A stretch of DNA of 64,000 nucleotides from a virus (lineage: Duplodnaviria; Heunggongvirae; Uroviricota; Caudoviricetes), in the IMG/VR virus record IMGVR_UViG_2778260992_000001. One strand, 5' to 3'. The notes beneath the pieces were generated by a model that saw only the letters and a program-made list of their open reading frames with translations, ran no database searches and was not told where the DNA came from. This document shows positions 1 through 64,000 of this stretch, one piece after another (positions within the stretch are counted from its first letter, which is position 1; each line of letters opens with the position of its first letter). A program made the translations under genes and the position numbers.

Positions 1-23
1 TCGATCGTACACCTGCTGATGTT

Positions 24-413
24 ATGGCCTACACGTTGGATTTGGTCGGCCATACAAATGAAGAGCGGTGTATTGAGTTAGCCCTCGATATCGAAAAGTT
101 TTGCCACAAAACTGCCATTTCAAACTTTAACGCCATTGCTGGCTTACGCCCGGGAGTCGCTCTCTCAGAGCGAGATTACTTGCGATCACAACGAGCATCA
201 TTAGACCGTCTGTATGTTGCTCGTATTGATGCGTTGATGTGCGGGGAACTGACAAAAATTCACCTGCATCCGCAAAGGGGAGATCTGCAAACCTTCGTCG
301 TTTCCAACCGATATCGCACGGTTGAAGCAAGAGCCAGATCAGTGATGAGAATGCTAGATAACGCTGTAGAAAAGATAGAAAACCGGTTCTGTGGCCGAGT
401 GACCGTTCATTAG
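24..413 (+). CDS. hypothetical protein (frame is open to window start; may be 5' truncated)
   Basis: 129-aa ORF; no stop between position 3 and the ATG at 24; no recognisable motif. Confidence 0.4.
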   Translation: MAYTLDLVGHTNEERCIELALDIEKFCHKTAISNFNAIAGLRPGVALSERDYLRSQRASLDRLYVARIDALMCGELTKIHLHPQRGDLQTFVVSNRYRTVEARARSVMRMLDNAVEKIENRFCGRVTVH

Positions 414-474
414 AAATTGTTCGCCTCTTCTACATTGCGACAATAAAACTCTCAAAATGGGTTAAGGATAAAAA

Positions 475-894
475 ATGTTTAGTGAAATGTTGCTTGAAGA
501 TGAACTGGATCGGAAAACAACAGAGGCTTTGATTCGTGTGGCGGACGAACATTCTCGGTCGTTTATGAGCGATCGAGAGGCTCGTCTGGCTATTCGTGCC
601 ATATTCGAAACTGCGCAAGGGCTTGTTGGCGCACAAGTAGGTGAAGCCATTAACATCGCCATGTCTCAGTTCAGTGAAGGCAGTAAAAAGCCTCTGTTTC
701 CTATGCATTTGATGCTGGCTGGTGGCACGGTGCTTTATATCTCTGTTTGTCTGGATAGCAACCAAATCAATATTCTCAACACTGCGTCAGGTAAGTGGAA
801 AGATCCGATTGTCTGTGAAACCAGTGAAGAAACTTTGAAAAAAGCGGCTCAATTTGTACGTAGCGCACTACTTAAGGGCGCTAAGAAGTTGTAA
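475..894 (+). CDS. hypothetical protein
   Basis: 139-aa ORF with AAGGA-type RBS upstream; same strand as neighbours. Confidence 0.5.
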   Translation: MFSEMLLEDELDRKTTEALIRVADEHSRSFMSDREARLAIRAIFETAQGLVGAQVGEAINIAMSQFSEGSKKPLFPMHLMLAGGTVLYISVCLDSNQINILNTASGKWKDPIVCETSEETLKKAAQFVRSALLKGAKKL

Positions 895-903
895 GGAGTT
901 CTG

Positions 904-1461
904 ATGACAACGATTGTTGCAGGCATCGATATCGAGTCTACGGGACTGGATTTCCTTGCTGGTCATAAAATTATTGAAATCGCAATTACCCGCTATGAAC
1001 TGGAGACACAGAGACATATTGATAGTCTGGAGATGCGTTTTAACCCTCGCAGAAACATAGATCCGAAAGCTCAAGCCGTTCATGGCATTTCATTGGAACA
1101 GCTCGCAGCTGAACCTTTGTTGTCAAATCATGCCAGCGAAATTGGCGCTTATATGGGGGCATGTAGTGCGTGGATTGCTCATAACGGCGAAGCGTTTGAT
1201 ATACCATTTATTCGGCACGAGTTTTCAGGGTATGGAGTAAGACTGCCAGACGTTCCTGTTATAGATACTATGTTATCGGGATTGTGGGCCACAGAAGACG
1301 GTAAACGTCCCCGCCTTGAAGAGTTGGCCTTCTCTCTTGGCTTTATATACGATCATGCCAAAGCACATAGTGCCTTATATGACACAAACTTAATGATGCA
1401 ATGCTTCTTTAAGGCACGTAATAAGTACGGATTTTTTAAATTACCCTCTGAAATTGTGTAA
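904..1461 (+). CDS. DnaQ-like (DEDDh) 3'-5' exonuclease
   Basis: Exo I motif IDIESTGLD, Exo II HNGEAFDIPF, Exo III HSALYDT in translation. Confidence 0.65.
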   Translation: MTTIVAGIDIESTGLDFLAGHKIIEIAITRYELETQRHIDSLEMRFNPRRNIDPKAQAVHGISLEQLAAEPLLSNHASEIGAYMGACSAWIAHNGEAFDIPFIRHEFSGYGVRLPDVPVIDTMLSGLWATEDGKRPRLEELAFSLGFIYDHAKAHSALYDTNLMMQCFFKARNKYGFFKLPSEIV

Positions 1462-1465
1462 AGCA

Positions 1466-1505
1466 AAAGCCTACTTTAAAGAGAGTTTAAAGTAGGCTTT
1501 CTTTT
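1466..1505 (+). terminator. rho-independent terminator-like hairpin
   Basis: inverted repeat aaagcctactttaaa / tttaaagtaggcttt followed by cttttaaa. Confidence 0.5.
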
Positions 1506-1621
1506 AAAGAACAGTCGCCTTTCAATCATTTCCTGCCTGTATTTAATACTTTTCCGCCTGATAGGTTTAGTCAAAATATAGCCATCGAAACGCAAATGTA
1601 ACCAAACAGAAGGAGACTTAC

Positions 1622-2431
1622 ATGAGTTCGGTTGAAAATGTAATGACAAATGATGATCTGGACGAACTGACAGCTATGTTGCAATCACTTGATGAACCGG
1701 TAAAAAAAGCTGCACAGGTTGAGAATACTGATGATATTGACGATCTGCTTCTAGGCCTCGATGCTGGCGTAGCCATGAGTTCTGATGATGTTGCCGAAGA
1801 ACTGTTCAATGAAGAAAAAGCAGGTGATTTTAGCTCCGCTTTAAATGAGTTGGAGTTAGCGCATGAGCCTATAAACGTAATTAACGCTGAAAGTGGTGAA
1901 GCTGCCGAAAATGAGCCAGAACAGTTGGGGATCATTGAGGTTGAAGAGTGTGTTGAGGTTAATGATGAATTAAAAGTTCAACAGTCAAATGATAGCAATA
2001 CAAATAAAAAAGCTCGTGCTGCAAGAGGTCCTCGTTTTACTTTAAGTGATAAAGATGATTCGTTTTTCAATAAAGCAGGCTTAGAAAAAGATATTTTCTT
2101 AGACGCTTATGAAAACGCGCCTGTCAAAGCGAAGGATAAGATATTAAACCTTCTTAATTGGTTTAGCGGAGGTCCAGATATTAGTGTTTACACGGTAATT
2201 TCCATGAGACACCTTCTCACAGAAAAGAAGGCTACAAGTAATAGTATTAAGATTGCTTTAATGAGCAATCCAGAAAAACCGTATCCGCTTAACACTGCGT
2301 CAACTCAGGCTGGGCAAATGATGGCTGTATTTCCAGCTACAGGAATTGCCGTTAGAGACGGTGGAAATCTAACATTGAACGAAGAATCACCGATCGTTAA
2401 GAAGTTTGTCGCGGAGTACACTATTGGATGA
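1622..2431 (+). CDS. hypothetical protein with strongly acidic N-terminal half
   Basis: 269-aa ORF, RBS aggagac; N-terminal ~130 aa very D/E rich. Confidence 0.5.
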   Translation: MSSVENVMTNDDLDELTAMLQSLDEPVKKAAQVENTDDIDDLLLGLDAGVAMSSDDVAEELFNEEKAGDFSSALNELELAHEPINVINAESGEAAENEPEQLGIIEVEECVEVNDELKVQQSNDSNTNKKARAARGPRFTLSDKDDSFFNKAGLEKDIFLDAYENAPVKAKDKILNLLNWFSGGPDISVYTVISMRHLLTEKKATSNSIKIALMSNPEKPYPLNTASTQAGQMMAVFPATGIAVRDGGNLTLNEESPIVKKFVAEYTIG

Positions 2432-2507
2432 CGTTCCCCTACTGAAAATAAAGCCCATAGAGAGCTTTATAGTGCTGGGTAAGCTAACCCATACCCAGCA
2501 CCACAAA

Positions 2508-2554
2508 AACGCGCCAGAGAGCTTCTTGTTCGCATTTCTGGCGCGTTTTATTTG
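2508..2554 (+). terminator. rho-independent terminator-like hairpin
   Basis: acgcgccaga...tctggcgcgt stem followed by tttatttg. Confidence 0.5.
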
Positions 2555-2613
2555 ATTGCCATACATAAAATCAAATGCAAAAATAGGTAATCACTTACCT
2601 ATTGAGAAAGAAG

Positions 2614-3207
2614 ATGATTGCAGCCGAAAAAATCAAACAGCGAAAGCGCGACAACTCTCTTCGTGACCTCTGGAGAACACCTGATTGGCTGTTTTCTGCC
2701 ATTCAACGTTATCTTGGGGTGACATTTGATGTTGACGTTGCCTGCAACAAGGACAATGCAAAGCTGCCTAATTTCATAGGCGTTGAGCGTGATGCTTTGA
2801 AATCTGAATGGGGACAGCCAGGTACAATTGCCTTCCTCAATCCACCCTACTCCAAAATCTCCCCCTGGATTGATGCTGCTATACGTGAGCAGGCTCGCGG
2901 AGTTACAACAGTGATGCTAATTCCTCAATCCCTCGATACAAAGTGGTATGAGCGTGCAACAGAGTATGCGAATGAGACGATTATTCTGTCTGGTGGCCGC
3001 GTAGCGTTTGTCGAGCCTGACGTCAATTTGGGTCAGGTAGAAGTAAACATCAACCCCGGTGGCAGTATGCTCGTTGTTTTTCGAGGATTCTGTCAGGACG
3101 CTGGGCACTCTATAAGCAAGATCCCTTTGGACGTAATGAAAAGTCTGGGAGGGTATGATCCTGCGAATGTGGTCAGGAAAAAAAGACCATCAAAGAAGGC
3201 TGCTTAG
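2614..3207 (+). CDS. phage-type DNA N6-adenine methyltransferase (Dam family)
   Basis: translation contains WRTPDWLF, FDVDVAC, FLNPPYS motifs typical of small phage Dam MTases; ATG 2614 preferred over upstream TTG 2602. Confidence 0.7.
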   Translation: MIAAEKIKQRKRDNSLRDLWRTPDWLFSAIQRYLGVTFDVDVACNKDNAKLPNFIGVERDALKSEWGQPGTIAFLNPPYSKISPWIDAAIREQARGVTTVMLIPQSLDTKWYERATEYANETIILSGGRVAFVEPDVNLGQVEVNINPGGSMLVVFRGFCQDAGHSISKIPLDVMKSLGGYDPANVVRKKRPSKKAA

Positions 3208-3392
3208 TTTGTTCTGGCGAGTGTAATTAACCTGCTTCTGTATATAAATAACTACATATTAATTATTAATATACGGAAGCAGGCTGTTTTGTATCAGAGA
3301 CTCCCAGACCTGAACACCACTACAGAATCCACTAGAACCCCTTCTCAGACGCTTTAAAATCGATTTTATGAACCACTTTAAGGAAAACTAAC

Positions 3393-3623
3393 ATGTCATA
3401 CCCGACCAATGTTGTTGCGCTCGTAGAGAGCGATTTTCTGGCTAAGGCTCGTGAAATGATGAAAGATCGCGAGCAGGCTTTCAACTTGTACGAATGGGCA
3501 ATTAAGTGCTTGCATCTTGGGGAGCATCGCGAACTTGTTGAACAGCTTTTAGGTGAGTTGATCAACGAGGTGTTTGCCTTGAATGTTCAACTACATGGTC
3601 GAGAAAATAACCAATCGAAATGA
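3393..3623 (+). CDS. hypothetical small protein
   Basis: 76-aa ORF with RBS aaggaaa upstream. Confidence 0.4.
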   Translation: MSYPTNVVALVESDFLAKAREMMKDREQAFNLYEWAIKCLHLGEHRELVEQLLGELINEVFALNVQLHGRENNQSK

Positions 3624-4120
3624 TAGATAAGTACAAACTATTCATAAGATGGATTGTAAGTGCTAAGATCTGATAGTTTCCAGTCGTAGACTGGAGACTC
3701 GACCTGATGGGTGGGGGTAAGCGTCACTGGCGTCAGGTTTAAAAAAGCTCACTACCAGCGTAGAACCGGTGCCGTTTAGGTGTCGGGGAAGGGGGAACCA
3801 AAGTGAGCGGAGACAAGGGTCACTTTATGATTGTCGAGTCTGGGATGTTTCGAGAGGTTGAATCCAGTACTCCCCTTCATAAAGTGTGGGAAGATCTCGG
3901 TTCTGGGGTGCTGTCATCCATAACTTCCCAAGTCTAAGCTGGCAGTAGACTTAGACCATAGCTTTTCAGGTTATGAAACGACCAGGTTGGTGAGGAATTT
4001 TATACTCACCTCCCTGGGAGAGTATTACCTGAAAAGACAACCTCTCACTTCGTTCGAGGTGAACTTCACTCACTTCGTTCGTTCAGTTCAGGTTTATAAA
4101 AACCTGTACTGGGAAGTAAT
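3624..4120. other. ~500-bp ORF-free region; candidate structured non-coding RNA or regulatory region
   Basis: no ORF of 60 aa or more on any frame; several G-rich tracts and short direct repeats (cacttcgttcg x2). Confidence 0.3.
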
Positions 4121-4204
4121 TTGTTTATTTTAATAATTATTACACGCACGCGTGTGCGCACGCGCGAGGAAAAAATCGGCGCGGCGCTTGATTCAGGAGT
4201 TTAT

Positions 4205-4795
4205 ATGACGTCGAAGACACCAGCCCGGTCGCAAGCAAAAACTCGCAAAAAAGACAAAAACAAAAATTCTCCCCGCACCAATCCCACAACGCCTGTCGTA
4301 GAGTTCAATCCCCAGCTTAAAACCGTGAAAATCTTCAGTGATGGCTCTTGCCTTAAAAATCCGGGTGGCCCGGGCGGTTACGGTATAGTTCTCCAGTATC
4401 GTGGTGAGGAACGCGAGTTCTCAGATGGTTTTCATAGCACCACCAATAACCGCATGGAGATGATGGGGGCACTTATCGGGCTGGAGCGTTTGAAATATCC
4501 ATGCAACGTTATTTTGCACTCTGATAGCCAGTATCTGAAAAACGGCATGACACAGTGGATGAAATGGTGGAAACGCAATGGATGGATGACTTCTGACAAA
4601 AAACCGGTAAAGAATGTTGATCTGTGGAAGCGTCTGGATGAGGCCGCAAGTCGACATAATGTTCGCTGGAAGTGGGTTAAAGGTCACGCCGGGCATCGTG
4701 AAAATGAAATATGTGATCGACTCGCGAAGATCGCAGCTTTTTCCGCAGCAGATATGCCTCACAAGAAAGATATTGGTTTTGTTTATAACAAGTAG
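4205..4795 (+). CDS. rnhA: ribonuclease HI with basic N-terminal extension
   Basis: translation matches RNase HI along its length ([51 protein letters not shown]); RBS caggag before ATG 4205. Confidence 0.8.
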
Positions 4796-4943
4796 TAAGT
4801 AAGTGTTTACCTATCATTTTAAATCATGTATCTTATCGGCGTCAGGATGACAATGTGTCGGTAAGACACAGTTCCAGGATGGAACGAGAAAGGCGGCTGG
4901 CAATCGCCAGCCGCAACTCTTTCTGACACTGGATGGAGTCCAC

Positions 4944-5438
4944 ATGGCACGTCAAACCTATTTCACTTCTGCAACTAAACGTCCTCGTTCTTTACGTCAA
5001 ATTTTGGCCGAATTATTTAGCGGTCGTGTTATGTCACGTCTTGATGAACTAGAGACTACCGTTCGGTTGCTGAATGAACGTTTAGATAATCAAGCGTCAG
5101 TTGTTGCGAACGTGGGGGCGATTGTTGCCTCTGGTTCTTCACGCGAAGCGAAAAGTACACGGCCTTTAGTGAAGGAGAAAAACAACAAGGACAGTTCGAA
5201 TGGAAAATTTTCAAAGAAAGAGGCTGAAACCAATGGCCTACGTTCTCATTATAGTTTCACTGGCGACGGTAGCCGTTCCAGCCGGCCAGAGCCTTTTGAT
5301 GCCGGATTCATCCATCACCACACCTTCGTCGACGACAATTACCACCACTCCAGTGGAGCGTCCTGTCACTCTGGATGGGATGGCGGTGGATGCGATACCT
5401 CAAGTTCATCCAGTTACTCAGGATCATGCTGTGACTAA
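4944..5438 (+). CDS. hypothetical protein (C-terminal part low-complexity; overlaps alternative frame 5200..5451)
   Basis: 164-aa ORF; ambiguous overlap with another frame encoding a signal-peptide-like T/P-rich product. Confidence 0.3.
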   Translation: MARQTYFTSATKRPRSLRQILAELFSGRVMSRLDELETTVRLLNERLDNQASVVANVGAIVASGSSREAKSTRPLVKEKNNKDSSNGKFSKKEAETNGLRSHYSFTGDGSRSSRPEPFDAGFIHHHTFVDDNYHHSSGASCHSGWDGGGCDTSSSSSYSGSCCD

Positions 5439-5447
5439 GGCGGTTGT

Positions 5448-5636
5448 ATGAACTGGTTTTCAAATCACTTTGGAAAAATTTGGCTGGCAATTCTTGCCCT
5501 CATGGCCGCCGGTTGGGTATCGAACATTATAAAACTTGTTTGCTCTGGCGATCTCCAGTTTCAGGCTGGCATGACCTTGGCTCGTGTAGTTGGGATTTTT
5601 GTTTTTCCAGTTGGTTCGGTACTTGGTTATTTCTGA
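5448..5636 (+). CDS. hypothetical small membrane protein
   Basis: 62-aa ORF with two hydrophobic segments. Confidence 0.3.
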   Translation: MNWFSNHFGKIWLAILALMAAGWVSNIIKLVCSGDLQFQAGMTLARVVGIFVFPVGSVLGYF

Positions 5637-5690
5637 CGGCTGTTAGTGCATATGCATTGACCATCTCTGCGTAAGCAATTTATGTAATTA

Positions 5691-5708
5691 GAAAACAACT
5701 TGTTTTGA
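5691..5708. promoter_or_regulatory. palindromic operator-like site, class 1 (AAGAAAACAAnTTGTTTT)
   Basis: gaaaacaacttgttttg located ~25 bp upstream of ATG 5730. Confidence 0.5.
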
Positions 5709-5729
5709 CAAATAATAAAAGGAAAACAC

Positions 5730-6155
5730 ATGTTAGGTTTCTTCAAAAAGAAAACTCGTAAAGCTGTTATCGAAGTCAAAAAAATGGAGAACCGTGATGC
5801 GGTTGAGGCCACCGTGTGGGGCGCGTACATGATCTCCTATGCCGACGGCACATGTGACGCAAAAGAAATTGCCATTCTTGAGAAGACAATTGCAGCTCTG
5901 CCTGCGTTTTCTCCGTTTGCTGGTGAAATTGCCCAAATGAGCGCCAATATCCGTGCTCGTTACGAAGCGTCCCCTCGTTCTGCTAATGCACAGGCTATTC
6001 GTGAGCTGTCTGATATTGCGGGTACTCCAGAGGCGGTCGATGTTCTGTGTCTGTGCCTTGATATTGCCGATCAGGACGGCATTGGTGAACAAGAAGAGCA
6101 GGCACTGAAAAAGATCGCCCAGGCGCTTCAGTTGTCACTGGATGCTTATCTCTAA
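5730..6155 (+). CDS. hypothetical protein (possible TerB-like fold)
   Basis: 141-aa ORF; weak resemblance to TerB/DjlA-N helical domains only. Confidence 0.4.
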   Translation: MLGFFKKKTRKAVIEVKKMENRDAVEATVWGAYMISYADGTCDAKEIAILEKTIAALPAFSPFAGEIAQMSANIRARYEASPRSANAQAIRELSDIAGTPEAVDVLCLCLDIADQDGIGEQEEQALKKIAQALQLSLDAYL

Positions 6156-6313
6156 TGCTTGAGAGATTCCGGCTTGTGATCGTCATTGCTCTTCTGGTGA
6201 TGGCGGTGTTGGTGGATTTTACGGGAAAGATGATGTCTGTCATTTCTGATGGCGTCCTCATTGGTTTGGCGATCTACTTCGCTTATCCGTTAGTTCGTAA
6301 AGCAAAGTGCTAA
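6155..6313 (+). CDS. hypothetical small hydrophobic protein
   Basis: 52-aa ORF overlapping upstream stop (TAATG), largely hydrophobic; below the 60-aa track cutoff. Confidence 0.3.
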   Translation: MLERFRLVIVIALLVMAVLVDFTGKMMSVISDGVLIGLAIYFAYPLVRKAKC

Positions 6314-6315
6314 TG

Positions 6316-6342
6316 ACAAGGGCCAAATGGCCCTTGTGTTTC
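6316..6342 (+). terminator. terminator-like hairpin
   Basis: acaagggccaaatggcccttgt followed by gtttcg. Confidence 0.45.
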
Positions 6343-6417
6343 GTTGACCGAAATAGAGAGTTTGCACCTTTACGTTTAGCTTGCTCCCCTTTTATGCCAC
6401 ATCACAATAAAGCCAAT

Positions 6418-6435
6418 AAGAAAACAACTTGTTTA
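6418..6435. promoter_or_regulatory. palindromic operator-like site, class 1
   Basis: aagaaaacaacttgttta ~20 bp upstream of ATG 6453. Confidence 0.5.
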
Positions 6436-6452
6436 AGCATTAGGAAAAACAC

Positions 6453-7022
6453 ATGTGCAAGAAATGCAAAGCGATAGCTGATGAACAAAACGCCTTATTC
6501 GAAGAAATGGATGCTAATGAACTGGTCAAAATGTTAGCCATTCTTCGAGGAATAGAAGACGTTTCCATATTTGAGAGAGTGGTTACAGCACTTAATTTTG
6601 AGTCCACCTTTGAAGAGCCAACTCAGGTTGTAGCTTTAGCACATCATTTCGGTGTTCATTATCTTGCTGAAAAAGAGCGCGCTGATAAGTTGCAGGCGAC
6701 TTTGGATATGGTGAGCGAGACTCAACGAACTGATGACACTAACAAGAGTGAGGCGATTATTGCCAGCAAAGATCGTGAAATTGCTGGGCTTAAATCCTCT
6801 CTAACGATGTTGATGTCTGCGTTCAATCTTATGTCTTCTCAGGCGGGTTATAAAATGCCATCACTAAACAGCGATGATCCGATGGCCGTTCGTCAGCTTT
6901 TGGGAGCAATGGCCGACCAACTCGACGACACAAAGAGTCGGCTTGAAGACATGATGCGTGAGTTAAGCCATCGACATAACCTCGCAACACAGCCACACAA
7001 AGCCTTTCAAAGCTCTAATTGA
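6453..7022 (+). CDS. hypothetical protein
   Basis: 189-aa ORF downstream of class-1 palindrome. Confidence 0.5.
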   Translation: MCKKCKAIADEQNALFEEMDANELVKMLAILRGIEDVSIFERVVTALNFESTFEEPTQVVALAHHFGVHYLAEKERADKLQATLDMVSETQRTDDTNKSEAIIASKDREIAGLKSSLTMLMSAFNLMSSQAGYKMPSLNSDDPMAVRQLLGAMADQLDDTKSRLEDMMRELSHRHNLATQPHKAFQSSN

Positions 7023-7077
7023 TCTGATATGGCCGCATGATCGGCCATATTGTGTTGATAAAAAACAAGGATGAAAA

Positions 7078-7359
7078 ATGGCATACGGTACAGGGATTTA
7101 CAACAATAAAGGAATTAACGTTACTGGCTTCCTTACTCCTATTTTTTTTCTTGATCGATTTACTGCGTCATCAGGCTCTAAGACGTACTCCAATCCGCCA
7201 CCGGGTAAATCGCTACATGCCGTGTGGTCATTGATGCCTCTTAACAACGACAACTACATTAATTTACCTGTTCCAACAGTTACTATTAATGGAAATACGG
7301 TTAGTTGGTCAAATTTATATACGGGGCTTGGTTCTTACATATACACATACTGGGGATAA
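7078..7359 (+). CDS. hypothetical protein (N/Y/G/T-rich)
   Basis: 93-aa ORF in AT-rich segment. Confidence 0.35.
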   Translation: MAYGTGIYNNKGINVTGFLTPIFFLDRFTASSGSKTYSNPPPGKSLHAVWSLMPLNNDNYINLPVPTVTINGNTVSWSNLYTGLGSYIYTYWG

Positions 7360-7361
7360 TT

Positions 7362-7976
7362 ATGTTCGGGATGTCAATTACTCAATCAGATGGAAGTTTG
7401 TGGATGAGTCCAGAATTTACTCCGCAAAATCTGATTAATAAAGGGACAATGTCTACATCTAAAGGTTCTGTTTTTCAAACATCAATCCCATCAAACAAAT
7501 CATGCTTTTTCTTCATAAAAAGCAGTAATAAGGCGAACATGATGTTTATTCATGAGCATAGTAACGGATACAATGCTCTCAGATTGCATCAGGTAAATGG
7601 TAGCCCCGGAACAATAACAGTTTATGCTTTTTCTGATATGGTGTTACCACATTCTGGCTATGGCATTGCCATGTATAACAGCGCAGGCGCAATGGTGTAT
7701 CACGGTGAGATGATGCCCCTTGATGCGAAACTTATCACTATTTCGGACCCTCAATTTACCATAGATGTGGGGTATCCGTGTGCGGTAATGCCTGCTATGG
7801 TTGGGGTTTATAACTATAGACGAACCGATTACGACAGACCTGTCTATGTAACTATGACCGGTGCAACTGGAAACCAAGTATATAACGGTCAATGGTATTC
7901 CGGTAATGTCACATGGGATATTAAGAAGATTTATACAAACAAAATCCTGGTTATAAATACCTCAAAGTATGATTAG
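7362..7976 (+). CDS. hypothetical protein (N/Y/G/T-rich, probably beta-rich)
   Basis: ATG 7362 directly after upstream stop; 204 aa. Confidence 0.4.
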   Translation: MFGMSITQSDGSLWMSPEFTPQNLINKGTMSTSKGSVFQTSIPSNKSCFFFIKSSNKANMMFIHEHSNGYNALRLHQVNGSPGTITVYAFSDMVLPHSGYGIAMYNSAGAMVYHGEMMPLDAKLITISDPQFTIDVGYPCAVMPAMVGVYNYRRTDYDRPVYVTMTGATGNQVYNGQWYSGNVTWDIKKIYTNKILVINTSKYD

Positions 7977-8079
7977 CAAATACCTTTATTTAAAGGATTG
8001 CCTGTTAATTTCTATTTAGCACCTTTTCATTTTTGAAATAATTGCACCATTAAACAAATCTTTTCTTAATGGTGCAATT

Positions 8080-9765
8080 ATGAATACAGCCCTTTCCATC
8101 ATCGACGATGCCAACTCAAACACTGCTATCGATTATCGTCAGGAAATGAACGTCATCCACGAAATTGTGGCCGAGTGCGAGAAGGAGATCGCCTTCATGT
8201 ATCAGGTTCACGACTTCGTTTATGGAGACGAACGCCACAACATGATTAATCGCCTGCTGCAACTGAACCACCGACCAGATGAAGAACGCTCACGTTTGAA
8301 TCGAGCTTGGCTGGATAAAGTCGATCTGGAATGGGTGAAACAGAATATTTGGGCCGAGTACTGGAGGAAGGTCACGGATATGACTAACGTTCTGCTGATC
8401 ATGCCAGCTTCCCGTCGCGACGAGTGGCGTGAGCAGTTTATCGAGGGTAAGCAGGAAGTCATCAAAACTGACAGAACCGGCTATCAGATGAAGGTAAAAG
8501 AGTTCGTTGGTGTACCGGAGTTCAAAGCAGAAACGGTCATACCCACGATGCTTAATTTGCTGAATGACAGGCACAAATATCTCTCTGAGCGCGTGTATGG
8601 CTTGTTTAAGGCGCTGAGTCCTGCGCACAAGACAAATAAGACAAACGGTTTCAGCGAACGTCTGATAATCGCTGACTGCATTTCTGATTTCTGGCGGGAC
8701 AGCGTTAGCGTGAACTATCGCAAAGAGGACTACATCGACGATCTGCGTGTCTTGCTTCATTTCTTCGCGCACAAAGAATTTATTACCATCAACCGCACTG
8801 CTGAGGTGCTATCAGCTGCGTATAGGGCAAACGACTGCCAGACCGGTGACTGGATGAACGTCGATGGAAATCTGATGCGCGTGAAGATGTTCAAGAACGG
8901 CAACGTTCACTTTGAAATACATCCTGACGTGGCCTGGAAGTTGAATGAGGTGCTGGCTTACAGTATGCCTGCTGCAATCCCCGCGCCATGCCGAACTGCG
9001 CCAAAAACACGGGCACCAAAGCAGTTCGGTTTAATCCAGAAGACGATCTCCGTGCCGGTTCGCACTGCGCTTCGTGACGGGCGATTGAGCAAAGACAAAG
9101 GCGTATGGTACTTCTCTGATTCAGCTCTCCAGAAGTCGCAGGTGGAAGAGCTTGAGCGCACACTGAGCTTCATTGGCGGCGTGCAGGAGAAAAAGCACTG
9201 GCAGTTCCCGTATGAGATCGGCCATACGCTAAATACGATTGTGGCTACCGGATTAATACCGGATACAAAATCACACCAGTTCTACCCTACCCCACGCTTG
9301 ATTGCTGAGTACGTTGCCAGAGCCACTGAATTGAAGCCTGGTGAGAAGCTGCTGGAGCCTCAAGCCGGACGTGGGGATCTTCTGGCCTATATTAACGCCG
9401 ATCTGGAAGATGTTACCTGCATAGAAATCGCACCTCTCTTCGCTGATATCCTGCGTGGAAAAGGGTATACGAACACGATTTGCTGCGACTTCATAAAGTG
9501 GTCTGAGGACAACGCAGGTTATCAGTTCGACAAAATCGTTATGAACCCGCCGTACTCGCTTGGTCGTCATAGAGAGCACACGATGGCTGCGCTGGGGCAT
9601 CTGAAAGTCGGCGGGCGTCTTGTAGCAGTATTGCCGGGCACTGCGCCAATACTGGACTGGATGACGATGGATAATTACGTTTATGCCAGAGGGAAGTCGT
9701 TTACCAACGAGTTTGAAGATACCGGGATCACAGTCAGCGTATACGTTTTCAAACGCGTTAAATGA
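8080..9765 (+). CDS. putative DNA N6-adenine methyltransferase with large N-terminal domain of unknown function
   Basis: C-terminal region has SAM-binding-like EPQAGRGDL and catalytic NPPY (MNPPYS); N-terminal ~380 aa unassigned; perfect hairpin immediately upstream of ATG. Confidence 0.65.
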   Translation: MNTALSIIDDANSNTAIDYRQEMNVIHEIVAECEKEIAFMYQVHDFVYGDERHNMINRLLQLNHRPDEERSRLNRAWLDKVDLEWVKQNIWAEYWRKVTDMTNVLLIMPASRRDEWREQFIEGKQEVIKTDRTGYQMKVKEFVGVPEFKAETVIPTMLNLLNDRHKYLSERVYGLFKALSPAHKTNKTNGFSERLIIADCISDFWRDSVSVNYRKEDYIDDLRVLLHFFAHKEFITINRTAEVLSAAYRANDCQTGDWMNVDGNLMRVKMFKNGNVHFEIHPDVAWKLNEVLAYSMPAAIPAPCRTAPKTRAPKQFGLIQKTISVPVRTALRDGRLSKDKGVWYFSDSALQKSQVEELERTLSFIGGVQEKKHWQFPYEIGHTLNTIVATGLIPDTKSHQFYPTPRLIAEYVARATELKPGEKLLEPQAGRGDLLAYINADLEDVTCIEIAPLFADILRGKGYTNTICCDFIKWSEDNAGYQFDKIVMNPPYSLGRHREHTMAALGHLKVGGRLVAVLPGTAPILDWMTMDNYVYARGKSFTNEFEDTGITVSVYVFKRVK

Positions 9766-9766
9766 T

Positions 9767-9785
9767 AGGTAAATACTTACTTAAT
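9767..9785. promoter_or_regulatory. palindromic site, class 2 (TAGGTAAGTA..TACTTACCTA)
   Basis: taggtaaatacttacttaa between 8080..9765 and 9827..10531. Confidence 0.45.
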
Positions 9786-9826
9786 TTGTGTAAGAATGTA
9801 GTAACTAAACGAGAAGAGAAAAACAC

Positions 9827-10531
9827 ATGAGCAACCTCCAGTTAGAGCATTTTAACGTCACAGGCCGTTCTGATTTTCCTTTCAAGTTTACATTGAAAGG
9901 TTATGCAGAGGATGCGGTAGGCCAGATCATTATTGATAAAGGCATCGTTAAGTTTGAGGGGGATTTTGATGAATCCGCGAAAACATTCATAGACTTCGTT
10001 GCCAAACGTTGGAGCGAGCAATGGAAAAACCTGGAAAAGCGCGCCAATGAGTTTGATCGGTTCATGGATGCAATGGATACAGCAAAAGAGGCTCTTGATG
10101 CCGGGACTCCGTTAGATCTGGAGTCACTTTTCAACGGCGAAGTGGCCTCTGCGATGTTTGCCACCATGTTCGCGGGTGAGTTCGTCCGCAGCGGTGCCAA
10201 AAACTACCTTGAGCTGGATTACAACGTCCCTGCAATTGGCGATTTCGTCGTTACCATCCAACGCAAAGAAGGTAAGACGCCAGGTGAACGCGTCGCAGAG
10301 CTTGAGGCCGTTGTGGATCAGCGTAACGGAGAGTGTGACCGTTTGATCAACGAGCTTCATGCACTTCGGGAAGAAAGAATATGTGCGGGTAGCAAGACAC
10401 GTAATGCAGCGGATATCTACTTCCAGTTAGTTGAGGAATGCCAGATTCCACCAGGTGGCTCTCTTGTCGATTACGTCAGACATTTAATGGCGGAAGTTAA
10501 CTCCAGCCATAAAGATGGTGAGGTGCGCTGA
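9827..10531 (+). CDS. hypothetical protein
   Basis: 234-aa ORF, RBS gagaag. Confidence 0.5.
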   Translation: MSNLQLEHFNVTGRSDFPFKFTLKGYAEDAVGQIIIDKGIVKFEGDFDESAKTFIDFVAKRWSEQWKNLEKRANEFDRFMDAMDTAKEALDAGTPLDLESLFNGEVASAMFATMFAGEFVRSGAKNYLELDYNVPAIGDFVVTIQRKEGKTPGERVAELEAVVDQRNGECDRLINELHALREERICAGSKTRNAADIYFQLVEECQIPPGGSLVDYVRHLMAEVNSSHKDGEVR

Positions 10532-10911
10532 TGTTTGGCATTGACGCACAGCGTATAGCCGCTTTTGCAAAAAGCCCTCTTGATAATCCCTTGTCTCGTA
10601 GTGAGCAAATGGAGCTGGCAAGGCTTTTTCTTCACATTCAAAAACAGGCAGACATTTTCAATAACATGCCTAATCAACCTATTCTGGATGGTCACATCCA
10701 GATGGTCATTAACAGTCATGAGAAAGGCTGGGCTGCAATCGTCCCCTGCACAATTACATACAAGTTGGCGAAAGAGGTTCAAGAGTTTCGAAAAGCCAGT
10801 GTCGAATCGGAGTCTACCAAAGCCGCAATAAACACTCTTATTCGCATGGGGTTCACATGGACCGGTGGAGCCTACTGGCAAGCACCTCACCCCATTTTAT
10901 CCGGCAATTAG
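10531..10911 (+). CDS. hypothetical protein
   Basis: 126-aa ORF overlapping upstream stop (ATGA coupling). Confidence 0.45.
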   Translation: MFGIDAQRIAAFAKSPLDNPLSRSEQMELARLFLHIQKQADIFNNMPNQPILDGHIQMVINSHEKGWAAIVPCTITYKLAKEVQEFRKASVESESTKAAINTLIRMGFTWTGGAYWQAPHPILSGN

Positions 10912-10941
10912 ACGCTACAAATCCTTCGGCATGAATAAATA

Positions 10942-10962
10942 AAGGCCATAAGTTGTGGCCTT
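10942..10962 (+). terminator. terminator-like hairpin
   Basis: aaggccataagttgtggcctt followed by A/T-rich run. Confidence 0.45.
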
Positions 10963-11030
10963 AAATAAATTGTTTTCTACATTTTCTTATTTGTGAAAAT
11001 AACCACAACTAGAAAACAACGGAGTTAAGA

Positions 11031-11672
11031 ATGTCTAGTATTTCCGAAGCTCATATGTTCGCCGCTGGCGCTCATGGTGGCGTTGGTCAGAAAAGAAAAT
11101 ATACCGGCGAAGACTACATCAACCACCCGGTTGCTGTCCGAGAGATTGTTGCATTGCATGACGGAACCGTGGAGATGCAAATCGCGGCGCTTCTGCATGA
11201 TGTGGTCGAAGACACCCATGTAACCATAGAGATGGTTCGTGATCACTTCGGTGAGCGCGTAGCTGAAATGGTTCAGGCTCTGACCAACATTGCAAGGCCA
11301 GAAGACGGCAATCGAATACAGCGTTTCATCATCAATGTCCGGGAGCTGGAGCAAAATCTCGACATGCAGACGCGCATGATCAAGCTGGCTGACCTGCTCG
11401 ACAATACCTCTTCTATCGTGAGTCGCGATCCCGAGTTTTCAGCTGTCTACCTCGCAGAGAAAGAACTGATGCTGGACGTACTCTTTCACGGCAAAGAGAT
11501 TGGTGCCAATGCTGATGTTGTCGAGTACATGGAGAGGATAGGTATAGAACACCCGTTGCTATTAAGCGCAATGGCGAAAGTCACTGAAGGTATTGCGCTT
11601 CTGAAACCGGTACACATCAAACGTTATGAAAAACACAAATCGCTGATCTGGAGCGCGTGGGAGGCTGCATGA
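11031..11672 (+). CDS. HD-domain phosphohydrolase, RelA/SpoT-type (putative small alarmone (p)ppGpp hydrolase)
   Basis: HD signature LLHDVVEDT plus upstream H..H metal-binding context; 213 aa, no synthetase domain. Confidence 0.6.
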   Translation: MSSISEAHMFAAGAHGGVGQKRKYTGEDYINHPVAVREIVALHDGTVEMQIAALLHDVVEDTHVTIEMVRDHFGERVAEMVQALTNIARPEDGNRIQRFIINVRELEQNLDMQTRMIKLADLLDNTSSIVSRDPEFSAVYLAEKELMLDVLFHGKEIGANADVVEYMERIGIEHPLLLSAMAKVTEGIALLKPVHIKRYEKHKSLIWSAWEAA

Positions 11673-12211
11673 AGGTCGAAAAAATAGATGTTCTTTCCTT
11701 TGTGCTGACGGATCTGGAACGCCTCGATCCGGTTCGAGTGATGATTGAAAACTACGAACCTGGTAAGGGAAGAATCACCATCACCTGCTACGGAAAAGCG
11801 TGGACTGCGGCTTGGTTTGCTATGGGCGGTGATGATGTGCAGACGTTCATTAAGCGAGTTAGCAACGATTATCTAATCGACAATTTCGACCCTCAACTGC
11901 TAAGCACGGTCGACGATGACAACGATGCAAATCTGCTTTTCGTAAAGTCAGAAATCATAAAGTTACGAAGAGAGAGAGAAATAGACGCCGTACTGGCTCG
12001 CGAAATGTGGGACGAGGCGGAAAACGCCGATGACGTAAAAGAAAGCTGCTGTTGTTTCGGCGTCGGTAACAAACTGCTGAATCTCTTTGGTGATGATCCG
12101 TGGTATGCCGACTGGCCAACGGTACCAAACCCGAAATACCAGTATCTGGAACGCATTGTGAACGCGGTACGTGAAGGGCTGAAAGAGTTAGATAAGTTAG
12201 AGGCATCGTAA
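11669..12211 (+). CDS. hypothetical protein
   Basis: ATGA overlap with upstream gene, RBS ggaggctg. Confidence 0.5.
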   Translation: MKVEKIDVLSFVLTDLERLDPVRVMIENYEPGKGRITITCYGKAWTAAWFAMGGDDVQTFIKRVSNDYLIDNFDPQLLSTVDDDNDANLLFVKSEIIKLRREREIDAVLAREMWDEAENADDVKESCCCFGVGNKLLNLFGDDPWYADWPTVPNPKYQYLERIVNAVREGLKELDKLEAS

Positions 12212-12624
12212 TGAGAGAGAAAATCAAGAACCCGGTCGTCGTATTGTATAAACGGGAAACCAGCGATTCTTATGCGGTATCCATCACTGATGGAAGCCAG
12301 AACATGCACGATGGTCTGCTAATGGCCTCCGTATCTCCTGATGATTCTGACTACCCTTTCGCCACTTTCGCTATGGTTGGTTACTACATGGCTGCCGAAA
12401 TTGAGAAGTTGCGTGTTGAGCTGGAGACCGTTAAACAGCGGGAAAAGGATCTGTTTATGGAAAATGTTCGACTTAAGTCAGGTATAGCAGGTCTGATACA
12501 CCTCGGTATTCGATATGCGGATGTCGAAGTCATGAAAATAGCTGGAGATGCCCAGCTTTCTACTCCCTGTACTGACAGCATCATAAACAGTATTGCATCA
12601 GGCGTTTTCACCAAAGAGGGTTAG
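12211..12624 (+). CDS. hypothetical protein
   Basis: 137-aa ORF, translationally coupled. Confidence 0.45.
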   Translation: MREKIKNPVVVLYKRETSDSYAVSITDGSQNMHDGLLMASVSPDDSDYPFATFAMVGYYMAAEIEKLRVELETVKQREKDLFMENVRLKSGIAGLIHLGIRYADVEVMKIAGDAQLSTPCTDSIINSIASGVFTKEG

Positions 12625-12625
12625 C

Positions 12626-12814
12626 ATGATGAGAACAGTAGAAGTTCGCGCTGAAGATGTAATCCCAGGTGATGTGGTCATAACATCTAAAGGCAAACGA
12701 TGTGCGGTTAAATCTTTCTGGATGGAAGGTGACAAAGTGACTCTGTTCGGTACGGATGGTTCCGAAACGGATTATGACTACGACGAATTGCTTGTTGTTG
12801 AGAGAGCTGCCTAA
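12626..12814 (+). CDS. hypothetical small protein
   Basis: 62-aa ORF in operon context. Confidence 0.35.
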   Translation: MMRTVEVRAEDVIPGDVVITSKGKRCAVKSFWMEGDKVTLFGTDGSETDYDYDELLVVERAA

Positions 12815-13518
12815 TGACCACCTTTACCAAAGAACAGTTAATCTCCCATGCACGCGAAAGCGTTAGTTATCTGGAAAACTTGAAAGGACGTGTTAGCAAA
12901 GAAGGTGCGGACTGCAAAGTTGTTCTTGAGATGGTTGAACGAGATCTAGAACTGGCACGAATTGCACTGGCCTCGCTTGAGGCAAAACCAATAGGTGCAT
13001 TCCACATTGCAGAACAGCAAGTTGACGGCACAAGTGACTACCTCAAGGATGGAGAATGGCCTATTGATAATGGAATTATTGAGGTCTACGCCGCCCCACC
13101 CATTCCAGTAGTACCTGAAGAAAAACCAATGCCTAACCCTCTTAAAATGTACGCGGTCGATGCTGTTGCCGCTATTGCAGAGGTGAGAGGCTGGAACGCC
13201 TGTCGTGCCGCCATGCTTCAGAGTCAAGATAGTGGCATTAAGGATAGCTGGATAAGCTGTAGTGAGCGAATGCCTGTAATCGGCGAGCTAAATTGGAGAA
13301 CTGGTTTTCCTTTGCTGATTACGTGTGAGATCGGCGTTATACCAGCTTATTACGGCTTTGTGAGCGTTAATGGGGGTAAGCATTATGGTTTTATGGAAAG
13401 TTTTAAATACGGAGACGATCGCGGCGGCCATCCTCAAACTAATGAATATGGACTGATTAGCAACGTAACCCATTGGATGCCGCTACCAGAACCTCCGCAG
13501 GAGTCGCAGAGTGAATAA
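12814..13518 (+). CDS. hypothetical protein
   Basis: 234-aa ORF, ATGA-coupled. Confidence 0.5.
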   Translation: MTTFTKEQLISHARESVSYLENLKGRVSKEGADCKVVLEMVERDLELARIALASLEAKPIGAFHIAEQQVDGTSDYLKDGEWPIDNGIIEVYAAPPIPVVPEEKPMPNPLKMYAVDAVAAIAEVRGWNACRAAMLQSQDSGIKDSWISCSERMPVIGELNWRTGFPLLITCEIGVIPAYYGFVSVNGGKHYGFMESFKYGDDRGGHPQTNEYGLISNVTHWMPLPEPPQESQSE

Positions 13519-13717
13519 AGCAGAGTTATTTCAGAAAATATCGGCTCTCGCGACTGAATGTCACGCTATAGCATCTGAGCTTGATGTTGGCGGTGAACGA
13601 ACCGAGATGTTCGAAATATACAGTGTGCTGCGCAATCTCTGTCGGCGTGGCTACGCTACTCAGGTAGGGCGAATGACTAACCCACTACTTTCATTCTGTG
13701 ATGAGGATGACGAATGA
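13511..13717 (+). CDS. hypothetical small protein
   Basis: 68-aa ORF overlapping neighbours. Confidence 0.35.
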   Translation: MNKAELFQKISALATECHAIASELDVGGERTEMFEIYSVLRNLCRRGYATQVGRMTNPLLSFCDEDDE

Positions 13718-14097
13718 TGCATAAATCAGTAGCCGGTGAGCTTCAGAAGGAAGTCGATAATACCACTGATCTATTGGACGATATTTTAAGCATTCTCGCG
13801 CTGCTTGAGGCTGGCGATTGGTCAGAACATTGCACTAAAACAGAGCTAGGCGGTCGGCTTGAAAGAGAGATTACACGACTGATTAGCGATGCCCAAAATG
13901 ATTTGTCACCTGAGCATCTCCCCTGCGATGTAGTTCTTGTGCCAGGGATGAGGATACACGAAGGCGTCAGAACGAAAACATTATTAACCGCATTACAGAG
14001 AAGAGCCGAACTAAGCTCGCGGATAAAGTTGATGCCATCCAAAATATTTGATGTCGTCAAATTTACGCCATCGCAACATACTGAGAGAGATAAATGA
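13714..14097 (+). CDS. hypothetical protein
   Basis: 127-aa ORF, coupled. Confidence 0.45.
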   Translation: MMHKSVAGELQKEVDNTTDLLDDILSILALLEAGDWSEHCTKTELGGRLEREITRLISDAQNDLSPEHLPCDVVLVPGMRIHEGVRTKTLLTALQRRAELSSRIKLMPSKIFDVVKFTPSQHTERDK

Positions 14098-14720
14098 GCA
14101 CGGTAGCGAAAGATCTCACAGAAGATATTCTCAATGAAATTATTGCTGGTGCAAATACCTCGCTTGAGCAACTTCTTGCGTTAGCACTGAGAGCCGAACG
14201 TCGAGACAGAAATCGTTTTTATGAGCGATTACCAGGGAAGCGACCAGATAGATCGGATGAAGAAGGTTGCGATATAGACTACATGGAGCCTTCAGAGATT
14301 TATCAACTTGGTAAAGATGACGGCTGGAACGCTTATCACGATGCTGTGATGAAGTTGGATGAAAAAGTTAAACCTCTTTCTCGACCGGTAGATCACGGTT
14401 TCCGCGATAACTGCGAATGCTCTAGTTGCCAGACCACGGCCCGTATTTGTTCCGAATTGACAGATAAGTCCAGCCTAATCTACGAAGTTAATGTAGGCGG
14501 TAATACATGGGTCGAATGCACAAGAGCTGCATACGTAAGAGCAAAAGACAAGGGTGAATTAACCAGAGTTGTTACCCATCACCCAAATAATGAGCTTAAA
14601 GATCACCAGATTAGAGAACTGGTGAACGAGTTGCGGGATATTGCGGTTCAGTACCACGGAGCGCAGCAATTGCGGGAGAAAATTGCCAGAGCAGTGAACA
14701 ACTCAGTCCGTAAAAAATAA
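14094..14720 (+). CDS. hypothetical protein
   Basis: 208-aa ORF, last gene of operon before hairpin. Confidence 0.5.
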   Translation: MSTVAKDLTEDILNEIIAGANTSLEQLLALALRAERRDRNRFYERLPGKRPDRSDEEGCDIDYMEPSEIYQLGKDDGWNAYHDAVMKLDEKVKPLSRPVDHGFRDNCECSSCQTTARICSELTDKSSLIYEVNVGGNTWVECTRAAYVRAKDKGELTRVVTHHPNNELKDHQIRELVNELRDIAVQYHGAQQLREKIARAVNNSVRKK

Positions 14721-14737
14721 GCAATAGTACGATAAAG

Positions 14738-14762
14738 AGGCCCCATGCTCTTGATGGGGCCT
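14738..14762 (+). terminator. terminator-like hairpin
   Basis: aggccccatgctcttgatggggcct. Confidence 0.4.
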
Positions 14763-15160
14763 GTAGCAACTAGCGTTATGGACGCTGGTTTACGTACTCA
14801 ATGATCGCTTTGATAATCGCGAACATCGGCGGCACGATTTTGAACAGTAAGTTAACCATAACAGGCCTCACTTAGTTTTATCGCGCCTAGCTGCAAATAC
14901 CTTTGGGCTTGCCTTTGCAGTTGCAATATCTGTAGTCGCCAGATACTTACGGCACGATTTCGAGTTAAGGTAAGGTTTTAGAGTCACCAAAAACCTGGAC
15001 TTAAATCTTCTTTGAGAACAACGATGTTTGGTAAATGGTCATTATTACCTAGCATGACGGCTCAACGTTTCTTGATGAATCCAGTACATTCGGTTAATCT
15101 TAGCTCAGTCGCCAGATACTTATGGCTCAGGAACAGAGGCGCAAACTCTGTTTCCTTTTA
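14763..15160. repeat. ORF-poor region with duplicated ~20-bp modules
   Basis: agtcgccagatactta at ~14934 and ~15105; ggcacgattt at ~14826 and ~14952. Confidence 0.35.
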
Positions 15161-15162
15161 AA

Positions 15163-15190
15163 AAGCCCAGCCTAGTCAACTGGGCTTTTT
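15163..15190. terminator. bidirectional rho-independent terminator
   Basis: aaaaagcccagcctagtcaactgggcttttt (A-run, GC stem, T-run). Confidence 0.55.
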
Positions 15191-15485
15191 AATGTCCGTT
15201 TTTAACCAAATGTACCCACAATACCGCAACATCAGTGTCTTGCGAATTAAGATAGGATTTATAGAGACTATGTGCAAGTGCATAACTTTGTGGATAACTC
15301 GTAAAGGAAAAAGTGGTTTCCGCGGACATTAGTTCAGACAAGGAGTCTGGGAAAGTCAATGGGAAGTAAAAATTTGTTAAAAATAACGTTTGTTGGAATT
15401 GTATATATTTATGCCTTTCAATAGTTAGCATCTTATTAACATCTTTTTTAAGAGATAGAGTTCAAAAATATATAGCTTCAACATA

Positions 15486-15505
15486 TACTGTATGCATATA
15501 CAGTA
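15486..15505. promoter_or_regulatory. LexA (SOS) box
   Basis: tactgtatgcatatacagta fits CTGT-N8-ACAG, ~17 bp upstream of the UmuD'-like ATG. Confidence 0.7.
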
Positions 15506-15521
15506 TTAAGAGGCGAGTATT

Positions 15522-15911
15522 ATGGGCTTCCCTTCTCCTGCGGCGGATTATGCTGAGAGCCGTATTTCTCTTGATCAGCAGATAATTAGACATCCTTCAG
15601 CGACCTACTTCATGAGGGCAGCTGATAGTCATCATCGTGAGGGAATATTACAGGGTGCATTGCTGGTGGTCGATTCCTCACTTACCCCGGTTGATGGTTC
15701 TCTGCTTGTATGCGCTCTGGATGGGGAATATCGCGTAAAAAGATACCGGAAGTATCCACGTCAGCATCTGGAGGATTTAAGAACCGGTAAGAAGGAAGCA
15801 TTGCCAAAGGATGACGATGGATGCACGGGCAGCAATGCCGTGTTTGGTGTGATCACTCACATTATCAACGACGCAAGAAGTGGCGAGTTTGATGATTGTC
15901 CCGTGATGTAG
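15522..15911 (+). CDS. UmuD'-like (HumD-like) S24 peptidase-fold protein, pre-processed form
   Basis: begins MGFPSPAADY, i.e. at the position equivalent to the UmuD Cys-Gly cleavage site; contains conserved Ser (ADSHH) and a candidate Lys (RVKRYRK); no umuC downstream. Confidence 0.65.
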   Translation: MGFPSPAADYAESRISLDQQIIRHPSATYFMRAADSHHREGILQGALLVVDSSLTPVDGSLLVCALDGEYRVKRYRKYPRQHLEDLRTGKKEALPKDDDGCTGSNAVFGVITHIINDARSGEFDDCPVM

Positions 15912-15922
15912 GAGAACTGATT

Positions 15923-15948
15923 AGGCGGTGCAATGCACCGCCTTTTTA
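15923..15948. terminator. bidirectional terminator between UmuD'-like gene and apbC
   Basis: aggcggtgcaatgcaccgcct followed by ttttt. Confidence 0.5.
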
Positions 15949-17049
15949 TCACACTGCGCGGAATGCGATTTCGCCAGGTATTACTTCACCTTGCCAATAC
16001 ATTTGGGCAGCAACGCGATCTGCGAGGTCACGATAAATAGCCGTAAATTCGCTATCTGGACGACTAATAACGGTTGGTGTTCCGTTATCCAGATCTTCAC
16101 GAAGAGAGATATGAAGTGGCATTTGGCCTAACAACTGCGTGTTGTATTTCTCGGCCAGTTTCTGTGCGCCACCGGTGCCAAAAATTGGCTCGTGATGACC
16201 GCAGTTACTGCAAATATGCACACTCATGTTTTCAACGATACCCAGTACCGGCACTTCGACTTTTTCGAACATCACAATGCCTTTCTTCGCATCGATCAGC
16301 GCGATGTCTTGCGGCGTAGTTACCACAACCGCACCAGTTACAGGAATGTTCTGCGCCAGCGTCAACTGAATATCACCAGTGCCCGGCGGCATATCGAGAA
16401 CGAGATAGTCCAGATCAGGCCACAGTGTTTCCTGCAACATCTGCATCAGCGCCTTGCTGGCCATCGGTCCACGCCACACCATTGCATTGTCGTCGGTGAC
16501 CAGATAACCAATAGAGTTGGTTGCCAGGCCATGAGACATGATAGGTGCCATGTGAGTACCGTCAGGTGAGGTTGGACGTTGGTTTTCCGAGCCCAGCATG
16601 GTTGGAATTGATGGACCATAGATATCGGCATCCAAAATACCAACTTTCGCACCTTCAGCAGCCAACGCCAGTGCCAGGTTTACCGCCGTGGAGGATTTAC
16701 CCACGCCGCCCTTGCCTGAGCTGACGGCGATAATGTTCTTCACGCCATTAATGCCTGGTTGGTTTTTGACGCGCTTAAGCGTGGCAATGTTGTACGACAG
16801 CTTCCAGTCAATAGCCTTTGCGCCAGTGATACGGAGCAGATCACCACTACATTGCTCTTTCAGGTCTTCAAAAGGCTTATTCCACACGAAAGGCATGATT
16901 AGTTCGACATGCAGTGTGTCATCCATCAACGCAACATGGTGTAACGCTTTAAGCGTAGTCAGGTTGTGTTTCAGGGTTGGGTGCTGAAAATTAGCCAGCG
17001 TACCGGCTACCATTGCTCTCAGGGCATCCGGCGATTTGGACTCGCTCAT
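15949..17049 (-). CDS. apbC: iron-sulfur cluster carrier ATPase ApbC/Mrp
   Basis: 366-aa translation with Mrp/NBP35 P-loop SSGKGGVGKS and CxxC (CSNCGHH); recognised as enterobacterial Mrp from recall. Confidence 0.9.
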   Translation of the reverse strand: MSESKSPDALRAMVAGTLANFQHPTLKHNLTTLKALHHVALMDDTLHVELIMPFVWNKPFEDLKEQCSGDLLRITGAKAIDWKLSYNIATLKRVKNQPGINGVKNIIAVSSGKGGVGKSSTAVNLALALAAEGAKVGILDADIYGPSIPTMLGSENQRPTSPDGTHMAPIMSHGLATNSIGYLVTDDNAMVWRGPMASKALMQMLQETLWPDLDYLVLDMPPGTGDIQLTLAQNIPVTGAVVVTTPQDIALIDAKKGIVMFEKVEVPVLGIVENMSVHICSNCGHHEPIFGTGGAQKLAEKYNTQLLGQMPLHISLREDLDNGTPTVISRPDSEFTAIYRDLADRVAAQMYWQGEVIPGEIAFRAV

Positions 17050-17206
17050 CCCGTCTCCTTTATTTTAATTTGCGCAATTGTCGCCTTGTAGTGTACTCCA
17101 GCTACGACATTTAATCATTTATGAGAAATGCTGTTATCACATGGCAGACATAAGGCCATTTTGTTACTATCAAGCCCCTTTTCACTACAAAGAAGTAATG
17201 CCTACT

Positions 17207-19240
17207 ATGACCCAAGTCGCGAAGAAAATTCTGGTGACGTGCGCGCTGCCGTACGCTAACGGCTCAATCCACCTCGGCCATATGCTGGAGCACATCCAGG
17301 CTGATGTCTGGGTTCGTTACCAGCGAATGCGCGGCCACGAGGTTAATTTCATCTGTGCCGACGATGCCCACGGTACGCCGATCATGCTGAAAGCACAGCA
17401 GCTTGGTATCACACCGGAACAGATGATTGGCGAAATGAGTCAGGAACACCAGACTGATTTTGCAGGCTTTAACATCAGCTATGACAACTATCACTCGACG
17501 CACAGCGAAGAGAACCGTCAGTTGTCCGAGCTTATCTATACTCGCCTGAAAGAGAACGGTTTTATTAAAAACCGCACCATCTCTCAGCTGTACGATCCGG
17601 AAAAAGGCATGTTCCTGCCGGACCGTTTTGTGAAAGGCACCTGCCCGAAATGTAAAGCACCGGATCAATACGGCGATAACTGTGAAGTCTGCGGCGCTAC
17701 TTACAGCCCGACTGAACTGATCGAGCCGAAATCGGTAGTTTCTGGTGCTACGCCGGTAATGCGTGATTCCGAACACTTCTTCTTTGATCTGCCTTCTTTC
17801 AGCGAAATGTTGCAGGCATGGACCCGCAGCGGTGCGTTGCAGGAGCAGGTGGCAAACAAAATGCAGGAGTGGTTTGAATCTGGCCTGCAACAGTGGGATA
17901 TCTCCCGCGATGCGCCGTACTTCGGTTTTGAAATTCCGAACGCACCGGGCAAATATTTCTACGTCTGGCTGGACGCGCCGATTGGCTACATGGGTTCCTT
18001 CAAGAATCTGTGCGACAAACGCGGCGACACTACCAGCTTCGACGAATACTGGAAGAAAGACTCCACCGCCGAGCTGTACCACTTCATCGGTAAAGATATC
18101 GTTTACTTCCACAGCCTGTTCTGGCCTGCCATGCTGGAAGGCAGCAATTTCCGCAAGCCGACCAACCTGTTTGTTCATGGCTATGTGACGGTGAACGGTG
18201 CGAAGATGTCCAAGTCTCGCGGCACCTTTATTAAAGCCAGCACCTGGCTGAATCATTTTGACGCTGACAGCCTGCGTTACTACTACACTGCGAAACTCTC
18301 TTCGCGCATTGATGATATCGATCTCAACCTGGAGGATTTCGTTCAGCGCGTGAATGCCGATATCGTGAACAAAGTGGTTAACCTGGCCTCCCGTAATGCA
18401 GGCTTTATCAACAAGCGTTTTGACGGCGTGCTGGCAAGCGAACTGGCTGACCCGCAACTGTACAAAACCTTTACTGATGCTGCTGAAGTGATTGGTGAAG
18501 CATGGGAAAGCCGCGAATTTGGTAAAGCGATTCGTGAAATCATGGCGCTGGCTGATCTGGCTAACCGCTATGTCGATGAACAGGCTCCGTGGGTGGTGGC
18601 GAAGCAGGAAGGGCGCGATGCCGATCTGCAGGCGATTTGCTCTATGGGCATTAACCTGTTCCGCGTGCTGATGACGTACCTGAAACCGGTACTGCCGAAA
18701 CTGACTGAACGTGCAGAAGCATTCCTGAATACAGAACTGACCTGGGATGGTATCCAGCAACCGCTGCTGGGCCATAAAGTGAATCCGTTCAAGGCACTGT
18801 ATAACCGCATCGACATGAAGCAGGTTGAAGCACTGGTGGAAGCATCCAAAGAGGAAGTAAAAGCCGCTGCCGCGCCAGTAACTGGCCCACTGGCAGATGA
18901 TCCGATTCAGGAAACCATCACCTTTGACGACTTCGCCAAAGTTGACCTGCGCGTGGCTCTGATTGAAAACGCGGAGTTTGTCGAAGGTTCTGACAAACTG
19001 CTTCGCCTGACGCTGGATCTCGGTGGCGAAAAACGTAATGTCTTCTCCGGCATTCGTTCCGCTTATCCAGATCCACAGGCACTGATTGGTCGTCACACCA
19101 TTATGGTGGCCAACCTGGCTCCGCGTAAAATGCGCTTCGGTATCTCCGAAGGCATGGTGATGGCTGCTGGCCCCGGCGGGAAAGATATCTTCCTGTTAAG
19201 CCCGGATGCTGGTGCTAAACCAGGCCACCAGGTTAAGTAA
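17207..19240 (+). CDS. metG: methionyl-tRNA synthetase
   Basis: translation from [29 protein letters not shown] (HIGH) through KMSKS and C-terminal tRNA-binding domain; appears near-identical to E. coli MetG as recalled; divergent from apbC as in the host chromosome. Confidence 0.95.
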
Positions 19241-19323
19241 TTAAGCAACCATTCTTCACAATGCCCGGCAATACGCTGGGCATTTTCATTTAGACACAAT
19301 CCCTTCTGATTTACACATACCCT

Positions 19324-19338
19324 AAAACAATTTGTTTT
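19324..19338. promoter_or_regulatory. palindromic operator-like site, class 1
   Basis: aaaacaatttgtttt. Confidence 0.5.
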
Positions 19339-19371
19339 CTGCCTTTTGTTGATTGAGATAATAAACCACAT

Positions 19372-19390
19372 AAGAAAACAACTTGTTTTG
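19372..19390. promoter_or_regulatory. palindromic operator-like site, class 1
   Basis: aagaaaacaacttgttttg, 12 bp upstream of ATG 19402. Confidence 0.5.
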
Positions 19391-19401
19391 GAGTGGTTTA
19401 A

Positions 19402-19701
19402 ATGTTGAACATTACCCAAGCCTACCAGGTGGCATTGATCAGCTCATCTCATACATCAGAGGAAGATGCTCGCCGATTCATGATCGCAAGCAATGAGCTG
19501 GATTGGGTTTCACAAATTGAGTACGGTTGCATTGTCCACGCCGGGTTACAGGATGATGTCTGGAAAGACAACTTGCGTCGATATGGTATATCCGAGGGCG
19601 CGATTTCGAACATTCAGAAGGTACTTGATGTAGGCTTCGACTCTGTACATTTCGATTGTGGCGCACCGGTCGTTGAAGGGCTTGAGTGCTGGCAATGGTA
19701 A
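19402..19701 (+). CDS. hypothetical protein
   Basis: 99-aa ORF following class-1 palindromes. Confidence 0.45.
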   Translation: MLNITQAYQVALISSSHTSEEDARRFMIASNELDWVSQIEYGCIVHAGLQDDVWKDNLRRYGISEGAISNIQKVLDVGFDSVHFDCGAPVVEGLECWQW

Positions 19702-19737
19702 TCCGGCAATCGCTTCATACTAGATAACGGAGAATTT

Positions 19738-19923
19738 ATGCTTAAAGAAGACTCATATCTACTAAAGGCGCTTGAAATGCGTGGCGTTGAACCTACAGTG
19801 AAAAACGCCCACGATATCTACCTTCAGTTTTCACCGGAGCTGAAACGGCTCATAAATCAATACGGGGTTAATGACTCAAGTGTTAAAGCGATGATAGATG
19901 ATGAATTAGACCATCTCATCTAA
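19738..19923 (+). CDS. hypothetical small protein
   Basis: 61-aa ORF with RBS acggaga. Confidence 0.35.
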   Translation: MLKEDSYLLKALEMRGVEPTVKNAHDIYLQFSPELKRLINQYGVNDSSVKAMIDDELDHLI

Positions 19924-20075
19924 TCGTTATCCTATGATAATGGTTTCACTTTGAGATTGTCATTTTTCATAGCCAAAGCTGATGTTTGTGGAAGGTGGAT
20001 TGATAAACGGATGCGTATTTAGGTTATACAAGTGAGAAAATTGATAATATATAAAAGCGATTTTTATGTGATGGA

Positions 20076-20645
20076 ATGGATGTGATGGAAACCCAGAACC
20101 AACAAACAAAACCTCTGAATAACATTTATGCGTGGATTCTAGCGTTCATGCCTTTCTTCTTTGGAGTATTGCCGGAAGAGTATACCAATTACGCTATTAT
20201 AATTGGGGGTGTAACTACCATCGGTTTGTTAGTAGCTGACAGAATGGCTCTATCGGAGTCTGGCTGTGAACCACCTTCAATTCTATGGGGGGTATTCCTC
20301 CTGCCTGTCTATCTCTGGAAGCGCGCGACTATTACAAAAGGCAGCAGAGTGCCATTTATCATAATCGTTGCGTCGCTGGCTTGGATTATCTTCATCGGCA
20401 TCCCACACAAGGACGAGGTTGCTCTTGAAGAAGCAGCCTGCCCTCTCGTGACAACTATTCTGAAAGAGAATAACGGTTCGACTGCACCAAAATGTATGAA
20501 GGTGACAATAGAGGACAAGGTGACGGATAAGTTCTATAGAGCAACGGCTACACTAGACAATGGTAATGACATTAACATTACTCTGGAACTTACCGGTGAC
20601 AGGAACTTCTACGTCCGTGTTCCAAATGTTTATCTGAACAACTAA
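20076..20645 (+). CDS. hypothetical integral membrane protein
   Basis: 189 aa with 3-4 hydrophobic helices. Confidence 0.5.
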   Translation: MDVMETQNQQTKPLNNIYAWILAFMPFFFGVLPEEYTNYAIIIGGVTTIGLLVADRMALSESGCEPPSILWGVFLLPVYLWKRATITKGSRVPFIIIVASLAWIIFIGIPHKDEVALEEAACPLVTTILKENNGSTAPKCMKVTIEDKVTDKFYRATATLDNGNDINITLELTGDRNFYVRVPNVYLNN

Positions 20646-20759
20646 CGGTTGCAACTTATTGATAATGGCGGTCACAATTTGATTCTTTTCTATAAGAATC
20701 CGTTGATCGCCACTACTCCCCTTCCATACCTGCAATCATACCCTTAAATATCAATAGGT

Positions 20760-22170
20760 TATGGTTGTTTATACAAATAAGAAAACAACTAAATAACAGA
20801 TCAACGAAACGTCAACGCTTTCACCCGATTTGGTCTAAAAAATTGACGTTTTCACACATCACTTCTTATACCCGTAACTCTACGCAGCAGACAGCGCCAC
20901 AGCGTCCAATTTTCACCACAGACGACCCAACACACTACCAACAAAAACACACGCTCAAAATCGCTCCCGTTGCGTTACGCAACCATATAAACAACTTATT
21001 TTCAGGCATAACAAAACAACTAAATAACACACATGCCATTCCCAAAAACAACCAACCTCTTTATGGCAGGCTACCGAAAAGACCCACCTCTTCTCCCCAG
21101 GCTACCGGACAACCAACCTAACTTTCACAGGCAATCCGAAAACATTCATACGCGCGATACCCACGACACGCCATTACCCAAACAGCGAAGAAATACCAGA
21201 CTCACTGAAACCCCAACGAAGCCTGTTACCGCAAGGATTCTCTCAATCCCAAAAGACACGAAACAGAACAATCACGGGAAACGCCATTACCCAATACACG
21301 AATAACTACAAAAGCCTTTCAGGCACTCCAGACAAACAACTCAAACACAATAACGAAAGCAATCGCCCACCTGCCATTACTCCATACACGGAGAAGAACA
21401 ATCACCAAAACGACGAGAACACCCCATAGAAGAACCACCGCAAAACGAACGAAACCACATACACCGACAGAGAAAACAACACACCCAATTCACCAACAGA
21501 AATAGTCGCCGTATAGGACATTCTGGAAGGAGTGAGCATTAACGCCTATAGAGAGGTTGAGACAGATAAAACACAACATGTATAGCGAAGAAGCCAGGTA
21601 TGTATAAGTGGGGATGGAAGGAGGGGTGTCGCCTCCTTTTTCGTATTTATTCAACTCCTGATTTTATCCCCCGTAACACCCCTACGGTCAGCCTTCGGTC
21701 CATACAGGGGAAAGGCTGCATCCCGCTACAGAAACGGCTGGGTTGCCTTTGGGAACGGCTGGAGGTTTTCAGGGAAACGGTCGAGTTGCCTGTGTGGATT
21801 TCGGGAAAAGGCTCGATGCCGGTTCAGGAACGGTGGCGTACCGGTATAGCGAGAGGGAGAGTTGCGGCTACCCACCTGTAATGTGCGGGAAGAAGAGAGG
21901 CGCTCACGTAGGCGGACTTGCTTACCGCTGGATTCCCTCTGAATGCCCAGCTACAGCGTAATTGTGCCAGACAGCCAACGGGTCACAATCGATTTCAGTA
22001 GGTTTTTGGGGAGAGGATTACTCTGCCACCAGCCACTTTCGGCCACTAAATCAGAATAATGTAAAAAGTGTACTCGGTACTGAACCTGAAAACTCACTGC
22101 CAAAACCACATTCACCGGAACAAAATCCTTTTTCGCCTGTGCGTTATTGCGATAATAACACCATCAAGAA
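20760..22170. repeat. ORF-poor region: A+C-skewed tract with ~19-bp repeats followed by GGRAACGGC-type iterons
   Basis: top strand nearly G-free 20800-21560; repeats gccattacccaaacagcgaag / gccattacccaatacacgaat / gccattactccatacacggag; then gggaaaggctg, gaaacggctg, ggaacggctg, gggaaacggtcg, gggaaaaggctcg. Confidence 0.45.
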
Positions 22171-22185
22171 AACATGTTGTTTAAG
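22166..22185. promoter_or_regulatory. palindromic operator-like site, class 1 (variant spacing)
   Basis: aagaaaacatgttgtttaag. Confidence 0.45.
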
Positions 22186-22194
22186 GATTGCTTT

Positions 22195-22524
22195 ATGTTT
22201 ACAAATATCGACATCAACCAAATCAAGAAATTAACTCAAAAAGAGTTTGATCAGTTTTATGAGTTAGAAGGTTGGTCTTCCACTCTGATCAATTCAAGAT
22301 GGGTGCTGGAACTGATGACTCGTGATGACGCACCTGCTTTGATGATCAGCGACCTGGGTGAAGATGCTGACTTTATGGATATGAGCGAATTTTGTGTGGA
22401 CACATACAACCGCAGCCAGAAGTACTACTTCACATGCGATAGCGAAAATGACGTGATTTCTAAGGTCTATCTTCACCTCGTCCAGCATTGGGACGTTCAG
22501 GAGTTTCTTGAAGTATTCGAGTAA
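22195..22524 (+). CDS. hypothetical protein
   Basis: ATG 22195 preceded by RBS taaggat; 109 aa. Confidence 0.45.
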   Translation: MFTNIDINQIKKLTQKEFDQFYELEGWSSTLINSRWVLELMTRDDAPALMISDLGEDADFMDMSEFCVDTYNRSQKYYFTCDSENDVISKVYLHLVQHWDVQEFLEVFE

Positions 22525-22650
22525 CCCCAACCAAAGCCAGCATTGCTGGCTTAATTTCTCTATAGCCGCAGGGAAGAACCTGCATATAGCTCATGCACCT
22601 GATCAATATGCTTTGTAGCCGTTTTCTTACTGGTATTATTTACGCCATTG

Positions 22651-22667
22651 AGAAAACAAGTTGTTTA
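22651..22667. promoter_or_regulatory. palindromic operator-like site, class 1
   Basis: agaaaacaagttgttta. Confidence 0.5.
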
Positions 22668-22677
22668 CGGAGTTGTG

Positions 22678-22989
22678 ATGAAAAAATCATTGGTTCTTGG
22701 TCTGGACAAAGACCAGAAGAGAAAAGAGAAGCCTGCGCTGGTTGCTCAATTAACTTTGCTGGACATCGTTGCCAATGGAACCTCTATTCGTCTGTTCCGT
22801 GAAACAGCGGTGTCTTTCGATAAAAACACCTTTACTCGTTATGTAATGAATGTTCGTCGCCAGCGTGGAAAAGGCTGGGTGGCATTTCAAAGAATGTGGC
22901 CGGAACATCAGCTCGAACTGGCTTTGATGGAAGTTAACCGCGTGGCCCAGCAAGAGATTCAGAGAGCATCAGTGATGGCAATAGCCTGA
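22678..22989 (+). CDS. hypothetical protein
   Basis: ATG 22678 with RBS acggag; 103 aa. Confidence 0.45.
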   Translation: MKKSLVLGLDKDQKRKEKPALVAQLTLLDIVANGTSIRLFRETAVSFDKNTFTRYVMNVRRQRGKGWVAFQRMWPEHQLELALMEVNRVAQQEIQRASVMAIA

Positions 22990-23023
22990 TAATGTGCAAG
23001 TGGTAATTAGTCGACCGTACGAC

Positions 23024-23052
23024 AGCCCCGCCATCCTTACGGGGCTTTTTTG
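23024..23052 (+). terminator. rho-independent terminator
   Basis: agccccgccatccttacggggct + tttttt. Confidence 0.6.
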
Positions 23053-23115
23053 TATTGTAAGTACATACTTACGATCATAGAATATAAAAATAACCAAAAC
23101 ACTACGGAGAGTGAA

Positions 23116-23511
23116 ATGACCGTTAAACGCGAAAAACTGACAGTTGATGTTTACTATGCCTCTGAAACCGCCGAAGGTAAGAATGTGGCAAAAATCACCG
23201 TTGTTACGTACAACACCGAAACTGGTGCCGAAGTCCAGGCCAGTACGATCGTGCGTAAAGGTGATGCCTCCGGCGGCGAGTACGCGACTCAATACCAGTC
23301 CATTCTCGATGCAACTGACCCGCTGCTGCTGAAAATCGAGAACTACTTCCGCCAGGTTAATGAAGAGGTGTTTGAAACCATGATGAATATGGTTAACACC
23401 GTATTCGCCTCCAGCCTGAATACCAACACTACCTGGATTGGTCAGTACGGCCTGCGCATTACCTCTGGCATTCCTGCCGACACCTTAATCCCTGAAAGCG
23501 TATTCGCTTAA
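23116..23511 (+). CDS. hypothetical protein
   Basis: ATG 23116 with RBS ggagagtg; 131 aa. Confidence 0.5.
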   Translation: MTVKREKLTVDVYYASETAEGKNVAKITVVTYNTETGAEVQASTIVRKGDASGGEYATQYQSILDATDPLLLKIENYFRQVNEEVFETMMNMVNTVFASSLNTNTTWIGQYGLRITSGIPADTLIPESVFA

Positions 23512-23520
23512 TCCTCTTTA

Positions 23521-23547
23521 AATGGCGCGTAAACCGCGCCATTTTAT
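23521..23547 (+). terminator. rho-independent terminator
   Basis: aatggcgcgtaaaccgcgccatttt. Confidence 0.55.
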
Positions 23548-23555
23548 TATGCCCG

Positions 23556-23573
23556 ATAACAATTTGTTTTCTG
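23556..23573. promoter_or_regulatory. palindromic operator-like site, class 1
   Basis: ataacaatttgttttctg (flanks match the 19324 copy). Confidence 0.5.
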
Positions 23574-23628
23574 CCTTATCTGATTTGTGAAAATGATTTC
23601 ACTGAAGCAACTTAATAAGGAAACCATC

Positions 23629-24003
23629 ATGGGACTTGATATCTATATCGAGACGCAGCCTAAAAACGATCTGAATAACGAGGCATCCAGAAAGCAGGTT
23701 GCTTACTTCCGTAAGTTCAATGCGCTCGTTGGGTGGATGGAGCGCAACGTAGGTGAAGTCGAAAATTGTGAGCTTTTAGAATTAACGATGAATGACATTT
23801 GTTTTCTGAAGGCTCATTTGATGCACATAAACGAAAGTAATTGCGAAGAGTACTTGCCTACCCGGGAAGGTTTTTTCTTCGGCAGTCAGGAGTACGATGA
23901 AGGTTACTGGCATGATGTGGGGCAGTTGAAAGAGCTTGTGGAAGATCTGATTAAGAACCACGACTTTCACAATAACAGACTGACCTTCTGCGCCTGGTGG
24001 TAA
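23629..24003 (+). CDS. hypothetical protein
   Basis: ATG 23629 with RBS aaggaaacc; 124 aa. Confidence 0.45.
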   Translation: MGLDIYIETQPKNDLNNEASRKQVAYFRKFNALVGWMERNVGEVENCELLELTMNDICFLKAHLMHINESNCEEYLPTREGFFFGSQEYDEGYWHDVGQLKELVEDLIKNHDFHNNRLTFCAWW

Positions 24004-24005
24004 AT

Positions 24006-24149
24006 ATGGGCGATTTCAAGAAACGCCTGAAGGAAAGAGCCGAGATGGTCAGAAAGCAAAACGCCTCTTCTGTCATCAGATACGCAAGGCAGTTTAGTCG
24101 CAACAACAAATCAGTTGAGGAAAAGATCCTTAGCGTAATCGGGCGATAA
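24006..24149 (+). CDS. hypothetical small basic protein (47 aa)
   Basis: ATG 2 nt after upstream stop, followed by hairpin; below the track length cutoff. Confidence 0.25.
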   Translation: MGDFKKRLKERAEMVRKQNASSVIRYARQFSRNNKSVEEKILSVIGR

Positions 24150-24154
24150 TTATT

Positions 24155-24178
24155 AAGGCCACCAGCATTGGTGGTCTT
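24155..24178 (+). terminator. terminator-like hairpin (repeat copy 1)
   Basis: aaggccaccagcattggtggtctt; near-identical copy at 24626. Confidence 0.45.
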
Positions 24179-24302
24179 AAATGACTTTTAATAACCGAAG
24201 GTTAGTTTGAAACCTGGCTATCAACTTCCATAACCTTTCTTGTGTATTCAGCCTGTATTAACTTCTTTTATGCCTTATCTACACTGCGATAATTACACCA
24301 AC

Positions 24303-24320
24303 AAGAAAACAACATGTTTA
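24303..24320. promoter_or_regulatory. palindromic operator-like site, class 1
   Basis: aagaaaacaacatgttta with conserved upstream flank gataattacaccaac. Confidence 0.5.
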
Positions 24321-24332
24321 CGCAGTTAGGAT

Positions 24333-24620
24333 ATGCTCATGACTGATTTCACCATTACCCCTAAAGCACAAAATGTATTTCTTGAATCATGGCTGGACTT
24401 GCCGGAAACAGAACAGCAAGAAATGGATCATGTGGATTATGACGAGCAGGTAAGCACGCGATTCTTCCACTTTGAGGGATGCGTTTACGACATTGTCGAC
24501 TTCATGCGAGATGACCGCTTCCCTGAATGGCACGCAAGCTATCCACTAAACGCCTTTGCCATGCTGATGATCCGTGTGGATGATTCAGGGGATACCATCG
24601 ACATCGGTCTGCTCCACTAA
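24333..24620 (+). CDS. hypothetical protein
   Basis: 95-aa ORF, RBS aggat. Confidence 0.45.
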   Translation: MLMTDFTITPKAQNVFLESWLDLPETEQQEMDHVDYDEQVSTRFFHFEGCVYDIVDFMRDDRFPEWHASYPLNAFAMLMIRVDDSGDTIDIGLLH

Positions 24621-24625
24621 AGGCT

Positions 24626-24649
24626 AAGGCCACCAGCATTGGTGGCCTT
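24626..24649 (+). terminator. terminator-like hairpin (repeat copy 2)
   Basis: aaggccaccagcattggtggcctt. Confidence 0.45.
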
Positions 24650-24787
24650 AAATGACTATCTTGTTTCCCGCAGGCTAAAAACACCAACCTCTTACCTCCA
24701 GGCAACCGACAAACCCACCTGTTCCCGTCCGGCTACCGTAACTTTCCACTTTGACGCCTTATTCGTACAACGATAATTAACACCAAC

Positions 24788-24807
24788 AAGAAAACAATTT
24801 GTTATTT
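24788..24807. promoter_or_regulatory. palindromic operator-like site, class 1
   Basis: aagaaaacaatttgttattt with same upstream flank as the 24303 copy. Confidence 0.5.
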
Positions 24808-24824
24808 ACGATAAGGAATTAATC

Positions 24825-25307
24825 ATGAATTTTATCGCTACTGTAAACGCACCCGCACATGGCAATATCGCTGTAACGTTCTCTGACATTGAAAAACGAG
24901 TACTTGGTGCATGGCGCGACAATGAGACGGTAGAACTGTCAGCACAAGAAAAATGCATTATTGCACGCGACATCATTGGCAATCGTCGTTACTCGCGGGT
25001 ATTTGAAAAAGCGTATGTGGTAAATTCTGGATTCGGAACGTTCGTCTTTCCGGTGCGCTCCGGGCGATTCTGCCAGTCCAAGCTGATTGAGTTCGCTACG
25101 CAGATTTCTGTCTGGATTAAAACTCAATCGTCGTTCAAATTTTCCGACGATGAAGCAGTATCGCAGGGGATGCGGATCGCCAACAATGCAATTAAATGCA
25201 AAAACATTACGTATACCGCTGGCGTTGATACATGGAAACTGTTTTGCGCTAACTTTATGCTGAATGTATACGCAAGCAACCGCATCCACATCCTTGATGG
25301 CGTGTAA
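24825..25307 (+). CDS. hypothetical protein
   Basis: 160-aa ORF, RBS aaggaat. Confidence 0.5.
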   Translation: MNFIATVNAPAHGNIAVTFSDIEKRVLGAWRDNETVELSAQEKCIIARDIIGNRRYSRVFEKAYVVNSGFGTFVFPVRSGRFCQSKLIEFATQISVWIKTQSSFKFSDDEAVSQGMRIANNAIKCKNITYTAGVDTWKLFCANFMLNVYASNRIHILDGV

Positions 25308-25923
25308 CTGAGAAGAGGGCCAGAAACGGCCCTTTCTCTATAGCCACCAGCTGCCGCAGGGAAATTTTCAGAAACGGCGAGGAACGTATTCATGAGCCGA
25401 CGGGAAACGGCCAGGATTTTTTCGGGAAACGGCTGCATTCGCCTTTATGTAGAAAAAACATCGGGAAGCTGGTGGAATCCAACCAGCGGTTGTCGGACAG
25501 GTGAGCGGGGAAAATTATGATGACTTTCGTCACCTGAGACATCCAGATTTCTTTCGTAGCATAATCACATACGTGATTAAGTGGTGTGATTATGTGAAAA
25601 ATCACGCGCACATAATACGCGAGCGGATACAGAACAAAACAAAATGCCGATCCGCACCGACAAATAAACGCGGATCACATAGCAAGACTAAAAGCCAATG
25701 ATTAACCATACTCTATAGCGCAATATAACGCGTTTTAAGCGCGTTAATGTGTTAAGTAATGGGTATGTACTGGCAAGGATATAAAAGCGCGTCTATGGCG
25801 TTATTTTGGTGCTTATTTTTATGTTGTTGGAGTGAGTTAAAGACAATAAAAAACGCGCCATTGATGGCGCGTTATTGTGGAAGTATTGGAAACGAAAAAA
25901 GCGCCCATAGTGGGCGCTCGATT

Positions 25924-26154
25924 TTATTTATGTAAACTGATTTCAAATCCCATTTCTACAAACGCTTTCAGCATTAAAAATATATCAGCGTCGTTCACGT
26001 CTGCTTTTTTTCGCTCCTGGTCGCTCAATAAGTCAATTTTGCGCGTCGTTTCATCTATAAGCTCGACTGCGCGCCCAGCGTAACCAGCGATCCCAGCGAT
26101 GCGATTAACATAATATTCGTTATGGACGTTAACGCCAGCGATAAGAACAAACAT
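25924..26154 (-). CDS. hypothetical small protein
   Basis: 76-aa ORF in AT-rich minus-strand cassette; preceded and followed by gcgcccatagtgggcgc hairpins. Confidence 0.4.
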   Translation of the reverse strand: MFVLIAGVNVHNEYYVNRIAGIAGYAGRAVELIDETTRKIDLLSDQERKKADVNDADIFLMLKAFVEMGFEISLHK

Positions 26155-26174
26155 GATTAAGCTCCTTAAAAAAA

Positions 26175-26423
26175 TTAAATAGAATTTTGAAGTTTTCCAA
26201 TTAATGCGCTTAAACGTAAGTATTCACGTTTGCGCTTGCAATCTCGCTTGCTGTTAAGCAAATCAGAAAACGTAAAATTTAATTGGTCGCGTTGCGCGAT
26301 TAAATCATCGATTAATTCTAGTTTATAAGCGCGATACTTTGCGCGATATTCCGCGCGGATCTTGTCATAGCTGACCATTTTCAAAGCTCCTTTAAAGCGC
26401 CCATAGTGGGCGCTTGATTCCAT
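26175..26423 (-). CDS. hypothetical small basic protein
   Basis: 82-aa ORF, K/R-rich. Confidence 0.4.
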   Translation of the reverse strand: MESSAHYGRFKGALKMVSYDKIRAEYRAKYRAYKLELIDDLIAQRDQLNFTFSDLLNSKRDCKRKREYLRLSALIGKLQNSI

Positions 26424-26426
26424 TAA

Positions 26427-27077
26427 TTACGCTTTGAAAGCATCAGCTAAATAATTGTAGAAATCATTTTTAATGAAGCGATATTGCTGAGTACCAGCTT
26501 TCGCGCTCCCAGCTCCTTTGACTTTTTCAACAAGTCCAAGACGTTCGCAAAGATTGATCAACTGGTTGGCTTGAGTATAACCAGCGTCCAATTTAATTTC
26601 ACACGCTTTTTTAGCTTCATTCATTAAATCGAAAACAGCGCCATTAGTGAACGTGTCGATCTCGTCGTTAATCATATCGATTAAAGCGAATACACGAGAT
26701 CCAGACATATCAGCGATGGAATAAACGCATTTACCAGATTTAATTGATTTAACCAGATAAACCAGTTTTTCCAGAGAATAACTATTAGTCATTGCATCAC
26801 GGAAAAATACTTCTGGCGCTTGTTTGCTTGCTTTAATCGCATAGTAGAAAACAGAGCATAATTTTTCGTCTTCTACTGCGTTTACGACGTTGTTGATGAA
26901 GTAAGCAAGTTTAGTGGTCGCAGCTTGCATATTTGCTTTGTCTGCTTTAGTGTGCGTACCATTTTTATAATGTTCGTTATATGTTTGAGTTGCCAGATCT
27001 GCTTTTTCGCGCAGTTCATCGGATACAATGGAAGCAGCTTCAATGATGGATTTTTTAGAAATGATAATGTTAGCCAT
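26427..27077 (-). CDS. hypothetical protein
   Basis: 216-aa ORF, RBS aaggaaaaatt on minus strand. Confidence 0.5.
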   Translation of the reverse strand: MANIIISKKSIIEAASIVSDELREKADLATQTYNEHYKNGTHTKADKANMQAATTKLAYFINNVVNAVEDEKLCSVFYYAIKASKQAPEVFFRDAMTNSYSLEKLVYLVKSIKSGKCVYSIADMSGSRVFALIDMINDEIDTFTNGAVFDLMNEAKKACEIKLDAGYTQANQLINLCERLGLVEKVKGAGSAKAGTQQYRFIKNDFYNYLADAFKA

Positions 27078-27360
27078 GATAATTTTTCCTTATGTAAATT
27101 TAAAATTTATTGTCGTTAGCGTCTTCGCTTTCGACGAGTTCAATTATCGATATGCGAAAAAAGATTGCAAGTGTTTTTTTTAAATTTTTTGCAGGGATGA
27201 AAGTCCTAGAAATAAAAGCGAGATCGTCGAAGGTGTTCCCTAAATAAATAATCGATTGCGGCTTTAGACCTTATATATATTTAGGTTATTTGATTTGTAG
27301 ATATAAAGAAGTGATGTGAAAAATAATAACCGGACTTAGCCGGTTATTAACCTTATAGAT

Positions 27361-27669
27361 TTATTGAACAGAATCTACAGCCTTACGATTGGTGTCAAAT
27401 AGCGCATCAACGAACTGTGCCGATGACTCGCTAGATTCGCAATCCAACATTGCCCGTTCTTCATTTGCCACTTTCTTACACAGTTCTACATTCTCACCTA
27501 TCGCTTTTCCTGCTTTTACGGCTGCCGAAAATTGATACATGCAAACTGATACATTCTGAGACGTTGAGCACACGTCATTCATCAGCGACTGAATGACAGG
27601 CTTATAGTCCATTGCATTTGCCGCAACTGAGCAAAGTAAAAATAATGGTGGTAACAATATCGATTTCAT
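27361..27669 (-). CDS. hypothetical secreted Cys-containing protein
   Basis: N-terminal signal-peptide-like MKSILLPPLFLLCSVAANA; 102 aa with 5 further Cys. Confidence 0.5.
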   Translation of the reverse strand: MKSILLPPLFLLCSVAANAMDYKPVIQSLMNDVCSTSQNVSVCMYQFSAAVKAGKAIGENVELCKKVANEERAMLDCESSESSAQFVDALFDTNRKAVDSVQ

Positions 27670-27672
27670 AAC

Positions 27673-28197
27673 TCAAAAAGGCAAAATTCGTTCAACCCAA
27701 TCGAACAAAACAACTATTTTTCTACCGTTCTCGACACGTAGTGTAACCTGACAAGCATCTGCGCCTGCTGACACCCCCTCAATTTCACGGCCATCCGCCA
27801 TGTACACCCTTATAGATTTGTTTGCTTTGTAGGCTTGGTTGCAAATTGCAAAAAAATCGCGGCGTGATGGCCGATTATCGACATAATCAGGGTGAACTGT
27901 TAGTCGACCTTTGAAATCGTGAGCGATACTGTCAACCACACCTGATTCAATTGTACTAATGCGTTCAAGTGGGAGCCTTATACGATTTTCTTTGTCAAAA
28001 GGGGCTGGGCAAAGGTCAACTTTGTTACGAGATGGCATGAGGCCATAAACGTACATGCAAAACGCCTGGCCATCTTCGAGAGTGACCCTTACAGGAATTT
28101 GTTCTCTGCGCCAGAACATCAGTAGTTTTTCAACGTTAGTGTAATCTCGCGGCCAGAGTTCAGCTTGGATACCGTAGGTAATATCTTTGGTTGTCAT
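27673..28197 (-). CDS. hypothetical protein
   Basis: start placed at internal Met (MTTKDITYG) so as not to overlap upstream lipoprotein gene; 174 aa. Confidence 0.4.
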   Translation of the reverse strand: MTTKDITYGIQAELWPRDYTNVEKLLMFWRREQIPVRVTLEDGQAFCMYVYGLMPSRNKVDLCPAPFDKENRIRLPLERISTIESGVVDSIAHDFKGRLTVHPDYVDNRPSRRDFFAICNQAYKANKSIRVYMADGREIEGVSAGADACQVTLRVENGRKIVVLFDWVERILPF

Positions 28198-28201
28198 GTC
28201 A

Positions 28202-28624
28202 TCACAGAGTTGTTGGCAGAATGTCGATGTCACCAGAATTGCTGGTGAACACCCTGAACGCTTTTGTGTCTCCATTCTTCAGAGTCGTTTCTCGCTCTTG
28301 ACGAGCGGGGTTTAGAGCACATAAACCTGCACCTTCAAGAGATGCACCCACAATTAATTCTCCGGCATTTAAATGAAAAGTCGCTTTTTCGCCTGTAGCC
28401 AGTTTTGCGACAGTTTCGCCATTGATGAAAATGGAAGCATCACATCCAGCTCCTACAAAACCTGTGTCTCTCATTACCACCAACGTAGCTGGCGCTGCGC
28501 TTTGATACTTGAACACTTTGGCCTGCGGTGCTGGTTTGGCGTCATGGATTGATATTGGACGTGATTGGCACGCGGTAAGCATCAACACTGGTAACGTTAG
28601 TAGAGGGAGAAGCGAGTATTTCAT
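28202..28624 (-). CDS. putative lipoprotein
   Basis: MKYSLLPLLTLPVLMLTAC: signal peptide with lipobox L-T-A-C. Confidence 0.55.
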   Translation of the reverse strand: MKYSLLPLLTLPVLMLTACQSRPISIHDAKPAPQAKVFKYQSAAPATLVVMRDTGFVGAGCDASIFINGETVAKLATGEKATFHLNAGELIVGASLEGAGLCALNPARQERETTLKNGDTKAFRVFTSNSGDIDILPTTL

Positions 28625-28692
28625 GTTAGTTTTAGAACAGAAAGTGAACAGTATGGGAGACTTCATCTTTGTCTCCCTAATTGATAGCGTGA

Positions 28693-28971
28693 TTATTTTA
28701 ATCTGCTTAATAGCGTTTCAAGATCTTCCTTTGTCATATTAGAGTTCTCATAGATACGCATGATTTTCTCACGAGTCTTAGCGGAAGCCCCGACAGAAGA
28801 TATAACCTTGTCAAAGTCGGCCATTGTCAATTGTTCCAGAATGGTATTTATGACTTCAGCCTTAGACATTTTGATATTTTTTTCTTTTAGTTTCACTTGA
28901 AACTTTCCAAGTTTGTCATTGGCCTTATCAGACAATGCTACCTGACAGTAAGTTGTTTTCTTTTCACTCAT
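28693..28971 (-). CDS. hypothetical protein
   Basis: 92-aa ORF directly downstream of helicase gene on minus strand. Confidence 0.45.
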   Translation of the reverse strand: MSEKKTTYCQVALSDKANDKLGKFQVKLKEKNIKMSKAEVINTILEQLTMADFDKVISSVGASAKTREKIMRIYENSNMTKEDLETLLSRLK

Positions 28972-28973
28972 AA

Positions 28974-30533
28974 CTAATCTCGTTTCAGAACTCCAAAATC
29001 GAATGCTCCATCAATAGGCAATACACCTTCTGCAAAGCCAGGTGTGGTGTCGATGATGTGTTTTCGCTCATAAGAGTGAGACAACAGGTATTTGTTGCTA
29101 ATGTCAATGAAATCAGTGATAAAACACACGTTTGCCTGATTTTTTTTGGCTCGTAAGCCACGACCGACACGCTGTCTCATTTCAACTTCTGCTTTCCCAC
29201 CACCAGCAAGAATGACCGCACCAACGCTTGGCACATCAACACCAACATCCAGAATAGTCGAGCCTATTAAAACATCTATTTCACCAGACGCTAAACTATT
29301 CAGCTTTGCTTGCCTTGTCGTCTGGTTAGATTCCCCATAGATGAAATCAACTTTAAGACCTGACTCCTTCATCATCTCCATCAGGATTTGCCCGTGGCGT
29401 TTAAGACGAACCAGAGTCATGCAGTTGAGTGAATGTTGCTTATAAAGCAATGCCTCGCGCACTATGGCCTCGTTACGTCCCAAATTATACACGATCCCCA
29501 ACTGATAAGCCTTTTGGTAGGCGGTGCTCATACCAACTCTAAAATTAAGGTGTTTGTTGGCAAGTTCCGCCTTGATTCTGACCTCGTCTGGCTTGTAAGC
29601 AACTTTATGATAAAGGAAGTACGGTTTTGCCAGAATGCCTCGATCAATCAGGTACTTTTCTGTGACTTTAATTTCAATTCGACCGGCCACAGCCATCAGA
29701 CGCATGTTGGCTTCTGTAGAATCCTTCATGAACGGCGTGGCCGTAAGCGCCAGACGATAGTCTGCGTTCACACATAATCTGGCAATGTCATAGAAATTAG
29801 AGCCTGAAGACTCATGCGCTTCTTCCAGAATAAGCAGAGACACACTTGAAAGGAAGCGTTTCACTAGCTCCCGACGTTTGAGGTGGTAGCTCTTTTTATC
29901 TGGTGTTGCATCGCGTGGTGGTTCTTCAAGGAAACTTGCCAGAGTTTGAACTGTAGCGACGTTGATATGTCGTGATACCTGGAACTCACCCGAGCCAATG
30001 ACTCCAACCTTTTGGTCTTTTAACCACGGTTCGCCATTTTCGGCGCGGTAGTCGATGGATCTCTGGAAGTTTTCGGCCATTTGAAACATCAGAACAGAGC
30101 GGGTTGTTAAAAATAATGTCATTCGACCGATACGTGCAGCTGCTTTGCAGGCAACGTTAGATTTCCCGCCACCAGTAGCGATCTGCGCAATCATCATTCC
30201 CTCTCGAACCAGTGTTTCCACAGTCTGATCCTGATATGCATAATCAGGATTGTATGGGAATGGGTTAACCGCCGGATTTGGTTTACCAAGCGCCGGGGCT
30301 TTGTCTTTGCGGATATGAACACATTTGATGCCCGCCTTGTTCAAGTTCGCCGCTACAGGCTTGGCAAAGCCAGCAGGGAACGAGTTTTTACTCCAGTTGA
30401 ACATCGTGCTTGTGCCCTTCCAGTCGCCAGTCTCGACTTCGTAGCTCAACATTTGCTGCACCAGTTGCTTTACCTTGTCATCTGCGCCAGAAATAAGCGC
30501 ATTTACTGCGTTAGATACAATCCGAACAGTCAT
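28974..30533 (-). CDS. superfamily-2 DExH-type helicase
   Basis: motif I ATGGGKS, motif II LILEEAHE, motif III LTATP, C-terminal RecA-like domain with QRVGRGLR (motif VI). Confidence 0.7.
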   Translation of the reverse strand: MTVRIVSNAVNALISGADDKVKQLVQQMLSYEVETGDWKGTSTMFNWSKNSFPAGFAKPVAANLNKAGIKCVHIRKDKAPALGKPNPAVNPFPYNPDYAYQDQTVETLVREGMMIAQIATGGGKSNVACKAAARIGRMTLFLTTRSVLMFQMAENFQRSIDYRAENGEPWLKDQKVGVIGSGEFQVSRHINVATVQTLASFLEEPPRDATPDKKSYHLKRRELVKRFLSSVSLLILEEAHESSGSNFYDIARLCVNADYRLALTATPFMKDSTEANMRLMAVAGRIEIKVTEKYLIDRGILAKPYFLYHKVAYKPDEVRIKAELANKHLNFRVGMSTAYQKAYQLGIVYNLGRNEAIVREALLYKQHSLNCMTLVRLKRHGQILMEMMKESGLKVDFIYGESNQTTRQAKLNSLASGEIDVLIGSTILDVGVDVPSVGAVILAGGGKAEVEMRQRVGRGLRAKKNQANVCFITDFIDISNKYLLSHSYERKHIIDTTPGFAEGVLPIDGAFDFGVLKRD

Positions 30534-30579
30534 AAACCTCTTTCCTTAGTGCCTTTTGTATGTTATTTGGCTATTATAA

Positions 30580-30598
30580 TAAGTAAGTGATTACTTAG
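30580..30598. promoter_or_regulatory. palindromic site, class 2
   Basis: taagtaagtgattacttag immediately upstream of first ParB-like gene. Confidence 0.45.
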
Positions 30599-30615
30599 TG
30601 GATTGTAGCAATAAA

Positions 30616-31296
30616 ATGGATGTAAAAATCACGATTTTGCAGGTTGATGTTGCCAACCTTCGCCCGAATACCTGGAACACCAATTCGGTTGGTGCGCAGA
30701 ATTTTGAAAAACTGAAAGGTTCTATCGAAAAATTGGGCTTTTTTAAGCCAATTTTGGCTCGTGAACTTGAAGATGGATTTTTTGAAATCCTCGGCGGTGA
30801 ACATCGCTGGCGTGCTGCTATTGAGCAAGGAATTTCAACGGTTCCGGTGCTTTCTGTGGGCAAAATTAGCGATGTCGTAGCTAAACAGATGTCACTGGTG
30901 GACAACGAGCGATACGGTGAAGACGACCAAATCGCATTGCAACGCTTCATTGAAGAAATTCAGTCAGAACTTGACTATCAACTGTTTGAAATCGCTCCGT
31001 ATGACGACGAAATCTCGATGGTTTTAGCAAAAGAGGCGGCAATCGACCTTGAAGCACTGGAGGCGTTGTCTCGTGGTAGTGATGAGCCTGTCGATACCGA
31101 CAAACGAGAGAAAACCGAACGTGTGGGTGCGGAACATCAGACCATGCGCTTCAAAGTAACTTTCGATGCGTCAGATCGTGTTGCAGAAACCATAAAAAAC
31201 ATCATCAAAGAGCAGGCTATTAACACCGGTAATGAAATGGAGAACGCTGGTGAGGCTCTGGTGTGGCTGGTCGACTACTACAAGGAGCGTATGTAA
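30616..31296 (+). CDS. ParB N-terminal-domain (ParB/Srx nuclease-like) protein 1
   Basis: LGGEHRWRAAIEQGISTVPV ParB-N signature; start ATG 30616 (alternative GTG 30598). Confidence 0.6.
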   Translation: MDVKITILQVDVANLRPNTWNTNSVGAQNFEKLKGSIEKLGFFKPILARELEDGFFEILGGEHRWRAAIEQGISTVPVLSVGKISDVVAKQMSLVDNERYGEDDQIALQRFIEEIQSELDYQLFEIAPYDDEISMVLAKEAAIDLEALEALSRGSDEPVDTDKREKTERVGAEHQTMRFKVTFDASDRVAETIKNIIKEQAINTGNEMENAGEALVWLVDYYKERM

Positions 31297-31964
31297 TGAC
31301 CAAAAAGTTTGAAATCGTATATCGCGACCCGGCAGATCTTATTCCCTATGAGATGAATGCCAAAAAGCATGATGAACAGCAGATCAGAGATCTGGCCGCA
31401 GCCATTAAAAAGCGCGGATTTGACCAGCCAATTACGGTCGATAAGAACGACGTAATTATTACTGGCCACGGCCGCCGTGAGGCTGCAATTTTTGCTGGAC
31501 TTGAGCGCGTACCGGTTATTGTTCGCGATGATCTCAGTGATGACGAGGTTCGTGCGAAGCGCCTTGAAGATAACCGACTTGCCAGCATTGATTACGATGC
31601 AATTAAGCTACAGAAAGAGCTTGAGTCGCTTGTTCTGGACGATATCGAGGTTTTCGGCTTTGAAGAGCGTGAGTTGAATGTTCTCGTTGGCAGTATGACA
31701 GAAGAAATGGACACCGACTCGCTAGTTATCGATCTTGGCGAAGAAACTAAACGACAGAAGGATGAACACACCGAGATCAGTCGTGAAGTTGCAGCGGAAG
31801 AAGTACGTGTTGTCGACGTATTGGGCTTTAAAACGCTCCCTGCTGGCTCTGCCATTGTTGTTGGTGATTTGCTTGCCCATATGGAAGAAATGACGGGAGA
31901 AAGCGGGGTAGACGCATTTGTGGCATATGCGGAGAAGATCTCTTCCGGGGAGATGGCTGCATGA
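31296..31964 (+). CDS. ParB N-terminal-domain (ParB/Srx nuclease-like) protein 2
   Basis: ITGHGRREAAIFAGLERVPVIV ParB-N signature; TAATG coupling, RBS aaggag. Confidence 0.6.
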   Translation: MTKKFEIVYRDPADLIPYEMNAKKHDEQQIRDLAAAIKKRGFDQPITVDKNDVIITGHGRREAAIFAGLERVPVIVRDDLSDDEVRAKRLEDNRLASIDYDAIKLQKELESLVLDDIEVFGFEERELNVLVGSMTEEMDTDSLVIDLGEETKRQKDEHTEISREVAAEEVRVVDVLGFKTLPAGSAIVVGDLLAHMEEMTGESGVDAFVAYAEKISSGEMAA

Positions 31965-32626
31965 GCAAATACATCATCAACGTATCGTTTCAGACACGCG
32001 TAAATAAAACCACGCGCACGTTGGAAATCGCTGAGTCGTTCGGGCTTGGCCTGGACGAAAAAGAGTGGACGCTTTACGACAATCTGGAGCTGGAAGTGAA
32101 GCAGGGCGATGTGGTGTACATCACCGGCCAATCCGGTTCCGGCAAATCCGTTGTGCTGCGCGAGTTGCAACGACAGATGAAGGATGAAGGGCTGTCTGTA
32201 GCCTCCATCGATGATTTTACCTTCGATAATGAGGTTAACGTCATCGATCAGTTGGGCAAAACGACCAGTGATGCGCTTGGGTTGTTATCTATGGCTGGTC
32301 TGAACGATGCATATCTGTTTGTTCGCAAGCCTTCTGAAATGTCAGACGGCCAGAAATATCGTCTCAAGATTGCCAAACTGATTGAGTCAGGCGCTAAAGT
32401 ATGGGCTGCTGACGAGTTCGGCGCTGTTCTCGACCGTGTAACCGCTCAGGTTGTGGCGTCTAACCTCCAGCGTGCCGCTCGAAAGGTTGGTGCGACGGTA
32501 ATGGTGGCGACGACTCACGAAGACCTGAAGAACGCGCTGCGCCCTGATATGCAGATCACCAAGCACTACAAAGAACGCGTGAAGGTGGAATATCACAATG
32601 GTAGTCATGATGAGGTCCATTCATGA
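31961..32626 (+). CDS. stand-alone ABC-type ATPase (nucleotide-binding-domain only)
   Basis: Walker A GQSGSGKS, ABC signature-like MSDGQKYRL, Walker B VWAADEF, H-loop TTHED; 221 aa, no membrane domain. Confidence 0.6.
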   Translation: MSKYIINVSFQTRVNKTTRTLEIAESFGLGLDEKEWTLYDNLELEVKQGDVVYITGQSGSGKSVVLRELQRQMKDEGLSVASIDDFTFDNEVNVIDQLGKTTSDALGLLSMAGLNDAYLFVRKPSEMSDGQKYRLKIAKLIESGAKVWAADEFGAVLDRVTAQVVASNLQRAARKVGATVMVATTHEDLKNALRPDMQITKHYKERVKVEYHNGSHDEVHS

Positions 32627-33513
32627 CGGACATCATCATTAAACGCTACCGCCCTGAAGAGTTTCCGCGTCATCTGGACTTTCTGGAGCGAATGACTGTT
32701 ACAAAGGGAACTGTAGAGGACTGGCACGCTCTTAAGTCGCTTCACTACAAAACAGACGGCAAACCTTTCGCGCCAACTTACTATCGCTGCGAACTTGATG
32801 ACCGTCTGGTGGGCGTCGTGGTTATGGCTTACCCGAAACTACTGTTGGCACCTCGCCACCGCATGTTTCCTAAGTTGAAACCAACCACTAATACCACCGT
32901 GGCTAACCAGTACTGGGGTCGGTACGTGAATAACAACTTTGCGGTGATCAGTCGCTCAGTTGTGGATACTCAGTATCGTGGCGTAGGCGTCTCTTATAGA
33001 ATGATTAACCTGGTTAGCAGGATGCATGACCGGCCAATCATTGAGATCCAGTCCTCGATGAGCAAATACAATCCCTTCGCCATGAAAGCAGGGTTTAAGT
33101 TCATCCGCCCTGAGCGACCGAAGAGCTATGAAAGTGCACTGCGTGTGTTCCAGCGCCATTTCCGCTCCGACCCGGGTGATAACGAGGCGATCGTCAAAGA
33201 GTTGTTCGCTATGAGCGAGTCTCGTCGTCGCCGTGCGCTGCGCGATTTGGTGGCGGACTACCATAAGAACAGTTCCCTGGCAAAAGCTGGGCGGAATCGT
33301 GGCACGACGATTCAGGACATTGCCGACAGTCTGGTGGACGAGGCCAGCATTGTGAAGCTGCTCAAGGACATTCACAACCTGAGCTTTACGTCTCCGTTGT
33401 ATGGTGTGTACCGAAACCCTGACTTTGGCCGTCGACTGCCTGACACGCTGCCACTGCTGGCATTCGACAAACAACCTTTGGATAAACCGTTAGAAATTGC
33501 TTTACCGGCATAA
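32623..33513 (+). CDS. hypothetical protein (possible GNAT acetyltransferase-like fold)
   Basis: ATGA-coupled; YRGVGVSYRMI resembles GNAT motif A; otherwise unassigned. Confidence 0.4.
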   Translation: MTDIIIKRYRPEEFPRHLDFLERMTVTKGTVEDWHALKSLHYKTDGKPFAPTYYRCELDDRLVGVVVMAYPKLLLAPRHRMFPKLKPTTNTTVANQYWGRYVNNNFAVISRSVVDTQYRGVGVSYRMINLVSRMHDRPIIEIQSSMSKYNPFAMKAGFKFIRPERPKSYESALRVFQRHFRSDPGDNEAIVKELFAMSESRRRRALRDLVADYHKNSSLAKAGRNRGTTIQDIADSLVDEASIVKLLKDIHNLSFTSPLYGVYRNPDFGRRLPDTLPLLAFDKQPLDKPLEIALPA

Positions 33514-33522
33514 GGATTTGCC

Positions 33523-33789
33523 ATGACGTTAACCGATAAACAAAAGGACATCATCAAAACGCTCAATCTCGGTTATGAGCGAGGTCATCTACTTGACCTG
33601 GACGAATTGCTTGAAGTTTTGCCGTACAAGACAACCAAGCAAAGTATCCAGTTCTCAATTCGCGCTCTGATAAAAAAGGGGCTGGTGGAGAAAGGGCATA
33701 CGCGCCAACGCAGTGACAATCGCTATCACCGCCGGACTCTTGGGTTAACCACTTTAGGTCGAGCCAAAGCGAAGTTACTGGTGATGTAA
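33523..33789 (+). CDS. hypothetical small DNA-binding (winged-helix-like) protein
   Basis: 88 aa, basic C-terminus. Confidence 0.4.
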   Translation: MTLTDKQKDIIKTLNLGYERGHLLDLDELLEVLPYKTTKQSIQFSIRALIKKGLVEKGHTRQRSDNRYHRRTLGLTTLGRAKAKLLVM

Positions 33790-33903
33790 TCGGTCTGGGA
33801 GCTTATTTAAAGACCTGCATCTGTATATATAAATAATAAGTAACTTATTAAATATATACGGAAGCAGGCTTCGTAAGACATGCCAGACCTAATTAAACAC
33901 CCC

Positions 33904-33947
33904 AGAAAACAAGTTGGTTAGCAGATGCAGTAAACAAGTTGTTTTAG
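33904..33947. promoter_or_regulatory. two class-1 palindromic sites in tandem upstream of small terminase gene
   Basis: gaaaacaagttggtt and taaacaagttgtttta. Confidence 0.5.
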
Positions 33948-33984
33948 AGCGCATGGACGCGCTCTGTGTGTTTTAGAGGGATCT

Positions 33985-34617
33985 ATGACGGTCGAAAAAG
34001 ACGAGGTAAAAACTCGCCTGACACCAGCGGAGTGGGCCGAAGCTGAAGCCAAATGGACGTCAGGCGAATATACACTCTCAAAGCTGGAGGAAGAGTACGG
34101 CATTCGTCGTGAAACACTCTCCAGACATTTCAAAAAGCGAGGATTAGAGAAAGGCGCGGACTCTGTTGGGAAGATGGTTCGTGAGTCTCTTAAATCTGAC
34201 GCAGAGCTTCGCGCTAAAGCCCGTGCGGAAAAGATAGAAGAACGTCGTACACGTTATGACGGCTGGGCGTATGCGTTGGGGCAGATGGTGATGGTCGAAG
34301 TCACTACGGCCAAACGTGAGGGTAAGCCTTTAGGGGCGATTGAGGATTCTCTCAAGAGCTTACAGAGAGCCAGTAATACCCTTGCAAAATGCTTTGAAGT
34401 TTCGTCCAAAGCATTGGGCATGGATCATGCGGAAAATGACGAGGAAGAAATTCCGAACCTGGTATTTGGTGAGCTTACGCCTTCCCAGGTGGCGAAATTA
34501 CGTCAGGAAGACGACGAGCCTGAAATCATCGATGACGAATTGCTTGAGACGTTGGAAGAAGAAGCTCTAAGCGAATTTGATGCGACAGATGATGGAAGTG
34601 AAGGGGAGGACGAATAA
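33985..34617 (+). CDS. putative terminase small subunit
   Basis: position immediately upstream of and coupled to large terminase; N-terminal HTH-like region, acidic C-terminus. Confidence 0.55.
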   Translation: MTVEKDEVKTRLTPAEWAEAEAKWTSGEYTLSKLEEEYGIRRETLSRHFKKRGLEKGADSVGKMVRESLKSDAELRAKARAEKIEERRTRYDGWAYALGQMVMVEVTTAKREGKPLGAIEDSLKSLQRASNTLAKCFEVSSKALGMDHAENDEEEIPNLVFGELTPSQVAKLRQEDDEPEIIDDELLETLEEEALSEFDATDDGSEGEDE

Positions 34618-35873
34618 TGGCAATCCCGTCCTCGCTCAGTCTTGTGCAACTGCATTCTGGACAGATGAAAGTCTTCCAGTCTCCGCATCGATTTAAAGTT
34701 GTTTGTGCTGGTCGACGCTGGGGAAAATCCCGGTTGTCGATCTCCACTATTATTCGTGCGGCGGCAAAGGAAAAAAAGCAAAGGGTCTGGTATGTCGCTC
34801 CTACATACCAGATGGCTCGCCAGATTTTGTGGGACGATCTACAGGAAGTTCTGCCTCGTAAGTGGGTTAGGAAAAAGAACGACACCACGATGACAATCGT
34901 GTTGAAGAACGGTTCGGAGATCGCCCTCAAAGGTGCTGATAAGCCTGACACTCTGCGCGGCGTAGCGTTGCATTTTGTAGTGCTTGATGAATTTCAGGAT
35001 ATGAAGGCTGACACCTGGTACAAGGTGTTACGACCTACTCTTTCATCGACACGCGGCGGTGCACTGATCATTGGTACGCCAAAAGGCTTCTCGGAATTTC
35101 ACAAACTGTGGACTATAGGCCAGAACGTAGAGCTGCAAAGAAAGGGACAGTGGAAGAGCTGGCAGTTTGTAACTGCCGATTCTCCGTTTGTACCTACGGC
35201 GGAAATTGAAGCTGCTAAGAACGATATGGACCCGAAATCGTTCGCTCAGGAGTACCTGGCGAGCTTTGAGAACATGTCCGGGCGCGTTTACTACCCGTTC
35301 GATCGTAACGTGCATGTAAAACCGCTTCAGTTCAACCCTCGGTTGCCTATATGGGTAGGGCAGGACTTCAACATTGACCCGATGTCTTCAGTAATTTTGC
35401 AACCTCAGCCAAATGGTGAGCTATGGGCAATTGATGAATTGGTGCTCTTTTCCTCTAACACGGCAGAGGTTTGTGATGAGCTTGAGAGACGCTTCTGGCG
35501 CTGGAAATCACAGATAACGGTATTTCCAGATCCGGCAGGTGCTTATCGCCAACATGCTCGCGGGGAGTCTGACGTCGACATATTCAAAGAGAAGGGATTC
35601 TTACGTGTCGATTATTCGAAAAAGCACCCGCCAATTGCGGATCGTGTTAATGCTGTTAACCGAATGCTGATGACCGCATCTGGAGATATCCGGCTGTATA
35701 TCGATCCGAAGTGCAAGCATTTGATTGATTCACTGGAAAAAGTCATCTACAAGCCTGGAACACGAGATATGGATAAGACAGGTGGCATTGAGCATAGTGC
35801 AGACGCATTGGGCTATCCAGTACATCGTAGGTATCCAGTCAAAAACCGTGTTATTCTTGGTGGTTCTCGATAG
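34617..35873 (+). CDS. terminase large subunit
   Basis: Walker A CAGRRWGKS, Walker B HFVVLDEF, followed by nuclease-like C-terminal half. Confidence 0.8.
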   Translation: MAIPSSLSLVQLHSGQMKVFQSPHRFKVVCAGRRWGKSRLSISTIIRAAAKEKKQRVWYVAPTYQMARQILWDDLQEVLPRKWVRKKNDTTMTIVLKNGSEIALKGADKPDTLRGVALHFVVLDEFQDMKADTWYKVLRPTLSSTRGGALIIGTPKGFSEFHKLWTIGQNVELQRKGQWKSWQFVTADSPFVPTAEIEAAKNDMDPKSFAQEYLASFENMSGRVYYPFDRNVHVKPLQFNPRLPIWVGQDFNIDPMSSVILQPQPNGELWAIDELVLFSSNTAEVCDELERRFWRWKSQITVFPDPAGAYRQHARGESDVDIFKEKGFLRVDYSKKHPPIADRVNAVNRMLMTASGDIRLYIDPKCKHLIDSLEKVIYKPGTRDMDKTGGIEHSADALGYPVHRRYPVKNRVILGGSR

Positions 35874-35890
35874 GTAAGTAATTATCTAAG
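35871..35890. promoter_or_regulatory. palindromic site, class 2
   Basis: taggtaagtaattatctaag between terminase and portal genes. Confidence 0.4.
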
Positions 35891-35899
35891 GTTATTCAA

Positions 35900-37474
35900 A
35901 TGGAATTGAACGACAAACAAATTAAGGATCTGGTGGCGCGACGCCACCCGGAATACGAAAAGAAAAAAGAACATTGGGACTTCCTCGCCAGCACTTACGC
36001 TGGCGGGCGTGGTTGGTTTACAGACAATATCTTTCGTTACTTTAAAGAGGGAGATCAGGAGTTTAAGGAGCGAGTTGAGCGTGCTTATCGCTTCAACCAC
36101 ACTCGTGAGGTGGTAAACCTCATCAACAAATATCTCTTTAAAGAAGACATTCATAGAAATATCGAAGAGGCACCAGAGCAGATCCGCAATTTCTGGAAAC
36201 GTGCGACCCGCCAGAATGCCTCTATTGACTCATTTATGGCCGCTATTGATTTGCAGTCGTCTATTTACGGTCGCATATGGGTTGTTGTCGATAGCACGAT
36301 GAGTGGTGATGTTGAGTCAGTAGCTGACGAGAAAAAGAAAGATGCTCGCGCCTACGCCTACTGGATTTCACCTCAGCAAATGCTGGATGTGGCATGGGAC
36401 GACGACGGGAATATGTTGTGGGCGTTAATTGTGGAAGTCGCTCGTGATGACGCAGATCCTTTTACTTCTACAGGTCAGGAATACCAACGTTATCGTCTGT
36501 GGACACAAAACGAGTGGTATCTGTTCCGTGAGGAAGTGAAGAAGGGCGCTGGTGGAGCAGGTCGCCGTCAGGCAAAAGTTATTTTAGAGGATAGCGGTGC
36601 GCATAATCTCGGCGTAGTTCCTGTGTTTCCTGTTGATTGTATTGGAGAAAGTGAATCACCGTATTTCAGCCCATCGTTGATCGATGATATCGCTTATCTT
36701 GATCGTGCGGTTGCAAACTATCTGTCAAACCTTGATGCCATTATTCAGGATCAGACATTTAGCCAGTTGGCTATACCGGTACAGTCGCTTTTACCTGGTG
36801 ATGAAAACCACACTAAAGTGCTTGAAATGGGCACAAAGCGAGTCTTCACCTACGATTCTGAAGGTGGAAACCAGCCGTTTTATCTGTCACCAGACCCGAA
36901 ACAAGCTCAGATGATCATCACTACGATTAAGACGGTGATTAACGAAATCTACCATTCAGTTGGTGTAGCTGGTGAGCGAACGAAGCAGGACAACGCACAG
37001 GGAATCGATAACTCATCTGGTGCCGCAAAAATGTATGACTTCCAGCGTGTAAATAGCTTGCTTGTCACAAAAGCAGAGCGTCTGGAAAGGGCTGAACGCC
37101 AAATCATGCTACTGGTTGCGAAATGGATGGGGGTAGATCTGGACGAAGACCACTCTTTAATTGCGTATCCAGAAAGTTTCGATATTCGTGGCCTTACTGA
37201 TGAATTTTCTGTTGCCGAGAAACTGTCGTTACTTCAGGCACCGGACTCTGTACGTCGTCACCAGATGGAAATGCTGATTGAGAAGATTTTCCCGAACATC
37301 ACTGAGGCGATGAAGAAGGAATTTGATAAAGATCTCTTGAATTTTCCGCCAAAAAATGATCTAAATACCCTTGAAAATAAGTCAGTACTTACTTATGATC
37401 AAGGCACAGCCCAAGAAAGCGGGCAAGATCAACCCCGAGGGAATGGGGACTCATCTACTCAAGAGAACGAGTGA
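35900..37474 (+). CDS. portal protein
   Basis: 524 aa; position after large terminase, size and composition consistent with portal. Confidence 0.65.
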   Translation: MELNDKQIKDLVARRHPEYEKKKEHWDFLASTYAGGRGWFTDNIFRYFKEGDQEFKERVERAYRFNHTREVVNLINKYLFKEDIHRNIEEAPEQIRNFWKRATRQNASIDSFMAAIDLQSSIYGRIWVVVDSTMSGDVESVADEKKKDARAYAYWISPQQMLDVAWDDDGNMLWALIVEVARDDADPFTSTGQEYQRYRLWTQNEWYLFREEVKKGAGGAGRRQAKVILEDSGAHNLGVVPVFPVDCIGESESPYFSPSLIDDIAYLDRAVANYLSNLDAIIQDQTFSQLAIPVQSLLPGDENHTKVLEMGTKRVFTYDSEGGNQPFYLSPDPKQAQMIITTIKTVINEIYHSVGVAGERTKQDNAQGIDNSSGAAKMYDFQRVNSLLVTKAERLERAERQIMLLVAKWMGVDLDEDHSLIAYPESFDIRGLTDEFSVAEKLSLLQAPDSVRRHQMEMLIEKIFPNITEAMKKEFDKDLLNFPPKNDLNTLENKSVLTYDQGTAQESGQDQPRGNGDSSTQENE

Positions 37475-37495
37475 TAAGTAACAAAGGGAATTTTT

Positions 37496-38383
37496 ATGAA
37501 ACTGTGGCAAATGCTTTTGGCCCGTCGTGGTCTGATGGATGTTGCTGAAGCGCATGAGCGTGGAGGCGCTGGCGGTGTAGCTGCTGATAATGAGCAGAGT
37601 ACACAAAATCCTGACAAACAGGGTGAACAAAAAGAGCAGCCGAAGGGTGATGACGAATACGCTGGCATGACTCATGAAGAGTTACTGGCCGAACTTCGTA
37701 AAACCAAGAAAGCTGGTGCTGAACTGCTGAAAGAGAACATGAAGCGCAAAGAGAAAGAGCGCACATTGGCCGATCAGCTTGCTCAGTACGGTGATATCGA
37801 CCCGGCGCGTGCTCGCCAGCTTTTAGAAGCTGAACAGGCCGCAGAAAATGCACGTCGTGAGGCGGAGCAAGCTGAACTGGAGCGTCGTGGTGAGTTCGAT
37901 GCTGTTAAAAAACAGATGATCGAAGCACACCAGGCAGAGCTGGCACAGCGTGACGAACGTTATGCAGCACTGGAAAGTGAAAACGCATCACTGAAATCTC
38001 AATTAGTCGAGATGACCGTGGGCGCTTCCTTCAGTAACTCTCTCTTCCTACGTGACAAAGTTCTGATGACTCCGGCAAAAGCCCGCGTGATCTACGGTTC
38101 TCATTTTGAAGTGGGTGAAGACGGTAGCGTAGTGGGTTATGACAAACCGGCAGGTCATAAAGAACGAGCTGTTCTGGTTGACGGTGAAGGTAAGCCGTTG
38201 CCGTTTGAATCCGCGATTGAACGCATTGTGCGGGCAGATCCGGAAGCTGACGCATTGATGCGTAGCGAAGCCAAGCAGGGTGTAGGCTCACATTCCAAAT
38301 CGACCTACACAATATCCCAACCGAAGAACAAGTCGACTATGGATAAGTTGGCCTCCGGTCTGGGGAAAATTGGACTTAAGTAA
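37496..38383 (+). CDS. putative scaffolding protein
   Basis: 295 aa, charged coiled-coil-rich, between portal and major capsid genes. Confidence 0.55.
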   Translation: MKLWQMLLARRGLMDVAEAHERGGAGGVAADNEQSTQNPDKQGEQKEQPKGDDEYAGMTHEELLAELRKTKKAGAELLKENMKRKEKERTLADQLAQYGDIDPARARQLLEAEQAAENARREAEQAELERRGEFDAVKKQMIEAHQAELAQRDERYAALESENASLKSQLVEMTVGASFSNSLFLRDKVLMTPAKARVIYGSHFEVGEDGSVVGYDKPAGHKERAVLVDGEGKPLPFESAIERIVRADPEADALMRSEAKQGVGSHSKSTYTISQPKNKSTMDKLASGLGKIGLK

Positions 38384-38408
38384 CATCTAAATCAAAGGGA
38401 ATTGATAG

Positions 38409-39284
38409 ATGCCATTACTGCGTGAAGAAGCTGAAAAGCTGTCTAACAACGAACTTGAACAGGGTGTGATCGAAACTATCATCGATCGCGATGACCTGTT
38501 TGCCATCTTGCCTTTTATGAAAATTAATTCAAAGGCATATCTGTACAACCGTGAAAAAACGCTGAGTGAAGCTACCTTCATCGACGTTAACGACACCATC
38601 CCTGAAGGTGCAGCAACCTTCGAAGAATGCGTTGCGAAACTGCGTATTCTGGCTGGTGACGTAGACGTTGATAAATTCCTGGCAACCACTATGGCCGACA
38701 CCAATAACCAGTTGGCTATTCAGGTTCGTCAGAAAGTTAAAGGTCTGGCTCGTGCGTTCCGCCGCAACCTGATTTTGGGTGACTCCAGCTCCAACAACAA
38801 AGCGTTCGACGGTATTCCACGCCTGATGCATGAAGATCAGAAGATCGACATCGCAGGTGCATCTATGACTTTCTCCATGTTCGACGAACTGGTCGATGCG
38901 GTGAAAGATCTTGGTGCTGACTGCATCATGATGCGTTCAGAGCACCTGCGTGCTTACCGTGCGCTGCTGCGTACAGTAAACGTAGGCCCGTCTGAAATCA
39001 TGATGGAGAACTTCGGTCGTCCGATGCTGTGTCATAACGGCGTTCCGTTCATTATCAACGACTTCATCCCGACCGATTCTGGCAAAGCAAGCATCTACTG
39101 CCTGCATCTGTCAGAAGAGAACGGCGTTACTGGTCTGTATGGCGGCGACAACGCAGGTATCGTTGTTGAAAACATTGGTACTGTACAGAACAAAGACGCA
39201 GTACGTACCCGTGTGAAGTGGTACTGCTCTCTGGCGAATAAGCACGATAAGGCTATCGCTGCACTGACCAATGTAAAAATTTAA
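38409..39284 (+). CDS. major capsid protein
   Basis: 291 aa, position, strong RBS and codon usage, strong terminator downstream. Confidence 0.65.
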   Translation: MPLLREEAEKLSNNELEQGVIETIIDRDDLFAILPFMKINSKAYLYNREKTLSEATFIDVNDTIPEGAATFEECVAKLRILAGDVDVDKFLATTMADTNNQLAIQVRQKVKGLARAFRRNLILGDSSSNNKAFDGIPRLMHEDQKIDIAGASMTFSMFDELVDAVKDLGADCIMMRSEHLRAYRALLRTVNVGPSEIMMENFGRPMLCHNGVPFIINDFIPTDSGKASIYCLHLSEENGVTGLYGGDNAGIVVENIGTVQNKDAVRTRVKWYCSLANKHDKAIAALTNVKI

Positions 39285-39317
39285 TCAGTGTAGTAGATAA
39301 GCAGTTATCTATGTTAA

Positions 39318-39345
39318 AGGGTGGGCTATACGCCCACCCTTTTTG
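39318..39345 (+). terminator. rho-independent terminator after major capsid gene
   Basis: agggtgggctatacgcccaccct + tttt. Confidence 0.6.
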
Positions 39346-39357
39346 TAGGAGCGAGAA

Positions 39358-40278
39358 ATGCCAGAACAAAAGATGAAGATTACGGAAGAGGCATTTTCGG
39401 ATTTTACGGGGCATATGTGCCGTGCCGGATTTACCAATTCTATCTCCGATGAACCTTTAACCGAGCGGCAACAAAGTCAGCTATCTGCTTGTTTGCAGGC
39501 GGTTCCCTTCTCCCAATCCGTAAACATAACTCCGGCTTCACCATCAGTTTTGGTTGGGAAAACTGTTCAACTTAGTGCAGGTATTAGTATGGGTAAGAGT
39601 GCCAGTTCATTCACCTGGAAGTCAGCCAATGATCAAATTGCAACCGTTAACGGCACTGGATTAGTAACTGGCGTAGCCCCAGGCAAAGTAAAAATTACTG
39701 CAACTGATCAGGAAACCCAGCTTTCCGCTTCAGTGGAAGTCACCGTAAATCCGGTAGCCGTTCAATCCGTAACGGTAACGCCAGACTCAACCTCTGTTGA
39801 GAAAGGAAAATCAGTCAGTCTGAAAGCGAATGTTCAGCCGTCAAATGCGACGAATAAGGCTGTTACCTGGTCTTCCAAAAATGAAGATAAGGCAACGGTA
39901 GACCAGAGCGGGAACGTAACTGGTGTAGAAGTTGGCACTGCGACGATTGAGATCGTTTCCCAAGATGGCAGCAAAAAGGCAACTGCAACGGTGGAAGTAA
40001 CTGCGCCTGTTGTGGCTGTTACTGGTGTCGAAATCGACCCAAATAGCACAACCGTTGAGGCAAACAAAACTGTTCAGCTGATCGCAAATGTCGAGCCGGT
40101 AGGAGCCACAAATAAAACCGTTACTTGGGAATCCAAAAATACCGAGTTTGCAACGGTGGACAGCGAAACCGGTGTTGTAACTGGTGTTGCGGCTGGCACT
40201 GCCACAATCGAGGTTACTACACAAGATGGTAGCCACAAAGCGACAGCGACCGTAGAGGTCACTGCCGCACAGGAATAA
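39358..40278 (+). CDS. Ig-like (Big_2-type) domain protein, probable head decoration/accessory protein
   Basis: three tandem Ig-like repeats each ending ATVDQ/ATVDS..GxVTGVxxGTATIE. Confidence 0.6.
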   Translation: MPEQKMKITEEAFSDFTGHMCRAGFTNSISDEPLTERQQSQLSACLQAVPFSQSVNITPASPSVLVGKTVQLSAGISMGKSASSFTWKSANDQIATVNGTGLVTGVAPGKVKITATDQETQLSASVEVTVNPVAVQSVTVTPDSTSVEKGKSVSLKANVQPSNATNKAVTWSSKNEDKATVDQSGNVTGVEVGTATIEIVSQDGSKKATATVEVTAPVVAVTGVEIDPNSTTVEANKTVQLIANVEPVGATNKTVTWESKNTEFATVDSETGVVTGVAAGTATIEVTTQDGSHKATATVEVTAAQE

Positions 40279-40285
40279 CCGATAT

Positions 40286-40307
40286 TGGGCGGCGAAAGCC
40301 GCCCAAG
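40286..40307 (+). terminator. hairpin (possible terminator/attenuator)
   Basis: ttgggcggcgaaagccgcccaa, no clear T-run. Confidence 0.35.
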
Positions 40308-40322
40308 TGGAGAGAAAGCGTT

Positions 40323-40757
40323 ATGAAACCAGCAAAAATTGTTTTATTAGAACCGCAATTTTCCGGTTATTCGGGAATGCTGTGCGGCGTTCAGTTCGAG
40401 AACGGGGTATCCGTAGCGGAGTTGCCTTTTATCGATCAGCAGAGAATTTGTGCATCAATGCGAGCGTCAACAGTAGAGGGAAAAAATGTTTCCCCATCTG
40501 CCGCATACAGTGATCGTGGTGAATTGGCCGCAGACCTGATTACAGAGCCAGTAGCGCCTGACATTGTGCCAATGAAACGTGGGACACCAGATGAACCGGC
40601 CAAACAGATCCAGACTTTCACACGAGAAGAGCTGGAGTCCATTGCAGACAACGAAGGTATTGCCGGTCTACGAGTTATTGGTAATCAGGTTGGTGTTAAA
40701 GCGAAAGGAATTGTCGAGATGATTGAAGGCATCCTGAAAGCACAAGGCGGTGAGTAA
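40323..40757 (+). CDS. hypothetical protein (head-tail region)
   Basis: 144-aa ORF. Confidence 0.4.
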   Translation: MKPAKIVLLEPQFSGYSGMLCGVQFENGVSVAELPFIDQQRICASMRASTVEGKNVSPSAAYSDRGELAADLITEPVAPDIVPMKRGTPDEPAKQIQTFTREELESIADNEGIAGLRVIGNQVGVKAKGIVEMIEGILKAQGGE

Positions 40758-41590
40758 TGGCGCAGATCGACTCGTATCGTAGCGGTGAAGCTGTTTCTCT
40801 TTCATTTGCCTTCAACGTGCTGGATATCGAATCTGCCACCTACACAGTAAAGGACAGCACCGGGGCTATTCTCGTTGATGGCGAGCCGCTAGAAATTACC
40901 AGCGGGCAAATGTCGATTCCGGTTGTCGTGTCGGCTGAATATAACCTGCTCTCTGAGAAAGAACGCGATCTGCGGTACGTCATTGTGAAGGCTGTTGCAT
41001 CGGGTCTGACGCATGAAGGGCGGCAAATGTATGTTCTGCTGAATAGTTTTGAACTGTCGATACCAGAACAGTCGTTTGCAACTGTCGCTGATGCTCAAAT
41101 GCAGGCGATCGATATGCTGAATGGGGACACTTTGCTGTCGGATGGTGAAGGCTTAATGCGCAAGCGTCTCATTGAGGCTACCAGACGAATTAAAACTTTA
41201 CCGTTCTCAATCCGCAAAATTCTACGTATCGACTTTGACCGATACGATCGCCCTCAAAATATGCTGAATGTGTATGACATTCCGTGGGGAGCAGACGGAG
41301 CGTACCGGCATGATTTAGTCGATTGGGAAAAGATGACGCAGGAGAAGTTTGAAGAGTTCCCTGACTACTTCAAAGAAGCGTTGATGCTTGCCGTTGTCAA
41401 CGAAGCGTGTGAGATCGCAAATGGCAATGATGTTGCCGCAGCACGAGAAGATGGCATTTTGTCAGAGTCCATCGGTGAAACAACCAACATGTACCGTACC
41501 GGTAAAGCTGCAAACGTGCATGTGGCTCGCAGTACCTGGCGCTTGCTGGTCAGTTACATTAACAACCGTATGATTGTTCGCCGTGCGTAA
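40757..41590 (+). CDS. hypothetical protein (head-tail region)
   Basis: 277-aa ORF, ATGA-coupled. Confidence 0.45.
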   Translation: MAQIDSYRSGEAVSLSFAFNVLDIESATYTVKDSTGAILVDGEPLEITSGQMSIPVVVSAEYNLLSEKERDLRYVIVKAVASGLTHEGRQMYVLLNSFELSIPEQSFATVADAQMQAIDMLNGDTLLSDGEGLMRKRLIEATRRIKTLPFSIRKILRIDFDRYDRPQNMLNVYDIPWGADGAYRHDLVDWEKMTQEKFEEFPDYFKEALMLAVVNEACEIANGNDVAAAREDGILSESIGETTNMYRTGKAANVHVARSTWRLLVSYINNRMIVRRA

Positions 41591-41669
41591 CGCTAGTCGC
41601 ATTATTTACTTTTGGTCGAAATGGTTTTTGGCCAGTAATGAGAGCGACCGACAACAACAGGGAGAGAGC

Positions 41670-42014
41670 ATGAATATTTCATGGCAAACAGAAATTGCGA
41701 TCTACCGCTTTGGCGCAAAGAACGTTTACGGCGAGGCGCAATTGCAATTCGTCAGGAAGACGAATGTCGGCGTGGTTAAGTTCGAACAGAGTAATGAGAA
41801 ATCGTCAGTTCGTGCTGATAGCTCTGGTAGCCGTGGTAAGGCGAGTCTGGAGTTGTTTGATGCTGTGTTAGTTGTCCCTTTAGAAGCGGCTGTACAACTT
41901 GATGATGTGCTGATCCTTGAAGGTCAAAAATTAAAGGTGTCCAGTGTTCATCGCCGCTGGGGGCTACGAGGAAGACCTGGGCATCTTGAAGTGGGGGCGA
42001 ATATATGGGTCTGA
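41670..42014 (+). CDS. hypothetical protein (possible head-tail adaptor)
   Basis: ATG 41670 after RBS ggagagag; 114 aa. Confidence 0.4.
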   Translation: MNISWQTEIAIYRFGAKNVYGEAQLQFVRKTNVGVVKFEQSNEKSSVRADSSGSRGKASLELFDAVLVVPLEAAVQLDDVLILEGQKLKVSSVHRRWGLRGRPGHLEVGANIWV

Positions 42015-42478
42015 AATACGATGCGCATCAGTTCAAACGTGCGGGGAATAGACTCAACAACAGCCAGAAAGCATTTAAGCGATATCTTATTCGGGACATG
42101 GAAAAGCTGGCGCGTTTGGTTGAGCGTCTCAGCCGTGCAATGGCTCCGCTGGAAACCGGATCTCTGGAGACAGCTATCTTTGCCAGGGTGATTAAAGAAG
42201 GTTATTCAGGGCTGCGCATTGAGCTTTCTGTGTCTGGAGCAAAACCACGTCAGGGGCATCCGGGCGTAGAAGTCGGTGACTATGCTAAGTACATGGAGCT
42301 GGGTAAATATCGACTCGGTTATCTTTCTCGAATGAAGAACGTGACAAACCCACCAATTGCCGGTGTTAAACCTCGTGTTGGGCCACACTTTCTGGAAAGA
42401 GCGGTGGAAATTAGCGAGAAGCAGTTCTCAGAAGCGATTCTTGAGGCTGCCAGAAAAGCCGGTTTTACGAGAGGTTAA
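42005..42478 (+). CDS. hypothetical protein (possible head closure/neck protein)
   Basis: 157-aa ORF overlapping upstream gene. Confidence 0.4.
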   Translation: MGLKYDAHQFKRAGNRLNNSQKAFKRYLIRDMEKLARLVERLSRAMAPLETGSLETAIFARVIKEGYSGLRIELSVSGAKPRQGHPGVEVGDYAKYMELGKYRLGYLSRMKNVTNPPIAGVKPRVGPHFLERAVEISEKQFSEAILEAARKAGFTRG

Positions 42479-42479
42479 T

Positions 42480-42863
42480 GTGTTTATCGAAGCGTTTGCA
42501 AGTTTGATGCAGAAGGCAAAGATTGGCACGGTCGGGACTGACATTTTCTGTCACTACTTGCCTGCCAATGTGAAATCTGGCGTCCTGCTTATTAACCCAA
42601 ATACCGGCATCAGCATCGATCATGAGCTACAGGGCTTTTATCACGAATCATTCACAATCATTGTGCGTGGTTCGTCAATTACTACGACGGTTGAGAAAGC
42701 CAATAAAATCATTGAGATGTTTCCAGTAGAGGAAACGGAATCTGGTGGTGTTTATTTTCGACTTGTACGACCGATGGCGATGCCAATCATTTATCCCAAA
42801 AATGATGGGGCATTAATAGAAGCAGGCATTCCTGTTGAATTTGCTGGCTATTTATTGAATTAA
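42480..42863 (+). CDS. hypothetical protein (possible tail completion/terminator protein)
   Basis: GTG start after RBS agaggt; position before major tail gene. Confidence 0.35.
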   Translation: MFIEAFASLMQKAKIGTVGTDIFCHYLPANVKSGVLLINPNTGISIDHELQGFYHESFTIIVRGSSITTTVEKANKIIEMFPVEETESGGVYFRLVRPMAMPIIYPKNDGALIEAGIPVEFAGYLLN

Positions 42864-42869
42864 GTTAAT

Positions 42870-42889
42870 TGGTAAGTATATACTTACCA
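42870..42889. promoter_or_regulatory. palindromic site, class 2 (perfect)
   Basis: tggtaagtatatacttacca upstream of major tail gene. Confidence 0.5.
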
Positions 42890-42937
42890 TTAGCGCAATG
42901 AATGCGTAGAATTAACGGAAAAAGGAGTTTTCCATCA

Positions 42938-43684
42938 ATGTCTAATACCCATGTAAAAAACATCAAACTTGGTGCCTGTAAGGTGTCGTTTGGTGGTGTG
43001 GATTTGGGTTACACCAAAGGTGGTGTTCAGGTTGAAGTAGCCACTGAAACGCTGAAAGTCACCGTCGATCAGTTGGGGCAGACCGTAATTTCCGAATTAG
43101 TTCAGGGGCGCAACATTACCATCACCGCGCCTCTGGCTGAGTCTGTACTCCAAAACATGGTTGACCTGATGCCCGGTTCTACTCTGAGCGAAGATGACAA
43201 CTCTGTCACGATCACATCTGCACAGGGCGTCAACCTGATCGATGTGGCGAAGGAGCTGGTTCTGACTCCGCAGGACACCACCGACTATGTGTTGACCATT
43301 CCGAAAGCGGCAACCGCGGGCAACTTCACTATGACCTACCAGTCTGATGATGTTCGTGTGTTCTCTGTTCAGTTCAGCGCATACCCGGATGATGAAGGCG
43401 TTCTGGGCAAAATGAGCGGTCCCAAACCGGTAAAAACTGTGTCGATCACACCGGAATCTCCAACCGTAAAAGCTGGAGAAACTGTGCAACTGACAGCCGA
43501 AATCACTCCAGCTGATGCCGCAGACAAAACCGGTGTTTGGGAATCTGAAGACCAGGAAAAGGCCACGGTAGATCAAACGGGTCTTGTGCGTGGTGTGGCG
43601 CAGGGTACTGCAAACATCTCCTTCACCAGCAATAGCGGTGCTAAGAAGGCAACTAAGTCAGTAACGATTAACTCCGCAGATTAA
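42938..43684 (+). CDS. major tail protein with C-terminal Ig-like domain
   Basis: RBS aaaggag; C-terminal ~80 aa Big_2-like (ATVDQTGLVRGVAQGTANISF); position before chaperone/tape-measure genes. Confidence 0.65.
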   Translation: MSNTHVKNIKLGACKVSFGGVDLGYTKGGVQVEVATETLKVTVDQLGQTVISELVQGRNITITAPLAESVLQNMVDLMPGSTLSEDDNSVTITSAQGVNLIDVAKELVLTPQDTTDYVLTIPKAATAGNFTMTYQSDDVRVFSVQFSAYPDDEGVLGKMSGPKPVKTVSITPESPTVKAGETVQLTAEITPADAADKTGVWESEDQEKATVDQTGLVRGVAQGTANISFTSNSGAKKATKSVTINSAD

Positions 43685-43697
43685 TCAGTAATTAAGC

Positions 43698-43724
43698 AGA
43701 GGCTCAGGATGAGCCTCTCTTTTA
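43698..43724 (+). terminator. terminator/attenuator hairpin after major tail gene
   Basis: agaggctcaggatgagcctct + cttttaaaa. Confidence 0.5.
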
Positions 43725-43739
43725 AAAGGATTTTAACCA

Positions 43740-44057
43740 ATGACCAAATTACTCGATCTCGATTCCATTCTGCCTCCGAAGAAAAGTATCAAATTTGGCG
43801 GTCAGGAATATCCCATCGTTGAAATGACGGTTGGTTTGTTCGTTTCCATCAAGCAGATGGAAGGCAAAGATCTCATGAACATGTCCCCTGTTGAGCAAGT
43901 GACAGCTTATGCAGATCTGGTTCGTAAGGTTATCCCTTCAGTACCTGACGAAGTTCTTGAAAAACTGACTGTTCCGCAACTCCAGCAGATCTTCACCTTC
44001 GCTATGGAAGTGATTGATGAAGAAAACGAAAAAGCGGCTGGCGAAGGGGCAAAGTAA
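43740..44057 (+). CDS. tail assembly chaperone (lambda G-like)
   Basis: 105-aa ORF immediately upstream of tape measure gene. Confidence 0.6.
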   Translation: MTKLLDLDSILPPKKSIKFGGQEYPIVEMTVGLFVSIKQMEGKDLMNMSPVEQVTAYADLVRKVIPSVPDEVLEKLTVPQLQQIFTFAMEVIDEENEKAAGEGAK

Positions 44058-44407
44058 TTTCCCGCGATGAATCCGGGACAAGGACCGTTTCAATAGATCT
44101 CGGATTCTATTTCAGTCGTGTAGTTGCTCACTACGCTGTGTCGCCATTAGAGCTATTGAACATCCCTCTCACGATGTTCTGGATGCTCAGTCGCAATATA
44201 GACCGTCTGCGTGCGGAAGAGGATGTCCGCAACTTACAAGTCGCTCGTGCGTCCCAGGCGGATGGCGAGGCTGTGAAGGCGTTCATGGAGGGTTTGCAAC
44301 TCAGGATTGGAAGACCAGTCGTAACAGATAAAGTCTACGATCCAAGCCAGGATAAGGCAGACCCTGACGCCAAAGAGCAACTGATGCAAATATTTGGCAG
44401 AGGATGA
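43740..44407 (+). CDS. putative tail assembly chaperone -1 frameshift product (lambda GT-like)
   Basis: the -1 frame is open from 44021 to stop at 44405-44407; candidate slippery run gaaaaag at 44028-44034. Confidence 0.4.
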
Positions 44408-44414
44408 CAAGGGA

Positions 44415-47400
44415 ATGTCACAAAACGTAGAGTTTATCCTGTCGCTGGAAGACAAACAGTTTACAGCGTCAATCGATCGTGCGGGGAAACTGCTTACTCG
44501 ATTTGGTGAGCAGGTAACAAAGCCTGCTCAAAAAATCCAAACCTTTGAACGCTCTTTGGGTTCGGTCGCCCGTATCATTGGCGTTCTGGAAAGCAAGCTC
44601 GATTCTACGGCAGATAAACTACAGGATGTAGCTGCCGGTTTTGAGCTTGCTTCAGATGCTACGCGTAAAATGCGTGGCAACATCACCAGCCTCAATTCTG
44701 GTCTTAAAGCCCTGATTGAGCGCGTCGATACGACAACTTCTTCAGTAGATAAACTCACCGCGTCATTACGTAAAGTGCAATCAGAGCTAAATGATTTCTC
44801 TGATTGGGCGACCTATGCAAGCAAAAGCGCAAGCCGCTTTGGTACTGAGGTCAAAGAAGCCTCTGCGTCCGTGAGTGGCATGAATACGCGCCTTAATACC
44901 ACGACGAAGCGACTCAGTAATTGGGGTGTCACAACGAGTCAGGCTGCCGAGGGACTGAAAAAGGTTCGTGAGCAGATGGACGAAGTTATTGGACGTCAGC
45001 AACTGATTAGCAAGCCGGTACGCGTTCGTACATCTGGAAGTGGCGATGGTGGTAGCGGGCAGCGTAGCGGCGCTTCTGGTCACAGCGGTAAAAATAACGA
45101 AGGAGGTATGTTCTCTGGCCTTCGTGGCAACATTTTCCTGCTTGGCGAGATCGGAGATGCTGCCAGAACGGTTACTGACATCATGTTTGGGTGGCAGAAG
45201 CCTATTGTTGAAGCTGCGGCCGAAATGGAACGTATGCGGGTGATGCTTCGAGGGTTGAATAAGGAGAAGTCCAACCCTGGCCAGGCTGCCGCTGATGATA
45301 TGAAGTACATCGTAGACATGGCTCAAAATGCGCCGTTCGCGATGCAGGCGTTAACAGATTCCTTCGTGAAGTTTCGTTCTGCTGGCTTAGATCCAACCGA
45401 TGGTTCTCTGAAGGCGCTGGTGGACTCCGTTGCTCGTTTTGGTGGTGATAGTGAGCTGTTGAAACGTGCGGCTGTGGCCGTTCAGCAGATGTCCGGTAAG
45501 GGCGTCGTGTCAATGGAAGAGCTACGTCAGCAATTAGGTGAAGCCGTTCCTAACGCGATGCAGGCAATGGCAGACGCCGCAGGCATCACTATGGGGGAAC
45601 TGACTAAAGCCGTTGCCAGCGGTACGGTTGAGGCAAAGCAGGCGTTGTCTCTGATGTTTGTTGGTCTGCGTGCGGAGAACGAGAACGCAGCGAAAGACAT
45701 GATGCAAACCTACACAGGTGCGCTGGCGCAACTTCAGACGTCATTCACGTTATTTGCTGATCGAGTTGGTCAGGCTGGATATCTGGATTCTCTATCAAAG
45801 GGGATGAAAGAACTGGCTTCAATCATGAATAGCGCCGAAGGGATTTCGTTTGCCAATTCTTTAGGTTCGGGGTTAACGACGGCAATCGATGGGTTGCGTC
45901 AGCTTGCTCAATGGTTAGCAAAGAACCAAGAGCTGGTAATTAATCTCGGTAAGGTCGTGGCCGCGATGGTTGCGTTCAAACTGATGCGAGCAGGGATCAT
46001 GGGAGTAGTTGGCGCAGGCAGCCAGATGGTTAGCACCTTTGCCACGATGGCGACCGCCATACAGACTCCATTTAACCTCGGCGCTACAGCAGTAACTCGA
46101 TTCAATCGTGCGGCACGTATGGGGTTGGCTCCGATCCCCTCTCTTATTTTCGCCATTCGTGGGGCGATTACGGGGCTTAAAGGTGCTTTTGCAGGATTAA
46201 CGGCGTTCATTGCAGCAAACCCTATAGGGGCAGCATTTACAGTTGCCACTGTAGCTGTTGCTGGCCTAATCACGTACATGACCATGCTCCGCAGCGAAAC
46301 TTCAAAGGTCGTTGACGAGATTAGGAAAATACCAGAAGCGATGACAGCGGCCAAACGTGCACAAATGGCCGACCGCGCAGAAAAGCTCGAAAAGCAGATT
46401 CTTGCTGATCAACGAGCATTAAAAACTGGTGAGGGTGTTAATTACGTATCTAACTCTGCCGGTGTTATTACTCACAAAGAGTCGAAGGCTGACATTGAAG
46501 CACGCCTGAAAAAAAATCAGGAAGAGTATCAAAAGATAACCGGCACGATAGCTCTTGGTGACGGCGCTGTAGCAAAGCGTTTGGCTAAAGAGGCTGCCGA
46601 ATCTCAGATTGAGAAAATTCGAGCGGAAAACCAGATTTTCGCGGCAACATTCGTGAAAGCCCGGCAGGAGGCTCTGGAGAAGATCCAGAAAATCAATGAT
46701 GACAGTTCACTTTCAGATGATGAAAAGAACAAGCTATTGGCACCGTTACGTGAAACGGTAAACAAAAGCTATCTGGAGCCTGCGCAAAAACTGGTTGATT
46801 CACTTTCTTCTCGTAAGAATGCGACCGAGAAGCAAATCGCGACTCTTAATGATCAGCTTGAAAAAGCCAAAAAGGATGGAAATACCGAGCAGATCCAGAA
46901 ACTTCAAGGCAGTATTCGTGGTTATCAGGAGCATTTGGAAACCGTTGCTCAGGAACTGACTCAGGCAGAGTTCGAGAGAGATAACGCGGCCAAAACTGGT
47001 AAGGGCGTGATGTCAAACCAGGGGACTGTTCTTGGGTTAGGTACAACTGATAAAGCTGCTCAGAAGGCGCTGGCGCAATATATGCGAAACCAGATGGATT
47101 CTGCGACTTATCAGCGTACTTTGCCTGACGGCACTCCGATGATGGACTTCGAAGGTAAGCCTATTATTGGGCCTAAACAACTCAAGACGCAGCTTAATTT
47201 GCAGAAAGCATCCAGTGCCAGCTCTCTGGAGAAAATGAGCGATGAAGAGCGTGCCGCAGCCATTGCTGCACTGACTAAAGCTCGTGAACAGGATGCCGCA
47301 GCTGCCGAGAAAGCCGCCCAACGATCAGCTAACGCCTCGCAGCGTGCGGCCAAGAAGGAGCAGGCAGCGCAACAGAAACTGGCAGCCGGATACCAGAAGG

Positions 47401-48986
47401 CTCTGGATAAAGCCGATCAGCTTATGGGGCAAATGGGTGAAAGCTCTAAGGCTACGGTATCGTTTGATCAGTCTCTTCGCGATACAACGAAATCGCTGAC
47501 AGATTTGGCTAATGCGGTTCCTAACGAGTTCATCACTCAAGAGATGATCGACAAGGCGAAAAAACGTCTTGAAGACCTCAAAAATGCGACACCTGAATAT
47601 CGCGAGATGTTTAATCGCCGCAATGTTGAGCAGATGATCTCCACTTGGGCACCGGAGGCGGATTCCATTATTAGTGCTGGCTATACGCCGTCTCGCGAAG
47701 AGAAAGTTGCTGATTTCGAAGACACCTACAACCGCAATCTCAAAGCGTTGATAGAACTTCGTGATAAGGCGTCTGATCCTAAAGTTGTGGCGCTTTATAC
47801 AAAGAAAATCAATCAACTGATTGCTGCTGGCAATACCGCGCTTATTAAAGAGACGGGGACTGCGACGCAGAAGTTGGCACTGGAATACGAAAACTTGGCA
47901 GAGCAGATCGAAAGCACCTGGACTGATTTGTTTAGTGGCTTAACTGATGTCCTGACTGATTTCGTTATTAACGGGAAGATGAGCTTCTCCAGCCTATCTC
48001 AGTCCATTTTGAAAGATATCACCAATATGGTCGTGAAGTCGCAAATCACGCTGCCTCTAATGAACATGTTGGGGATGGGAACCACCGCAGCTGGTAGTTC
48101 ACAGAGTGGCAATTTGCTCACTGGAGTTGCTTCTGCCGTTGCCAATCAAGGTGTACGAATGGGCAACACTGTTAATGGCGACAAGTCGGTAGGAGAAGCC
48201 ACGAAGGAGACGTCCAGTTCGGTAACTGGATTGGGGCAAACAACACAGCAGACCACCAGCGCAATTGGCACAGCAACAAATGCGATTGGTAGCTGGGTAT
48301 CGGGGCTATTTGATAGCACCGAAGCCAAAGATGCTGAGACAAAAGCAGTGAAGGACTCCATCTTCTCGATGCAGAACCTCAGCTCTGTTACCGGCGCTCT
48401 GTCTGCCGCGTTTGCAATGCTTGGAGCTAATGCTTCCGGCTCTGGTAATAAGTGGTTGAATTTCGGCGCGACAGTTGCATCTGGTTTGGTTTCAGTATGG
48501 GCTGGTGGTGGATTTGATGGATTGATGTCCGGTTCTTCTGGCTCAACTTCCGGGTTCAACAATCTGACCAGTTCTGCTGCCGATGGCACGAATGGTATTC
48601 CTGCAATTCCGAAGTTTGCAAATGGTGGCATATTCGGAAAAGACGGCGTGATCCCGCTCCGGGCATACCAGAAAGGCGGTATCGCCAACTCACCTCAATT
48701 GGCGTTGTTTGGGGAAGGCGATATGAATGAGGCGTATGTTCCATTGCCTGATGGTCGAACAATCCCTGTAACGCTCAGTACCGATGGTATGAGTGGAGGA
48801 GGAAATGTTCTTTCTCCGGTATCAATTGAGATCAACGTCCATAGTGACGGTAGCACAACTGAATCCGGCGATACAGAAAGCATATGGAACAATGCCGCTC
48901 AACGGATGAAAGCAATCGCGCTTGAGACTATCGCTCAAGAGAAACGCCCTGGCGGATCACTCAACCCAAACACTCAACGTAACTAA
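44415..48986 (+). CDS. tail tape measure protein
   Basis: ~1520 aa, coiled-coil-rich with Gly-rich hydrophobic segment; ATG 44415 preferred over TTG 44394. Confidence 0.85.
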   Translation: MSQNVEFILSLEDKQFTASIDRAGKLLTRFGEQVTKPAQKIQTFERSLGSVARIIGVLESKLDSTADKLQDVAAGFELASDATRKMRGNITSLNSGLKALIERVDTTTSSVDKLTASLRKVQSELNDFSDWATYASKSASRFGTEVKEASASVSGMNTRLNTTTKRLSNWGVTTSQAAEGLKKVREQMDEVIGRQQLISKPVRVRTSGSGDGGSGQRSGASGHSGKNNEGGMFSGLRGNIFLLGEIGDAARTVTDIMFGWQKPIVEAAAEMERMRVMLRGLNKEKSNPGQAAADDMKYIVDMAQNAPFAMQALTDSFVKFRSAGLDPTDGSLKALVDSVARFGGDSELLKRAAVAVQQMSGKGVVSMEELRQQLGEAVPNAMQAMADAAGITMGELTKAVASGTVEAKQALSLMFVGLRAENENAAKDMMQTYTGALAQLQTSFTLFADRVGQAGYLDSLSKGMKELASIMNSAEGISFANSLGSGLTTAIDGLRQLAQWLAKNQELVINLGKVVAAMVAFKLMRAGIMGVVGAGSQMVSTFATMATAIQTPFNLGATAVTRFNRAARMGLAPIPSLIFAIRGAITGLKGAFAGLTAFIAANPIGAAFTVATVAVAGLITYMTMLRSETSKVVDEIRKIPEAMTAAKRAQMADRAEKLEKQILADQRALKTGEGVNYVSNSAGVITHKESKADIEARLKKNQEEYQKITGTIALGDGAVAKRLAKEAAESQIEKIRAENQIFAATFVKARQEALEKIQKINDDSSLSDDEKNKLLAPLRETVNKSYLEPAQKLVDSLSSRKNATEKQIATLNDQLEKAKKDGNTEQIQKLQGSIRGYQEHLETVAQELTQAEFERDNAAKTGKGVMSNQGTVLGLGTTDKAAQKALAQYMRNQMDSATYQRTLPDGTPMMDFEGKPIIGPKQLKTQLNLQKASSASSLEKMSDEERAAAIAALTKAREQDAAAAEKAAQRSANASQRAAKKEQAAQQKLAAGYQKALDKADQLMGQMGESSKATVSFDQSLRDTTKSLTDLANAVPNEFITQEMIDKAKKRLEDLKNATPEYREMFNRRNVEQMISTWAPEADSIISAGYTPSREEKVADFEDTYNRNLKALIELRDKASDPKVVALYTKKINQLIAAGNTALIKETGTATQKLALEYENLAEQIESTWTDLFSGLTDVLTDFVINGKMSFSSLSQSILKDITNMVVKSQITLPLMNMLGMGTTAAGSSQSGNLLTGVASAVANQGVRMGNTVNGDKSVGEATKETSSSVTGLGQTTQQTTSAIGTATNAIGSWVSGLFDSTEAKDAETKAVKDSIFSMQNLSSVTGALSAAFAMLGANASGSGNKWLNFGATVASGLVSVWAGGGFDGLMSGSSGSTSGFNNLTSSAADGTNGIPAIPKFANGGIFGKDGVIPLRAYQKGGIANSPQLALFGEGDMNEAYVPLPDGRTIPVTLSTDGMSGGGNVLSPVSIEINVHSDGSTTESGDTESIWNNAAQRMKAIALETIAQEKRPGGSLNPNTQRN

Positions 48987-49028
48987 CTATCGACTGCCCC
49001 GACGGGGGCAGTCTCACAAGGATGTGAG

Positions 49029-49364
49029 ATGGAAAGACAAACGTTTAATTGGTATCCAGATTACGAATCTGAAAAAAGCGTAAAACCGAATGTAACGGTA
49101 CTTAATTTTGGTGATGACTACGAGCAGCGACAGGCTCAAGGTCTTAATCGTATTAAAGAAGAATGGTCGTTAACCTTTACAAGATCATACAACGAAATTA
49201 ATGCAATCGATGACTTCCTGACTGAGCGATCAGGCGTTGAATCGTTCTATTGGGTTAATCCAAGAGGCAAGCAGATTGTAGTTGTATGTGACAGTCATAC
49301 GGTCAAGCGATATCAGGGGTACTGTGTCTTAACTGCTACATTCAGACAAGTATTTGAGGCTTAA
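49029..49364 (+). CDS. minor tail protein (lambda M-like)
   Basis: 111 aa immediately after tape measure, before L/K/I/J homologues. Confidence 0.65.
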   Translation: MERQTFNWYPDYESEKSVKPNVTVLNFGDDYEQRQAQGLNRIKEEWSLTFTRSYNEINAIDDFLTERSGVESFYWVNPRGKQIVVVCDSHTVKRYQGYCVLTATFRQVFEA

Positions 49365-49446
49365 GTATCTGGATAAGTAAGTACTAATTTACTATCATTG
49401 TGGCGCTGACAGGATGTTAGCGCCTACTTATTTCAAGGATGAAACA

Positions 49447-50145
49447 ATGGGAATTAAAGCTGATATTCAGAGCTTATCTCCCTCTGCACTCATTGAGTTG
49501 TTCGTACTGGATATGTCGAACACAACTTCAGGGGGGAAGCTATTCTTCCACGCCGGAACAAACGAACTGATGCAACCGGTCGTCTGGCAAGGAGTGACAT
49601 ACGAGCCGTGGCCAATCAAAGCATCAGGTTTTGACAAAACGGGCCAGGGAACGTTGCCACGTCCAAAAATTCAGGTATCGAACTTTGCCGGAACCGTCTC
49701 TGCGGAAGTTCAGGCGAACGACGATCTTGTTGGCTGCCGCATTATTCGCAAGATGACGCTGGCTCGCTTCCTCGATGCCGTTAATTTTAAAGACGGCAAC
49801 CCAACAGCAGATCCAAACCAACATTTCCCGGATGAAATGTGGTTTATCGAACAGAAAACTCTCGAAACTCATCAGGTTGTCGAGTTTGAATTGTCCAGTG
49901 TGTTCGATTTGATGGGGGTGCAACTGCCGTATCGTCAGATCATTAAAAACACCTGCCCGTGGAAATACCGAGGGCCAGAATGCGGCTATACCGGTCCATA
50001 TTTCGACAAAAATAACCAGCAGACGTCTATGTCTGGTGCTGATTACTGCACAAAACGTTATGACGCCTGTAATGCGCGTCGGAATTATTTTGCCAACGGA
50101 GTGATCCATTTTGGCGGGTTTATTGGAGCTACGCGATATGGGTAA
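49447..50145 (+). CDS. minor tail protein L
   Basis: clear similarity to lambda gpL as recalled (WQGVTYEPWPIKASGFD, ARFLDAVNF, C-terminal Cys cluster). Confidence 0.85.
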   Translation: MGIKADIQSLSPSALIELFVLDMSNTTSGGKLFFHAGTNELMQPVVWQGVTYEPWPIKASGFDKTGQGTLPRPKIQVSNFAGTVSAEVQANDDLVGCRIIRKMTLARFLDAVNFKDGNPTADPNQHFPDEMWFIEQKTLETHQVVEFELSSVFDLMGVQLPYRQIIKNTCPWKYRGPECGYTGPYFDKNNQQTSMSGADYCTKRYDACNARRNYFANGVIHFGGFIGATRYG

Positions 50146-50935
50146 TAAAGCAATCCCTGAGCTTGGCTCTGATGTTATGCAGCAAATCTATCTCTGCGCC
50201 ATAAATCGCTACCCTAATGAAGCGTGTGGCTTTCTGGTGAGAACTAATGGCGACAAATATCGCTTTATGGAAGCGCGAAATGTTTCGGAGAACCCGCAGA
50301 ACACTTTTGTAATGCACGTTGACGACATTATGGCGGCAGAGGATGCAGGTGACGTAATCGCAATCTGGCATTCACATACTGATGAATCAGCAGAAGCATC
50401 TGATGCCGATCGTGCAGGCTGTGAAGCGACGGAAGTTCCGTGGATGATTCTGGCTATTCGCAAGAATGTTGAGGGAGATGCCCCTTTCCATTTTAGCGAG
50501 ATGAATGTGATCACACCTGATGGTTTCGAAATGCCATACCTGGGTAGACCGTATGTATTTGGCGTATTCGATTGCTGGATGTTGTGTCGGGACTATTTGA
50601 AGCGTGAGTTTAACGTCGAGCTTAACCCGAACGCACACCTGCATATTCCATCGTGGTACACCGGCGATAACGACATTCTCGACCAGAACTACCGAAACGA
50701 GGGATTGGTACGGCTTGCGCCTGGAACAGAGCCTCAACGTGGGGACGTCTTCTTTATTCAATACGGGAAAATGCCAGATCACTGCGCGGTTTATATCGGC
50801 GATGGAATGATTCTTCATCACCAGATCGACCGTCTTAGTTGTCGTGCTTATTACGGCGGAATGTATCAGAAACATACGACGCATCACTTGCGTCACAGAG
50901 ACTTGCTCAAGGGAGATGAGACGTGTCTGAGTTAG
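50138..50935 (+). CDS. tail assembly protein K (MPN/JAB + NlpC/P60-like domains)
   Basis: EACGF, HSH metal motif and C-terminal DC...H as in lambda gpK. Confidence 0.85.
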   Translation: MGNKAIPELGSDVMQQIYLCAINRYPNEACGFLVRTNGDKYRFMEARNVSENPQNTFVMHVDDIMAAEDAGDVIAIWHSHTDESAEASDADRAGCEATEVPWMILAIRKNVEGDAPFHFSEMNVITPDGFEMPYLGRPYVFGVFDCWMLCRDYLKREFNVELNPNAHLHIPSWYTGDNDILDQNYRNEGLVRLAPGTEPQRGDVFFIQYGKMPDHCAVYIGDGMILHHQIDRLSCRAYYGGMYQKHTTHHLRHRDLLKGDETCLS

Positions 50936-51516
50936 TTCATGTGCAGCTTGGCGGCCCTATGGCCAAACATTTTGGCCGCCACTGGCATCTAAAGGTGCGC
51001 AATGCAAAACAGGCTCTGGATTTAATTGAGGCCAACAAGCCTGGGTTTAAAGCATGGATGAAGCGCAATATCAAAACCTATGACCGTTACCACATCCAGA
51101 TCACCAATAAACAGGGCCACAAGTGGTCTGTTGACGAAAGTGAATATCAGATGATGGGGCAGTCTGACAACATTGCCAAAATCCGCATTACACCTGTTCC
51201 GCGAGGAAGCGGTGGATCTGCTTTTGGGTGGTTTCAGACGGTAGTAGGGGCCGCTTTGTTGGTTGTATCGGCGGTAGTGATGCCTGCTTTAGCACCTCTC
51301 GGTTTGTCACTGATGATGGGCGGCATATCACAAATCATATCGCCGCAAGCCACTAACGAAAGTGTGAGACAGGCAGATAACTCGAACTCTTATTATTTCG
51401 ACGGCCCTCAAAATACAGAAAACCAGGGCAACCCAGTACAACTTATCTATGGCGAGGAAATTCTGGTTGGCTCACAGGTTGTGAGTTCTTCAATCACGAT
51501 TGACCAGCTAATGTAA
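50923..51516 (+). CDS. tail assembly protein I
   Basis: hydrophobic Gly/Ala segment and C-terminal LIYGEEILVGSQVVS as in lambda gpI; GTG start. Confidence 0.7.
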   Translation: MSELVHVQLGGPMAKHFGRHWHLKVRNAKQALDLIEANKPGFKAWMKRNIKTYDRYHIQITNKQGHKWSVDESEYQMMGQSDNIAKIRITPVPRGSGGSAFGWFQTVVGAALLVVSAVVMPALAPLGLSLMMGGISQIISPQATNESVRQADNSNSYYFDGPQNTENQGNPVQLIYGEEILVGSQVVSSSITIDQLM

Positions 51517-51533
51517 ACAAGGATTTTTTGAAC

Positions 51534-54500
51534 ATGGAACAGTTCAAGAAGAAAAAGCTACCGCTGTTTATTGCCGGTGCGGGTGGTAAAAAAAGCAGCA
51601 AAAGCTCCAGCCGTACACCGGTTGAAGCCGACGATACCGTAAATTCTCGTGCAATGGCCGCTATCCTCGATCTTCTTGGGGAAGGGGTAATTGGCGGCTT
51701 AGTAAATGGCGCAAGATCTATTTTTATCGACGATCTGCCGATTGTAAATGAAGACGGTTCCTCCAACTTCAGCGGAATCACATGGGATTTTCGCGACGGT
51801 TCACAAGACCAGACTCCAATGTCTGGCTTTGATTTCGTTGAAACGCCTAAATCCGTCAATATCCAGTTAAAAAAAACACATTATGTAACGGTTTCAATCG
51901 ATAACGATGAAGCTGATCGGGTTCGTGTCATCATGAAGTTTCCTTCTTTGCGAAGCATAGATAAAAAAACTGGTGACACGAACGGTACGACTGTTGAGTA
52001 CAAGTTCCAGATAGCAAATGGCGACTCAACATTTGTAGATGTGGTCGCTGAAGGTGAAAAAAGCGTTGGCATTAAGCTAACAGCAAAGAAGACCGGCGTT
52101 TATTACCGTAGCTATGAGCTGAAGCTGCCTAAGCCTGGACGAGCATACAAGGTTCGTGTGGTCCGTATTACCGATGATAACAGTAGCCAGTATCTCTATA
52201 ACGATACATGGGTGGATTCAATCGGGGAAATTGTCGATACACCGATGAACTATCCAAACTCTGTTTTGGTTGGATTGAAGGTAAACTCTGAGCAATTCGG
52301 CAGCACCATGCCATCTCGCTCTTATCTGGTGCGTGGCCTAAAAATTCGAGTACCTTCAAACTATAACGAGTCCAGTAACACTTACGCTGGGGTATGGGAT
52401 GGCACTTTTAAGCTGTTGTCTTCTTCGAACCCCGCGTGGATTCTCTTTGATTTGCTGACCAATGCTCGATATGGCCTTGGTCAGTATGTGTCGGAATCTA
52501 TGATTGACCTTGGCCAGTTGTACCAGATTGGTCGATATTGTGACGAAGAGGTCGATGATGGCTTTGGTGGCAAAGAGAAACGCTTTGCAATCAATACGCA
52601 GATCACCAGTCGACAGGACGCATACCGGCTAATTCAGGATATTGCCGGAGCATTCCGCGGCATGGTGTTTTGGGCTGGTGGGATGGTTAACATCATGCAG
52701 GATAGCCCATCAGATCCGGTAATGATGTTTACCAACTCTAACGTCAAAGATGGATTGTTTACCTATAAAGGTTCTGCGCGTAAAGATCGCCCATCCGTTG
52801 CGCTCGTAACCTACAACAACAAGGAGGACGGTTATAAGCAAAACATCGAGTACGTCGAAGATCAGGACGCAATGCGCCGTTATGGTGAGCGTAAAACAGA
52901 AGTCGTAGCATTTGGCTGTACAAGCCGAGGGCAGGCTCACCGAGTTGGTTTGTGGCTTTTATATACCTCCAGAATGGAGTCGGATGTAATTACATTTACT
53001 GCCGGCTTAGACGCGTCATTTCTGATGCCTGGTGAAACCGTTCTGATTCAGAACAAATATCGCGCAGGCAAACGTAACTCAGGTCGAATTGTGGCGTTTA
53101 CCAAAAACAGCGTCACACTCGATGCGCCTGTGTCGTTAGCCAAAGGCGGCTGCTTTATTCGAATACTGAATCAGGAAGGCAAAATCGTTGAACGCGATGT
53201 TCTTGAAACTGGCGAAAATATAACAAAAGTTACGTTTTCAAAAGCCCTGTCTTCGGCTGAAACGCCTGTTTTGAACGGCGTCTGGACTATTACAGAACCA
53301 GACCTCGAACCTATGCGCGTTCGCATCGTTAACATCGCGCAGGGGGAAACGCCGGGTAGCTTTGACATCACCGCTGTTGAGAACAATCCGTCTAAATATG
53401 AGGCAATCGACAATGGTGCAACGCTGATCCCGCAGAATACGACGGTATTGGACCCAACTTACTCCAAGCCATCTAATCTGCAAATCACTGAAGGGACTTA
53501 TCTCTCAAGCCCGGGCAACCTGTCAGTAAAACTGACTGCAACATGGGAAGGGAAATCTCCAGAGTATTGGATCAGTTGGCGACGTTCTGATGAAAACAAT
53601 GTATCGAACTGGCAATCGGCGCGTGTAACCGAAGAGCAATACGAAATCGTTAATGTCGCGGAGAATGGACGCTACGACTTCCAGCTGTATGCGGTTTCAT
53701 TCAACGGTAAAAAAACAGAGATTATCAGTACCGTTTATCAGGTGTTGGGCACAATGACACCGCCGGATTCCCCAACGTCATTAACGGCCGTTGGAGACTA
53801 TCGTAATGTGATACTGAATTGGGTTAATCCAGATTCGGTAGACCTTGATCACATTAATGTTTACGCATCCCAGACCAACAATCTGGATACGGCGAAACTG
53901 ATCGCAGAGTCTGCAAGCACCACCTTTACACATGCTGGTCTTGGGGATAGCGAAACGTGGTATTACTGGGTTCGAGCATCGAACAAGCGAGGTATGTTAA
54001 GTCCTCCGAACTCAAACTTGGGTACAGAGGCGACAACTCGCGATGTACTGTCGTTCCTGACTGGCAAAATTACATCTTCCGAGCTTGGTCAGGCTCTGCT
54101 TGAGGACATCAACAGCAAAGCCTCTCAAGAAGCAGTTGACGAGTTAAATGAGCATATCAACCAGAGCGTCGAATCTTTGGAGGGGGCGGTAAACGACGTT
54201 AAGGAAGATATAGCTGAATTAGATAAGCAGTTCAGCGATAACCTCGCGGATTTTGAAATAAAATTCAACGAGCGTAGCGATGCTTTGGAGAACGCACAAA
54301 CCGAGCTTAAAGGTGAGGTTTCGGCAACGATCGACAAGGTCAATGAAGCGTTTGAAAAAATTGATGCTACTGATGCTGCAATTGTTGAAATCGAAAACAC
54401 CGTATCTGAACACGATAAAGCTCTCGCTAATACAGTCGAGGCAATAAAGGCTGCAAGAGATGAAGCGGCGGCTCTTATTGCTAAGGAAAGCGAGGCTCGT

Positions 54501-56261
54501 GTTGAAGGCGATGCTGCAAACGCTAAACAACTGGAAGTGTTGCAGTCAACGGTAGAGGAAAGCTCCGCTGCCGTTGAAGAAATGAAAAAGACGGTTGCAG
54601 AGGTCGATCGTGCCAGTGCAGAACTGACTACGAACATTGAGGCGTTAGCCAAAACAAATATTGACCTGGCTCTTCGTCAAGATGAAGACCAGCACAAGCA
54701 GATGGTCAATAACGCGAAGATCGCAACAACACAGAAAACCTTTGCTGATGATATGTCTGCAATGGCCACGAAGGTTGAGGAAATTCGCGTAGAAATTGGC
54801 GAAGACATTAAGGCCAGTATTCTGGAAGAGTCCACCGCTCGTGCCGATGGCGATGAAGCGTTGGCAAAGCGTGTCACTCAGCTGCAATCTAAGTTTGAAG
54901 GAGATATCAGCGCGGCGATTAGTACAGAGCAGGAGGCTCGTACATCTGCCGATGAAGCTCTGACGACACAGATCACTCAGCTTGAGTCGAAAGTAAGCAA
55001 CGATATCGTCGCAGCTATTAAGGAAGAGCAAGAAGCCCGAGCAACGGAAGATTCGGCTCTGGCAAGCCAGATCACCCAACTTCAGGCAAAGGTTGATGAT
55101 GATATTTCTGCTGCAATACGTAGTGAGCAGGAGGCCCGAGCAAGCGGGGACTCTGCGTTAGCCAAACAAATAAACCAGCTTCAGTCAAAGGTTGACGGTG
55201 ATATATCCGCTGCCATCACTCAGGAGCAGGAGGCCAGAGCAAGTGCTGACCAGGCGCTCTCACGAGAAATTAACAGCCTGCGAGCACAAACCGGAACTGA
55301 TATTGCCGCAGCGGTTGCTGTAGAGACAAAAGCAAGGACTGATGCCGATAGTGCATTGTCTACCCAGATTACGTCTCTTACAGCAAAAGCTAATGATCTC
55401 GAGGCGTCTCTTGCCAGAGAAACAACGGCTCGTGCAGATGGTGATACCGCTTTAACAAAAGAGGTTTCAAGTTTAAAAGCACAGACAGCGAAAGATATTA
55501 GTGCGGCCGTTGCAGTTGAAACGCAGGCTCGAACTGATGCTGACTCGGCGTTGTCGTCTCAGATCACCAAGCTGACCTCTCAATACAAAGAGGATATTAA
55601 AGCGGCTGTAGCAACCGAAACGAAAACGCGTACAGAGCAAGATGCGGCATTGGCGACTCAAATCACAAACTTAGAGTCTCAAACAGCAGCCAACATTTCT
55701 GCGGCGGTCACAACTGAAACGACAGCGAGAACGCAGGCAGATAATGCTCTGAGTGGGCGAATCGATACTCTGAAAGCAGAGGTGGATGGAAATACCGCGA
55801 CAATTCAACAGCAGGCAACAGCTATTGCTGATACCAACAAAAAAGTGTCAACCGCGTGGACGTTGAAAATGGAGACTTCAACGAGCGGAGGGCAGAAGTA
55901 TGTTGCCGGTATTGCGCTTGGTATTGACACCACTGGGCTATCTCAGTTTTTGGTTCAGGCGGACAGGTTTGGTTTGGTCAACTCTGTCAACGGGAAGATC
56001 ACCACGCCATTTGTTATCGAAAACAGTATTGCCTATATGAATGGTGCTTATATCAAGGATGGCACAATCACCAATGCAAAGGTAGGCGATCTGCAATCTA
56101 CCAATTTTGTTAGCGGTAGATCTGGATGGCGATTCGGTAAAAATGGAACGCTTGAAATAAACGGTAATAGCGGCGGCAATGGGCGATTGGTCATTAATGG
56201 TCAGCGGATTGACGTTTATGACGATAACAACGTCCTACGAGTAAGAATTGGCCGTCTGTGA
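51534..56261 (+). CDS. host specificity protein J (central tail fibre/tip protein) with internal coiled-coil tandem repeats
   Basis: N-terminal two-thirds collinear with lambda J as recalled (NSEQFGS, YCDEEVDDGFGG, FGCTSRGQAHRVGLWLL); ~30-aa repeats in the C-terminal part. Confidence 0.9.
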   Translation: MEQFKKKKLPLFIAGAGGKKSSKSSSRTPVEADDTVNSRAMAAILDLLGEGVIGGLVNGARSIFIDDLPIVNEDGSSNFSGITWDFRDGSQDQTPMSGFDFVETPKSVNIQLKKTHYVTVSIDNDEADRVRVIMKFPSLRSIDKKTGDTNGTTVEYKFQIANGDSTFVDVVAEGEKSVGIKLTAKKTGVYYRSYELKLPKPGRAYKVRVVRITDDNSSQYLYNDTWVDSIGEIVDTPMNYPNSVLVGLKVNSEQFGSTMPSRSYLVRGLKIRVPSNYNESSNTYAGVWDGTFKLLSSSNPAWILFDLLTNARYGLGQYVSESMIDLGQLYQIGRYCDEEVDDGFGGKEKRFAINTQITSRQDAYRLIQDIAGAFRGMVFWAGGMVNIMQDSPSDPVMMFTNSNVKDGLFTYKGSARKDRPSVALVTYNNKEDGYKQNIEYVEDQDAMRRYGERKTEVVAFGCTSRGQAHRVGLWLLYTSRMESDVITFTAGLDASFLMPGETVLIQNKYRAGKRNSGRIVAFTKNSVTLDAPVSLAKGGCFIRILNQEGKIVERDVLETGENITKVTFSKALSSAETPVLNGVWTITEPDLEPMRVRIVNIAQGETPGSFDITAVENNPSKYEAIDNGATLIPQNTTVLDPTYSKPSNLQITEGTYLSSPGNLSVKLTATWEGKSPEYWISWRRSDENNVSNWQSARVTEEQYEIVNVAENGRYDFQLYAVSFNGKKTEIISTVYQVLGTMTPPDSPTSLTAVGDYRNVILNWVNPDSVDLDHINVYASQTNNLDTAKLIAESASTTFTHAGLGDSETWYYWVRASNKRGMLSPPNSNLGTEATTRDVLSFLTGKITSSELGQALLEDINSKASQEAVDELNEHINQSVESLEGAVNDVKEDIAELDKQFSDNLADFEIKFNERSDALENAQTELKGEVSATIDKVNEAFEKIDATDAAIVEIENTVSEHDKALANTVEAIKAARDEAAALIAKESEARVEGDAANAKQLEVLQSTVEESSAAVEEMKKTVAEVDRASAELTTNIEALAKTNIDLALRQDEDQHKQMVNNAKIATTQKTFADDMSAMATKVEEIRVEIGEDIKASILEESTARADGDEALAKRVTQLQSKFEGDISAAISTEQEARTSADEALTTQITQLESKVSNDIVAAIKEEQEARATEDSALASQITQLQAKVDDDISAAIRSEQEARASGDSALAKQINQLQSKVDGDISAAITQEQEARASADQALSREINSLRAQTGTDIAAAVAVETKARTDADSALSTQITSLTAKANDLEASLARETTARADGDTALTKEVSSLKAQTAKDISAAVAVETQARTDADSALSSQITKLTSQYKEDIKAAVATETKTRTEQDAALATQITNLESQTAANISAAVTTETTARTQADNALSGRIDTLKAEVDGNTATIQQQATAIADTNKKVSTAWTLKMETSTSGGQKYVAGIALGIDTTGLSQFLVQADRFGLVNSVNGKITTPFVIENSIAYMNGAYIKDGTITNAKVGDLQSTNFVSGRSGWRFGKNGTLEINGNSGGNGRLVINGQRIDVYDDNNVLRVRIGRL

Positions 56262-56292
56262 TGGTGGAAAAAAAATTTTATATCGGTAAGAA

Positions 56293-56310
56293 TAGGTAAG
56301 TACTTACTTA
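56293..56310. promoter_or_regulatory. palindromic site, class 2
   Basis: taggtaagtacttactta between J and tail fibre genes. Confidence 0.45.
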
Positions 56311-56354
56311 ATGGCGGGCAAGGATAGCCCGCCAAATCAAGGAGCATATTCAAC

Positions 56355-59300
56355 ATGTGGTACAGGGAAGGTACTATCACATTTACACAGGGTAGCAATA
56401 CTCTGGTTGGGGCAGGGACAGCCTGGAACGTAACAGCTAATGGTGTGTTGCCTGGGATGATCGTCATTGGCCCCGACAACAAGCTGTATGAGATCAAGCG
56501 CGTAACCAGTGATACGAACATTGTTCTCTCAGAACCTTATACCGGCGAAACTCAGTCTGAAGTTCCGTGCCGAATCATTACGACCTATGAAGGCGACTTA
56601 ACACAGTTTAGCGCGCGCTTTACTGCACTAATGTCGCGTATGTCGGCTGATTCAAAGTCCATGCGCAGTTGGTTGACTGCTCTGGATGAGGTGACAATCG
56701 AGCGTGAAGACGGTACAGAAGTGACCGTTAAGCCGCTAATGCAGATCGTCAACGAGCACAACGAAAACGTTGAGTGGTATAAAAATAACACTGACGCGAT
56801 TGATGCTGCTGGCGACAAAGCTCGTGAGGCGGCGGCCAGTGCTGCCGCAGCAGCAGAAAGCGCCAATACCGCTGGAGAAAAAGCCTCTCAAGCGTCTCAA
56901 AGTGCATCCGCTGCGGCATCCTCACAAAGTGCTGCAAGTGCGAGCGCAACTGCTGCGAAAAAATCTGAAACGAACGCACAAGCCGCAAAAGAAGCGGCAG
57001 CAGAATCAGCATCTGTAGCGTCGGCCAAAGCATCGGAGGCAGCAACATCTGCGTCCAGTGCCTCTGCATCTAAGGATGCAGCCAAAGCATCAGAGACTAA
57101 CGCTTCATCGAGCGCAAACGCGGCAGCATCATCGGCAACAGAAGCTGCAAATTCGTCTAAGGCAGCAAAAACGTCAGAGGCAAACGCAAAAGCATCTGAA
57201 ACGGCAGCCGAACAGAGTGCATCGTCTGCAAACAGTTCGAAATCTGCGGCAGAAGCGTCAGCAAGCGCAGCCTCAGCAAGTGCGGATAGTGCTTCATCAA
57301 GTGCAACAGCGGCAGGAAAATCTGCGGATAGCGCATTGTCATCAGCGACAACAGCTACCACAAAAGCGACAGAGGCGACGAGTCAGGCTACAGCTGCTAA
57401 AAATTCAGCATCTGCAGCAAAAACCTCTGAAACAAATGCAAAGACTTCAGAAGACAATGCTGCTTCCTCTAAGGCGGCAGCTGCTGAATCTGCAAGTTCT
57501 GCGTCTGCATCAGCCTCCTCAGCATCCGCTTCAAAAGATGAGGCTACCAAGCAGGCATCAGAAGCGAAGGGCAGTGCTTCAACGGCATCCACGAAAGCAA
57601 CAGAGGCGGCAGGCAGTGCGACGGCTGCATCTCAGAGCAAAACTGCTGCTGAATCCGCTGCGACCCGTGCGGAAGCTGCTGCTGATCGTGCTGAAGAGAT
57701 TGCCGGTGCGGTTGCGATGGAAGACGCAAGCCTTACAACTAAAGGTGTTGTGAAACTTAGCAGTGCTGTCGATAGCACCAGTGAATCGCTGGCCGCAACG
57801 CCAAAAGCAGTTAAAGCAGCCAATGACAATGCGAATAGCAGGGTGCCATCTAACCGAAAAATTAACGGAAAAGCACTGACTGCGGATATAACATTAACGC
57901 CGAAAGATATTGGTACTTTAAATTCAGTAACGATGTCTTTCTCTGGCGGGGCTGGGTGGTTCAAACTGGCTACGGTTACCATGCCACAAGCGAGTTCCAT
58001 CGTTTACATCACATTGATTGGTGGTGCTGGATATAATGTTAACTCCCCTATGCAGGCTGGTATATCTGAACTTGTTCTTCGTGCGGGAAATGGAAATCCA
58101 AAAGGTCTTACTGGTGCGTTATGGCGAAGGACATCGGTTGGATTTACTAATTTTGCATGGGTGAATACATCCGGCGATACATATGATATTTATGTTGAGA
58201 TTGGCAATTATGCGACGAGTGTAAATGTCCACTGGGATTGTACTGCAAATGCGTCAGTTTCTATTTATACATCGCCAACATATTCAGCGAGTAAGCCTGC
58301 CAGCGTTACCGATGGTGTTGTTTATACGATGTATAGCTCACATCAGAAACCTACGCCATCAGATATTGGAGCACTGCCAACAACCGGAGGAACAGTTTCT
58401 GGTCCGTTGTCTGTTACAGGCGGATTAACTGGTTCATTGAATGGTAATGCAAGTACAGCAACGAAATTACAGACGACAAGAACTATCGGTGGAGTTGGTT
58501 TCGACGGTTCTGCCAATATTAATCTTCCAGGTGTAAACACTACGGGTAATCAGAACACCACTGGTAATGCCGCAACTGCTACAAAACTACAGACGGCAAG
58601 AACTATCGGCGGCGTGAGCTTTGATGGTACTGCAAATATTAATTTGCCAGGTGTTAATACGACTGGTAATCAGAATACAACAGGTAATGCGGCTACTGCT
58701 ACGAAGTTGCAGACTGCGCGTACTATTAATGGGGTGTCGTTTGACGGTTCGGCAAATATTTCCTTGTCACCAGCAAATATAGGTTGCCCGGCATCTCCTA
58801 CTGGTTGGTTAACTACAGGAAGTAATGGCGGAGCAATAACAACAGCCCAGTTAGTGACGTTATTGCAAAATAATGGAGCCTTTAACACAAAGGCATGGAT
58901 TGCTCGATGTGCGTGGGCCTATGCCAATAGCGCAACCATACCAAATAGTGAAACTGGTTGTGGCGTTATTCCATTGGCAGGAGCTGTTATAGAAGTATTT
59001 AATAACGGTAGTAGTTCAAATAATTATACGATCCGCATAACAACGGCCACAACGACAAGTGTTTCCGGTGCTCTCACTAATGCGGAGTTTATCTATGTAT
59101 TTAATGGCACAGATTATTCTCCAGGATGGCGAAGAGTATATAACACGAAAAACAAACCAACTGCATCTGACGTTGGTGCATTACCTCTTACCGGTGGTAC
59201 ATTATCTGGAGGTTTGACATCTTCTGGTGAGATCGTTTCAAAATATGCAAATGGTTTCCGCATTGCTTACGGTAGCTTTGGGTTCTTTATCCGTAATGAC

Positions 59301-60383
59301 GGCGGCAGCACATATTTCATGCTAACAGCATCAGGAGATACGTTAGGTTCATGGAACGGCTTGCGACCGATTACAATTAATAATACTAGCGGTGTTGTGT
59401 CTATTGGTAATGGACTAAATGTTACTGGTGGCGTAAATGGTAGTTTGAACGGTAATGCTTCAACAGCTACGAAGTTGCAAACAGCGAGAAACATCAATGG
59501 TGTTAAGTTTGATGGCTCAGGCGATATCAACATTAATACATTGGTATCTCGTGGCCGAGTTACGGCGTTAAGCGGCTCTACTCAAGGCACTGCTGGCATT
59601 CAAATGTACGAGGCGTACAACAATAGCTATCCGACCACGTATGGCAACGTATTGCACATGAAAGGTGCGAGTGCTGCTGGCGAGGGTGAGTTGCTTATTG
59701 GCTGGAGTGGTACGAGCGGTGCACATGCGCCGGTTTTCATTCGCTCCCGAAGAGATACCACTGATGCAGCATGGTCAGCGTGGGCACAGGTATATACCGC
59801 TAAGGATTCAATCCCTGGTGTGAATACAACCGGTAATCAGAACACTACTGGTAATGCTGCCACCGCCACAAAATTGCAGACAGCAAGGAAAATTGCTGGT
59901 GTGGCGTTTGATGGCTCTGCCGATATTACTTTGACTGCGGCTAACCTTAATGCCTATACGAAAACAGAGGTAACAAACCTTCTAAGTTCCTATGTGAAGA
60001 GCAGTTCTCTTCCAAGCATGACTGTGCGAACTTCCTCTGTTTCAGGTGGGGATATGGGCATGAGTTTGTCCGCATTCATTAGCCACCTTAAATCAAATGG
60101 GGCGTTTAGCAAAAGTTATTGGATTGGCTTTGGCGATGCTATGGGATTCAATGCTGGCAGTATCAACAATATAACGGGATTTGGTGCTGTAGAATTAGCA
60201 GAATCCATAATCGAAGTTTTTAATCTACCTAATGGTGATTATACAATTCGTTTAACGACGTCACACAAAGCTGACTACGGTGGGATTACAAACGCAATCC
60301 TCGTTTATCACTACCGCAGTAATAGAAACCCGGCAGGTCAATGGCTTAAATTTGCCGGTACTCTTGGGGCTACAAACAACTGA
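56355..60383 (+). CDS. side tail fibre protein
   Basis: Ala/Ser-rich SETNAK-type low-complexity region, conserved AATPKAVK fibre motif, repeated GNAATATKLQTARTIGGV modules. Confidence 0.85.
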   Translation: MWYREGTITFTQGSNTLVGAGTAWNVTANGVLPGMIVIGPDNKLYEIKRVTSDTNIVLSEPYTGETQSEVPCRIITTYEGDLTQFSARFTALMSRMSADSKSMRSWLTALDEVTIEREDGTEVTVKPLMQIVNEHNENVEWYKNNTDAIDAAGDKAREAAASAAAAAESANTAGEKASQASQSASAAASSQSAASASATAAKKSETNAQAAKEAAAESASVASAKASEAATSASSASASKDAAKASETNASSSANAAASSATEAANSSKAAKTSEANAKASETAAEQSASSANSSKSAAEASASAASASADSASSSATAAGKSADSALSSATTATTKATEATSQATAAKNSASAAKTSETNAKTSEDNAASSKAAAAESASSASASASSASASKDEATKQASEAKGSASTASTKATEAAGSATAASQSKTAAESAATRAEAAADRAEEIAGAVAMEDASLTTKGVVKLSSAVDSTSESLAATPKAVKAANDNANSRVPSNRKINGKALTADITLTPKDIGTLNSVTMSFSGGAGWFKLATVTMPQASSIVYITLIGGAGYNVNSPMQAGISELVLRAGNGNPKGLTGALWRRTSVGFTNFAWVNTSGDTYDIYVEIGNYATSVNVHWDCTANASVSIYTSPTYSASKPASVTDGVVYTMYSSHQKPTPSDIGALPTTGGTVSGPLSVTGGLTGSLNGNASTATKLQTTRTIGGVGFDGSANINLPGVNTTGNQNTTGNAATATKLQTARTIGGVSFDGTANINLPGVNTTGNQNTTGNAATATKLQTARTINGVSFDGSANISLSPANIGCPASPTGWLTTGSNGGAITTAQLVTLLQNNGAFNTKAWIARCAWAYANSATIPNSETGCGVIPLAGAVIEVFNNGSSSNNYTIRITTATTTSVSGALTNAEFIYVFNGTDYSPGWRRVYNTKNKPTASDVGALPLTGGTLSGGLTSSGEIVSKYANGFRIAYGSFGFFIRNDGGSTYFMLTASGDTLGSWNGLRPITINNTSGVVSIGNGLNVTGGVNGSLNGNASTATKLQTARNINGVKFDGSGDININTLVSRGRVTALSGSTQGTAGIQMYEAYNNSYPTTYGNVLHMKGASAAGEGELLIGWSGTSGAHAPVFIRSRRDTTDAAWSAWAQVYTAKDSIPGVNTTGNQNTTGNAATATKLQTARKIAGVAFDGSADITLTAANLNAYTKTEVTNLLSSYVKSSSLPSMTVRTSSVSGGDMGMSLSAFISHLKSNGAFSKSYWIGFGDAMGFNAGSINNITGFGAVELAESIIEVFNLPNGDYTIRLTTSHKADYGGITNAILVYHYRSNRNPAGQWLKFAGTLGATNN

Positions 60384-60501
60384 TTTAGGGATTATTTATA
60401 TGGCTGTGTGGTTTAAAAATGCGATTTCACAGCCGCAATCATAGGGATATATTAGTGAGTTACTAGATGCGAATATGAACAACCGTTAAACGGTATATGT
60501 A

Positions 60502-60524
60502 TAGGTAGGTAAGTATATACCTAC
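60502..60524. promoter_or_regulatory. palindromic site, class 2
   Basis: taggtaggtaagtatatacctac upstream of lysis cassette. Confidence 0.45.
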
Positions 60525-60586
60525 AATTAAAAGGAGAAGTGTGATATAAATCCGCCATCCCGATTTGACTTTTCACGGAGGAAAAC

Positions 60587-60910
60587 ATGTCGAACGAGAT
60601 GGCGGGCGTTACAACAGAGCAAGTTGAGCGTATTGCCGCGATCGTTGCTCGGGAGGTTGTTGGCAAATTAGGCAAAGAGCTACGTGAAGAAATTGGCCAG
60701 GAGGTCAATGATCAGCTGAAAACCTACTTTGGTGATATGACCCCGGCGCAACATAGTATTCAACACTCCAACCTGGACAAGCTCCTTAACCGGTTAGATT
60801 CCATCTCCAGTGGGTTCTTTGGCGGCATTGTTTCTAAAATAACGTCGTTCATTATTACTGCACTGCTTTTGGGGTTAGCCGCGTATGGCGTAAAAAATGG
60901 ACTGCAATAA
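60587..60910 (+). CDS. hypothetical membrane protein, possible holin
   Basis: 107 aa with one C-terminal hydrophobic helix; first gene of lysis cassette. Confidence 0.35.
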   Translation: MSNEMAGVTTEQVERIAAIVAREVVGKLGKELREEIGQEVNDQLKTYFGDMTPAQHSIQHSNLDKLLNRLDSISSGFFGGIVSKITSFIITALLLGLAAYGVKNGLQ

Positions 60911-60923
60911 CAGGAGATCAAGG

Positions 60924-61616
60924 ATGAAGACTCCGAGAGGCATTCGTAATAATAACCCCGGTAATCTTGATAAAGGATCACCGTGGCAAGGTCTGGTTGC
61001 GAATCCAGATGAACCGCGCTTTTGCACGTTTAAAGACCCTGTTTGGGGGATTCGTGCGTTGGCGGTGACTCTAATTACCTACCACGACAAACGTCGCGCA
61101 AAAGACGGCTCAAGTATCGATACCATTCGTGAAGTTATTGAACGTTGGGCACCGCCGAATGAAAACAACACTGACGCCTACATTAATGAGGTGTCTAAAG
61201 CCGTTGGTGTAACCGCAGACATGATCATCGATCTGCATGATTACGACATTCTTCGACCTTTGGTTGAGGCAATCATTCGCCATGAGAATGGGCGAGGTCC
61301 GCTAAAAACGCTGAACACCTGGTATGCGGCAGAAGTTATTGAGGAAGGTCTGCGTCGAGCTGGCGTCGTTAAGCCGGTGAAAACCGTGAAGGCTGTTCCT
61401 GTAACTAAAGAAACAGCAGGCGCAACTGTCACAGCAGGTATTGGTCTGGCGCAGCTGGCCGATGTTATGCCGCAGGTTTCCGCTGCTATGGATAAAGCAC
61501 AAGGTCATATCTCTAGCGGGGATACAGTACGCATCATCTTCGGTATTGCCACTATTGTTGTGGCTGGATTTATCGCCTGGTCGCAGGTAAGAAGACACCA
61601 GAAAGGGATGGTCTAA
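60924..61616 (+). CDS. putative endolysin (cell-wall hydrolase) with C-terminal membrane anchor
   Basis: position between holin-like gene and spanins; C-terminal hydrophobic segment; catalytic family not assigned. Confidence 0.4.
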   Translation: MKTPRGIRNNNPGNLDKGSPWQGLVANPDEPRFCTFKDPVWGIRALAVTLITYHDKRRAKDGSSIDTIREVIERWAPPNENNTDAYINEVSKAVGVTADMIIDLHDYDILRPLVEAIIRHENGRGPLKTLNTWYAAEVIEEGLRRAGVVKPVKTVKAVPVTKETAGATVTAGIGLAQLADVMPQVSAAMDKAQGHISSGDTVRIIFGIATIVVAGFIAWSQVRRHQKGMV

Positions 61617-61617
61617 T

Positions 61618-61869
61618 ATGCTAGGCAGCCTGATGACAAAGCTAAAAGTTGCTTTGATTACGCTGGCTGCCGTTCTTTTCGTTCTGGTCGGCGCTTACAC
61701 GATGGGCGGAAATGCGGCGCGACGAGCAATGGAAGAGAAGGCAAAACAGGAAGACAGGAAACGACTTCAAAGCACAGTGGACGTCAAAAATGAAACACTT
61801 GATGAGTTACGGAGCAAGGATGCTTCTACTGTTCATCATGAGTTGCACAATAAGTGGTTGCGTGATTAA
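61618..61869 (+). CDS. i-spanin (Rz-like)
   Basis: N-terminal TM helix then charged coiled-coil region; contains overlapping +1 frame lipoprotein gene. Confidence 0.6.
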   Translation: MLGSLMTKLKVALITLAAVLFVLVGAYTMGGNAARRAMEEKAKQEDRKRLQSTVDVKNETLDELRSKDASTVHHELHNKWLRD

Positions 61870-62020
61870 GCCTCAACCCGATGGGGTGCTTTTCTGCGAT
61901 GCGGCTACACCGCTATACATCAGCCGTGATGATCTCATGACCGAAGAGACTGAAAGAGAGGTGCTTTTTCACAATATGATTGGGGAGCGATTGTGTGGAT
62001 GGGGCAGAAAAGTGCCATAA
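61790..62020 (+). CDS. o-spanin (Rz1-like lipoprotein), overlapping Rz in +1 frame
   Basis: signal peptide with lipobox ISGC, Pro-rich mature start; begins inside Rz and extends beyond it. Confidence 0.55.
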   Translation: MKHLMSYGARMLLLFIMSCTISGCVIKPQPDGVLFCDAATPLYISRDDLMTEETEREVLFHNMIGERLCGWGRKVP

Positions 62021-62194
62021 CAAAAGTGGCGTTTTCTAACATAAAATTTGCATATTATTAGAGCACAAGGTAGATTTGATGCATGGATGTCAAGTAAATC
62101 ATACCTTGTTTTAATAAATCGACGCATACTCGTAGCCTCTAAACCGACAAGGTCGCCGCTATGACATAAAGTTATTACCGGCTAAGGTGGAAAC

Positions 62195-62593
62195 ATGCAT
62201 ACTGCACTTAACGCATCTCGTTCTATTCAGACGATAAGAGACTGTACCAAGATGATCGCATCGGTTCCGTTGCGGTATTGGGATGACTCGCTCCAAATTC
62301 GTGAAATGAACAAACCAGGTATGCTTAAGGATCAGCGTTTCATCGTTAACCTTAAAAGTGACGTTGAAGAAGGCAAGTTTACCATCAAATTGTTTGCAGA
62401 AATGATGGTGCTCAACAATCGGTTACGTTTCCTTGTTAAGCCAGAAAAACAGTTTCCCGATGTTGTGCGTTGTGAACCGGATGCTTTCTATGAGATTGAA
62501 AGCAAAATAGCTAAATTTATCAAAGATAAATACCGCGTAGATGTTAAAATAGCGAAACTGGATTCACCTACGGATATGCGGCTAGCGAACTAA
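62195..62593 (+). CDS. hypothetical protein
   Basis: 132-aa ORF, RBS aaggtgga. Confidence 0.45.
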   Translation: MHTALNASRSIQTIRDCTKMIASVPLRYWDDSLQIREMNKPGMLKDQRFIVNLKSDVEEGKFTIKLFAEMMVLNNRLRFLVKPEKQFPDVVRCEPDAFYEIESKIAKFIKDKYRVDVKIAKLDSPTDMRLAN

Positions 62594-63370
62594 ATGTCAC
62601 CATCATTCATAGCAGAGTATTCAAAAGTACTGTCTGATTTCCCTGAATGTGAAACAAGAGAAAAAATCAGAGTTGGCTACATGGTTAACTCTGATTTTTC
62701 TGTTTTACGACTCACAGAATGGTCCTTGACCGGTTCTAATTATGATTACTGTTTGACAGTGTCATTTGTAGGCGACCCTGATGCAGATTGGCTTCAAGAA
62801 CATGCAATGGATCTTGACGAGCAGGGGTATTCAGAAGCAGAGATAGTTCATAGTGTTCGTGAGTTAGTTGGTGATGAGCAAGAAGATGATGACGGCATTC
62901 AGATCGCCAGGTTCGTCTACAAACGATTCCAGTTTCGCTCACAAAAAGGCTCTCATCTTGGGGTCCAGATTAAAGGGGCATTTGTAACCCCTTCAAAGGA
63001 ACAAAAGGGACTTGCTAGAAGAGTTTACAATTTCCTTCTCAATTGGCATGACCATGTGGTATGTGATGACCATCAGACGGTTTACGGTGCCAGAATTTGG
63101 GCGGTCGGTATGCTTCTGGTCGGGCGTGTCCAAATCTATGACAATTTAAACAAAGAATTTATAGATGTCCTTGTTGAAGGTGGTATTGGGCAGAATGGCG
63201 TCAAACCGTGGGACGCGCTGCTATTGAGCAGCGAGGCCCAGTTACGTCACTGGAACCCTATGGCCGTCAGCATAGACCCATCTAGTCAGATTCTCGCCAT
63301 CATCTCCAAAGAAGACCGTCACATTGAAGTGGGCGTTACAACTTTTGACGCCAGGTCTACCAACCATTAA
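62594..63370 (+). CDS. hypothetical protein
   Basis: 258-aa ORF; terminator downstream. Confidence 0.5.
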   Translation: MSPSFIAEYSKVLSDFPECETREKIRVGYMVNSDFSVLRLTEWSLTGSNYDYCLTVSFVGDPDADWLQEHAMDLDEQGYSEAEIVHSVRELVGDEQEDDDGIQIARFVYKRFQFRSQKGSHLGVQIKGAFVTPSKEQKGLARRVYNFLLNWHDHVVCDDHQTVYGARIWAVGMLLVGRVQIYDNLNKEFIDVLVEGGIGQNGVKPWDALLLSSEAQLRHWNPMAVSIDPSSQILAIISKEDRHIEVGVTTFDARSTNH

Positions 63371-63375
63371 TTCCT

Positions 63376-63398
63376 AAACCCGCTTCGGCGGGTTTTTG
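63376..63398 (+). terminator. rho-independent terminator
   Basis: aaacccgcttcggcgggttt + ttg. Confidence 0.6.
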
Positions 63399-63473
63399 AT
63401 GTTTCAGTTTCTTTATCAACCTACTAATTAACCTTTACACCGCAGCCGTAGGCATTTAGGCTATATCACATAT

Positions 63474-64000: not shown

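Follow-up and report, generated by a model that had tools for sequence, protein, structure and literature searches.

The 561-residue protein encoded at 8080..9765 of the window (the whole 64-kb stretch of DNA analyzed, an E. coli SSU5/pHCM2-like phage-plasmid) joins a DUF4942 domain to a minimal gamma-class methyltransferase (MTase) core. On balance we favor the view that it is an orphan N6-adenine DNA MTase and serves to protect the DNA of the element, with DUF4942 probably engaging DNA. All features described below lie on the plus strand.

Identity of the gene

The ORF listing places the ATG start of the gene at 8080 and its stop codon at 9763-9765. The product is the ortholog of SSU5_095 of SSU5, and orthologs are present in about 570 plasmid records of SSU5-like type. 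Identical DNA (100%) occurs in pG749_2, where the gene is annotated 'DUF4942 domain-containing protein'. PHROG 6263 ('DNA methyltransferase') matches the protein from end to end (E 8.1e-300), with aa 1-561 aligned to profile positions 1-548 of 548. The gene is located in the early arm of the phage-plasmid, together with genes for replication and nucleotide metabolism.

Clustered at 50% identity, the wider family forms more than 600 clusters, from phages and prophages of many Proteobacteria. The N-terminal part by itself was matched by 612 clusters (50% identity), and the architecture is fixed, as nearly all of the top 150 of these 612 clusters are 500-590 aa in length. A literature search returned no functional study of the DUF4942 / SSU5 / pHCM2 methylase family. 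The sequence family has been catalogued and has never been characterized.

The catalytic core

The earlier note had placed the MTase motifs EPQAGRG and NPPY in the C-terminal third of the protein only. Our results agree and add a third motif, QFYPTP. All of the motifs are found in the last 166 residues, a core delimited at aa 396-561 (9265..9762) by profile searches, Foldseek, PADLOC and alignments, while the first ~395 residues contain no MTase motif. Motif X/TP (QFYPTP) is at aa 400-405 (9277-9294), motif I (EPQAGRG) at aa 426-432 (9355-9375) and motif IV (NPPY) at aa 489-492 (9544-9555). It had been allowed that the order of the motifs might show the protein to be something other than a DNA MTase. 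The order observed, the TP helix followed by I and then IV with a short I-IV spacing, is that of the gamma class and leaves the identification as a DNA MTase standing.

The catalytic and SAM-binding motifs are intact (TP helix, EPxAGxG, acidic E449, DF at 470-471 and NPPY). Motif order and invariant residues were checked across 28 and 135 homologues. Q400, Y402, P427, G430, N489 and P491 are invariant in alignments A1 and A5, a few of them being scored as 90% or more conserved in the A3 summary, and P403, P405, A429 and P490 show no or almost no variation.

When the core profile A5 was compared with PDB sequences, M.TaqI was the best match (E 3.3e-7, profile positions 8-158 of 160), followed by rRNA m6A enzymes (KsgA, Erm and METTL5) at 4e-6 and weaker. 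PADLOC assigned the core to a Type II MTase model (1.9e-10) and to mad2 (2.6e-15). Four long phage profiles of 2.2-3.9 kaa (phrog_15406, 11358, 10691 and 5143) match aa 396-526 with E values from 8e-20 to 6.5e-6. Foldseek matches to the core fold are a mixture of RNA and DNA MTases, and Pfam gave no PF05869 or D12-class match for the protein. The protein ends with the core at aa 561 and no C-terminal target-recognition domain (TRD) follows; no hsdS-like gene for a separate specificity subunit, such as that of EcoKI, is annotated nearby.

DUF4942 and the regions around it

The N-terminal two-thirds of the protein had been left unassigned in the earlier note. A Pfam domain search now finds a named domain in this region, DUF4942 (PF13708), although the catalogue attaches no function to it. 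The Pfam match covers aa 140-295 at E 1.8e-20 and, with 73.9 bits, is above the gathering threshold of 25; in the hhalign alignment the domain is longer and spans aa 83-298 (8326..8973). It is preceded by a variable, acidic and helical region at aa 1-82 (8080..8325; alignment and AF2 model), which has a mean pairwise identity of 0.28, a pI of about 5 and helices predicted by AF2 at 19-62. A basic linker rich in P, K and R (AIPAPCRTAPKTRAPKQF...) follows the domain at aa 299-325 (8974..9054). I300, P301, R305 and F316 of the linker are conserved in alignment A1, and the segment aa 296-330 has a pI of 11.7. Between the linker and the core lies a small, variable alpha/beta subdomain at aa 326-395 (9055..9264), recognized from AF2 secondary structure and from phrog_9133, a 1259-aa profile that matches aa 328-560 (E 2.5e-50). 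The mean pairwise identity of this subdomain is 0.30, and it accompanies the MTase core in other architectures.

DUF4942 is a constant part of the family. A Pfam hmmscan of 31 diverse homologue N-termini found DUF4942 in all of them and no other consistent match. Scored across 135 divergent representatives, ten residues are invariant (W95, L179, S180, H183, T185, N186, W258, H277, N289 and L292), and the domain is as strongly conserved as the catalytic core. Throughout the family the DUF4942 core is basic, with a median pI of 9.5.

The N-terminal part has no known fold, and DUF4942 resembles no solved structure. Searches of PDB sequences with the N-terminal region (single-sequence phmmer and profile hmmsearch) returned only noise, at E 0.1 or weaker, and a Foldseek comparison of the full-length model with the PDB gave only matches to Rossmann MTase domains, with query TM-scores of about 0.2-0.26. 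A BFVD search with the model found two uncharacterized phage proteins of 247-271 aa and nothing informative. A DNA-binding fold was looked for in DUF4942 and none was recognized. A PD-(D/E)xK or HNH nuclease had been considered in view of the predicted secondary structure and of H, D, E and N residues that are conserved; this idea was dropped, as it had no fold support and H183 is lost in stand-alone proteins.

DUF4942 also occurs on its own, in proteins that have no MTase domain. Examples are a 251-aa protein of Pseudoalteromonas phage PS_L5, whose gene adjoins ssb and resolvase genes, a Salmonella SPI-3 copy that adjoins rhuM, and orf56 (L0010) of the Shigella SRL island, downstream of klcA/radC/cbtA-type genes (PMC6980539). 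These proteins contain the same domain (hhalign probability 99%, aa 83-298) and share with the fused family a YW motif, KTN, DL, FKNGNxH and the equivalent of N289. Like the fused family, they are carried on phages and genomic islands. The PS_L5 protein has kept neither S180 nor H183, both of which are invariant in the fused family.

Because DUF4942 is as conserved as the core and exists without an MTase, an autonomous function suits it better than that of a classic specificity domain. This weakens the earlier suggestion of a target-recognition domain, and nothing we found supports a sensor domain. The same observations can be read to mean that DUF4942 is an effector or partner-binding module outside the DNA-recognition apparatus of the MTase. 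Such a module might be an anti-defense factor or an adaptor to a component of the host or the replisome, and the fusion would tether a low-specificity MTase without a TRD where DUF4942 acts. The stand-alone copies and their settings are in keeping with this, as are the match of phrog_38825 (a 299-aa profile) to the domain, the two BFVD proteins, and the polar character of the invariant residues S180, H183, T185, N186, H277 and N289. The closest analogy is M.EcoGIX, an orphan MTase that depends on a partner, DNA polymerase I (PMC7736820). However, no partner, enzymatic fold or known motif emerged from the profile and structure searches or the Pfam scan, the absence of S180 and H183 from the PS_L5 protein makes a common catalytic site doubtful, and the basic charge fits simple nucleic-acid binding equally well. 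We consider a module of this kind unlikely and prefer a DUF4942 that engages DNA on behalf of the MTase.

Genetic context

The element carries a second adenine MTase, as the earlier note had claimed. The protein encoded at 2614..3207 is a small phage Dam-type N6-adenine MTase of 197 aa (PF05869, E 2.2e-38), annotated 'phage N-6-adenine-methyltransferase' in pG749_2, and the two enzymes belong to different classes. No cognate nuclease gene was found beside the DUF4942-MTase gene among its neighbors in the element and in sister lineages. The neighboring genes encode hypothetical, Ead/Ea22-like, Eaa-like and HD-domain proteins and vary between lineages. The gene thus lacks the adjacent restriction endonuclease that marks a Type II restriction-modification system.

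Distant homologues have a similar setting in phage and prophage early regions among orphan MTases, where they are flanked by other MTases and replication genes and have no nuclease partner. This orphan context amid other MTases was seen in a Variovorax prophage, an Enterobacterales prophage, a plasmid-like contig and phage phiPSA1. Unrelated lambdoid prophages and other phages, Pseudomonas phage Dolphis among them, have homologues too.

The leader hairpin

A perfect hairpin had been noticed ahead of the gene. It is indeed perfect, and its arms (ATAATTGCACCATTAA / TTAATGGTGCAATTAT) are longer than the 13-bp arms seen by eye. Folding gave a 16-bp stem with a 12-nt loop at 8038..8081 and a free energy of -19.1 kcal/mol (z -5.2), and none of 200 shuffles folded as well. 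Among short-range inverted repeats of the window it is the second longest. Its 3' arm contains a Shine-Dalgarno (SD)-like GGTG (8071-8074) and the A and U of the AUG (8080-8081). In this E. coli lineage translation is probably throttled by an RNA stem in which the CACCA-containing upstream arm pairs with the AUG and the SD-like GGUG.

In its perfect form the hairpin is lineage-specific and does not characterize the gene family as a whole, being absent from SSU5 and Klebsiella pJN2-26. A weaker CACCA/UGGUG complementarity is widespread across lineages, and sister lineages show compensatory G-C to A-U changes and G.U-compatible changes in the stem. Across lineages 76.6% of stem cells are paired, compared with 29-49% in slid controls, and covariation in the stem is of only marginal significance, with 24-32 of 500 shuffles attaining values as high as those observed. 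Two other roles for the hairpin were considered and rejected. As an intrinsic terminator it has no T-run after it, and a terminator scan made no call there. As for a repeated operator, the only two exact copies of the arm in the window are the hairpin's own arms. Near matches to the arm number 15 against a shuffle mean of 7.7, about twice chance, and one of 100 shuffles reaches 15.

A candidate extended -10 element, TGaAATAAT (8034..8042; picked out by eye in alignments A2 and A6), extends into the 5' end of the hairpin. Most SSU5-like lineages have a TGnGATAAT-like sequence at the same position, and in SSU5 and pJN2-26 a GC-rich terminator lies just upstream of it. The element was not called by a promoter consensus scan that required both hexamers. 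If it is a real promoter, transcripts would start within the 5' arm and so would not contain the stem, a point against translational control by the hairpin.

Proposed function and its significance

In the function we propose, the core would carry out SAM-dependent N6-adenine methylation of DNA in the manner of TaqI/EcoKI-like enzymes, without a target-recognition domain of its own. Most likely it is DUF4942 (aa 83-298), together with the basic linker and aa 326-395, that keeps the enzyme on nucleic acid and sets the position of the core. The DNA of the element itself would be methylated in addition to the methylation made by the small Dam. This could blunt restriction by new hosts and might also serve the element as an epigenetic mark. 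Both anti-restriction and epigenetic functions had been suggested in the earlier note. The DarB-like kinship of the core and the prophage orphan-MTase context make such a role plausible.

Methylation might instead be mainly regulatory, an epigenetic control of replication, packaging or lysis-lysogeny by the element rather than a defense against restriction, in which case tight control of translation by the hairpin would be explained by the regulatory role. In phage P1, Dam methylation regulates packaging and replication, which offers a precedent. About 570 SSU5-like plasmids retain the gene in addition to the Dam that they have, the gene sits in the replication and nucleotide-metabolism arm, and its ribosome-binding site is sequestered by the -19 kcal/mol stem in the E. 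coli lineage. On the other hand, the hairpin is specific to that lineage, no candidate regulatory target sites were identified, and a common circuit is unlikely in the unrelated lambdoid prophages and phage Dolphis in which homologues are found. A mainly regulatory role therefore appears distinctly improbable to us.

That the enzyme modifies adenine in rRNA or tRNA, or another non-DNA substrate, and so acts on host translation is very improbable; weak NCBIfam and PDB profile matches to KsgA/RsmA, Erm, METTL5, HemK and RsmC, the tRNA m2G enzymes TrmN and Trm11 among the top Foldseek matches, and the lack of a recognizable DNA target-recognition domain are outweighed by a best profile match to a DNA enzyme (M.TaqI, over its entire catalytic domain), by a QFYPTP helix followed by NPP(Y/F), the signature of TaqI/EcoKI-like DNA adenine MTases (PMC5512222), by the PADLOC Type II DNA models at 1.9e-10 and 2.6e-15 versus RNA models at 7e-4 or weaker (NCBIfam), and by the clustering of homologues with other DNA MTases in prophages.

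E. coli, Salmonella and Klebsiella commonly carry SSU5/pHCM2-like phage-plasmids, which spread resistance genes (PMC9600943), and how these elements become established in new hosts is of practical interest. If the protein is an anti-restriction MTase, the gene would be a determinant of host range, and its target motif would explain unassigned m6A signals in the methylomes of carrier strains. DUF4942 is a well-defined and confidently modeled domain with no structural relative, and a function for it would annotate thousands of genes. The general understanding of phage orphan MTases is unchanged by this finding, which is of modest interest for a family already catalogued.

Comparison with known systems

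The phage Dam of the same element (PF05869, 2614-3207) is likewise an orphan N6-adenine MTase with an NPPY-type motif, but its family and motif arrangement are unrelated to those of the 561-aa protein. M.EcoGIX and M.BceJIII are orphan adenine MTases from plasmid leading regions that lack a cognate nuclease, are expressed at tightly limited levels and have been shown to protect the incoming element against restriction (Fomenkov et al. 2020, PMC7736820). They resemble the 561-aa protein as orphan adenine MTases on mobile elements without a cognate nuclease. However, they are small enzymes of beta order with a DPPY motif IV, act on single strands in an SAY context and depend on PolI (PMC7736820), and they contain no DUF4942 and show no sequence relationship to the 561-aa protein. 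We rejected the assignment of the 561-aa protein to the M.EcoGIX type, since its motif IV is a gamma NPPY rather than a beta DPPY. That idea had come from a single Salmonella Typhi cluster labeled 'YdiA'.

DarB-type polyvalent MTases have a related core; they have been placed among the TaqI/EcoKI-like gamma adenine MTases, whose signature is TP...NPP(Y/F) (Iyer et al. 2017, PMC5512222). In tblastn searches the core matched proteins annotated 'DarB-like antirestriction' at about 31-34% identity. Like the 561-aa protein, DarB-like proteins (phage P1 DarB type) are gamma class, lack a TRD of their own and are borne by phages and plasmids. They differ in being very large and in having an SF2/SNF2 helicase C-terminal to the MTase, whereas the 561-aa protein has no helicase match and has DUF4942 as its partner domain. 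The 561-aa protein shows no sign of being packaged into the virion or injected. LPD36, described as four helices with a GxGU motif that directly precede the MTase in DarB-like proteins, was compared by description only and was not recognized; aa 326-395 are predicted to be alpha/beta, with a conserved GG(V) at 366-367, unlike that four-helix unit (AF2 and alignment).

M.TaqI and the TaqI/EcoKI-like gamma MTases have the same order of TP-capped helix, motif I (ExxAGxG) and motif IV (NPPY) as the 561-aa protein. The profile match to M.TaqI spans the whole catalytic domain, and the Rossmann MTase fold is common to both. The two differ on either side of this core. M.TaqI has a C-terminal target-recognition domain of ~170 aa, which the 561-aa protein lacks together with a partner endonuclease, whereas the 561-aa protein places ~395 residues, including DUF4942, the basic linker and the small subdomain, ahead of its core.

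Catalytic core

The open reading frame claimed in the earlier note was borne out: 8080..9765 (+) begins with ATG and encodes 561 aa. Both motifs reported there were found, EPQAGRG at aa 426-432 (9355-9375) and NPPY at aa 489-492 (9544-9555), and an additional motif, QFYPTP, lies N-terminal to them at aa 400-405 (9277-9294). No methyltransferase (MTase) motif occurs upstream of aa 396, in agreement with their supposed confinement to the C-terminal part, and the last residues of the protein are the end of this core (aa 396-561). The motifs follow one another as TP-capped helix, motif I and motif IV, the last two ~60 residues apart. Judged from sequence this is the gamma arrangement, an order that suits the DNA MTase proposed earlier, and motifs and profiles alike assigned the core to the gamma class.

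A profile built from 28 diverse cores was run against PDB sequences. The best match was M.TaqI (E 3.3e-7), with the whole TaqI catalytic domain aligned, followed by weaker matches to KsgA, Erm, a site-specific adenine DNA MTase, METTL5 and HsdM; all of these, M.TaqI included, are N6-adenine enzymes. Residues Q400, Y402, P427, G430, N489 and P491 were invariant in all alignments examined, and P403, P405, A429, E449, F471, D484 and P490 were invariant among 28 full-length homologues. Because these catalytic-core residues are invariant, the enzyme looks active. PADLOC models for Type II MTases (1.9e-10) and mad2 (2.6e-15) matched the same stretch. PHROG profiles of phage proteins of 2-4 kaa also matched the core, and tblastn with the core returned matches annotated 'DarB-like antirestriction protein'. 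Through these matches the core is linked to the MTase module of polyvalent proteins, which Iyer et al. described as TaqI/EcoKI-like gamma adenine MTases by way of the same TP...NPP(Y/F) signature (PMC5512222).

DUF4942 and the N-terminal 395 residues

The N-terminal part had been called unassigned. It holds no MTase motif, but a domain search matched Pfam DUF4942 (PF13708) at aa 140-295 with 73.9 bits (cut-off 25). An AF2 model made from a 135-sequence alignment was confident (pLDDT 91.6, pTM 0.87). It starts with helices, continues with an alpha/beta core and a linker rich in proline and lysine/arginine (aa 299-325, pI 11.7), and then forms a small alpha/beta subdomain (aa 326-395). The true boundaries of DUF4942 were set at aa 83-298, since hhalign aligned this segment with 99% probability to a stand-alone DUF4942 protein of Pseudoalteromonas phage PS_L5 (251 aa, Pfam E 1.9e-46). 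Foldseek with the full-length model recovered the Rossmann domain only and no solved structure like the N-terminal model, and apart from DUF4942 nothing emerged when the N-terminal profile was searched against PDB sequences and 31 members were scanned with Pfam.

Further stand-alone copies adjoin rhuM in Salmonella SPI-3 (PMC10893270) and lie downstream of klcA/radC/cbtA-type genes in the Shigella SRL island (orf56 / L0010; PMC6980539); others are phrog_38825 (299-aa profile) and two BFVD proteins of 247-271 aa. In Salmonella Infantis SARB27 the rhuM-adjacent gene is split into two ORFs (locus L091, 5617-6591) covering Pfam positions 1-52 and 117-189, and is apparently a pseudogene there. That DUF4942 acts as an autonomous effector or as a module that binds a partner is an unlikely reading of the fusion protein, and its part in engaging DNA is put forward tentatively. 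Throughout the family the DUF4942 segment is basic (median pI 9.5, above 8 in 93% of members); the segments on either side of it, like the core, range from acidic to neutral.

A target-recognition domain (TRD) had also been suggested for this part. In the alignment of 28 full-length homologues, mean pairwise identity over aa 86-320 was 0.50-0.56 and 20-22% of columns were at least 90% conserved, compared to 0.49 and 21% in the catalytic core. Ten residues (W95, L179, S180, H183, T185, N186, W258, H277, N289 and L292) were invariant in 135 representatives of only ~30% identity, although S180 and H183 are not conserved in the stand-alone PS_L5 protein. Because the region is as conserved as the core and holds ten invariant residues, its conservation speaks against a TRD of the classic, variable kind. 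The first 85 residues and aa 326-395 are variable (mean pairwise identity 0.28-0.30) and would be better candidates for any specificity-determining element. The aa 326-395 subdomain accompanies the core in another architecture too, as phrog_9133 (1259-aa profile) matches aa 328-560 (E 2.5e-50).

Distribution and genomic context

PHROG 6263 ('DNA methyltransferase') covers the protein from first to last residue (E 8e-300), and Pfam matches of the C-terminal part to N6_Mtase, RrnaAD and MTS were all sub-threshold. With aa 1-395 as query, 612 clusters were matched at E <= 1e-3 among 1.84 billion cluster representatives; the best 150 of these were nearly all 500-590 aa and therefore have the same two-part architecture. 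In annotated phage genomes the N-terminal part was present in 42 records, carried by SSU5-like phage-plasmids and by Pseudomonas, Aeromonas, Vibrio and Marinomonas phages, and the catalytic module in 232. The SSU5 ortholog, SSU5_095, is labelled 'DNA methyltransferase' or 'putative DNA modification methylase', and the NCBI product name is 'DUF4942 domain-containing protein'. Since the family is already catalogued in Pfam, PHROGs and NCBI names, no new gene was found. The uncharacterised aspect is the architecture, in which a TaqI-like core lacking a TRD follows a conserved domain without structural relatives.

The element is an SSU5/pHCM2-like phage-plasmid. Positions 7000-11000 were 100% identical to E. 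coli plasmid pG749_2 and 98% to phages Cyrano and CMS-2020a, and Salmonella phage SSU5 was ~89% identical over the gene. The matching plasmid records number ~570, nearly all of them non-mobilizable, ~105-115 kb in size and found in Escherichia, Klebsiella, Enterobacter, Salmonella and Citrobacter. Genes for terminase, portal, capsid, tail and ParB lie elsewhere in the window, together with nrdAB, thyA, DHFR, exonuclease and Dam genes. At ~15950-19240, beside an S24 peptidase gene, apbC (mrp) and metG (methionyl-tRNA synthetase) form a divergent pair; in E. coli both are normally chromosomal housekeeping genes. This module was found at 95-99% identity in ~200 mostly E. coli plasmids of SSU5/pHCM2-like type, and because identity to pG749_2 drops to 98.6% in this stretch, the source of the window is a mosaic relative and not pG749_2 itself.

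In the window, SSU5, pJN2-26 and Cyrano the neighbours of the gene vary by lineage and encode small hypothetical, Ead/Ea22-like, Eaa-like and HD-domain proteins, with no nuclease among them. The longest local inverted repeat of the window (10960-11029; 33-nt arms, 73% complementary, 4-nt spacer) is intergenic and directly precedes the HD-domain gene (11031-11672).

Distant homologues (33-38% identity) were seen in other settings. In a lambdoid prophage of Variovorax (L005, 10001-12936), one occupies the early right arm, and the N6_N4 MTase gene that directly follows it overlaps its stop codon. Another, in a prophage of Enterobacterales bacterium 8AC (L007, 6948-14320), lies among an upstream N6_N4 MTase, a lambda-P-like gene and a downstream 699-aa C5 MTase. 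The gene thus sits within small 'MTase islands' of unrelated lambdoid prophages. A third homologue is on a plasmid-like contig that also encodes ParB and a D12 Dam, and phiPSA1 has a second MTase near its homologue. This is the pattern of an orphan phage MTase moving together with further orphan MTases.

The hairpin upstream of the gene

The perfect hairpin noted before the gene was confirmed, a 16-bp stem (ATAATTGCACCATTAA / TTAATGGTGCAATTAT) with a 12-nt loop at 8038-8081. As RNA it folds at -19.1 kcal/mol, compared to -6.4 +/- 2.5 in shuffles (z -5.2), and 0 of 200 shuffles folded as well. It is the second-longest local inverted repeat of the 64-kb window, in which its arm sequence has no other copy. 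The 3' arm contains the sole Shine-Dalgarno (SD)-like element, GGTG (8071-8074), 5 bases from the AUG, and extends over the first two bases (A and U) of that start codon. A terminator was rejected; no T-run follows the stem, and the scan called no terminator there. Directly upstream, two ORFs (7078-7359; 7305/7362-7976) have ~78% DNA identity to 'membrane associated / outer membrane protein' genes of siphophages JenP1, JenP2 and BRET; as they are not at this position in SSU5 or pJN2-26, 7078-7976 is a module specific to the lineage, inserted just ahead of the MTase leader.

Comparison of 76 SSU5-like IMG/VR loci gave 43 distinct upstream sequences. The 16-bp stem was seen in a single E. coli sub-lineage only, at 15 loci with energies of -16.5 to -20.6 kcal/mol. 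In another E. coli sub-lineage, with a 99% identical protein, the stem is 12 bp long (ATAATTACACCA / TGGTGTAATTAT) and shows a compensatory G-C to A-T change; several compensating changes occur in one lineage of 80% identity (CATAATTAAACCA / TGGTTTGATTATG). Three variants carry C-to-T changes in the 5' arm only, giving G.U pairs, which RNA tolerates and a DNA palindrome does not. SSU5-type loci retain only CACCA/TGGTG, the SSU5 and pJN2-26 upstream regions fold no better than shuffles, and the Klebsiella 62-65% lineage has GAGGAG as its SD without a stem. In a 35-sequence alignment 76.6% of cells pair, compared to 29-49% with a slid partner. Because double changes were few (3 pairs, 7 cells) and 24-32 of 500 column shuffles reached the observed covariation values, support for a selected RNA structure is suggestive, not decisive.

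Most SSU5-like lineages share a conserved TGnGATAAT-like sequence immediately ahead of the gene (alignments A2 and A6; loci L002, L003 and L011-L090). It is preceded in SSU5 and pJN2-26 by a GC-rich terminator and looks like an extended -10 promoter. By alignment, the candidate in the window is TGaAATAAT (8034-8042), just 5' of and overlapping the stem. If it is real, its transcripts would start in the 5' arm and escape the stem, and read-through transcripts would be translationally blocked. The 3' arm also holds a four-codon mini-ORF, ATG GTG CAA TTA TGA (8069-8083), whose stop codon shares bases with the start of the MTase gene (ATGA). SSU5 (ATGGTGCAATCATGA) and pJN2-26 (ATGGTGAAATTATGA) have this arrangement as well, which may simply be ribosome-binding-site conservation.

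Proposed function and relation to known systems

The protein is most likely an orphan gamma-class N6-adenine DNA MTase. Adenine-N6 chemistry is highly probable and DNA is a probable substrate. The minimal core would rely on the preceding DUF4942, the basic linker and the small subdomain for DNA engagement. The element's DNA would be methylated by this protein in addition to the small Dam, rightly recognized before as a separate gene (2614-3207 (+); 197-aa PF05869 protein, E 2.2e-38). Extra methylation would lessen restriction in new hosts, and there is about an even chance that anti-restriction is the main role. The mark could also serve epigenetically, but a regulatory rather than protective role is improbable. 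RNA as the substrate is very doubtful. In this lineage, sequestration of the ribosome-binding site would limit translation of the MTase.

M.EcoGIX-type identity was ruled out, as M.EcoGIX is a beta-class enzyme with DPPY (PMC7736820). TaqI has a C-terminal TRD and the present protein does not; the 'C-terminal TRD or HsdS' of TaqI/EcoKI enzymes is absent here. The protein would work like the MTase module of DarB, although without DarB's helicase fusion, and like other phage orphan MTases.

Follow-up and report, generated by a model that had tools for sequence, protein, structure and literature searches.

Introduction

The small alarmone hydrolase (SAH) of Salmonella phage SSU5 was classed as PaSpo by Jimmy et al. 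2020 (PMC7229694) and neutralizes all five of five validated toxSAS, namely CapRel, PhRel, PhRel2, FaRel, and FaRel2 (PMC7229694, Table 1). These data stem from toxicity-neutralization assays with co- or over-expression in E. coli rather than from infections with the phage or from the plasmid in its native state. PaSpo(SSU5) has since become a standard reagent in later work, where it detoxifies CapRel(SJ46), PhRel2, and FaRel2 for expression and purification. As for other SAHs, MESH1 and ATfaRel restore the in vitro aminoacylation of tRNA that was pyrophosphorylated at its 3'-CCA (Kurata et al.), and some SAHs serve as antitoxins that adjoin a toxSAS (PMC7229694). A counter-defence role of SAHs in phages has been put forward before, in the Discussion of Jimmy et al. 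2020 (PMC7229694). Our literature search returned no report of a phage-encoded SAH that rescues a phage from toxSAS defence in infection, and no study of ppGpp biology in SSU5 phage-plasmids or of a phage-encoded SAH in its native phage-plasmid state.

Here, we analyzed a gene for a predicted SAH in a 64,000-nucleotide stretch of DNA from a tailed virus (Caudoviricetes; hereafter "the window"). The gene had been picked out in an earlier note, which was made from the DNA letters and which had proposed a stand-alone hydrolase that might blunt the stringent response or alarmone-based immunity.

Results

The hydrolase gene is real and under purifying selection

The hydrolase ORF encodes 213 amino acids between an ATG at 11031 and a stop codon at 11670-11672 on the plus strand, and the sequence LLHDVVEDT occupies residues 54-62 of the product. 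RefSeq contains the same CDS as an 'HD domain-containing protein' (WP_021533175.1). Its stop codon and the start codon of the ORF that follows are interlocked in an ATGA at 11669-11672 (Table 1). Profile matches, 1549 homologs in a large protein collection, and dN/dS ratios together identify the ORF as a genuine gene rather than a chance frame. The dN/dS amounted to 0.20 between the window gene and its SSU5 ortholog, and to 0.03 (window gene) and 0.05 (SSU5) when compared with a Klebsiella ortholog; purifying selection on the hydrolase is thus strong where the gene is present. The antisense ORFs within the gene lacked support, and a search of positions 10000-13000 against Rfam retrieved no family on either strand.

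Table 1. Positions of the features discussed in the text, in window coordinates
Feature	Coordinates	Strand	Basis or remark
Small alarmone hydrolase CDS (SAH, PaSpo-type; RefSeq WP_021533175.1)	11031..11672	+	ORF, HMM, homologs, structure model
Shine-Dalgarno GGAG	11021..11024	+	6 nt 5' of hydrolase ATG; sequence read directly
Variable two-gene cassette (hydrolase + partner ORF)	11006..12210	+	local blastn vs Cyrano
Conserved intergenic element 5' of hydrolase	10932..11005 (similarity to 11019)	+	sequence comparison with SSU5, Cyrano
Hairpin AAGGCCA-taagttg-TGGCCTT in intergenic element	10942..10962		weakly terminator-like
Partner ORF, 180 aa (PF26211; PGAP 'phiTE_072 family protein')	11669..12211	+	translationally coupled, ATGA overlap
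DUF4942 methyltransferase gene, 561 aa	8080..9765	+	PADLOC mad2 and type II MTase matches
Ea22-like ORF	9827..10531	+	matches N-terminal part of phrog_3451
S24 (LexA/UmuD-like) peptidase gene	15522..15911		end of rightward array
Strong intrinsic terminator	15923..15943		follows the S24 peptidase gene
Methionyl-tRNA synthetase gene	17207..19240		plasmid-borne
rnhA (frameshifted pseudogene)	4150..4795		RefSeq; converted from pG749_2
Tape-measure gene (frameshifted pseudogene)	45086..49643		RefSeq; converted from pG749_2

The protein is a single-domain RSH hydrolase with an intact active site

Two Pfam families, HD_4 and HD, were the only ones to match the protein above their gathering cut-offs; the HD_4 match (PF13328) spans residues 8-135 and scores 67.8 bits (gathering cut-off 27.2, E=1.2e-18). 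The RelA/SpoT model TIGR00691 is matched with E=1.4e-24, yet the score of 86 bits stays below the cut-off of 499 and the match covers no more than positions 1-123 of the 687-position model. The protein furthermore matches phrog_990, 'metal-dependent phosphohydrolase' (E=2.9e-55). Neither a synthetase nor a TGS or ACT domain was detected by the Pfam and TIGR00691 profiles. The translation and these searches hence bear out the earlier description of a 213-aa protein that has LLHDVVEDT and is devoid of a synthetase domain.

Comparisons with solved structures pointed in the same direction. Sequence matches in the PDB consisted exclusively of RSH hydrolase domains (SpoT, Rel of several species, MESH1, and bacterial SAHs including a (p)ppApp hydrolase), with SpoT (7qps, E=1.7e-13) and M. 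tuberculosis Rel (5xnx) at the top. An AlphaFold2 model computed from a 55-sequence alignment (pLDDT 97.1, pTM 0.92) adopts the all-helical fold of the RSH hydrolase type. When it was searched against the PDB with Foldseek, all 41 of 41 matches at E<=0.001 were hydrolase domains of MESH1, SAHs, or Rel/SpoT, and the best superposition was obtained with human MESH1 (3nr1; TM 0.82, target-normalized; rmsd 2.4 Å). Not a single dNTPase appeared among the significant profile matches, the PDB sequence matches, or the 41 fold matches, nor did any other non-RSH HD protein among the latter two. Consequently, the profile search that the earlier note had suggested assigns the protein to the RSH hydrolases and not to an HD subfamily of the dNTPase type, and the proposed RelA/SpoT-type HD hydrolase is upheld by the HD_4 match, the N-terminal part of TIGR00691, the fold matches, and the intact motifs described below.

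Following published definitions of the motifs HD1-HD6, i.e. Arg, His, His-Asp, Glu-Asp, Asp plus Arg/Lys, and Asn, respectively (PMC9293644), we located the catalytic residues R22 (HD1), H32 (HD2), H56-D57 (HD3), E60-D61 (HD4), D121-L122 (HD5), and N125 (HD6). Across 55 homologs, R22, H32, H56, E60, D61, D121, and N125 do not vary, and D57 is conserved in at least 90%. More remote homologs in the large protein collection (45-55% identity) align to no more than ∼70% of the query. The one departure concerns the second residue of HD5, Leu122, where Arg or Lys is usual. Such a D:hydrophobic variant of HD5 has been documented, with its effect on activity left open in that source (PMC9293644). The surrounding HD5-HD6 stretch, LADLLDN, is identical in the window protein and in SSU5 PaSpo, which works in vivo.

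Orthology to SSU5 PaSpo

With 186 of 213 residues identical (87%) and no gaps, the window protein aligns end to end with SSU5_099 (YP_006906731.1), and orthology is secure at this level of identity. SSU5_099 is the sole SAH homolog in the SSU5 genome, located at one place in the record. We accordingly adopted the PaSpo subfamily label from this 87% identity to SSU5's only SAH, which is the PaSpo of Jimmy et al.; as a label transferred between sequences, it makes the window protein a predicted member of the subfamily.

The gene resides in a mosaic accessory region of a phage-plasmid

Plasmid pG749_2 of E. coli G749 (NZ_CP014490.1, 109,910 bp) contains the region with 100% identity and encodes a complete siphovirus-type structural module as well as RepB, ParB-family proteins, DNA polymerase III alpha, RecA, NrdAB, MetRS, and four tRNAs. 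Besides, the replicon aligns collinearly with Salmonella phage SSU5 and the Escherichia phages Cyrano, PhiR41_1, and CMS-2020a. Because of this gene content and collinearity, we regard the window as part of an SSU5/pHCM2-type phage-plasmid. Small accessory genes, among them the DUF4942 methyltransferase gene and Ea22-like, Eaa-like, and DUF551 ORFs, form a long rightward array to which the hydrolase gene belongs. The array is closed by an S24 peptidase gene and, behind it, a strong intrinsic terminator. The full 109,910-bp plasmid carries no RelA/SpoT synthetase in its RefSeq annotation, and PADLOC returned no defence matches for the neighbours of the hydrolase gene except methyltransferase ones for the DUF4942 protein.

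Several further features of this replicon deserve mention. The DUF4942 protein combines the eponymous domain with a C-terminal SAM-dependent methyltransferase domain; no restriction partner was found nearby, and its probable role is that of an orphan, protective DNA methyltransferase. On the 3' side of the terminator lies a leftward apbC/MinD-like ATPase gene, followed by the methionyl-tRNA synthetase gene, while four tRNA genes (Ser, Thr, Tyr, Asn) are found on the plasmid outside the window; these synthetase and tRNA genes could bear on tRNA-targeting defences. RefSeq lists the tape-measure and rnhA genes as frameshifted pseudogenes and, unless the frameshifts are sequencing errors, the element may be incapable of producing infective particles. 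Just 5' of window position 1 (pG749_2 71766-73757), RefSeq annotates DfrA51, a trimethoprim-resistant dihydrofolate reductase, beside a thymidylate synthase. This is probably a phage DHFR of nucleotide metabolism that scores as a resistance gene.

Hydrolase and partner ORF form a variable cassette

Escherichia phage Cyrano is 98.3% identical to the window over positions 9001-11005 and regains homology at 12211; in between, it has 43 bp in place of the 1,205-bp cassette of hydrolase and partner ORF. SSU5, conversely, has in common with this part of the window only the stretch 10932-12185 (87% identity), comprising the intergenic element and the two genes, and its flanking genes differ. From these alignment breakpoints, we conclude that hydrolase and partner ORF move as a 1.2-kb cassette within a mosaic accessory region.

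The intergenic element itself is common to SSU5, where the flanking genes are different, and to Cyrano, which lacks the hydrolase. Its SSU5 counterparts are found at 6159-6245 and 8902-8962, part of the element having a second SSU5 copy between SSU5_103 and SSU5_104, and its 25-nt core is single-copy in the window. The element, which contains a hairpin (Table 1), may represent a module junction or a regulatory sequence. We found no convincing sigma-70 promoter 5' of the hydrolase gene.

Downstream, the translationally coupled partner ORF contains invariant Cys127/Cys128 (CCC in the window protein) and evolves under a dN/dS of ∼0.10. Its AlphaFold2 model (pLDDT 87.9) has no fold relatives in the PDB, the best match reaching E=0.26. 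The composite family phrog_3451 matches the Ea22-like ORF with its N-terminal part and the partner ORF with its C-terminal part, which suggests that fused Ea22-like/partner forms exist in other phages. The pairing with the hydrolase is kept only among the 78-87% orthologs (SSU5, K. pneumoniae TH1), and is absent at a 52%-identical hydrolase copy of K. oxytoca and in phage Bas82. PF26211 is widespread without the hydrolase in enterobacterial prophages, including Mb-size chromosomal contigs. As linkage is confined to close orthologs and PF26211 is common on its own, a functional coupling of the two genes is not supported.

The hydrolase gene is patchily distributed and repeatedly lost

Among 5,426 complete E. 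coli genomes, 36 carry a full-length hydrolase gene and 44 have any match, the full-length copies being always on plasmids of ∼103-156 kb. The adjacent DUF4942 gene, a backbone gene of this family of elements, is present in 249 E. coli genomes and at 242 E. coli plasmid places; from the counts for the two genes, the hydrolase is estimated to occur in ∼15-18% of the E. coli SSU5-like plasmids.

In addition, there are traces of decay. In eight E. coli SSU5-like plasmids, nothing is left of the hydrolase gene but its first 43 nt (corresponding to window positions 11031-11073). In one of them, pSTEC388_1 (2501-2673), an IS1 remnant adjoins the 43-nt stub and directly precedes apbC/metG, an order from which we deduce that a secondary deletion by IS1 took the hydrolase together with ∼4.9 kb of downstream accessory genes. 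Two other variants are deletion fusions: an AAA-ATPase::SAH fusion (P0010), joined at residue ∼59 and without HD1-HD3, and an Ea22-like::SAH fusion (P0012), joined at residue ∼75 and without HD1-HD4. Two more are truncated C-terminally, to 139 (P0011) and 118 aa (P0027), and a 231-aa E. coli variant of 62% identity (P0009) reads LLHGVIEDT, i.e. Gly takes the place of the metal-binding Asp in HD3.

Outside E. coli, orthologs of 78-87% identity occur on plasmids of Salmonella, Enterobacter, Citrobacter, and Klebsiella. The Salmonella plasmid records with the ortholog measure ∼106.7 kb, the size of S. Typhi pHCM2. A clade of 52-58% identity is found on Klebsiella plasmids, with the hydrolase at a different position, 5' of the DUF4942 gene. 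Strong purifying selection combined with frequent loss would befit an accessory gene that is useful only under certain conditions, e.g. one for anti-defence.

CapRel-type toxSAS occur in the same host species

The characterized CapRel(SJ46) is encoded at 2944-4065 on the minus strand of Salmonella phage SJ46. Genes resembling it are present in 98 of the 5,426 complete E. coli genomes, 14 copies being at least 99% identical and 85 ∼70% identical. Since 98 of 103 places are on plasmids, whose sizes among the matches listed range from 78 to 273 kb and are mostly 92-100 kb, as is that of the P1-like phage SJ46, CapRel defence in E. coli appears to reside largely on extrachromosomal elements of SJ46-like size. 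Plausible toxSAS targets thus exist in E. coli, the host species of the window element. Hydrolase and CapRel were never found in one strain among the matches listed (60 of the 99 CapRel-positive records), a count without statistical power given that ∼0.65 co-occurrences are expected by chance.

Discussion

Taken together, the gene very probably encodes an active small alarmone hydrolase of the PaSpo type. What speaks against activity is Leu122 of HD5 in place of the usual Arg or Lys, although SSU5 PaSpo, having the same sequence there, functions in vivo. On balance, we favour an explanation in which this active single-domain RSH hydrolase is accessory cargo of an SSU5-type phage-plasmid and acts as a broad antidote to toxSAS, even if we consider it evenly poised whether countering toxSAS is the function for which the gene was selected. 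We infer the chemistry of the window protein itself, as well as a counter-defence use during infection, by analogy with its relatives. The enzyme is probably Mn2+-dependent. Going by the family, H32, H56, D57, and D121 would hold the metal ion, E60 and D61 would activate a water molecule for attack on the 3'-pyrophosphate ester, and R22 and N125 would position the base. Its substrates would comprise (p)ppGpp, (pp)pApp, and tRNA with a pyrophosphorylated 3'-CCA. In this manner, the hydrolase could erase the products of CapRel-, PhRel-, and FaRel-type effectors that are fired upon infection by the host or by rival prophages and phage-plasmids, and, as a broad antidote, it would not have to touch the toxin protein itself. 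Removal of these products might then allow the phage-plasmid to replicate or to become established.

The suggestion of the earlier note that such an enzyme could blunt toxSAS-type immunity gains support from the co-expression assays on the 87%-identical SSU5 ortholog (PMC7229694), insofar as these carry over to the window protein. The distribution of the gene fits a conditionally useful anti-defence function as well, for its carriers are few compared with those of the backbone gene and it has been lost or has decayed repeatedly.

The same active site, being of the (p)ppGpp 3'-pyrophosphohydrolase type, could alternatively serve to manipulate the stringent response, in that the hydrolase would mainly degrade (p)ppGpp made by host RelA/SpoT and thereby sustain transcription, translation, and replication, either for lytic growth or for the plasmid in a starved cell. 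The stringent response has been reported to restrict phage infection, and phages counteract it in other ways, e.g. with a portal protein that inhibits RelA/SpoT (10.64898/2026.01.27.700999). That role would also suit this replicon, a low-copy plasmid-prophage equipped with genes for its own replication and for nucleotide metabolism. However, a benefit so general predicts a near-universal gene, yet <20% of the E. coli SSU5-like plasmids have it, and its loss has recurred. We therefore hold this explanation to be possible but rather doubtful, and the two readings are compatible, since the same chemistry serves the toxSAS antidote. Patchiness likewise tells against a host-protective trait of the plasmid state, whereby the lysogen would gain competitively by detoxifying the (pp)pApp that it receives from interbacterial toxins, be they Tas1-type T6SS effectors or alarmone synthetases that are exported. 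This scenario strikes us as quite improbable, even though SSU5 PaSpo neutralizes the (pp)pApp-producing FaRel (PMC7229694) and two reports describe SAHs as hydrolyzing (pp)pApp and as self-resistance factors against toxic alarmone synthetases (PMC9765508, PMC12691689).

The structural comparisons raise a different option, as the best matches include human MESH1 with NADPH and with PAPS bound, and the Introduction of Kurata et al. refers to MESH1 as an NADPH phosphatase. Nevertheless, the demonstrated phenotype of the SSU5 ortholog is toxSAS neutralization (PMC7229694), and R22 and N125, the base-binding residues, are conserved as in alarmone hydrolases, so we deem it very improbable that the protein is a metabolic phosphatase like MESH1, with NADPH, PAPS, or other non-alarmone compounds as substrates. 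Least credible of all to us is that the protein serves a co-encoded toxSAS as type IV antitoxin, akin to ATfaRel, or else belongs to another HD subfamily (dNTPase type). The HD superfamily is admittedly broad and some SAHs do adjoin their toxSAS as antitoxins. Yet the annotation of the identical 109,910-bp plasmid lists no RelA/SpoT synthetase, so that we reject a cis antitoxin, and PADLOC found no defence among the neighbours apart from the methyltransferase matches; as for other HD subfamilies, none of the 41 fold matches and no PDB sequence match was to a dNTPase or non-RSH HD protein. An antitoxin in one operon with a toxSAS is also contradicted by the adjacent genes, which are Ea22-like, Eaa-like, and PF26211 ORFs.

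Returning to the favoured role as a toxSAS antidote, a bolder and, in our estimation, unlikely extension would turn the cassette into a weapon in conflicts between phage-plasmids, giving entry into cells occupied by CapRel plasmids and/or resetting alarmones in the plasmid state, with the PF26211 partner as a possible second counter-defence factor. If true, SSU5-type elements would carry a mobile SAH cassette, often acquired and lost again, specifically to infect or become established in cells that are occupied by CapRel plasmids. For phage-borne SAHs against toxSAS immunity in infection, E. coli offers a convenient natural test system in the form of closely related SSU5-type phage-plasmids with the hydrolase, without it (Cyrano, PhiR41_1), with IS1-deleted stubs, or with active-site and fusion variants. 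The characterized CapRel(SJ46) defence works in E. coli too, so that a phage SAH can be pitted against toxSAS immunity in one host species.

As a discovery, the locus is of little significance, given that a close ortholog has been characterized experimentally. The enzyme family, its phage-borne subfamily, the anti-toxSAS activity of the ortholog, and the counter-defence idea have all been published (PMC7229694); the anatomy of the cassette, the frequency and decay of the locus, the lack of an annotated toxSAS on its replicon, and the mainly plasmid-borne location of CapRel-type genes in E. coli are new and modest additions of the present work.

How, then, does the window protein compare with the systems described so far? 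With the long RSH enzymes (SpoT, Rel), which provide its closest PDB sequence matches, it has the same catalytic residues in common, whereas the synthetase, TGS, and ACT domains of these enzymes are all missing from it. MESH1 (human/Drosophila) and the bacterial SAHs (RelH of C. glutamicum and L. levettii, P. aeruginosa SAH, and C. marina ATfaRel) resemble it in their single-domain RSH fold and in HD1-HD6, yet are only 21-28% identical to it and have D:Lys/Arg instead of D:Leu in HD5. Of these, MESH1 and ATfaRel take the 3'-pyrophosphate off tRNA that a toxSAS has modified. Compared with MESH1, the window protein is extended by ∼30-35 C-terminal residues (helices 175-189 and 193-212 in the model), and, unlike ATfaRel, it is not encoded beside a toxSAS. 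SSU5 PaSpo differs from the window protein by 27 substitutions, which are concentrated in the latter's C-terminal helices (residues 150-213), and in the flanks of the cassette, made up of SSU5_098 and an LprI-family protein in SSU5 but of an Eaa-like and an Eae-like ORF in the window. The hosts are Salmonella and E. coli, respectively, and toxin neutralization is known for the SSU5 allele. In all other respects considered, the two systems are alike: both proteins comprise 213 aa and have the same catalytic motifs, both genes are preceded by the same intergenic element and followed by the same ATGA-coupled partner ORF, and both replicons are phage-plasmids of the SSU5/pHCM2 type.

Follow-up and report, generated by a model that had tools for sequence, protein, structure and literature searches.

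[quoted passage not shown] Antitoxins of this divergent subclass do not overlap the toxin gene and are complementary to its long 5' UTR rather than to the Shine-Dalgarno (SD) sequence or coding region (PMC4147584). In the leader of dinQ, mutually exclusive pairings that open or close the SD have been shown experimentally (PMC5066626). Where two genes diverge and their RNAs are complementary, the complementarity shows as a direct repeat in the DNA. In the present study we examined such a repeat in a 64,000-nucleotide viral sequence (the whole of this stretch is referred to here as the window). The repeat belongs to a real, conserved and mobile two-gene cassette, which is probably a type I TA-like module with the divergent, non-overlapping layout of tisB/istR-1, dinQ/agrB, zorO/orzO and shoB/ohsC.

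Genomic setting and distribution of the cassette

The window matches the ~110-kb circular E. coli plasmid NZ_CP014490.1 / NZ_CP195946.1 at 100% and the 108-kb Escherichia phage Cyrano at 94%, and the host element is therefore a ~110-kb E. coli phage-plasmid. The cassette occupies positions 14738-15193, a discrete ~460 bp between a gene for a 208-aa hypothetical protein, the last of a plus-strand operon, and the UmuD'-like gene humD, downstream of which lie apbC and metG, both full-length (Table 1). The original prediction had described an ORF-free spacer of duplicated modules, bounded by hairpin terminators and lacking any recognisable tRNA cloverleaf. Its repeats and hairpins are real and non-random; the bounding hairpins are present at 14738-14762 (9-bp stem) and 15158-15192 (13-bp perfect stem and T-run), and a tRNA/tmRNA search of the spacer likewise found none. 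The left hairpin had been taken as the end of the upstream operon only. It does close that operon, and it also scores as a minus-strand terminator, that of the small gene described below.

A distant blastn survey of 5,426 E. coli genomes found the 460-bp stretch conserved at 95-99% in ~115 of them. The cassette is carried by ~2% of complete E. coli genomes, with 106 of its 116 places in this species located on plasmids. Relatives with 67-77% identity were found by distant blastn in plasmids of Citrobacter, Enterobacter, Klebsiella and Kosakonia, and pattern scans added further copies from IMG/VR contigs, one Citrobacter genome and metagenome contigs (on genome contigs a strict pattern gave 0 matches and a looser pattern two). 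The resulting sample comprised 46 copies, representing 27 distinct cores and 12 distinct seed-target pairs; these 12 variants derive from Escherichia, Citrobacter, Enterobacter and Klebsiella plasmids and from metagenomes. No seed-target mismatch, ORF frameshift or stop was present in any of the 46 copies.

The flanking genes are wholly different from host to host. The cassette adjoins humD in the ~110-kb phage-plasmids of E. coli, has phd and repA/repB as neighbours in Citrobacter plasmids, and adjoins IS3 in a 261-kb IncFIB plasmid of Klebsiella, and similarity among the relatives is bounded by the left and the right terminator. Confinement of the similarity between two terminators in unrelated contexts identifies the ~460-bp stretch as a discrete mobile unit. 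No annotated feature lies under the match in the ~115 E. coli records. The peptide ORF is annotated in none of the plasmid records listed, where the one annotated feature under the match is a longer, overlapping 'hypothetical protein'; in three other plasmid records a 'hypothetical protein' overlaps the cassette match.

Table 1 Features of the cassette and of its two neighbouring genes in window coordinates
Feature	Position	Strand	Details
208-aa hypothetical protein, last gene of upstream operon	14094-14720	+	
Terminator of the small-ORF mRNA	14728..14762	-	stem 14762-14754 / 14746-14738, 9 bp; tail CTTTAT
Candidate toxin ORF	14859..14776	-	27 codons, MVNLLFKIVPPMFAIIKAIIEYVNQRP; ATG 14859-14857, TAA 14778-14776
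E3, short-repeat copy inside the ORF	14831..14838	-	AUCGUGCC; codons 7-10 (plus 14830-14843)
Shine-Dalgarno sequence	14866..14869	-	GAGG, 6 nt ahead of the ATG
E2, complementary to both short-repeat copies	14880..14887	-	GGCGCGAU
Leader hairpin, family-invariant	14891..14920	-	CUGCAAA...UUUGCAG; 7 pairs, 100% paired
Target site, long-repeat copy 1	14934..14953	-	GCCGUAAGUAUCUGGCGACU; in the mRNA leader
E1, 5' short-repeat copy	14951..14958	-	AUCGUGCC (plus coordinates 14950-14963)
mRNA 5' hairpin	14973..14996	-	AGGUUUU / AAAACCU; family-invariant loop UUGGUGA
Weak candidate -10 for the small-ORF mRNA	14999..15007	-	GATTTAAGT; inferred +1 ~14994
sRNA promoter	15072..15100	+	-35 TTGATG (15072-15077), 17-nt spacer, -10 TAATCT (15095-15100)
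Candidate antitoxin sRNA	15107..15193	+	~84-87 nt; from promoter, fold and covariance model
sRNA seed, long-repeat copy 2	15107-15126	+	nt 1-20
SL1	15111-15126	+	small stem inside the seed
SL2 of the sRNA	15129-15156	+	
sRNA terminator	15158-15192	+	13-bp perfect stem, then T-run/U-run
humD, UmuD'-like gene	15522-15911		LexA box ahead of the gene

Co-variation of the long repeat

The long repeat, AGTCGCCAGATACTTAYGGC, is present at 14934-14953 and 15107-15126 with 19 of 20 positions identical, and these are its only two matches in the 64-kb window at <=3 mismatches, against an expected number of 0.01. It had been recorded as 16 nt with a second copy at about 15105; the repeat itself stands, but its length is 20 nt and copy 2 starts at 15107. 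The copies are spaced 173 bp apart in the window and 152-179 bp apart across the relatives. The best reading of this 20-nt 'agtcgccagatactta' repeat is that copy 2 (15107-15126) is the 5' seed of an sRNA and that copy 1, read on the minus strand (14953-14934), is its target in the leader of a divergent mRNA, ~75-95 nt upstream of the ATG at 14859. The target is predicted to form part of a hairpin that presents its loop, GCGACUA, to the 5' end of the sRNA.

Comparison with related genomes, which had been suggested as a check on the repeats, showed that the two copies co-vary across the 12 distinct variants. They change together at positions 2-5 (GTCG, GCTG or GTAG), 8 (A or G), 10 (A or T) and 12-16 (ACTTA, ACATT or AACAA), with sRNA nucleotides 2-20 pairing with the leader target in 12/12 variants. 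In the alignment of target and seed 94.5% of cells are paired and 9 of 25 pairs carry changes on both sides, a level reached by 0 of 500 shuffles; slid registers were 30-37% paired. The one-sided differences within nucleotides 2-20 fall at sites 11, 17, 18 and 19 and are all G·U, which requires plus-strand copy 2 to pair with minus-strand copy 1, the opposite strands giving A·C mismatches instead. Gene conversion could in principle likewise make two DNA repeats co-vary. The specific arguments for RNA pairing over gene conversion are only two, the G·U asymmetry at these four sites and the promoter and terminator anatomy, and it is by these that RNA pairing can be told apart both from gene conversion and from protein-binding repeats.

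The cognate seed-target duplex has a predicted energy of -37.8 kcal/mol compared with -12.0 ± 3.1 kcal/mol for a shuffled seed. Four specificity groups of seed and target were recognised, namely the window type, the ACATT type, the GCTG type and a Klebsiella GGTTAACAA type, the last a separate group whose seed differs at up to nine positions. Cross-duplexes between the groups are weaker by up to ~20-30 kcal/mol.

The predicted plus-strand small RNA gene

A sigma-70 promoter of the form TTGAWG-17-TAAKMT was the top match in 12 of 13 representatives, with the repeat starting exactly 7 nt past the -10; in the window the first base of the repeat, A15107, is the predicted +1. In the remaining representative (L005) the scan placed a different site first, and TTGTAG/TAAGCT was identified at the aligned position by inspection of the alignments. 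The predicted sRNA folds into three hairpins with a minimum free energy of -35.4 kcal/mol (z = -5.25). Compensatory changes were found in six of its pairs, along with several G·U pairs that hold only if the RNA is read from the plus strand. A covariance model built from 13 variants recovered exactly one copy in the window, at 15107-15190 (96 bits). The earlier suggestion that the spacer could encode small RNAs is thus borne out by a promoter-to-terminator unit for a structured RNA of ~85 nt, with the long repeat as seed and target.

Rfam 15 includes IstR, OhsC, Sok, RdlD, Sib, SymR and others. A scan of this collection (E <= 10) gave chance-level, terminator-driven matches only, such as one to RNAI at 21.6 bits against a gathering score of 47, and none to known antitoxin sRNA families. 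We also considered a 49-aa ORF on the plus strand (15012-15161) and rejected it as a gene, as its apparent conservation tracks the sRNA promoter and seed, and its length and stop vary among relatives (21, 55 and 49 aa) with intervening indels.

The minus-strand peptide gene

The spacer is not free of ORFs. On the minus strand it contains a 27-codon ORF (14859-14776) preceded by a GAGG SD and conserved at the protein level in relatives whose DNA has diverged; this is the small coding gene, overlooked in the original prediction, at which the sRNA is aimed. The ORFs of the window and of one relative (L015) differ by nine synonymous and two non-synonymous changes, the latter both conservative. Among pairs of ORFs of equal length 54% of differences are synonymous compared with an expected 21%, and comparisons between close relatives gave synonymous to non-synonymous ratios of 2:1, 6:3 and 4:1. 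This pattern of substitution indicates that the 27-codon peptide is under purifying selection.

Thirteen peptides align without internal gaps under the pattern L-L-x-K-x-x-x-P-x-x-x-I...Y/F-x-N/K-x-R. The relatives encode small ORFs of type 'B', to which the window ORF belongs, of type 'A' (MQMLLLFLKLAHPVAVIIMTLLGYWKDR), or both in tandem, A before B, behind a single leader, and the gap-free family signature is common to both paralogous types. In all relatives a GC-rich hairpin and T-run directly follow the last small ORF on the same strand. The window peptide is moderately hydrophobic, with a GRAVY of 0.86 overall and 1.44 in its core (1.02 and 2.16, respectively, for the type A paralogue), and has lysines, a glutamate and Pro-Pro within the putative helix. 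Profile-HMM searches of four family members against Pfam-A and NCBIfam (E <= 10) returned no families from either database, and hence none of the known type I toxin families (Hok, Ldr, Fst, TisB, Ibs, ShoB, DinQ/Dql, ZorO and others) to the extent that these are represented there.

A sigma-70 scan for a promoter of the peptide mRNA in the window found none that was convincing, the best scoring ~4-5 with no convincing -35. Aligned Citrobacter variants have TTTACT/TTCACC-17-TTTAGT at the same place, with a score of 7.8. A LexA box is absent from the ORF promoter, the only one being that of humD at ~15484-15506.

The predicted mRNA leader and the short repeat

The stem of the mRNA 5' hairpin varies among relatives by U·G pairs and one U-A to C-G change, read from the alignment and valid on the minus strand only. 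The CUGCAAA/UUUGCAG hairpin never varies, which is conservation and not covariation. Codons 4-5 are the predicted pairing partner of the SD, whose probability of being unpaired is 0.04.

The short repeat, CGGCACGATTTYGA, is likewise real (14830-14843 and 14950-14963, 13 of 14 positions identical, 0.07 expected), although its first copy is at 14830 and not, as initially placed, at about 14826. Its upstream copy in the leader, E1, abuts the target and overlaps it by 3 nt. The nascent leader is predicted to fold with E1 paired to E2 in 7 of 8 variants, and the full-length mRNA with the ORF copy E3 paired to E2, which closes the translation start. Both helices are compatible with the alignment, but their covariation did not exceed that of shuffle controls, and constraint folding with the target blocked left SD accessibility at equilibrium unchanged. 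On these two grounds we rejected the idea that binding of the sRNA throws a thermodynamic switch formed by the short repeat. Because the nascent leader pairs E1 with E2 in 7 of 8 variants, a kinetic, co-transcriptional version in which the short repeat acts as a mutually exclusive leader switch is retained as plausible but unproven.

A leader reading frame that ends on the toxin SD or ATG is present in most variants; that of the window is open between GTG 14987 and TGA 14870-14868 and ends on the SD. Seven relatives have an ATG of this frame inside the sRNA target, where the window has AAG, and three (L005, L032 and L044) are frame-shifted. A conserved mok-like leader ORF was therefore rejected, its start codon not being conserved, and hok/mok-like translational coupling through the leader frame may be considered only a possibility.

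Comparison with known type I systems

With respect to the type I class, the cassette contains a gene for a small (<60 aa) hydrophobic protein, of 27 codons and under coding constraint, and an adjacent unit (15072-15193) for a non-coding RNA complementary to the putative toxin mRNA. In 12/12 variants the leader is complementary to the seed over its full 20 nt, with co-variation (the base-by-base count refers to nucleotides 2-20). The placement of the sRNA +1 at 15107 on the plus strand and of the inferred mRNA 5' end at <= ~15000 on the minus strand is that of the divergent subclass.

The closest likeness is to dinQ/agrB and tisB/istR-1. The cassette shares with dinQ/agrB a single-helix peptide of 27 aa, a long structured leader and a divergent, non-overlapping sRNA complementary to the leader far upstream of the SD, and in the MG1655 dinQ/agrB locus (L052) the direct repeat is visible in the DNA in the same way. 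E1, E2 and E3 resemble the mutually exclusive elements of the dinQ leader (PMC5066626). The cassette also recalls dql, the dinQ-like genes of enterobacteria: these are located on plasmids as well as chromosomes, and most are likewise unannotated. It differs from dinQ/agrB in having one sRNA gene instead of two (agrA and agrB), in a complementarity of 20-25 nt compared with ~31, and in the lack of a LexA box at the ORF promoter. Membership of the dinQ/dql family was rejected, as neither DNA nor peptide similarity was detected: the best blastn E-value against MG1655 dinQ-agrAB was 1.2, the nhmmer family profile had no match there, and the peptide profile aligned to DinQ with an hhalign probability of 0.2%. 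The distant blastn of 5,426 E. coli genomes recovered the plasmid cassette only and never chromosomal dinQ.

As in tisB/istR-1, the pair is divergent, the peptide is small and hydrophobic or amphipathic (27-29 aa), and the 5' region of the sRNA pairs ~100 nt upstream of a structurally sequestered SD, so that the standby-site mechanism is a plausible model for the cassette (PMC4147584). However, tisB is LexA-controlled and chromosomal, whereas the cassette resides on plasmids and phage-plasmids without a LexA box of its own. IstR had no Rfam match in the cassette, and homology to TisB is unsupported (hhalign probability 10% for the peptide profile against a TisB sequence).

Resemblance to hok/mok/Sok of plasmid R1 lies in plasmid carriage, which suggests post-segregational killing, in an antisense 5' tail predicted to meet a target loop, in a translation start locked by long-range pairing, and in a leader reading frame that ends on the toxin SD. 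In contrast to the non-overlapping genes of the cassette, Sok is antisense to and overlaps its target; Hok has ~50 aa and a periplasmic domain compared with 27 codons here, and the start codon of the cassette leader frame is not conserved. Neither Pfam Hok nor Rfam Sok matched the cassette. With the Ldr/Fst peptides the cassette peptide shares its shortness, a conserved proline in a hydrophobic helix and a basic C-terminus, and hhalign pairs LAAPILAGIITAAIVSWWRNR with the Ldr/Fst-family l-pPv--Ii--li-y-n-R. Homology to Ldr is unsupported, the hhalign probability being only 8% against an LdrD sequence, with no Pfam match, and the Rdl and RNAII antitoxins are cis-encoded or convergent rather than divergent with a repeat. 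Nothing relevant emerged from the literature when we searched it for the sequences of the peptide and seed and for type I TA systems of phage-plasmids, the SSU5 type included. The cassette is thus most likely a new type I TA family of a known architectural kind that belongs to no described family.

Proposed mechanism and alternative explanations

With the anatomy, conservation, co-variation, strand assignment and coding constraint of the cassette established, we propose the following mechanism, in which we infer transcription, toxicity, the relative stabilities of the two RNAs and the way repression works. The minus strand would give rise to an mRNA of ~260 nt comprising the 5' hairpin, a ~135-nt structured leader, the SD, the 27-codon hydrophobic peptide gene and the terminator. 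The sRNA of ~85 nt would be transcribed from its conserved sigma-70 promoter, starting ~110 bp upstream of the mRNA start and pointing away from it. Translation of the peptide would be locked by default, with the SD paired to codons 4-5 and GGCGCGAU to codons 7-10, and expression would need an upstream event, which might be ribosome standby, translation of the leader frame, or capture of GGCGCGAU by the leader copy of AUCGUGCC on refolding. The single-stranded 5' end of the sRNA may dock on the loop of the target hairpin and zip into a 20-bp duplex (-38 kcal/mol), blocking the upstream event and probably exposing the mRNA to RNase III. Were the element lost, the short-lived sRNA would decay first and the peptide would damage the membrane, resulting in post-segregational killing; phage exclusion is an alternative role that the cassette might serve.

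The alternative that survives best is that the cassette encodes an sRNA-tuned small membrane protein with an accessory or regulatory role, so that the pair is neither a toxin-antitoxin nor an addiction module. Such a non-toxic protein would account just as well for the anatomy and co-variation, the window peptide is amphipathic and not strongly hydrophobic, and no known toxin family was matched. Set against this, a tiny hydrophobic ORF behind a long structured leader with a buried SD, together with a dedicated divergent sRNA whose 20-nt seed matches perfectly, is the specific type I signature (PMC4147584), the cassette moves as a unit among plasmids and lies near phd and rep genes in Citrobacter, and toxins, too, commonly occur as tandem duplicates behind one leader. 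On balance we regard this alternative as unlikely.

It is very improbable that the sRNA mainly regulates host or phage mRNAs in trans, the leader copy being a decoy, sponge or secondary target. Many sRNAs do work through 5' seeds of similar size, and the cassette adjoins the SOS-controlled humD; but the seed has no further match in the 64-kb window at <=3 mismatches, and it drifts freely provided that the leader copy follows, contrary to the constraint expected from a conserved external target.

Slightly less credit still is due to the earlier proposal that the repeats hold protein-binding sites, which in its present form would make them iterons, operators or partition sites 173 bp apart and the ORF and hairpins incidental. 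In keeping with it, the plasmids carry direct repeats whose spacing is conserved (152-179 bp), in some cases close to rep genes. However, there are only two copies, and every difference between them is a transition in the direction that keeps the RNAs paired, G·U being tolerated for one strand pair, which a DNA-site model does not predict. A conserved promoter has its +1 exactly at the first base of one copy, downstream of which come a covarying hairpin and a terminator, and the ORF is under coding constraint. Seed shifts at up to nine positions, as in the Klebsiella type, would moreover need a co-evolving protein, and no gene for one travels with the cassette. Finally, a decaying remnant without present function, to which the weak or unrecognisable ORF promoter in the window might point, is hardly credible given the 95-99% conservation in ~115 E. 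coli plasmids, an intact ORF with a synonymous excess even among close relatives (2:1, 6:3, 4:1), and an intact promoter, seed and terminator.

Implications for phage-plasmid biology

Clinical and animal E. coli commonly carry phage-plasmids of this type; such elements are known vehicles of resistance genes, and their maintenance in cells is poorly charted. The type I TA class is known to be under-detected by homology searches, and the present cassette is invisible to annotation. The co-varying seed-target pairs constitute natural compensatory mutants for antisense control exerted far upstream of the SD.

As the seed groups drift apart and cross-duplexes between them are weaker, the cassette could act as a strain-specific incompatibility or exclusion determinant among competing phage-plasmids, with one or two peptides per leader, a possible hok/mok-like frame that starts in the sRNA target and a co-transcriptional switch formed by AUCGUGCC. 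To this rather speculative reading we assign a small chance. If it holds, incoming toxins would be neutralised by the resident sRNA when cognate and would otherwise kill the cell. If the cassette is a working type I TA system, it would represent a new family of toxin peptides together with a new family of antitoxin sRNAs, and would add a maintenance or exclusion function to these phage-plasmids.

Small-ORF leaders and their relatives

The number of small ORFs behind a leader differs among copies of the cassette, the candidate type I toxin-antitoxin-like gene pair. In Enterobacter and Klebsiella versions, and in some from Citrobacter, a single leader precedes a tandem pair of paralogous small ORFs, type A first and type B second, and the type B ORF has a GGAG of its own approximately 7 nt upstream. 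A single small ORF is present in the window and in the Citrobacter version of the L004 type. The leader itself contains a reading frame, and in the window the TGA closing this frame overlaps the Shine-Dalgarno sequence of the small ORF. The corresponding frame terminates in TAATG in the relative L044, overlapping the toxin start, and continues across the toxin ORF in L004 and L032. Contig L037 (JAEWTL010000044.1), labelled 'MAG: Bacillota bacterium', also bears a cassette of the E. coli type; this contig is probably enterobacterial phage-plasmid DNA that was mis-binned or is present as contamination.

Coordinates of features in the window and in relatives' copies of the cassette
Feature	Sequence	Position	Strand	Remarks
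Tandem A-B small ORFs	L003	2302-2493	-	
Tandem A-B small ORFs	L005	2306-2496	-	
Tandem A-B small ORFs	L032	~1298-1495	-	
40-codon leader frame	Window	14868-14990	-	Open from TTG/GTG within the invariant UUGGUGA loop
Host-like fragment	Window	15273-15400		Upstream of humD
LexA-box palindrome	Window	15484-15506		Perfect (TACTGTATGCATATACAGTA); ~15 nt upstream of humD start
apbC (mrp)	Window	15949-17049	-	Full-length
metG	Window	17207-19240	+	Full-length

Sequences flanking the cassette

The host-like fragment, a stretch of ~120-130 bp, shares ~89% identity with a chromosomal locus found in 5,423 of the 5,426 complete genomes of E. coli; this locus, the nrdA upstream region, is annotated in RefSeq as ypaB. 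This fragment represents host regulatory DNA that the element has captured, and is also present in P1 and P7 (upfN/upfO), where the P1 annotation includes two predicted DnaA boxes. The LexA box is overlapped by a promoter-like TTCAAA-17-TATACT, and a LexA box is likewise placed upstream of humD in P1 (humD/lxr). Directly after humD, the phage-plasmid carries the host-type housekeeping genes apbC and metG; in L035, an E. marmotae relative, the cassette is instead followed, a short way downstream, by a der GTPase gene.

A palindrome (CCACTACATGTAGTGG / CCCTATATGTAGTA) occurs ~25-50 bp past the sRNA terminator in L015, L003, L004, L005 and L032, just outside the cassette, and is kept among the non-E. 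coli variants although neighbouring genes differ. The window has no clear counterpart of it, with GACACTGATGTTGCGG at about 15225-15240.

Within the cassette, the fastest-evolving portion is the stretch separating the sRNA promoter from the mRNA 5' hairpin. In L015 and L022 this stretch contains short tandem motifs (two copies of GGTTTAGAAC together with GCTTTGGAAC) and one additional small hairpin (GCGAAATTTTCGC), to which the window sequence is unrelated. Lineage-specific control of the ORF promoter may be held here.

Follow-up and report, generated by a model that had tools for sequence, protein, structure and literature searches.

What does a short UmuD-like gene do on a viral element, beside genes of host type and without a umuC of its own? 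The gene lies in the window, by which we mean the whole 64-kb stretch of DNA analysed here. The ORF listing of the window places it at positions 15522-15911 on the plus strand, with a product of 129 amino acids whose N-terminus reads MGFPSPAADY. The locus raises the questions of whether this product is made in an already activated form, whether it is under SOS control and where its partner would come from.

The gene belongs to a HumD cassette that was known and annotated before, and the reading put forward in an earlier note on this DNA is supported, not new. The finding adds little, and an SOS-regulated, pre-activated UmuD' gene is recognisable from raw sequence. We consider, with a probability of about 0.8, that humD is an orthologue of P1 humD and forms a self-contained SOS-regulated cassette on an SSU5-like phage-plasmid, and that its product pairs with host UmuC for Pol V-like translesion synthesis.

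The product is a pre-cleaved UmuD' analogue

The 129-amino acid product matches the NCBIfam HumD equivalog NF051876 ('HumD family translesion DNA polymerase') from end to end, residues 1-129 on model positions 1-129, with 219.8 bits against a cutoff of 120 (E = 8e-66). Pfam detects a Peptidase_S24 domain, and PHROG 811 ('UmuD-like') is matched as well. The best structure matches are UmuD' chains (PDB 1UMU, E = 6.7e-23), and M1-G2 of the query align with UmuD C24-G25, placing query G2 on UmuD G25. In UmuD, G25 is the N-terminal residue after RecA-mediated cleavage. Exactly one residue precedes this Gly in 109 of 120 relatives. An in-frame TAA at 15507-15509 on the plus strand lies five codons 5' of the humD ATG and overlaps the Shine-Dalgarno sequence; no ATG, GTG or TTG intervenes, and therefore an N-terminal arm cannot be encoded. 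The coding sequence is thus that of a pre-cleaved UmuD' analogue with the S24 fold and without the arm, as the NCBIfam, Pfam, PDB and PHROG matches agree. The earlier note had claimed that the product begins at the equivalent of the UmuD autocleavage site and is born as UmuD', and had proposed an alignment to confirm that the arm is missing. Both the alignment, which starts at Gly25 and gives 92% identity to P1 HumD, and the TAA bear this out.

Neighbouring families fit less well. The UmuD subfamily model NF007621 yields 87 bits against a cutoff of 110, and the locus has no N-terminal arm, no Cys/Ala-Gly self-cleavage site, no intact GDSM...K and no umuC operon. A LexA- or CI-type S24 repressor would combine the S24 domain with an N-terminal DNA-binding domain, for which 129 amino acids leave no room; the LexA model is matched only at positions 91-166 of 203, which is the S24 domain (27 bits against a cutoff of 111).

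Escherichia phage Cyrano encodes a 100% identical protein, and the identical RefSeq protein WP_000506720.1 carries the name 'HumD family translesion DNA polymerase'. HumD proteins of the P1 group are 91-93% identical (92% by alignment with the P1 record), and N15 gp26, phiKO2 Gp23 and the UmuD-like proteins of HK140 and HK639 share 60-73% identity. HumD relatives also go under the names 'LexA family transcriptional regulator' and 'S24 family peptidase'; both are imprecise, and the former is a mis-annotation. Some relatives are listed at 148-167 amino acids, with extra N-termini (e.g. MDIQYLYCVFIRYSREGIN-MGFPSP) that run into the conserved Met. These extensions resemble a translated LexA box and Shine-Dalgarno sequence and are probably mis-called starts, not real arms. 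An AlphaFold2 model was discarded (mean pLDDT 44, pTM 0.32); the 68-sequence family alignment was too shallow, with all members at least 67% identical. The fold assignment therefore rests on the sequence match to UmuD' in the PDB.

The Ser/Lys dyad, the C-terminal tail and a Cys/His set

In the alignment, Ser60 and Lys97 of UmuD correspond to S36 and K73. The GDSM motif around the serine is degraded to A-DSH, with one residue deleted and Met replaced by His. Of 120 close cluster representatives, 75 have Ser as the nucleophile residue, 43 have Thr and 2 have Ala; 117 retain the Lys, and the Gly and Asp positions vary freely. In HK639 the Lys is replaced by Met, and neither dyad residue occurs in the homologues of Aeromonas and Hafnia. 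Since the dyad varies or is lost among HumD homologues, it is not a criterion of membership, and its loss would not be diagnostic as a refutation because a pre-cleaved protein does not need it. The earlier note had named the Ser/Lys dyad as a check: the two residues are formally present, but the motif is degraded and the dyad is no valid test of HumD identity. Judged from these residues, catalysis by HumD is unlikely.

The product ends in a C-terminal tail, SGEFDDCPVM at 119-129, that has no UmuD counterpart and agrees with the HumD-family pattern R-x-G-E-F-D-D-C-P-V-x. Each of the tail residues E122, F123, D124, D125, C126, P127 and V128 is shared by 108-117 of the 120 relatives. Four positions are specific to the clade, namely H37 (His or Cys in 114 of 120), C64 (119), H82 (115) and C126 (108). 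The corresponding residues of UmuD are Met, Ala and Gln, with no counterpart to the fourth, and the whole set is missing from distant homologues. H37, C64, H82 and C126 are a possible candidate metal site that would staple the C-terminal tail. The Ser/Thr-Lys pair, the Cys/His set and the tail are features that a simple UmuD' role does not explain.

A LexA box and the layout of the cassette

A predicted LexA (SOS) box, TACTGTATGCATATACAGTA, occupies 15486-15505, and 16 nt separate its last base from the humD ATG. The 20-mer departs from the LexA consensus TACTGTATATATATACAGTA at two positions of the central spacer; the E. coli K-12 umuDC operator TACTGTATATAAAAACAGTA likewise has two mismatches. 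The box is the sole site within three mismatches of the consensus in the 64-kb window, and none of 100 dinucleotide-preserving shuffles contained such a site. The looser pattern CTGT-N8-ACAG is not significant alone, with two sites in the window against 0.8 expected. The second of them, at 22792-22807, lies inside an annotated CDS without the flanking consensus and was judged a chance occurrence. The LexA box that the earlier note had described just 5' of the gene is thus found in place and unique in the window.

The box is conserved across homologous loci. phiKO2 and Enterobacter phage vB_Ecl_MII_001 have an identical 20-mer 5' of their homologues, and related boxes precede those of P1, N15, HK639, HK140, Hafnia yong1 and Aeromonas pAEv1818, the last a CTGA variant with one mismatch. 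The gap between box and start is 14-21 nt in seven stand-alone genes (this window, P1, N15, HK639, vB_Ecl_MII_001, Hafnia yong1 and Aeromonas pAEv1818); the phiKO2 box lies 44 nt 5' of its gene, and that of HK140 is 5' of a small leader ORF. The P1 record (AF234173) labels its box 'LexA binding site in the regulatory region of lxr and humD', and the phiKO2 record also annotates a lexA site. By consensus, shuffles and conservation, the sequence carries a predicted LexA operator, as expected of the HumD family. This agrees with the description of humD as LexA-regulated (PMC9603915).

A consensus scan finds a sigma-70 promoter-like site at 15461-15489 on the plus strand, with TTCAAA at -35, a 17-nt spacer and TATACT at -10. 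The -10 hexamer overlaps the first four bases, i.e., the left arm, of the LexA box. The site agrees with the consensus at 9 of 12 positions, which alone is at chance level (2 found against 2.4 expected). The promoter is weak by consensus; the position of the box and RNA-seq of an independent transcript support it. A Shine-Dalgarno sequence, AAGAGG, follows at 15508-15513 on the plus strand, 8 nt 5' of the humD ATG. Downstream of the gene, a terminator scan finds an intrinsic terminator at 15923-15948 on the plus strand, composed of a 9-bp G+C-rich stem (AGGCGGTGC / GCACCGCCT), a 3-nt loop and TTTTT. Its predicted fold has -18.6 kcal/mol (z = -5.2), and none of 200 shuffles was as stable. With promoter, LexA box, gene and terminator, the humD unit is therefore a complete monocistronic cassette. 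DNA homology to P1 extends from the first base of the box (15486) to the stop codon (15910) at 84% identity, and the terminator lies outside both this homology and the chromosomal apbC homology, which starts at about 15953.

Upstream of the cassette, 15273-15396 on the plus strand is a remnant of the upfO / DnaA-box / LPhot region of P1 (blastn, 72% identity over 126 nt to P1 locus L002 2830-2952, E = 6e-12) and includes a perfect DnaA box, TGTGGATAA, at 15289-15297. A divergent LexA-controlled partner, comparable to lxr in P1 or dinI in phiKO2, was considered and rejected. The sole minus-strand ORF, 15189-15431 (80 amino acids), is unannotated in every record, the promoter scan found no promoter for it on the minus strand, and the DNA there is the P1 upfO/DnaA-box remnant. 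An Rfam scan of 14500-16100 returned sub-threshold matches only (RNAI, 21.6 bits against 47).

The element, its cargo and the supply of UmuC

The window maps at 96-100% identity to circular E. coli plasmids of about 110 kb, such as NZ_CP195946.1 (109.9 kb). This plasmid encodes siphovirus head and tail genes, a terminase, a portal, RepB and ParB, together with dnaE, recA, nrdAB, thyA, dfrA51, a DNA ligase and tRNAs. This gene content therefore identifies the element as a phage-plasmid of the SSU5/pHCM2 type (Cyrano/pLF82 type). Cyrano (pLF82) is described as an SSU5/pHCM2-type phage-plasmid that is induced 39-fold by ciprofloxacin and present at 5.5 copies (PMC9928086).

A tblastn search with K-12 UmuC gave no match at E <= 10 in the 64-kb window or in the near-identical 109.9-kb plasmid, where three loci covered the whole and no umuC is annotated. 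The gene therefore stands without umuC, as first proposed from the sequence. Of 5426 complete E. coli genomes, 5423 contain umuC, and a host partner is therefore essentially always available.

Directly after the terminator follow apbC (15949-17049, minus strand) and metG (about 17200-19240, plus strand). Between the stop codons of apbC and metG, this block is about 90% identical to the E. coli chromosomal copy, and the element keeps the divergent chromosomal arrangement of the two genes. The block reads as captured chromosomal cargo, and the gene does sit at the junction with host-like cargo, as had been noted. Plasmids carry the apbC-metG block at 224 places. For Shigella sonnei, a link between metG on a phage-plasmid and antimicrobial survival has been described (Tam et al. 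2024, cited in PMC12452169). The humD-apbC junction occurs in 117 of the 5426 complete E. coli genomes, and 773 of them have humD in some form.

Phage-plasmids of about 110 kb with humD are common in clinical E. coli, and they also carry metG and dfrA51. On a multicopy replicon, an SOS-induced, ready-made UmuD' could raise the mutation supply under fluoroquinolone or intracellular stress.

Transcription of the identical gene in Cyrano

Published RNA-seq of LF82 carrying Cyrano offers a view of the expression of the same gene. The humD of Cyrano is CYRAN_98, which encodes the 100% identical protein, and its 91 upstream nucleotides differ from those of the window only at two bases in the spacer of the box (GTGT in place of GCAT). 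The CTGT and ACAG arms, the promoter and the Shine-Dalgarno sequence are therefore the same in Cyrano. We used the S1 and S4 tables of PMC9928086, which give log2(FPKM+5) for two replicates per condition. BLB denotes stationary phase in LB and MB6 bacteria inside THP1 macrophages 6 h post-infection; B1 and B6 presumably stand for bacteria in the absence of macrophages, at 1 h and 6 h respectively.

In these tables, CYRAN_98 stands at 7.44/6.94 in BLB, 9.56/9.89 in B1, 9.14/9.03 in B6, 11.37/11.30 in MB1 and 12.12/12.31 in MB6. It thus rises from about 7.2 in LB to about 12.2 at MB6, about 32-fold over LB and about 9-fold over B6, and is the most abundant transcript at MB6 among CYRAN_74-123. 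Its neighbours do not follow. The convergent apbC (CYRAN_99) and metG (CYRAN_100) are flat or falling, with 6.67/6.35 and 4.16/3.85 in BLB, 6.6/6.68 and 3.53/3.56 in B1, 5.76/5.72 and 2.89/2.97 in B6, 6.22/6.18 and 2.71/3.11 in MB1, and 5.91/5.95 and 3.15/3.05 in MB6. The upstream CYRAN_97 is 30- to 40-fold lower than CYRAN_98 at MB6.

Host SOS genes rise in the same macrophage samples. Across BLB, B1, B6, MB1 and MB6, the tables list umuD at 5.23/5.51, 4.78/4.88, 4.49/3.73, 8.19/8.19 and 8.81/8.94, and umuC at 3.4/3.38, 3.25/3.28, 3.36/3.39, 4.62/4.58 and 6.37/6.37. For sulA the values are 7.1/7.21, 5.89/6.24, 7.26/7.32, 8.48/8.41 and 9.86/9.84, and for dinI 7.26/7.29, 7.64/7.45, 5.89/5.77, 9.05/9.18 and 10.24/10.08. 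At MB6, the humD transcript is about 10 times as abundant as that of host umuD and about 57 times as abundant as that of umuC. The macrophage is described as a genotoxic, SOS-inducing environment (PMC9928086), and the induction of CYRAN_98 there is damage-associated; its attribution to LexA is correlative.

CYRAN_98 is also 4- to 6-fold up in B1 and B6, where the host SOS genes are not induced. Its level in LB corresponds to about 148 FPKM, 15 times the Cyrano median; repression is therefore leaky, or the multicopy replicon (5.5 copies) titrates LexA. The idea that CYRAN_98 is silent in unstressed cells, suggested by its absence from Table 1 of PMC9928086, is refuted by this value in the S1 table.

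Proposed mechanism and alternatives

We propose that in an undamaged cell host LexA would occupy the box, over the -10 hexamer and start region, and hold transcription at a basal level. DNA damage would activate RecA, LexA would be cleaved and humD derepressed. As HumD would be made directly in the UmuD' form, the slow RecA-dependent self-cleavage would be skipped. HumD dimers would then join host UmuC in a Pol V-like translesion polymerase that could replicate damaged DNA of both host and element, with raised mutagenesis as a by-product. P1 HumD reportedly forms dimers, associates with UmuC and with RecA filaments and can stand in for UmuD' in SOS mutagenesis, and this complementation is said to have required high expression. 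From the 92% identity of the two proteins, we infer that the HumD of the window would likewise dimerise, bind UmuC and RecA filaments and complement UmuD'. HumD has been described as an already activated UmuD (PMC7092418, citing McLenigan et al. 1999).

If the palindrome were no working LexA operator, the rise in macrophages would reflect another regulator, a change in copy number or read-through. The increase of CYRAN_98 in B1 and B6 without host SOS induction and its substantial basal level in the published tables fit such a view, as does the fact that the loose CTGT-N8-ACAG pattern is not rare. The full 20-mer, however, lies within two mismatches of the consensus and has no equal in the shuffles, and its distance to the start stays about constant in unrelated phage backbones with unrelated flanks. 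The flat neighbours on the same replicon and the 30- to 40-fold lower CYRAN_97 in those tables speak against copy number and read-through, and we regard a non-functional box as very unlikely. Still less credible is an active S24 peptidase that cleaves in trans, with host UmuD, LexA or a phage repressor as examples of its target. S36 and K73 do match UmuD Ser60 and Lys97, and of 120 relatives 118 have Ser or Thr at the first position and 117 have Lys at the second. Yet GDSM is degraded through the deletion, the variable Gly and Asp and the change of Met to His; the nucleophile is Thr in 43 of 120, and HK639 (Met for Lys) and the Aeromonas and Hafnia homologues (neither residue) depart further. 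The dyad is also reportedly dispensable for the function of UmuD' in mutagenesis.

HumD might act mainly on replication or on a DNA-damage checkpoint, pairing with full-length host UmuD or with Pol III subunits and cancelling UmuD2C-dependent slowing, which would favour replication of the element or lytic growth after damage. A transcript at about 10 times umuD and about 57 times umuC at MB6, according to the RNA-seq tables, is far beyond saturation of UmuC. The plasmid has its own dnaE and recA, and P1 humD lies near hot, a homologue of Pol III theta. UmuD' heterodimerises preferentially with UmuD, and umuD gene products are said to bind the alpha, beta and epsilon subunits of Pol III. Against this, UmuD' is without the N-terminal arm that bears the clamp-binding motif, and the function that the published account assigns to P1 HumD is UmuD' complementation. 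We therefore consider a primary checkpoint role unlikely and retain the pairing of HumD with host UmuC as the main reading.

A bolder reading starts from the Cys/His set, the almost invariant C-terminal tail and the Ser/Thr-Lys pair kept in a degraded active site. We speculate that a metal-stapled tail could sit in the former active-site cleft and give HumD a stability, a choice of partners (UmuC, UmuD, RecA, or the DnaE and RecA encoded by the element) or a regulation unlike that of UmuD'. As the humD transcript stands at about 10:1 over host umuD in macrophages, the phage-plasmid copy could be the main determinant of Pol V activity, and with it of stress-induced mutagenesis and drug tolerance, in adherent-invasive E. 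coli. We hold this extended proposal to be improbable.

Comparison with known systems

The closest known counterpart is HumD of P1, which shares the length of 129 amino acids, 92% identity, the Gly25-equivalent start, the C-terminal tail, an upstream LexA box and the absence of an adjacent umuC. The settings differ. P1 is not an SSU5-like siphovirus phage-plasmid, and the window lacks the divergent lxr and hot (about 1 kb), which in P1 separate the upfO/DnaA-box/LPhot region from the box. Downstream of humD lies phd-doc in P1 and apbC-metG in the window. The gap between box and ATG is 19 nt in P1 and 16 nt here, and the spacers of the boxes differ. Between the two humD genes dS is 0.77 and dN/dS is 0.055. 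The former value indicates that the gene is not a recent transfer and is therefore old in this lineage, and the latter that it is under strong purifying selection.

E. coli UmuD and UmuD', together with the plasmid-borne MucA, RumA and ImpA, have in common with HumD the S24 C-terminal domain fold, a LexA-box promoter, a similar spacing between box and start and UmuC as the expected partner. The product is 42% identical to UmuD over UmuD 25-139. HumD differs from these proteins in having no 24-residue N-terminal arm, no Cys-Gly cleavage step and no umuC-type operon partner, and in its extra conserved C-terminal tail of 10-12 residues and clade-specific Cys and His residues. A Klebsiella phage with full-length umuD plus umuC provides a contrast, as does the K-12 umuDC locus.

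N15 gp26, phiKO2 Gp23 and the HK140 and HK639 proteins are stand-alone, born-cleaved UmuD' analogues of 126-130 amino acids with the same tail motif and an upstream LexA box. They have Thr where UmuD has Ser60, whereas the protein of the window has Ser, and they often come with a dinI gene, divergent or upstream, that is controlled from the same box and is absent from the window. HumD family members on Klebsiella contigs of about 108 kb were considered as SSU5-like and rejected; these contigs are of the N15/phiKO2 type with TelK, SopAB and dinI. Stand-alone homologues occupy moron-like positions, between tail-fibre genes and integrase or sopAB. The earlier note had pointed to P1 as a source of known stand-alone UmuD' analogues, but such genes are not peculiar to P1. 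The humD cassette is an accessory module common to P1-, N15- and SSU5-like phage-plasmids and lambdoid phages.

Region upstream of humD

The gap upstream of humD carries no annotated genes. Window positions 15273-15396 share 72% identity with the region of phage P1 that comprises upfO, a DnaA box and the late promoter LPhot, and they include a perfect DnaA box, TGTGGATAA, at 15289-15297. In P1, the genes hot and lxr sit between this region and the humD LexA box, whereas both are missing from the window. From this similarity and the absence of hot and lxr, we infer that the 800-bp 'empty' gap 5′ of humD is a decayed fragment of a P1-like arrangement. An Rfam match to RNAI at 15104-15193 reaches 21.6 bits (E = 0.31), short of the gathering score of 47, and is probably due to chance. 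The RNAI-like stretch ends in a terminator-like hairpin (15169-15186) followed by a T run.

LexA-like boxes and expression

A second LexA-like box, CACTGTATAAGTAAACAGTA, is located outside the window on the near-identical plasmid NZ_CP195946.1, at about position 108720 (35721-35740 of L013, a locus taken from this plasmid). It lies ~27 bp 5′ of a tyrosine recombinase gene, adjoining an HTH regulator. This candidate box may tie the SOS response to the recombinase or to the lysis-lysogeny region of the element. Ciprofloxacin is reported to induce the related phage-plasmid Cyrano (PMC9928086). Within the window, CTGT-N8-ACAG occurs once more, at 22792-22807 (CTGTTCCGTGAAACAG), inside an annotated hypothetical coding sequence. 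This match has neither the flanking TA nor an AT-rich spacer, and we judged it to be chance.

The Cyrano humD gene, CYRAN_98 (2501-2890 of the Cyrano locus L014), is expressed. According to RNA-seq data given for strain LF82 in PMC9928086, its level in LB is 148 FPKM, above the cutoff of 49 that the authors apply to morons, and inside macrophages no other gene compared among CYRAN_74-123 is as abundant. Table 1 of that paper, which lists the morons, omits CYRAN_98 despite a level above the cutoff.

Protein relatives and clade-specific residues

Several relatives of HumD (P0023, P0024, P0031, P0048, P0070, P0071 and P0082) are annotated at 148-167 aa, and their N-terminal extensions resemble the translation product of a LexA box plus Shine-Dalgarno region. 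In most of them the extension is followed by Met-Gly at the position of the HumD start, the exceptions being P0048 (MD) and P0071 (TG). The extra length probably reflects mis-called start codons. One of these entries, P0024, represents 1430 member sequences by itself.

Residues H37, C64, H82 and C126 are conserved specifically in the HumD clade, together with a C-terminal tail (positions 119-129 of the window protein, encoded at 15522-15911) that holds the near-invariant E-F-D-D-C-P-V. UmuD has neither these residues nor the tail, and the distant homologues from Aeromonas and Hafnia lack the whole set together. One possibility is that these features make up a metal site or a docked tail.

Neighbouring cargo and comparison with other phage-plasmids

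Downstream of humD, the phage-plasmid carries a divergent cargo pair, apbC (mrp) and metG (15949-19240), with ~90% identity to the E. coli chromosomal copy. The stop codons of apbC and metG mark the exact limits of the chromosomal homology. Across complete E. coli genomes, plasmids carry the block at 224 places. Phage-plasmid metG has already been linked to antimicrobial survival in Shigella (Tam et al. 2024, as cited in PMC12452169).

Unlike the window, N15/phiKO2-type linear phage-plasmids and HK140 pair a HumD-type gene with a dinI homologue (loci L005, L006 and, from Klebsiella contigs, L015-L017). There the dinI homologue shares or neighbours the LexA box of the HumD-type gene, so the pair constitutes a two-gene SOS module.
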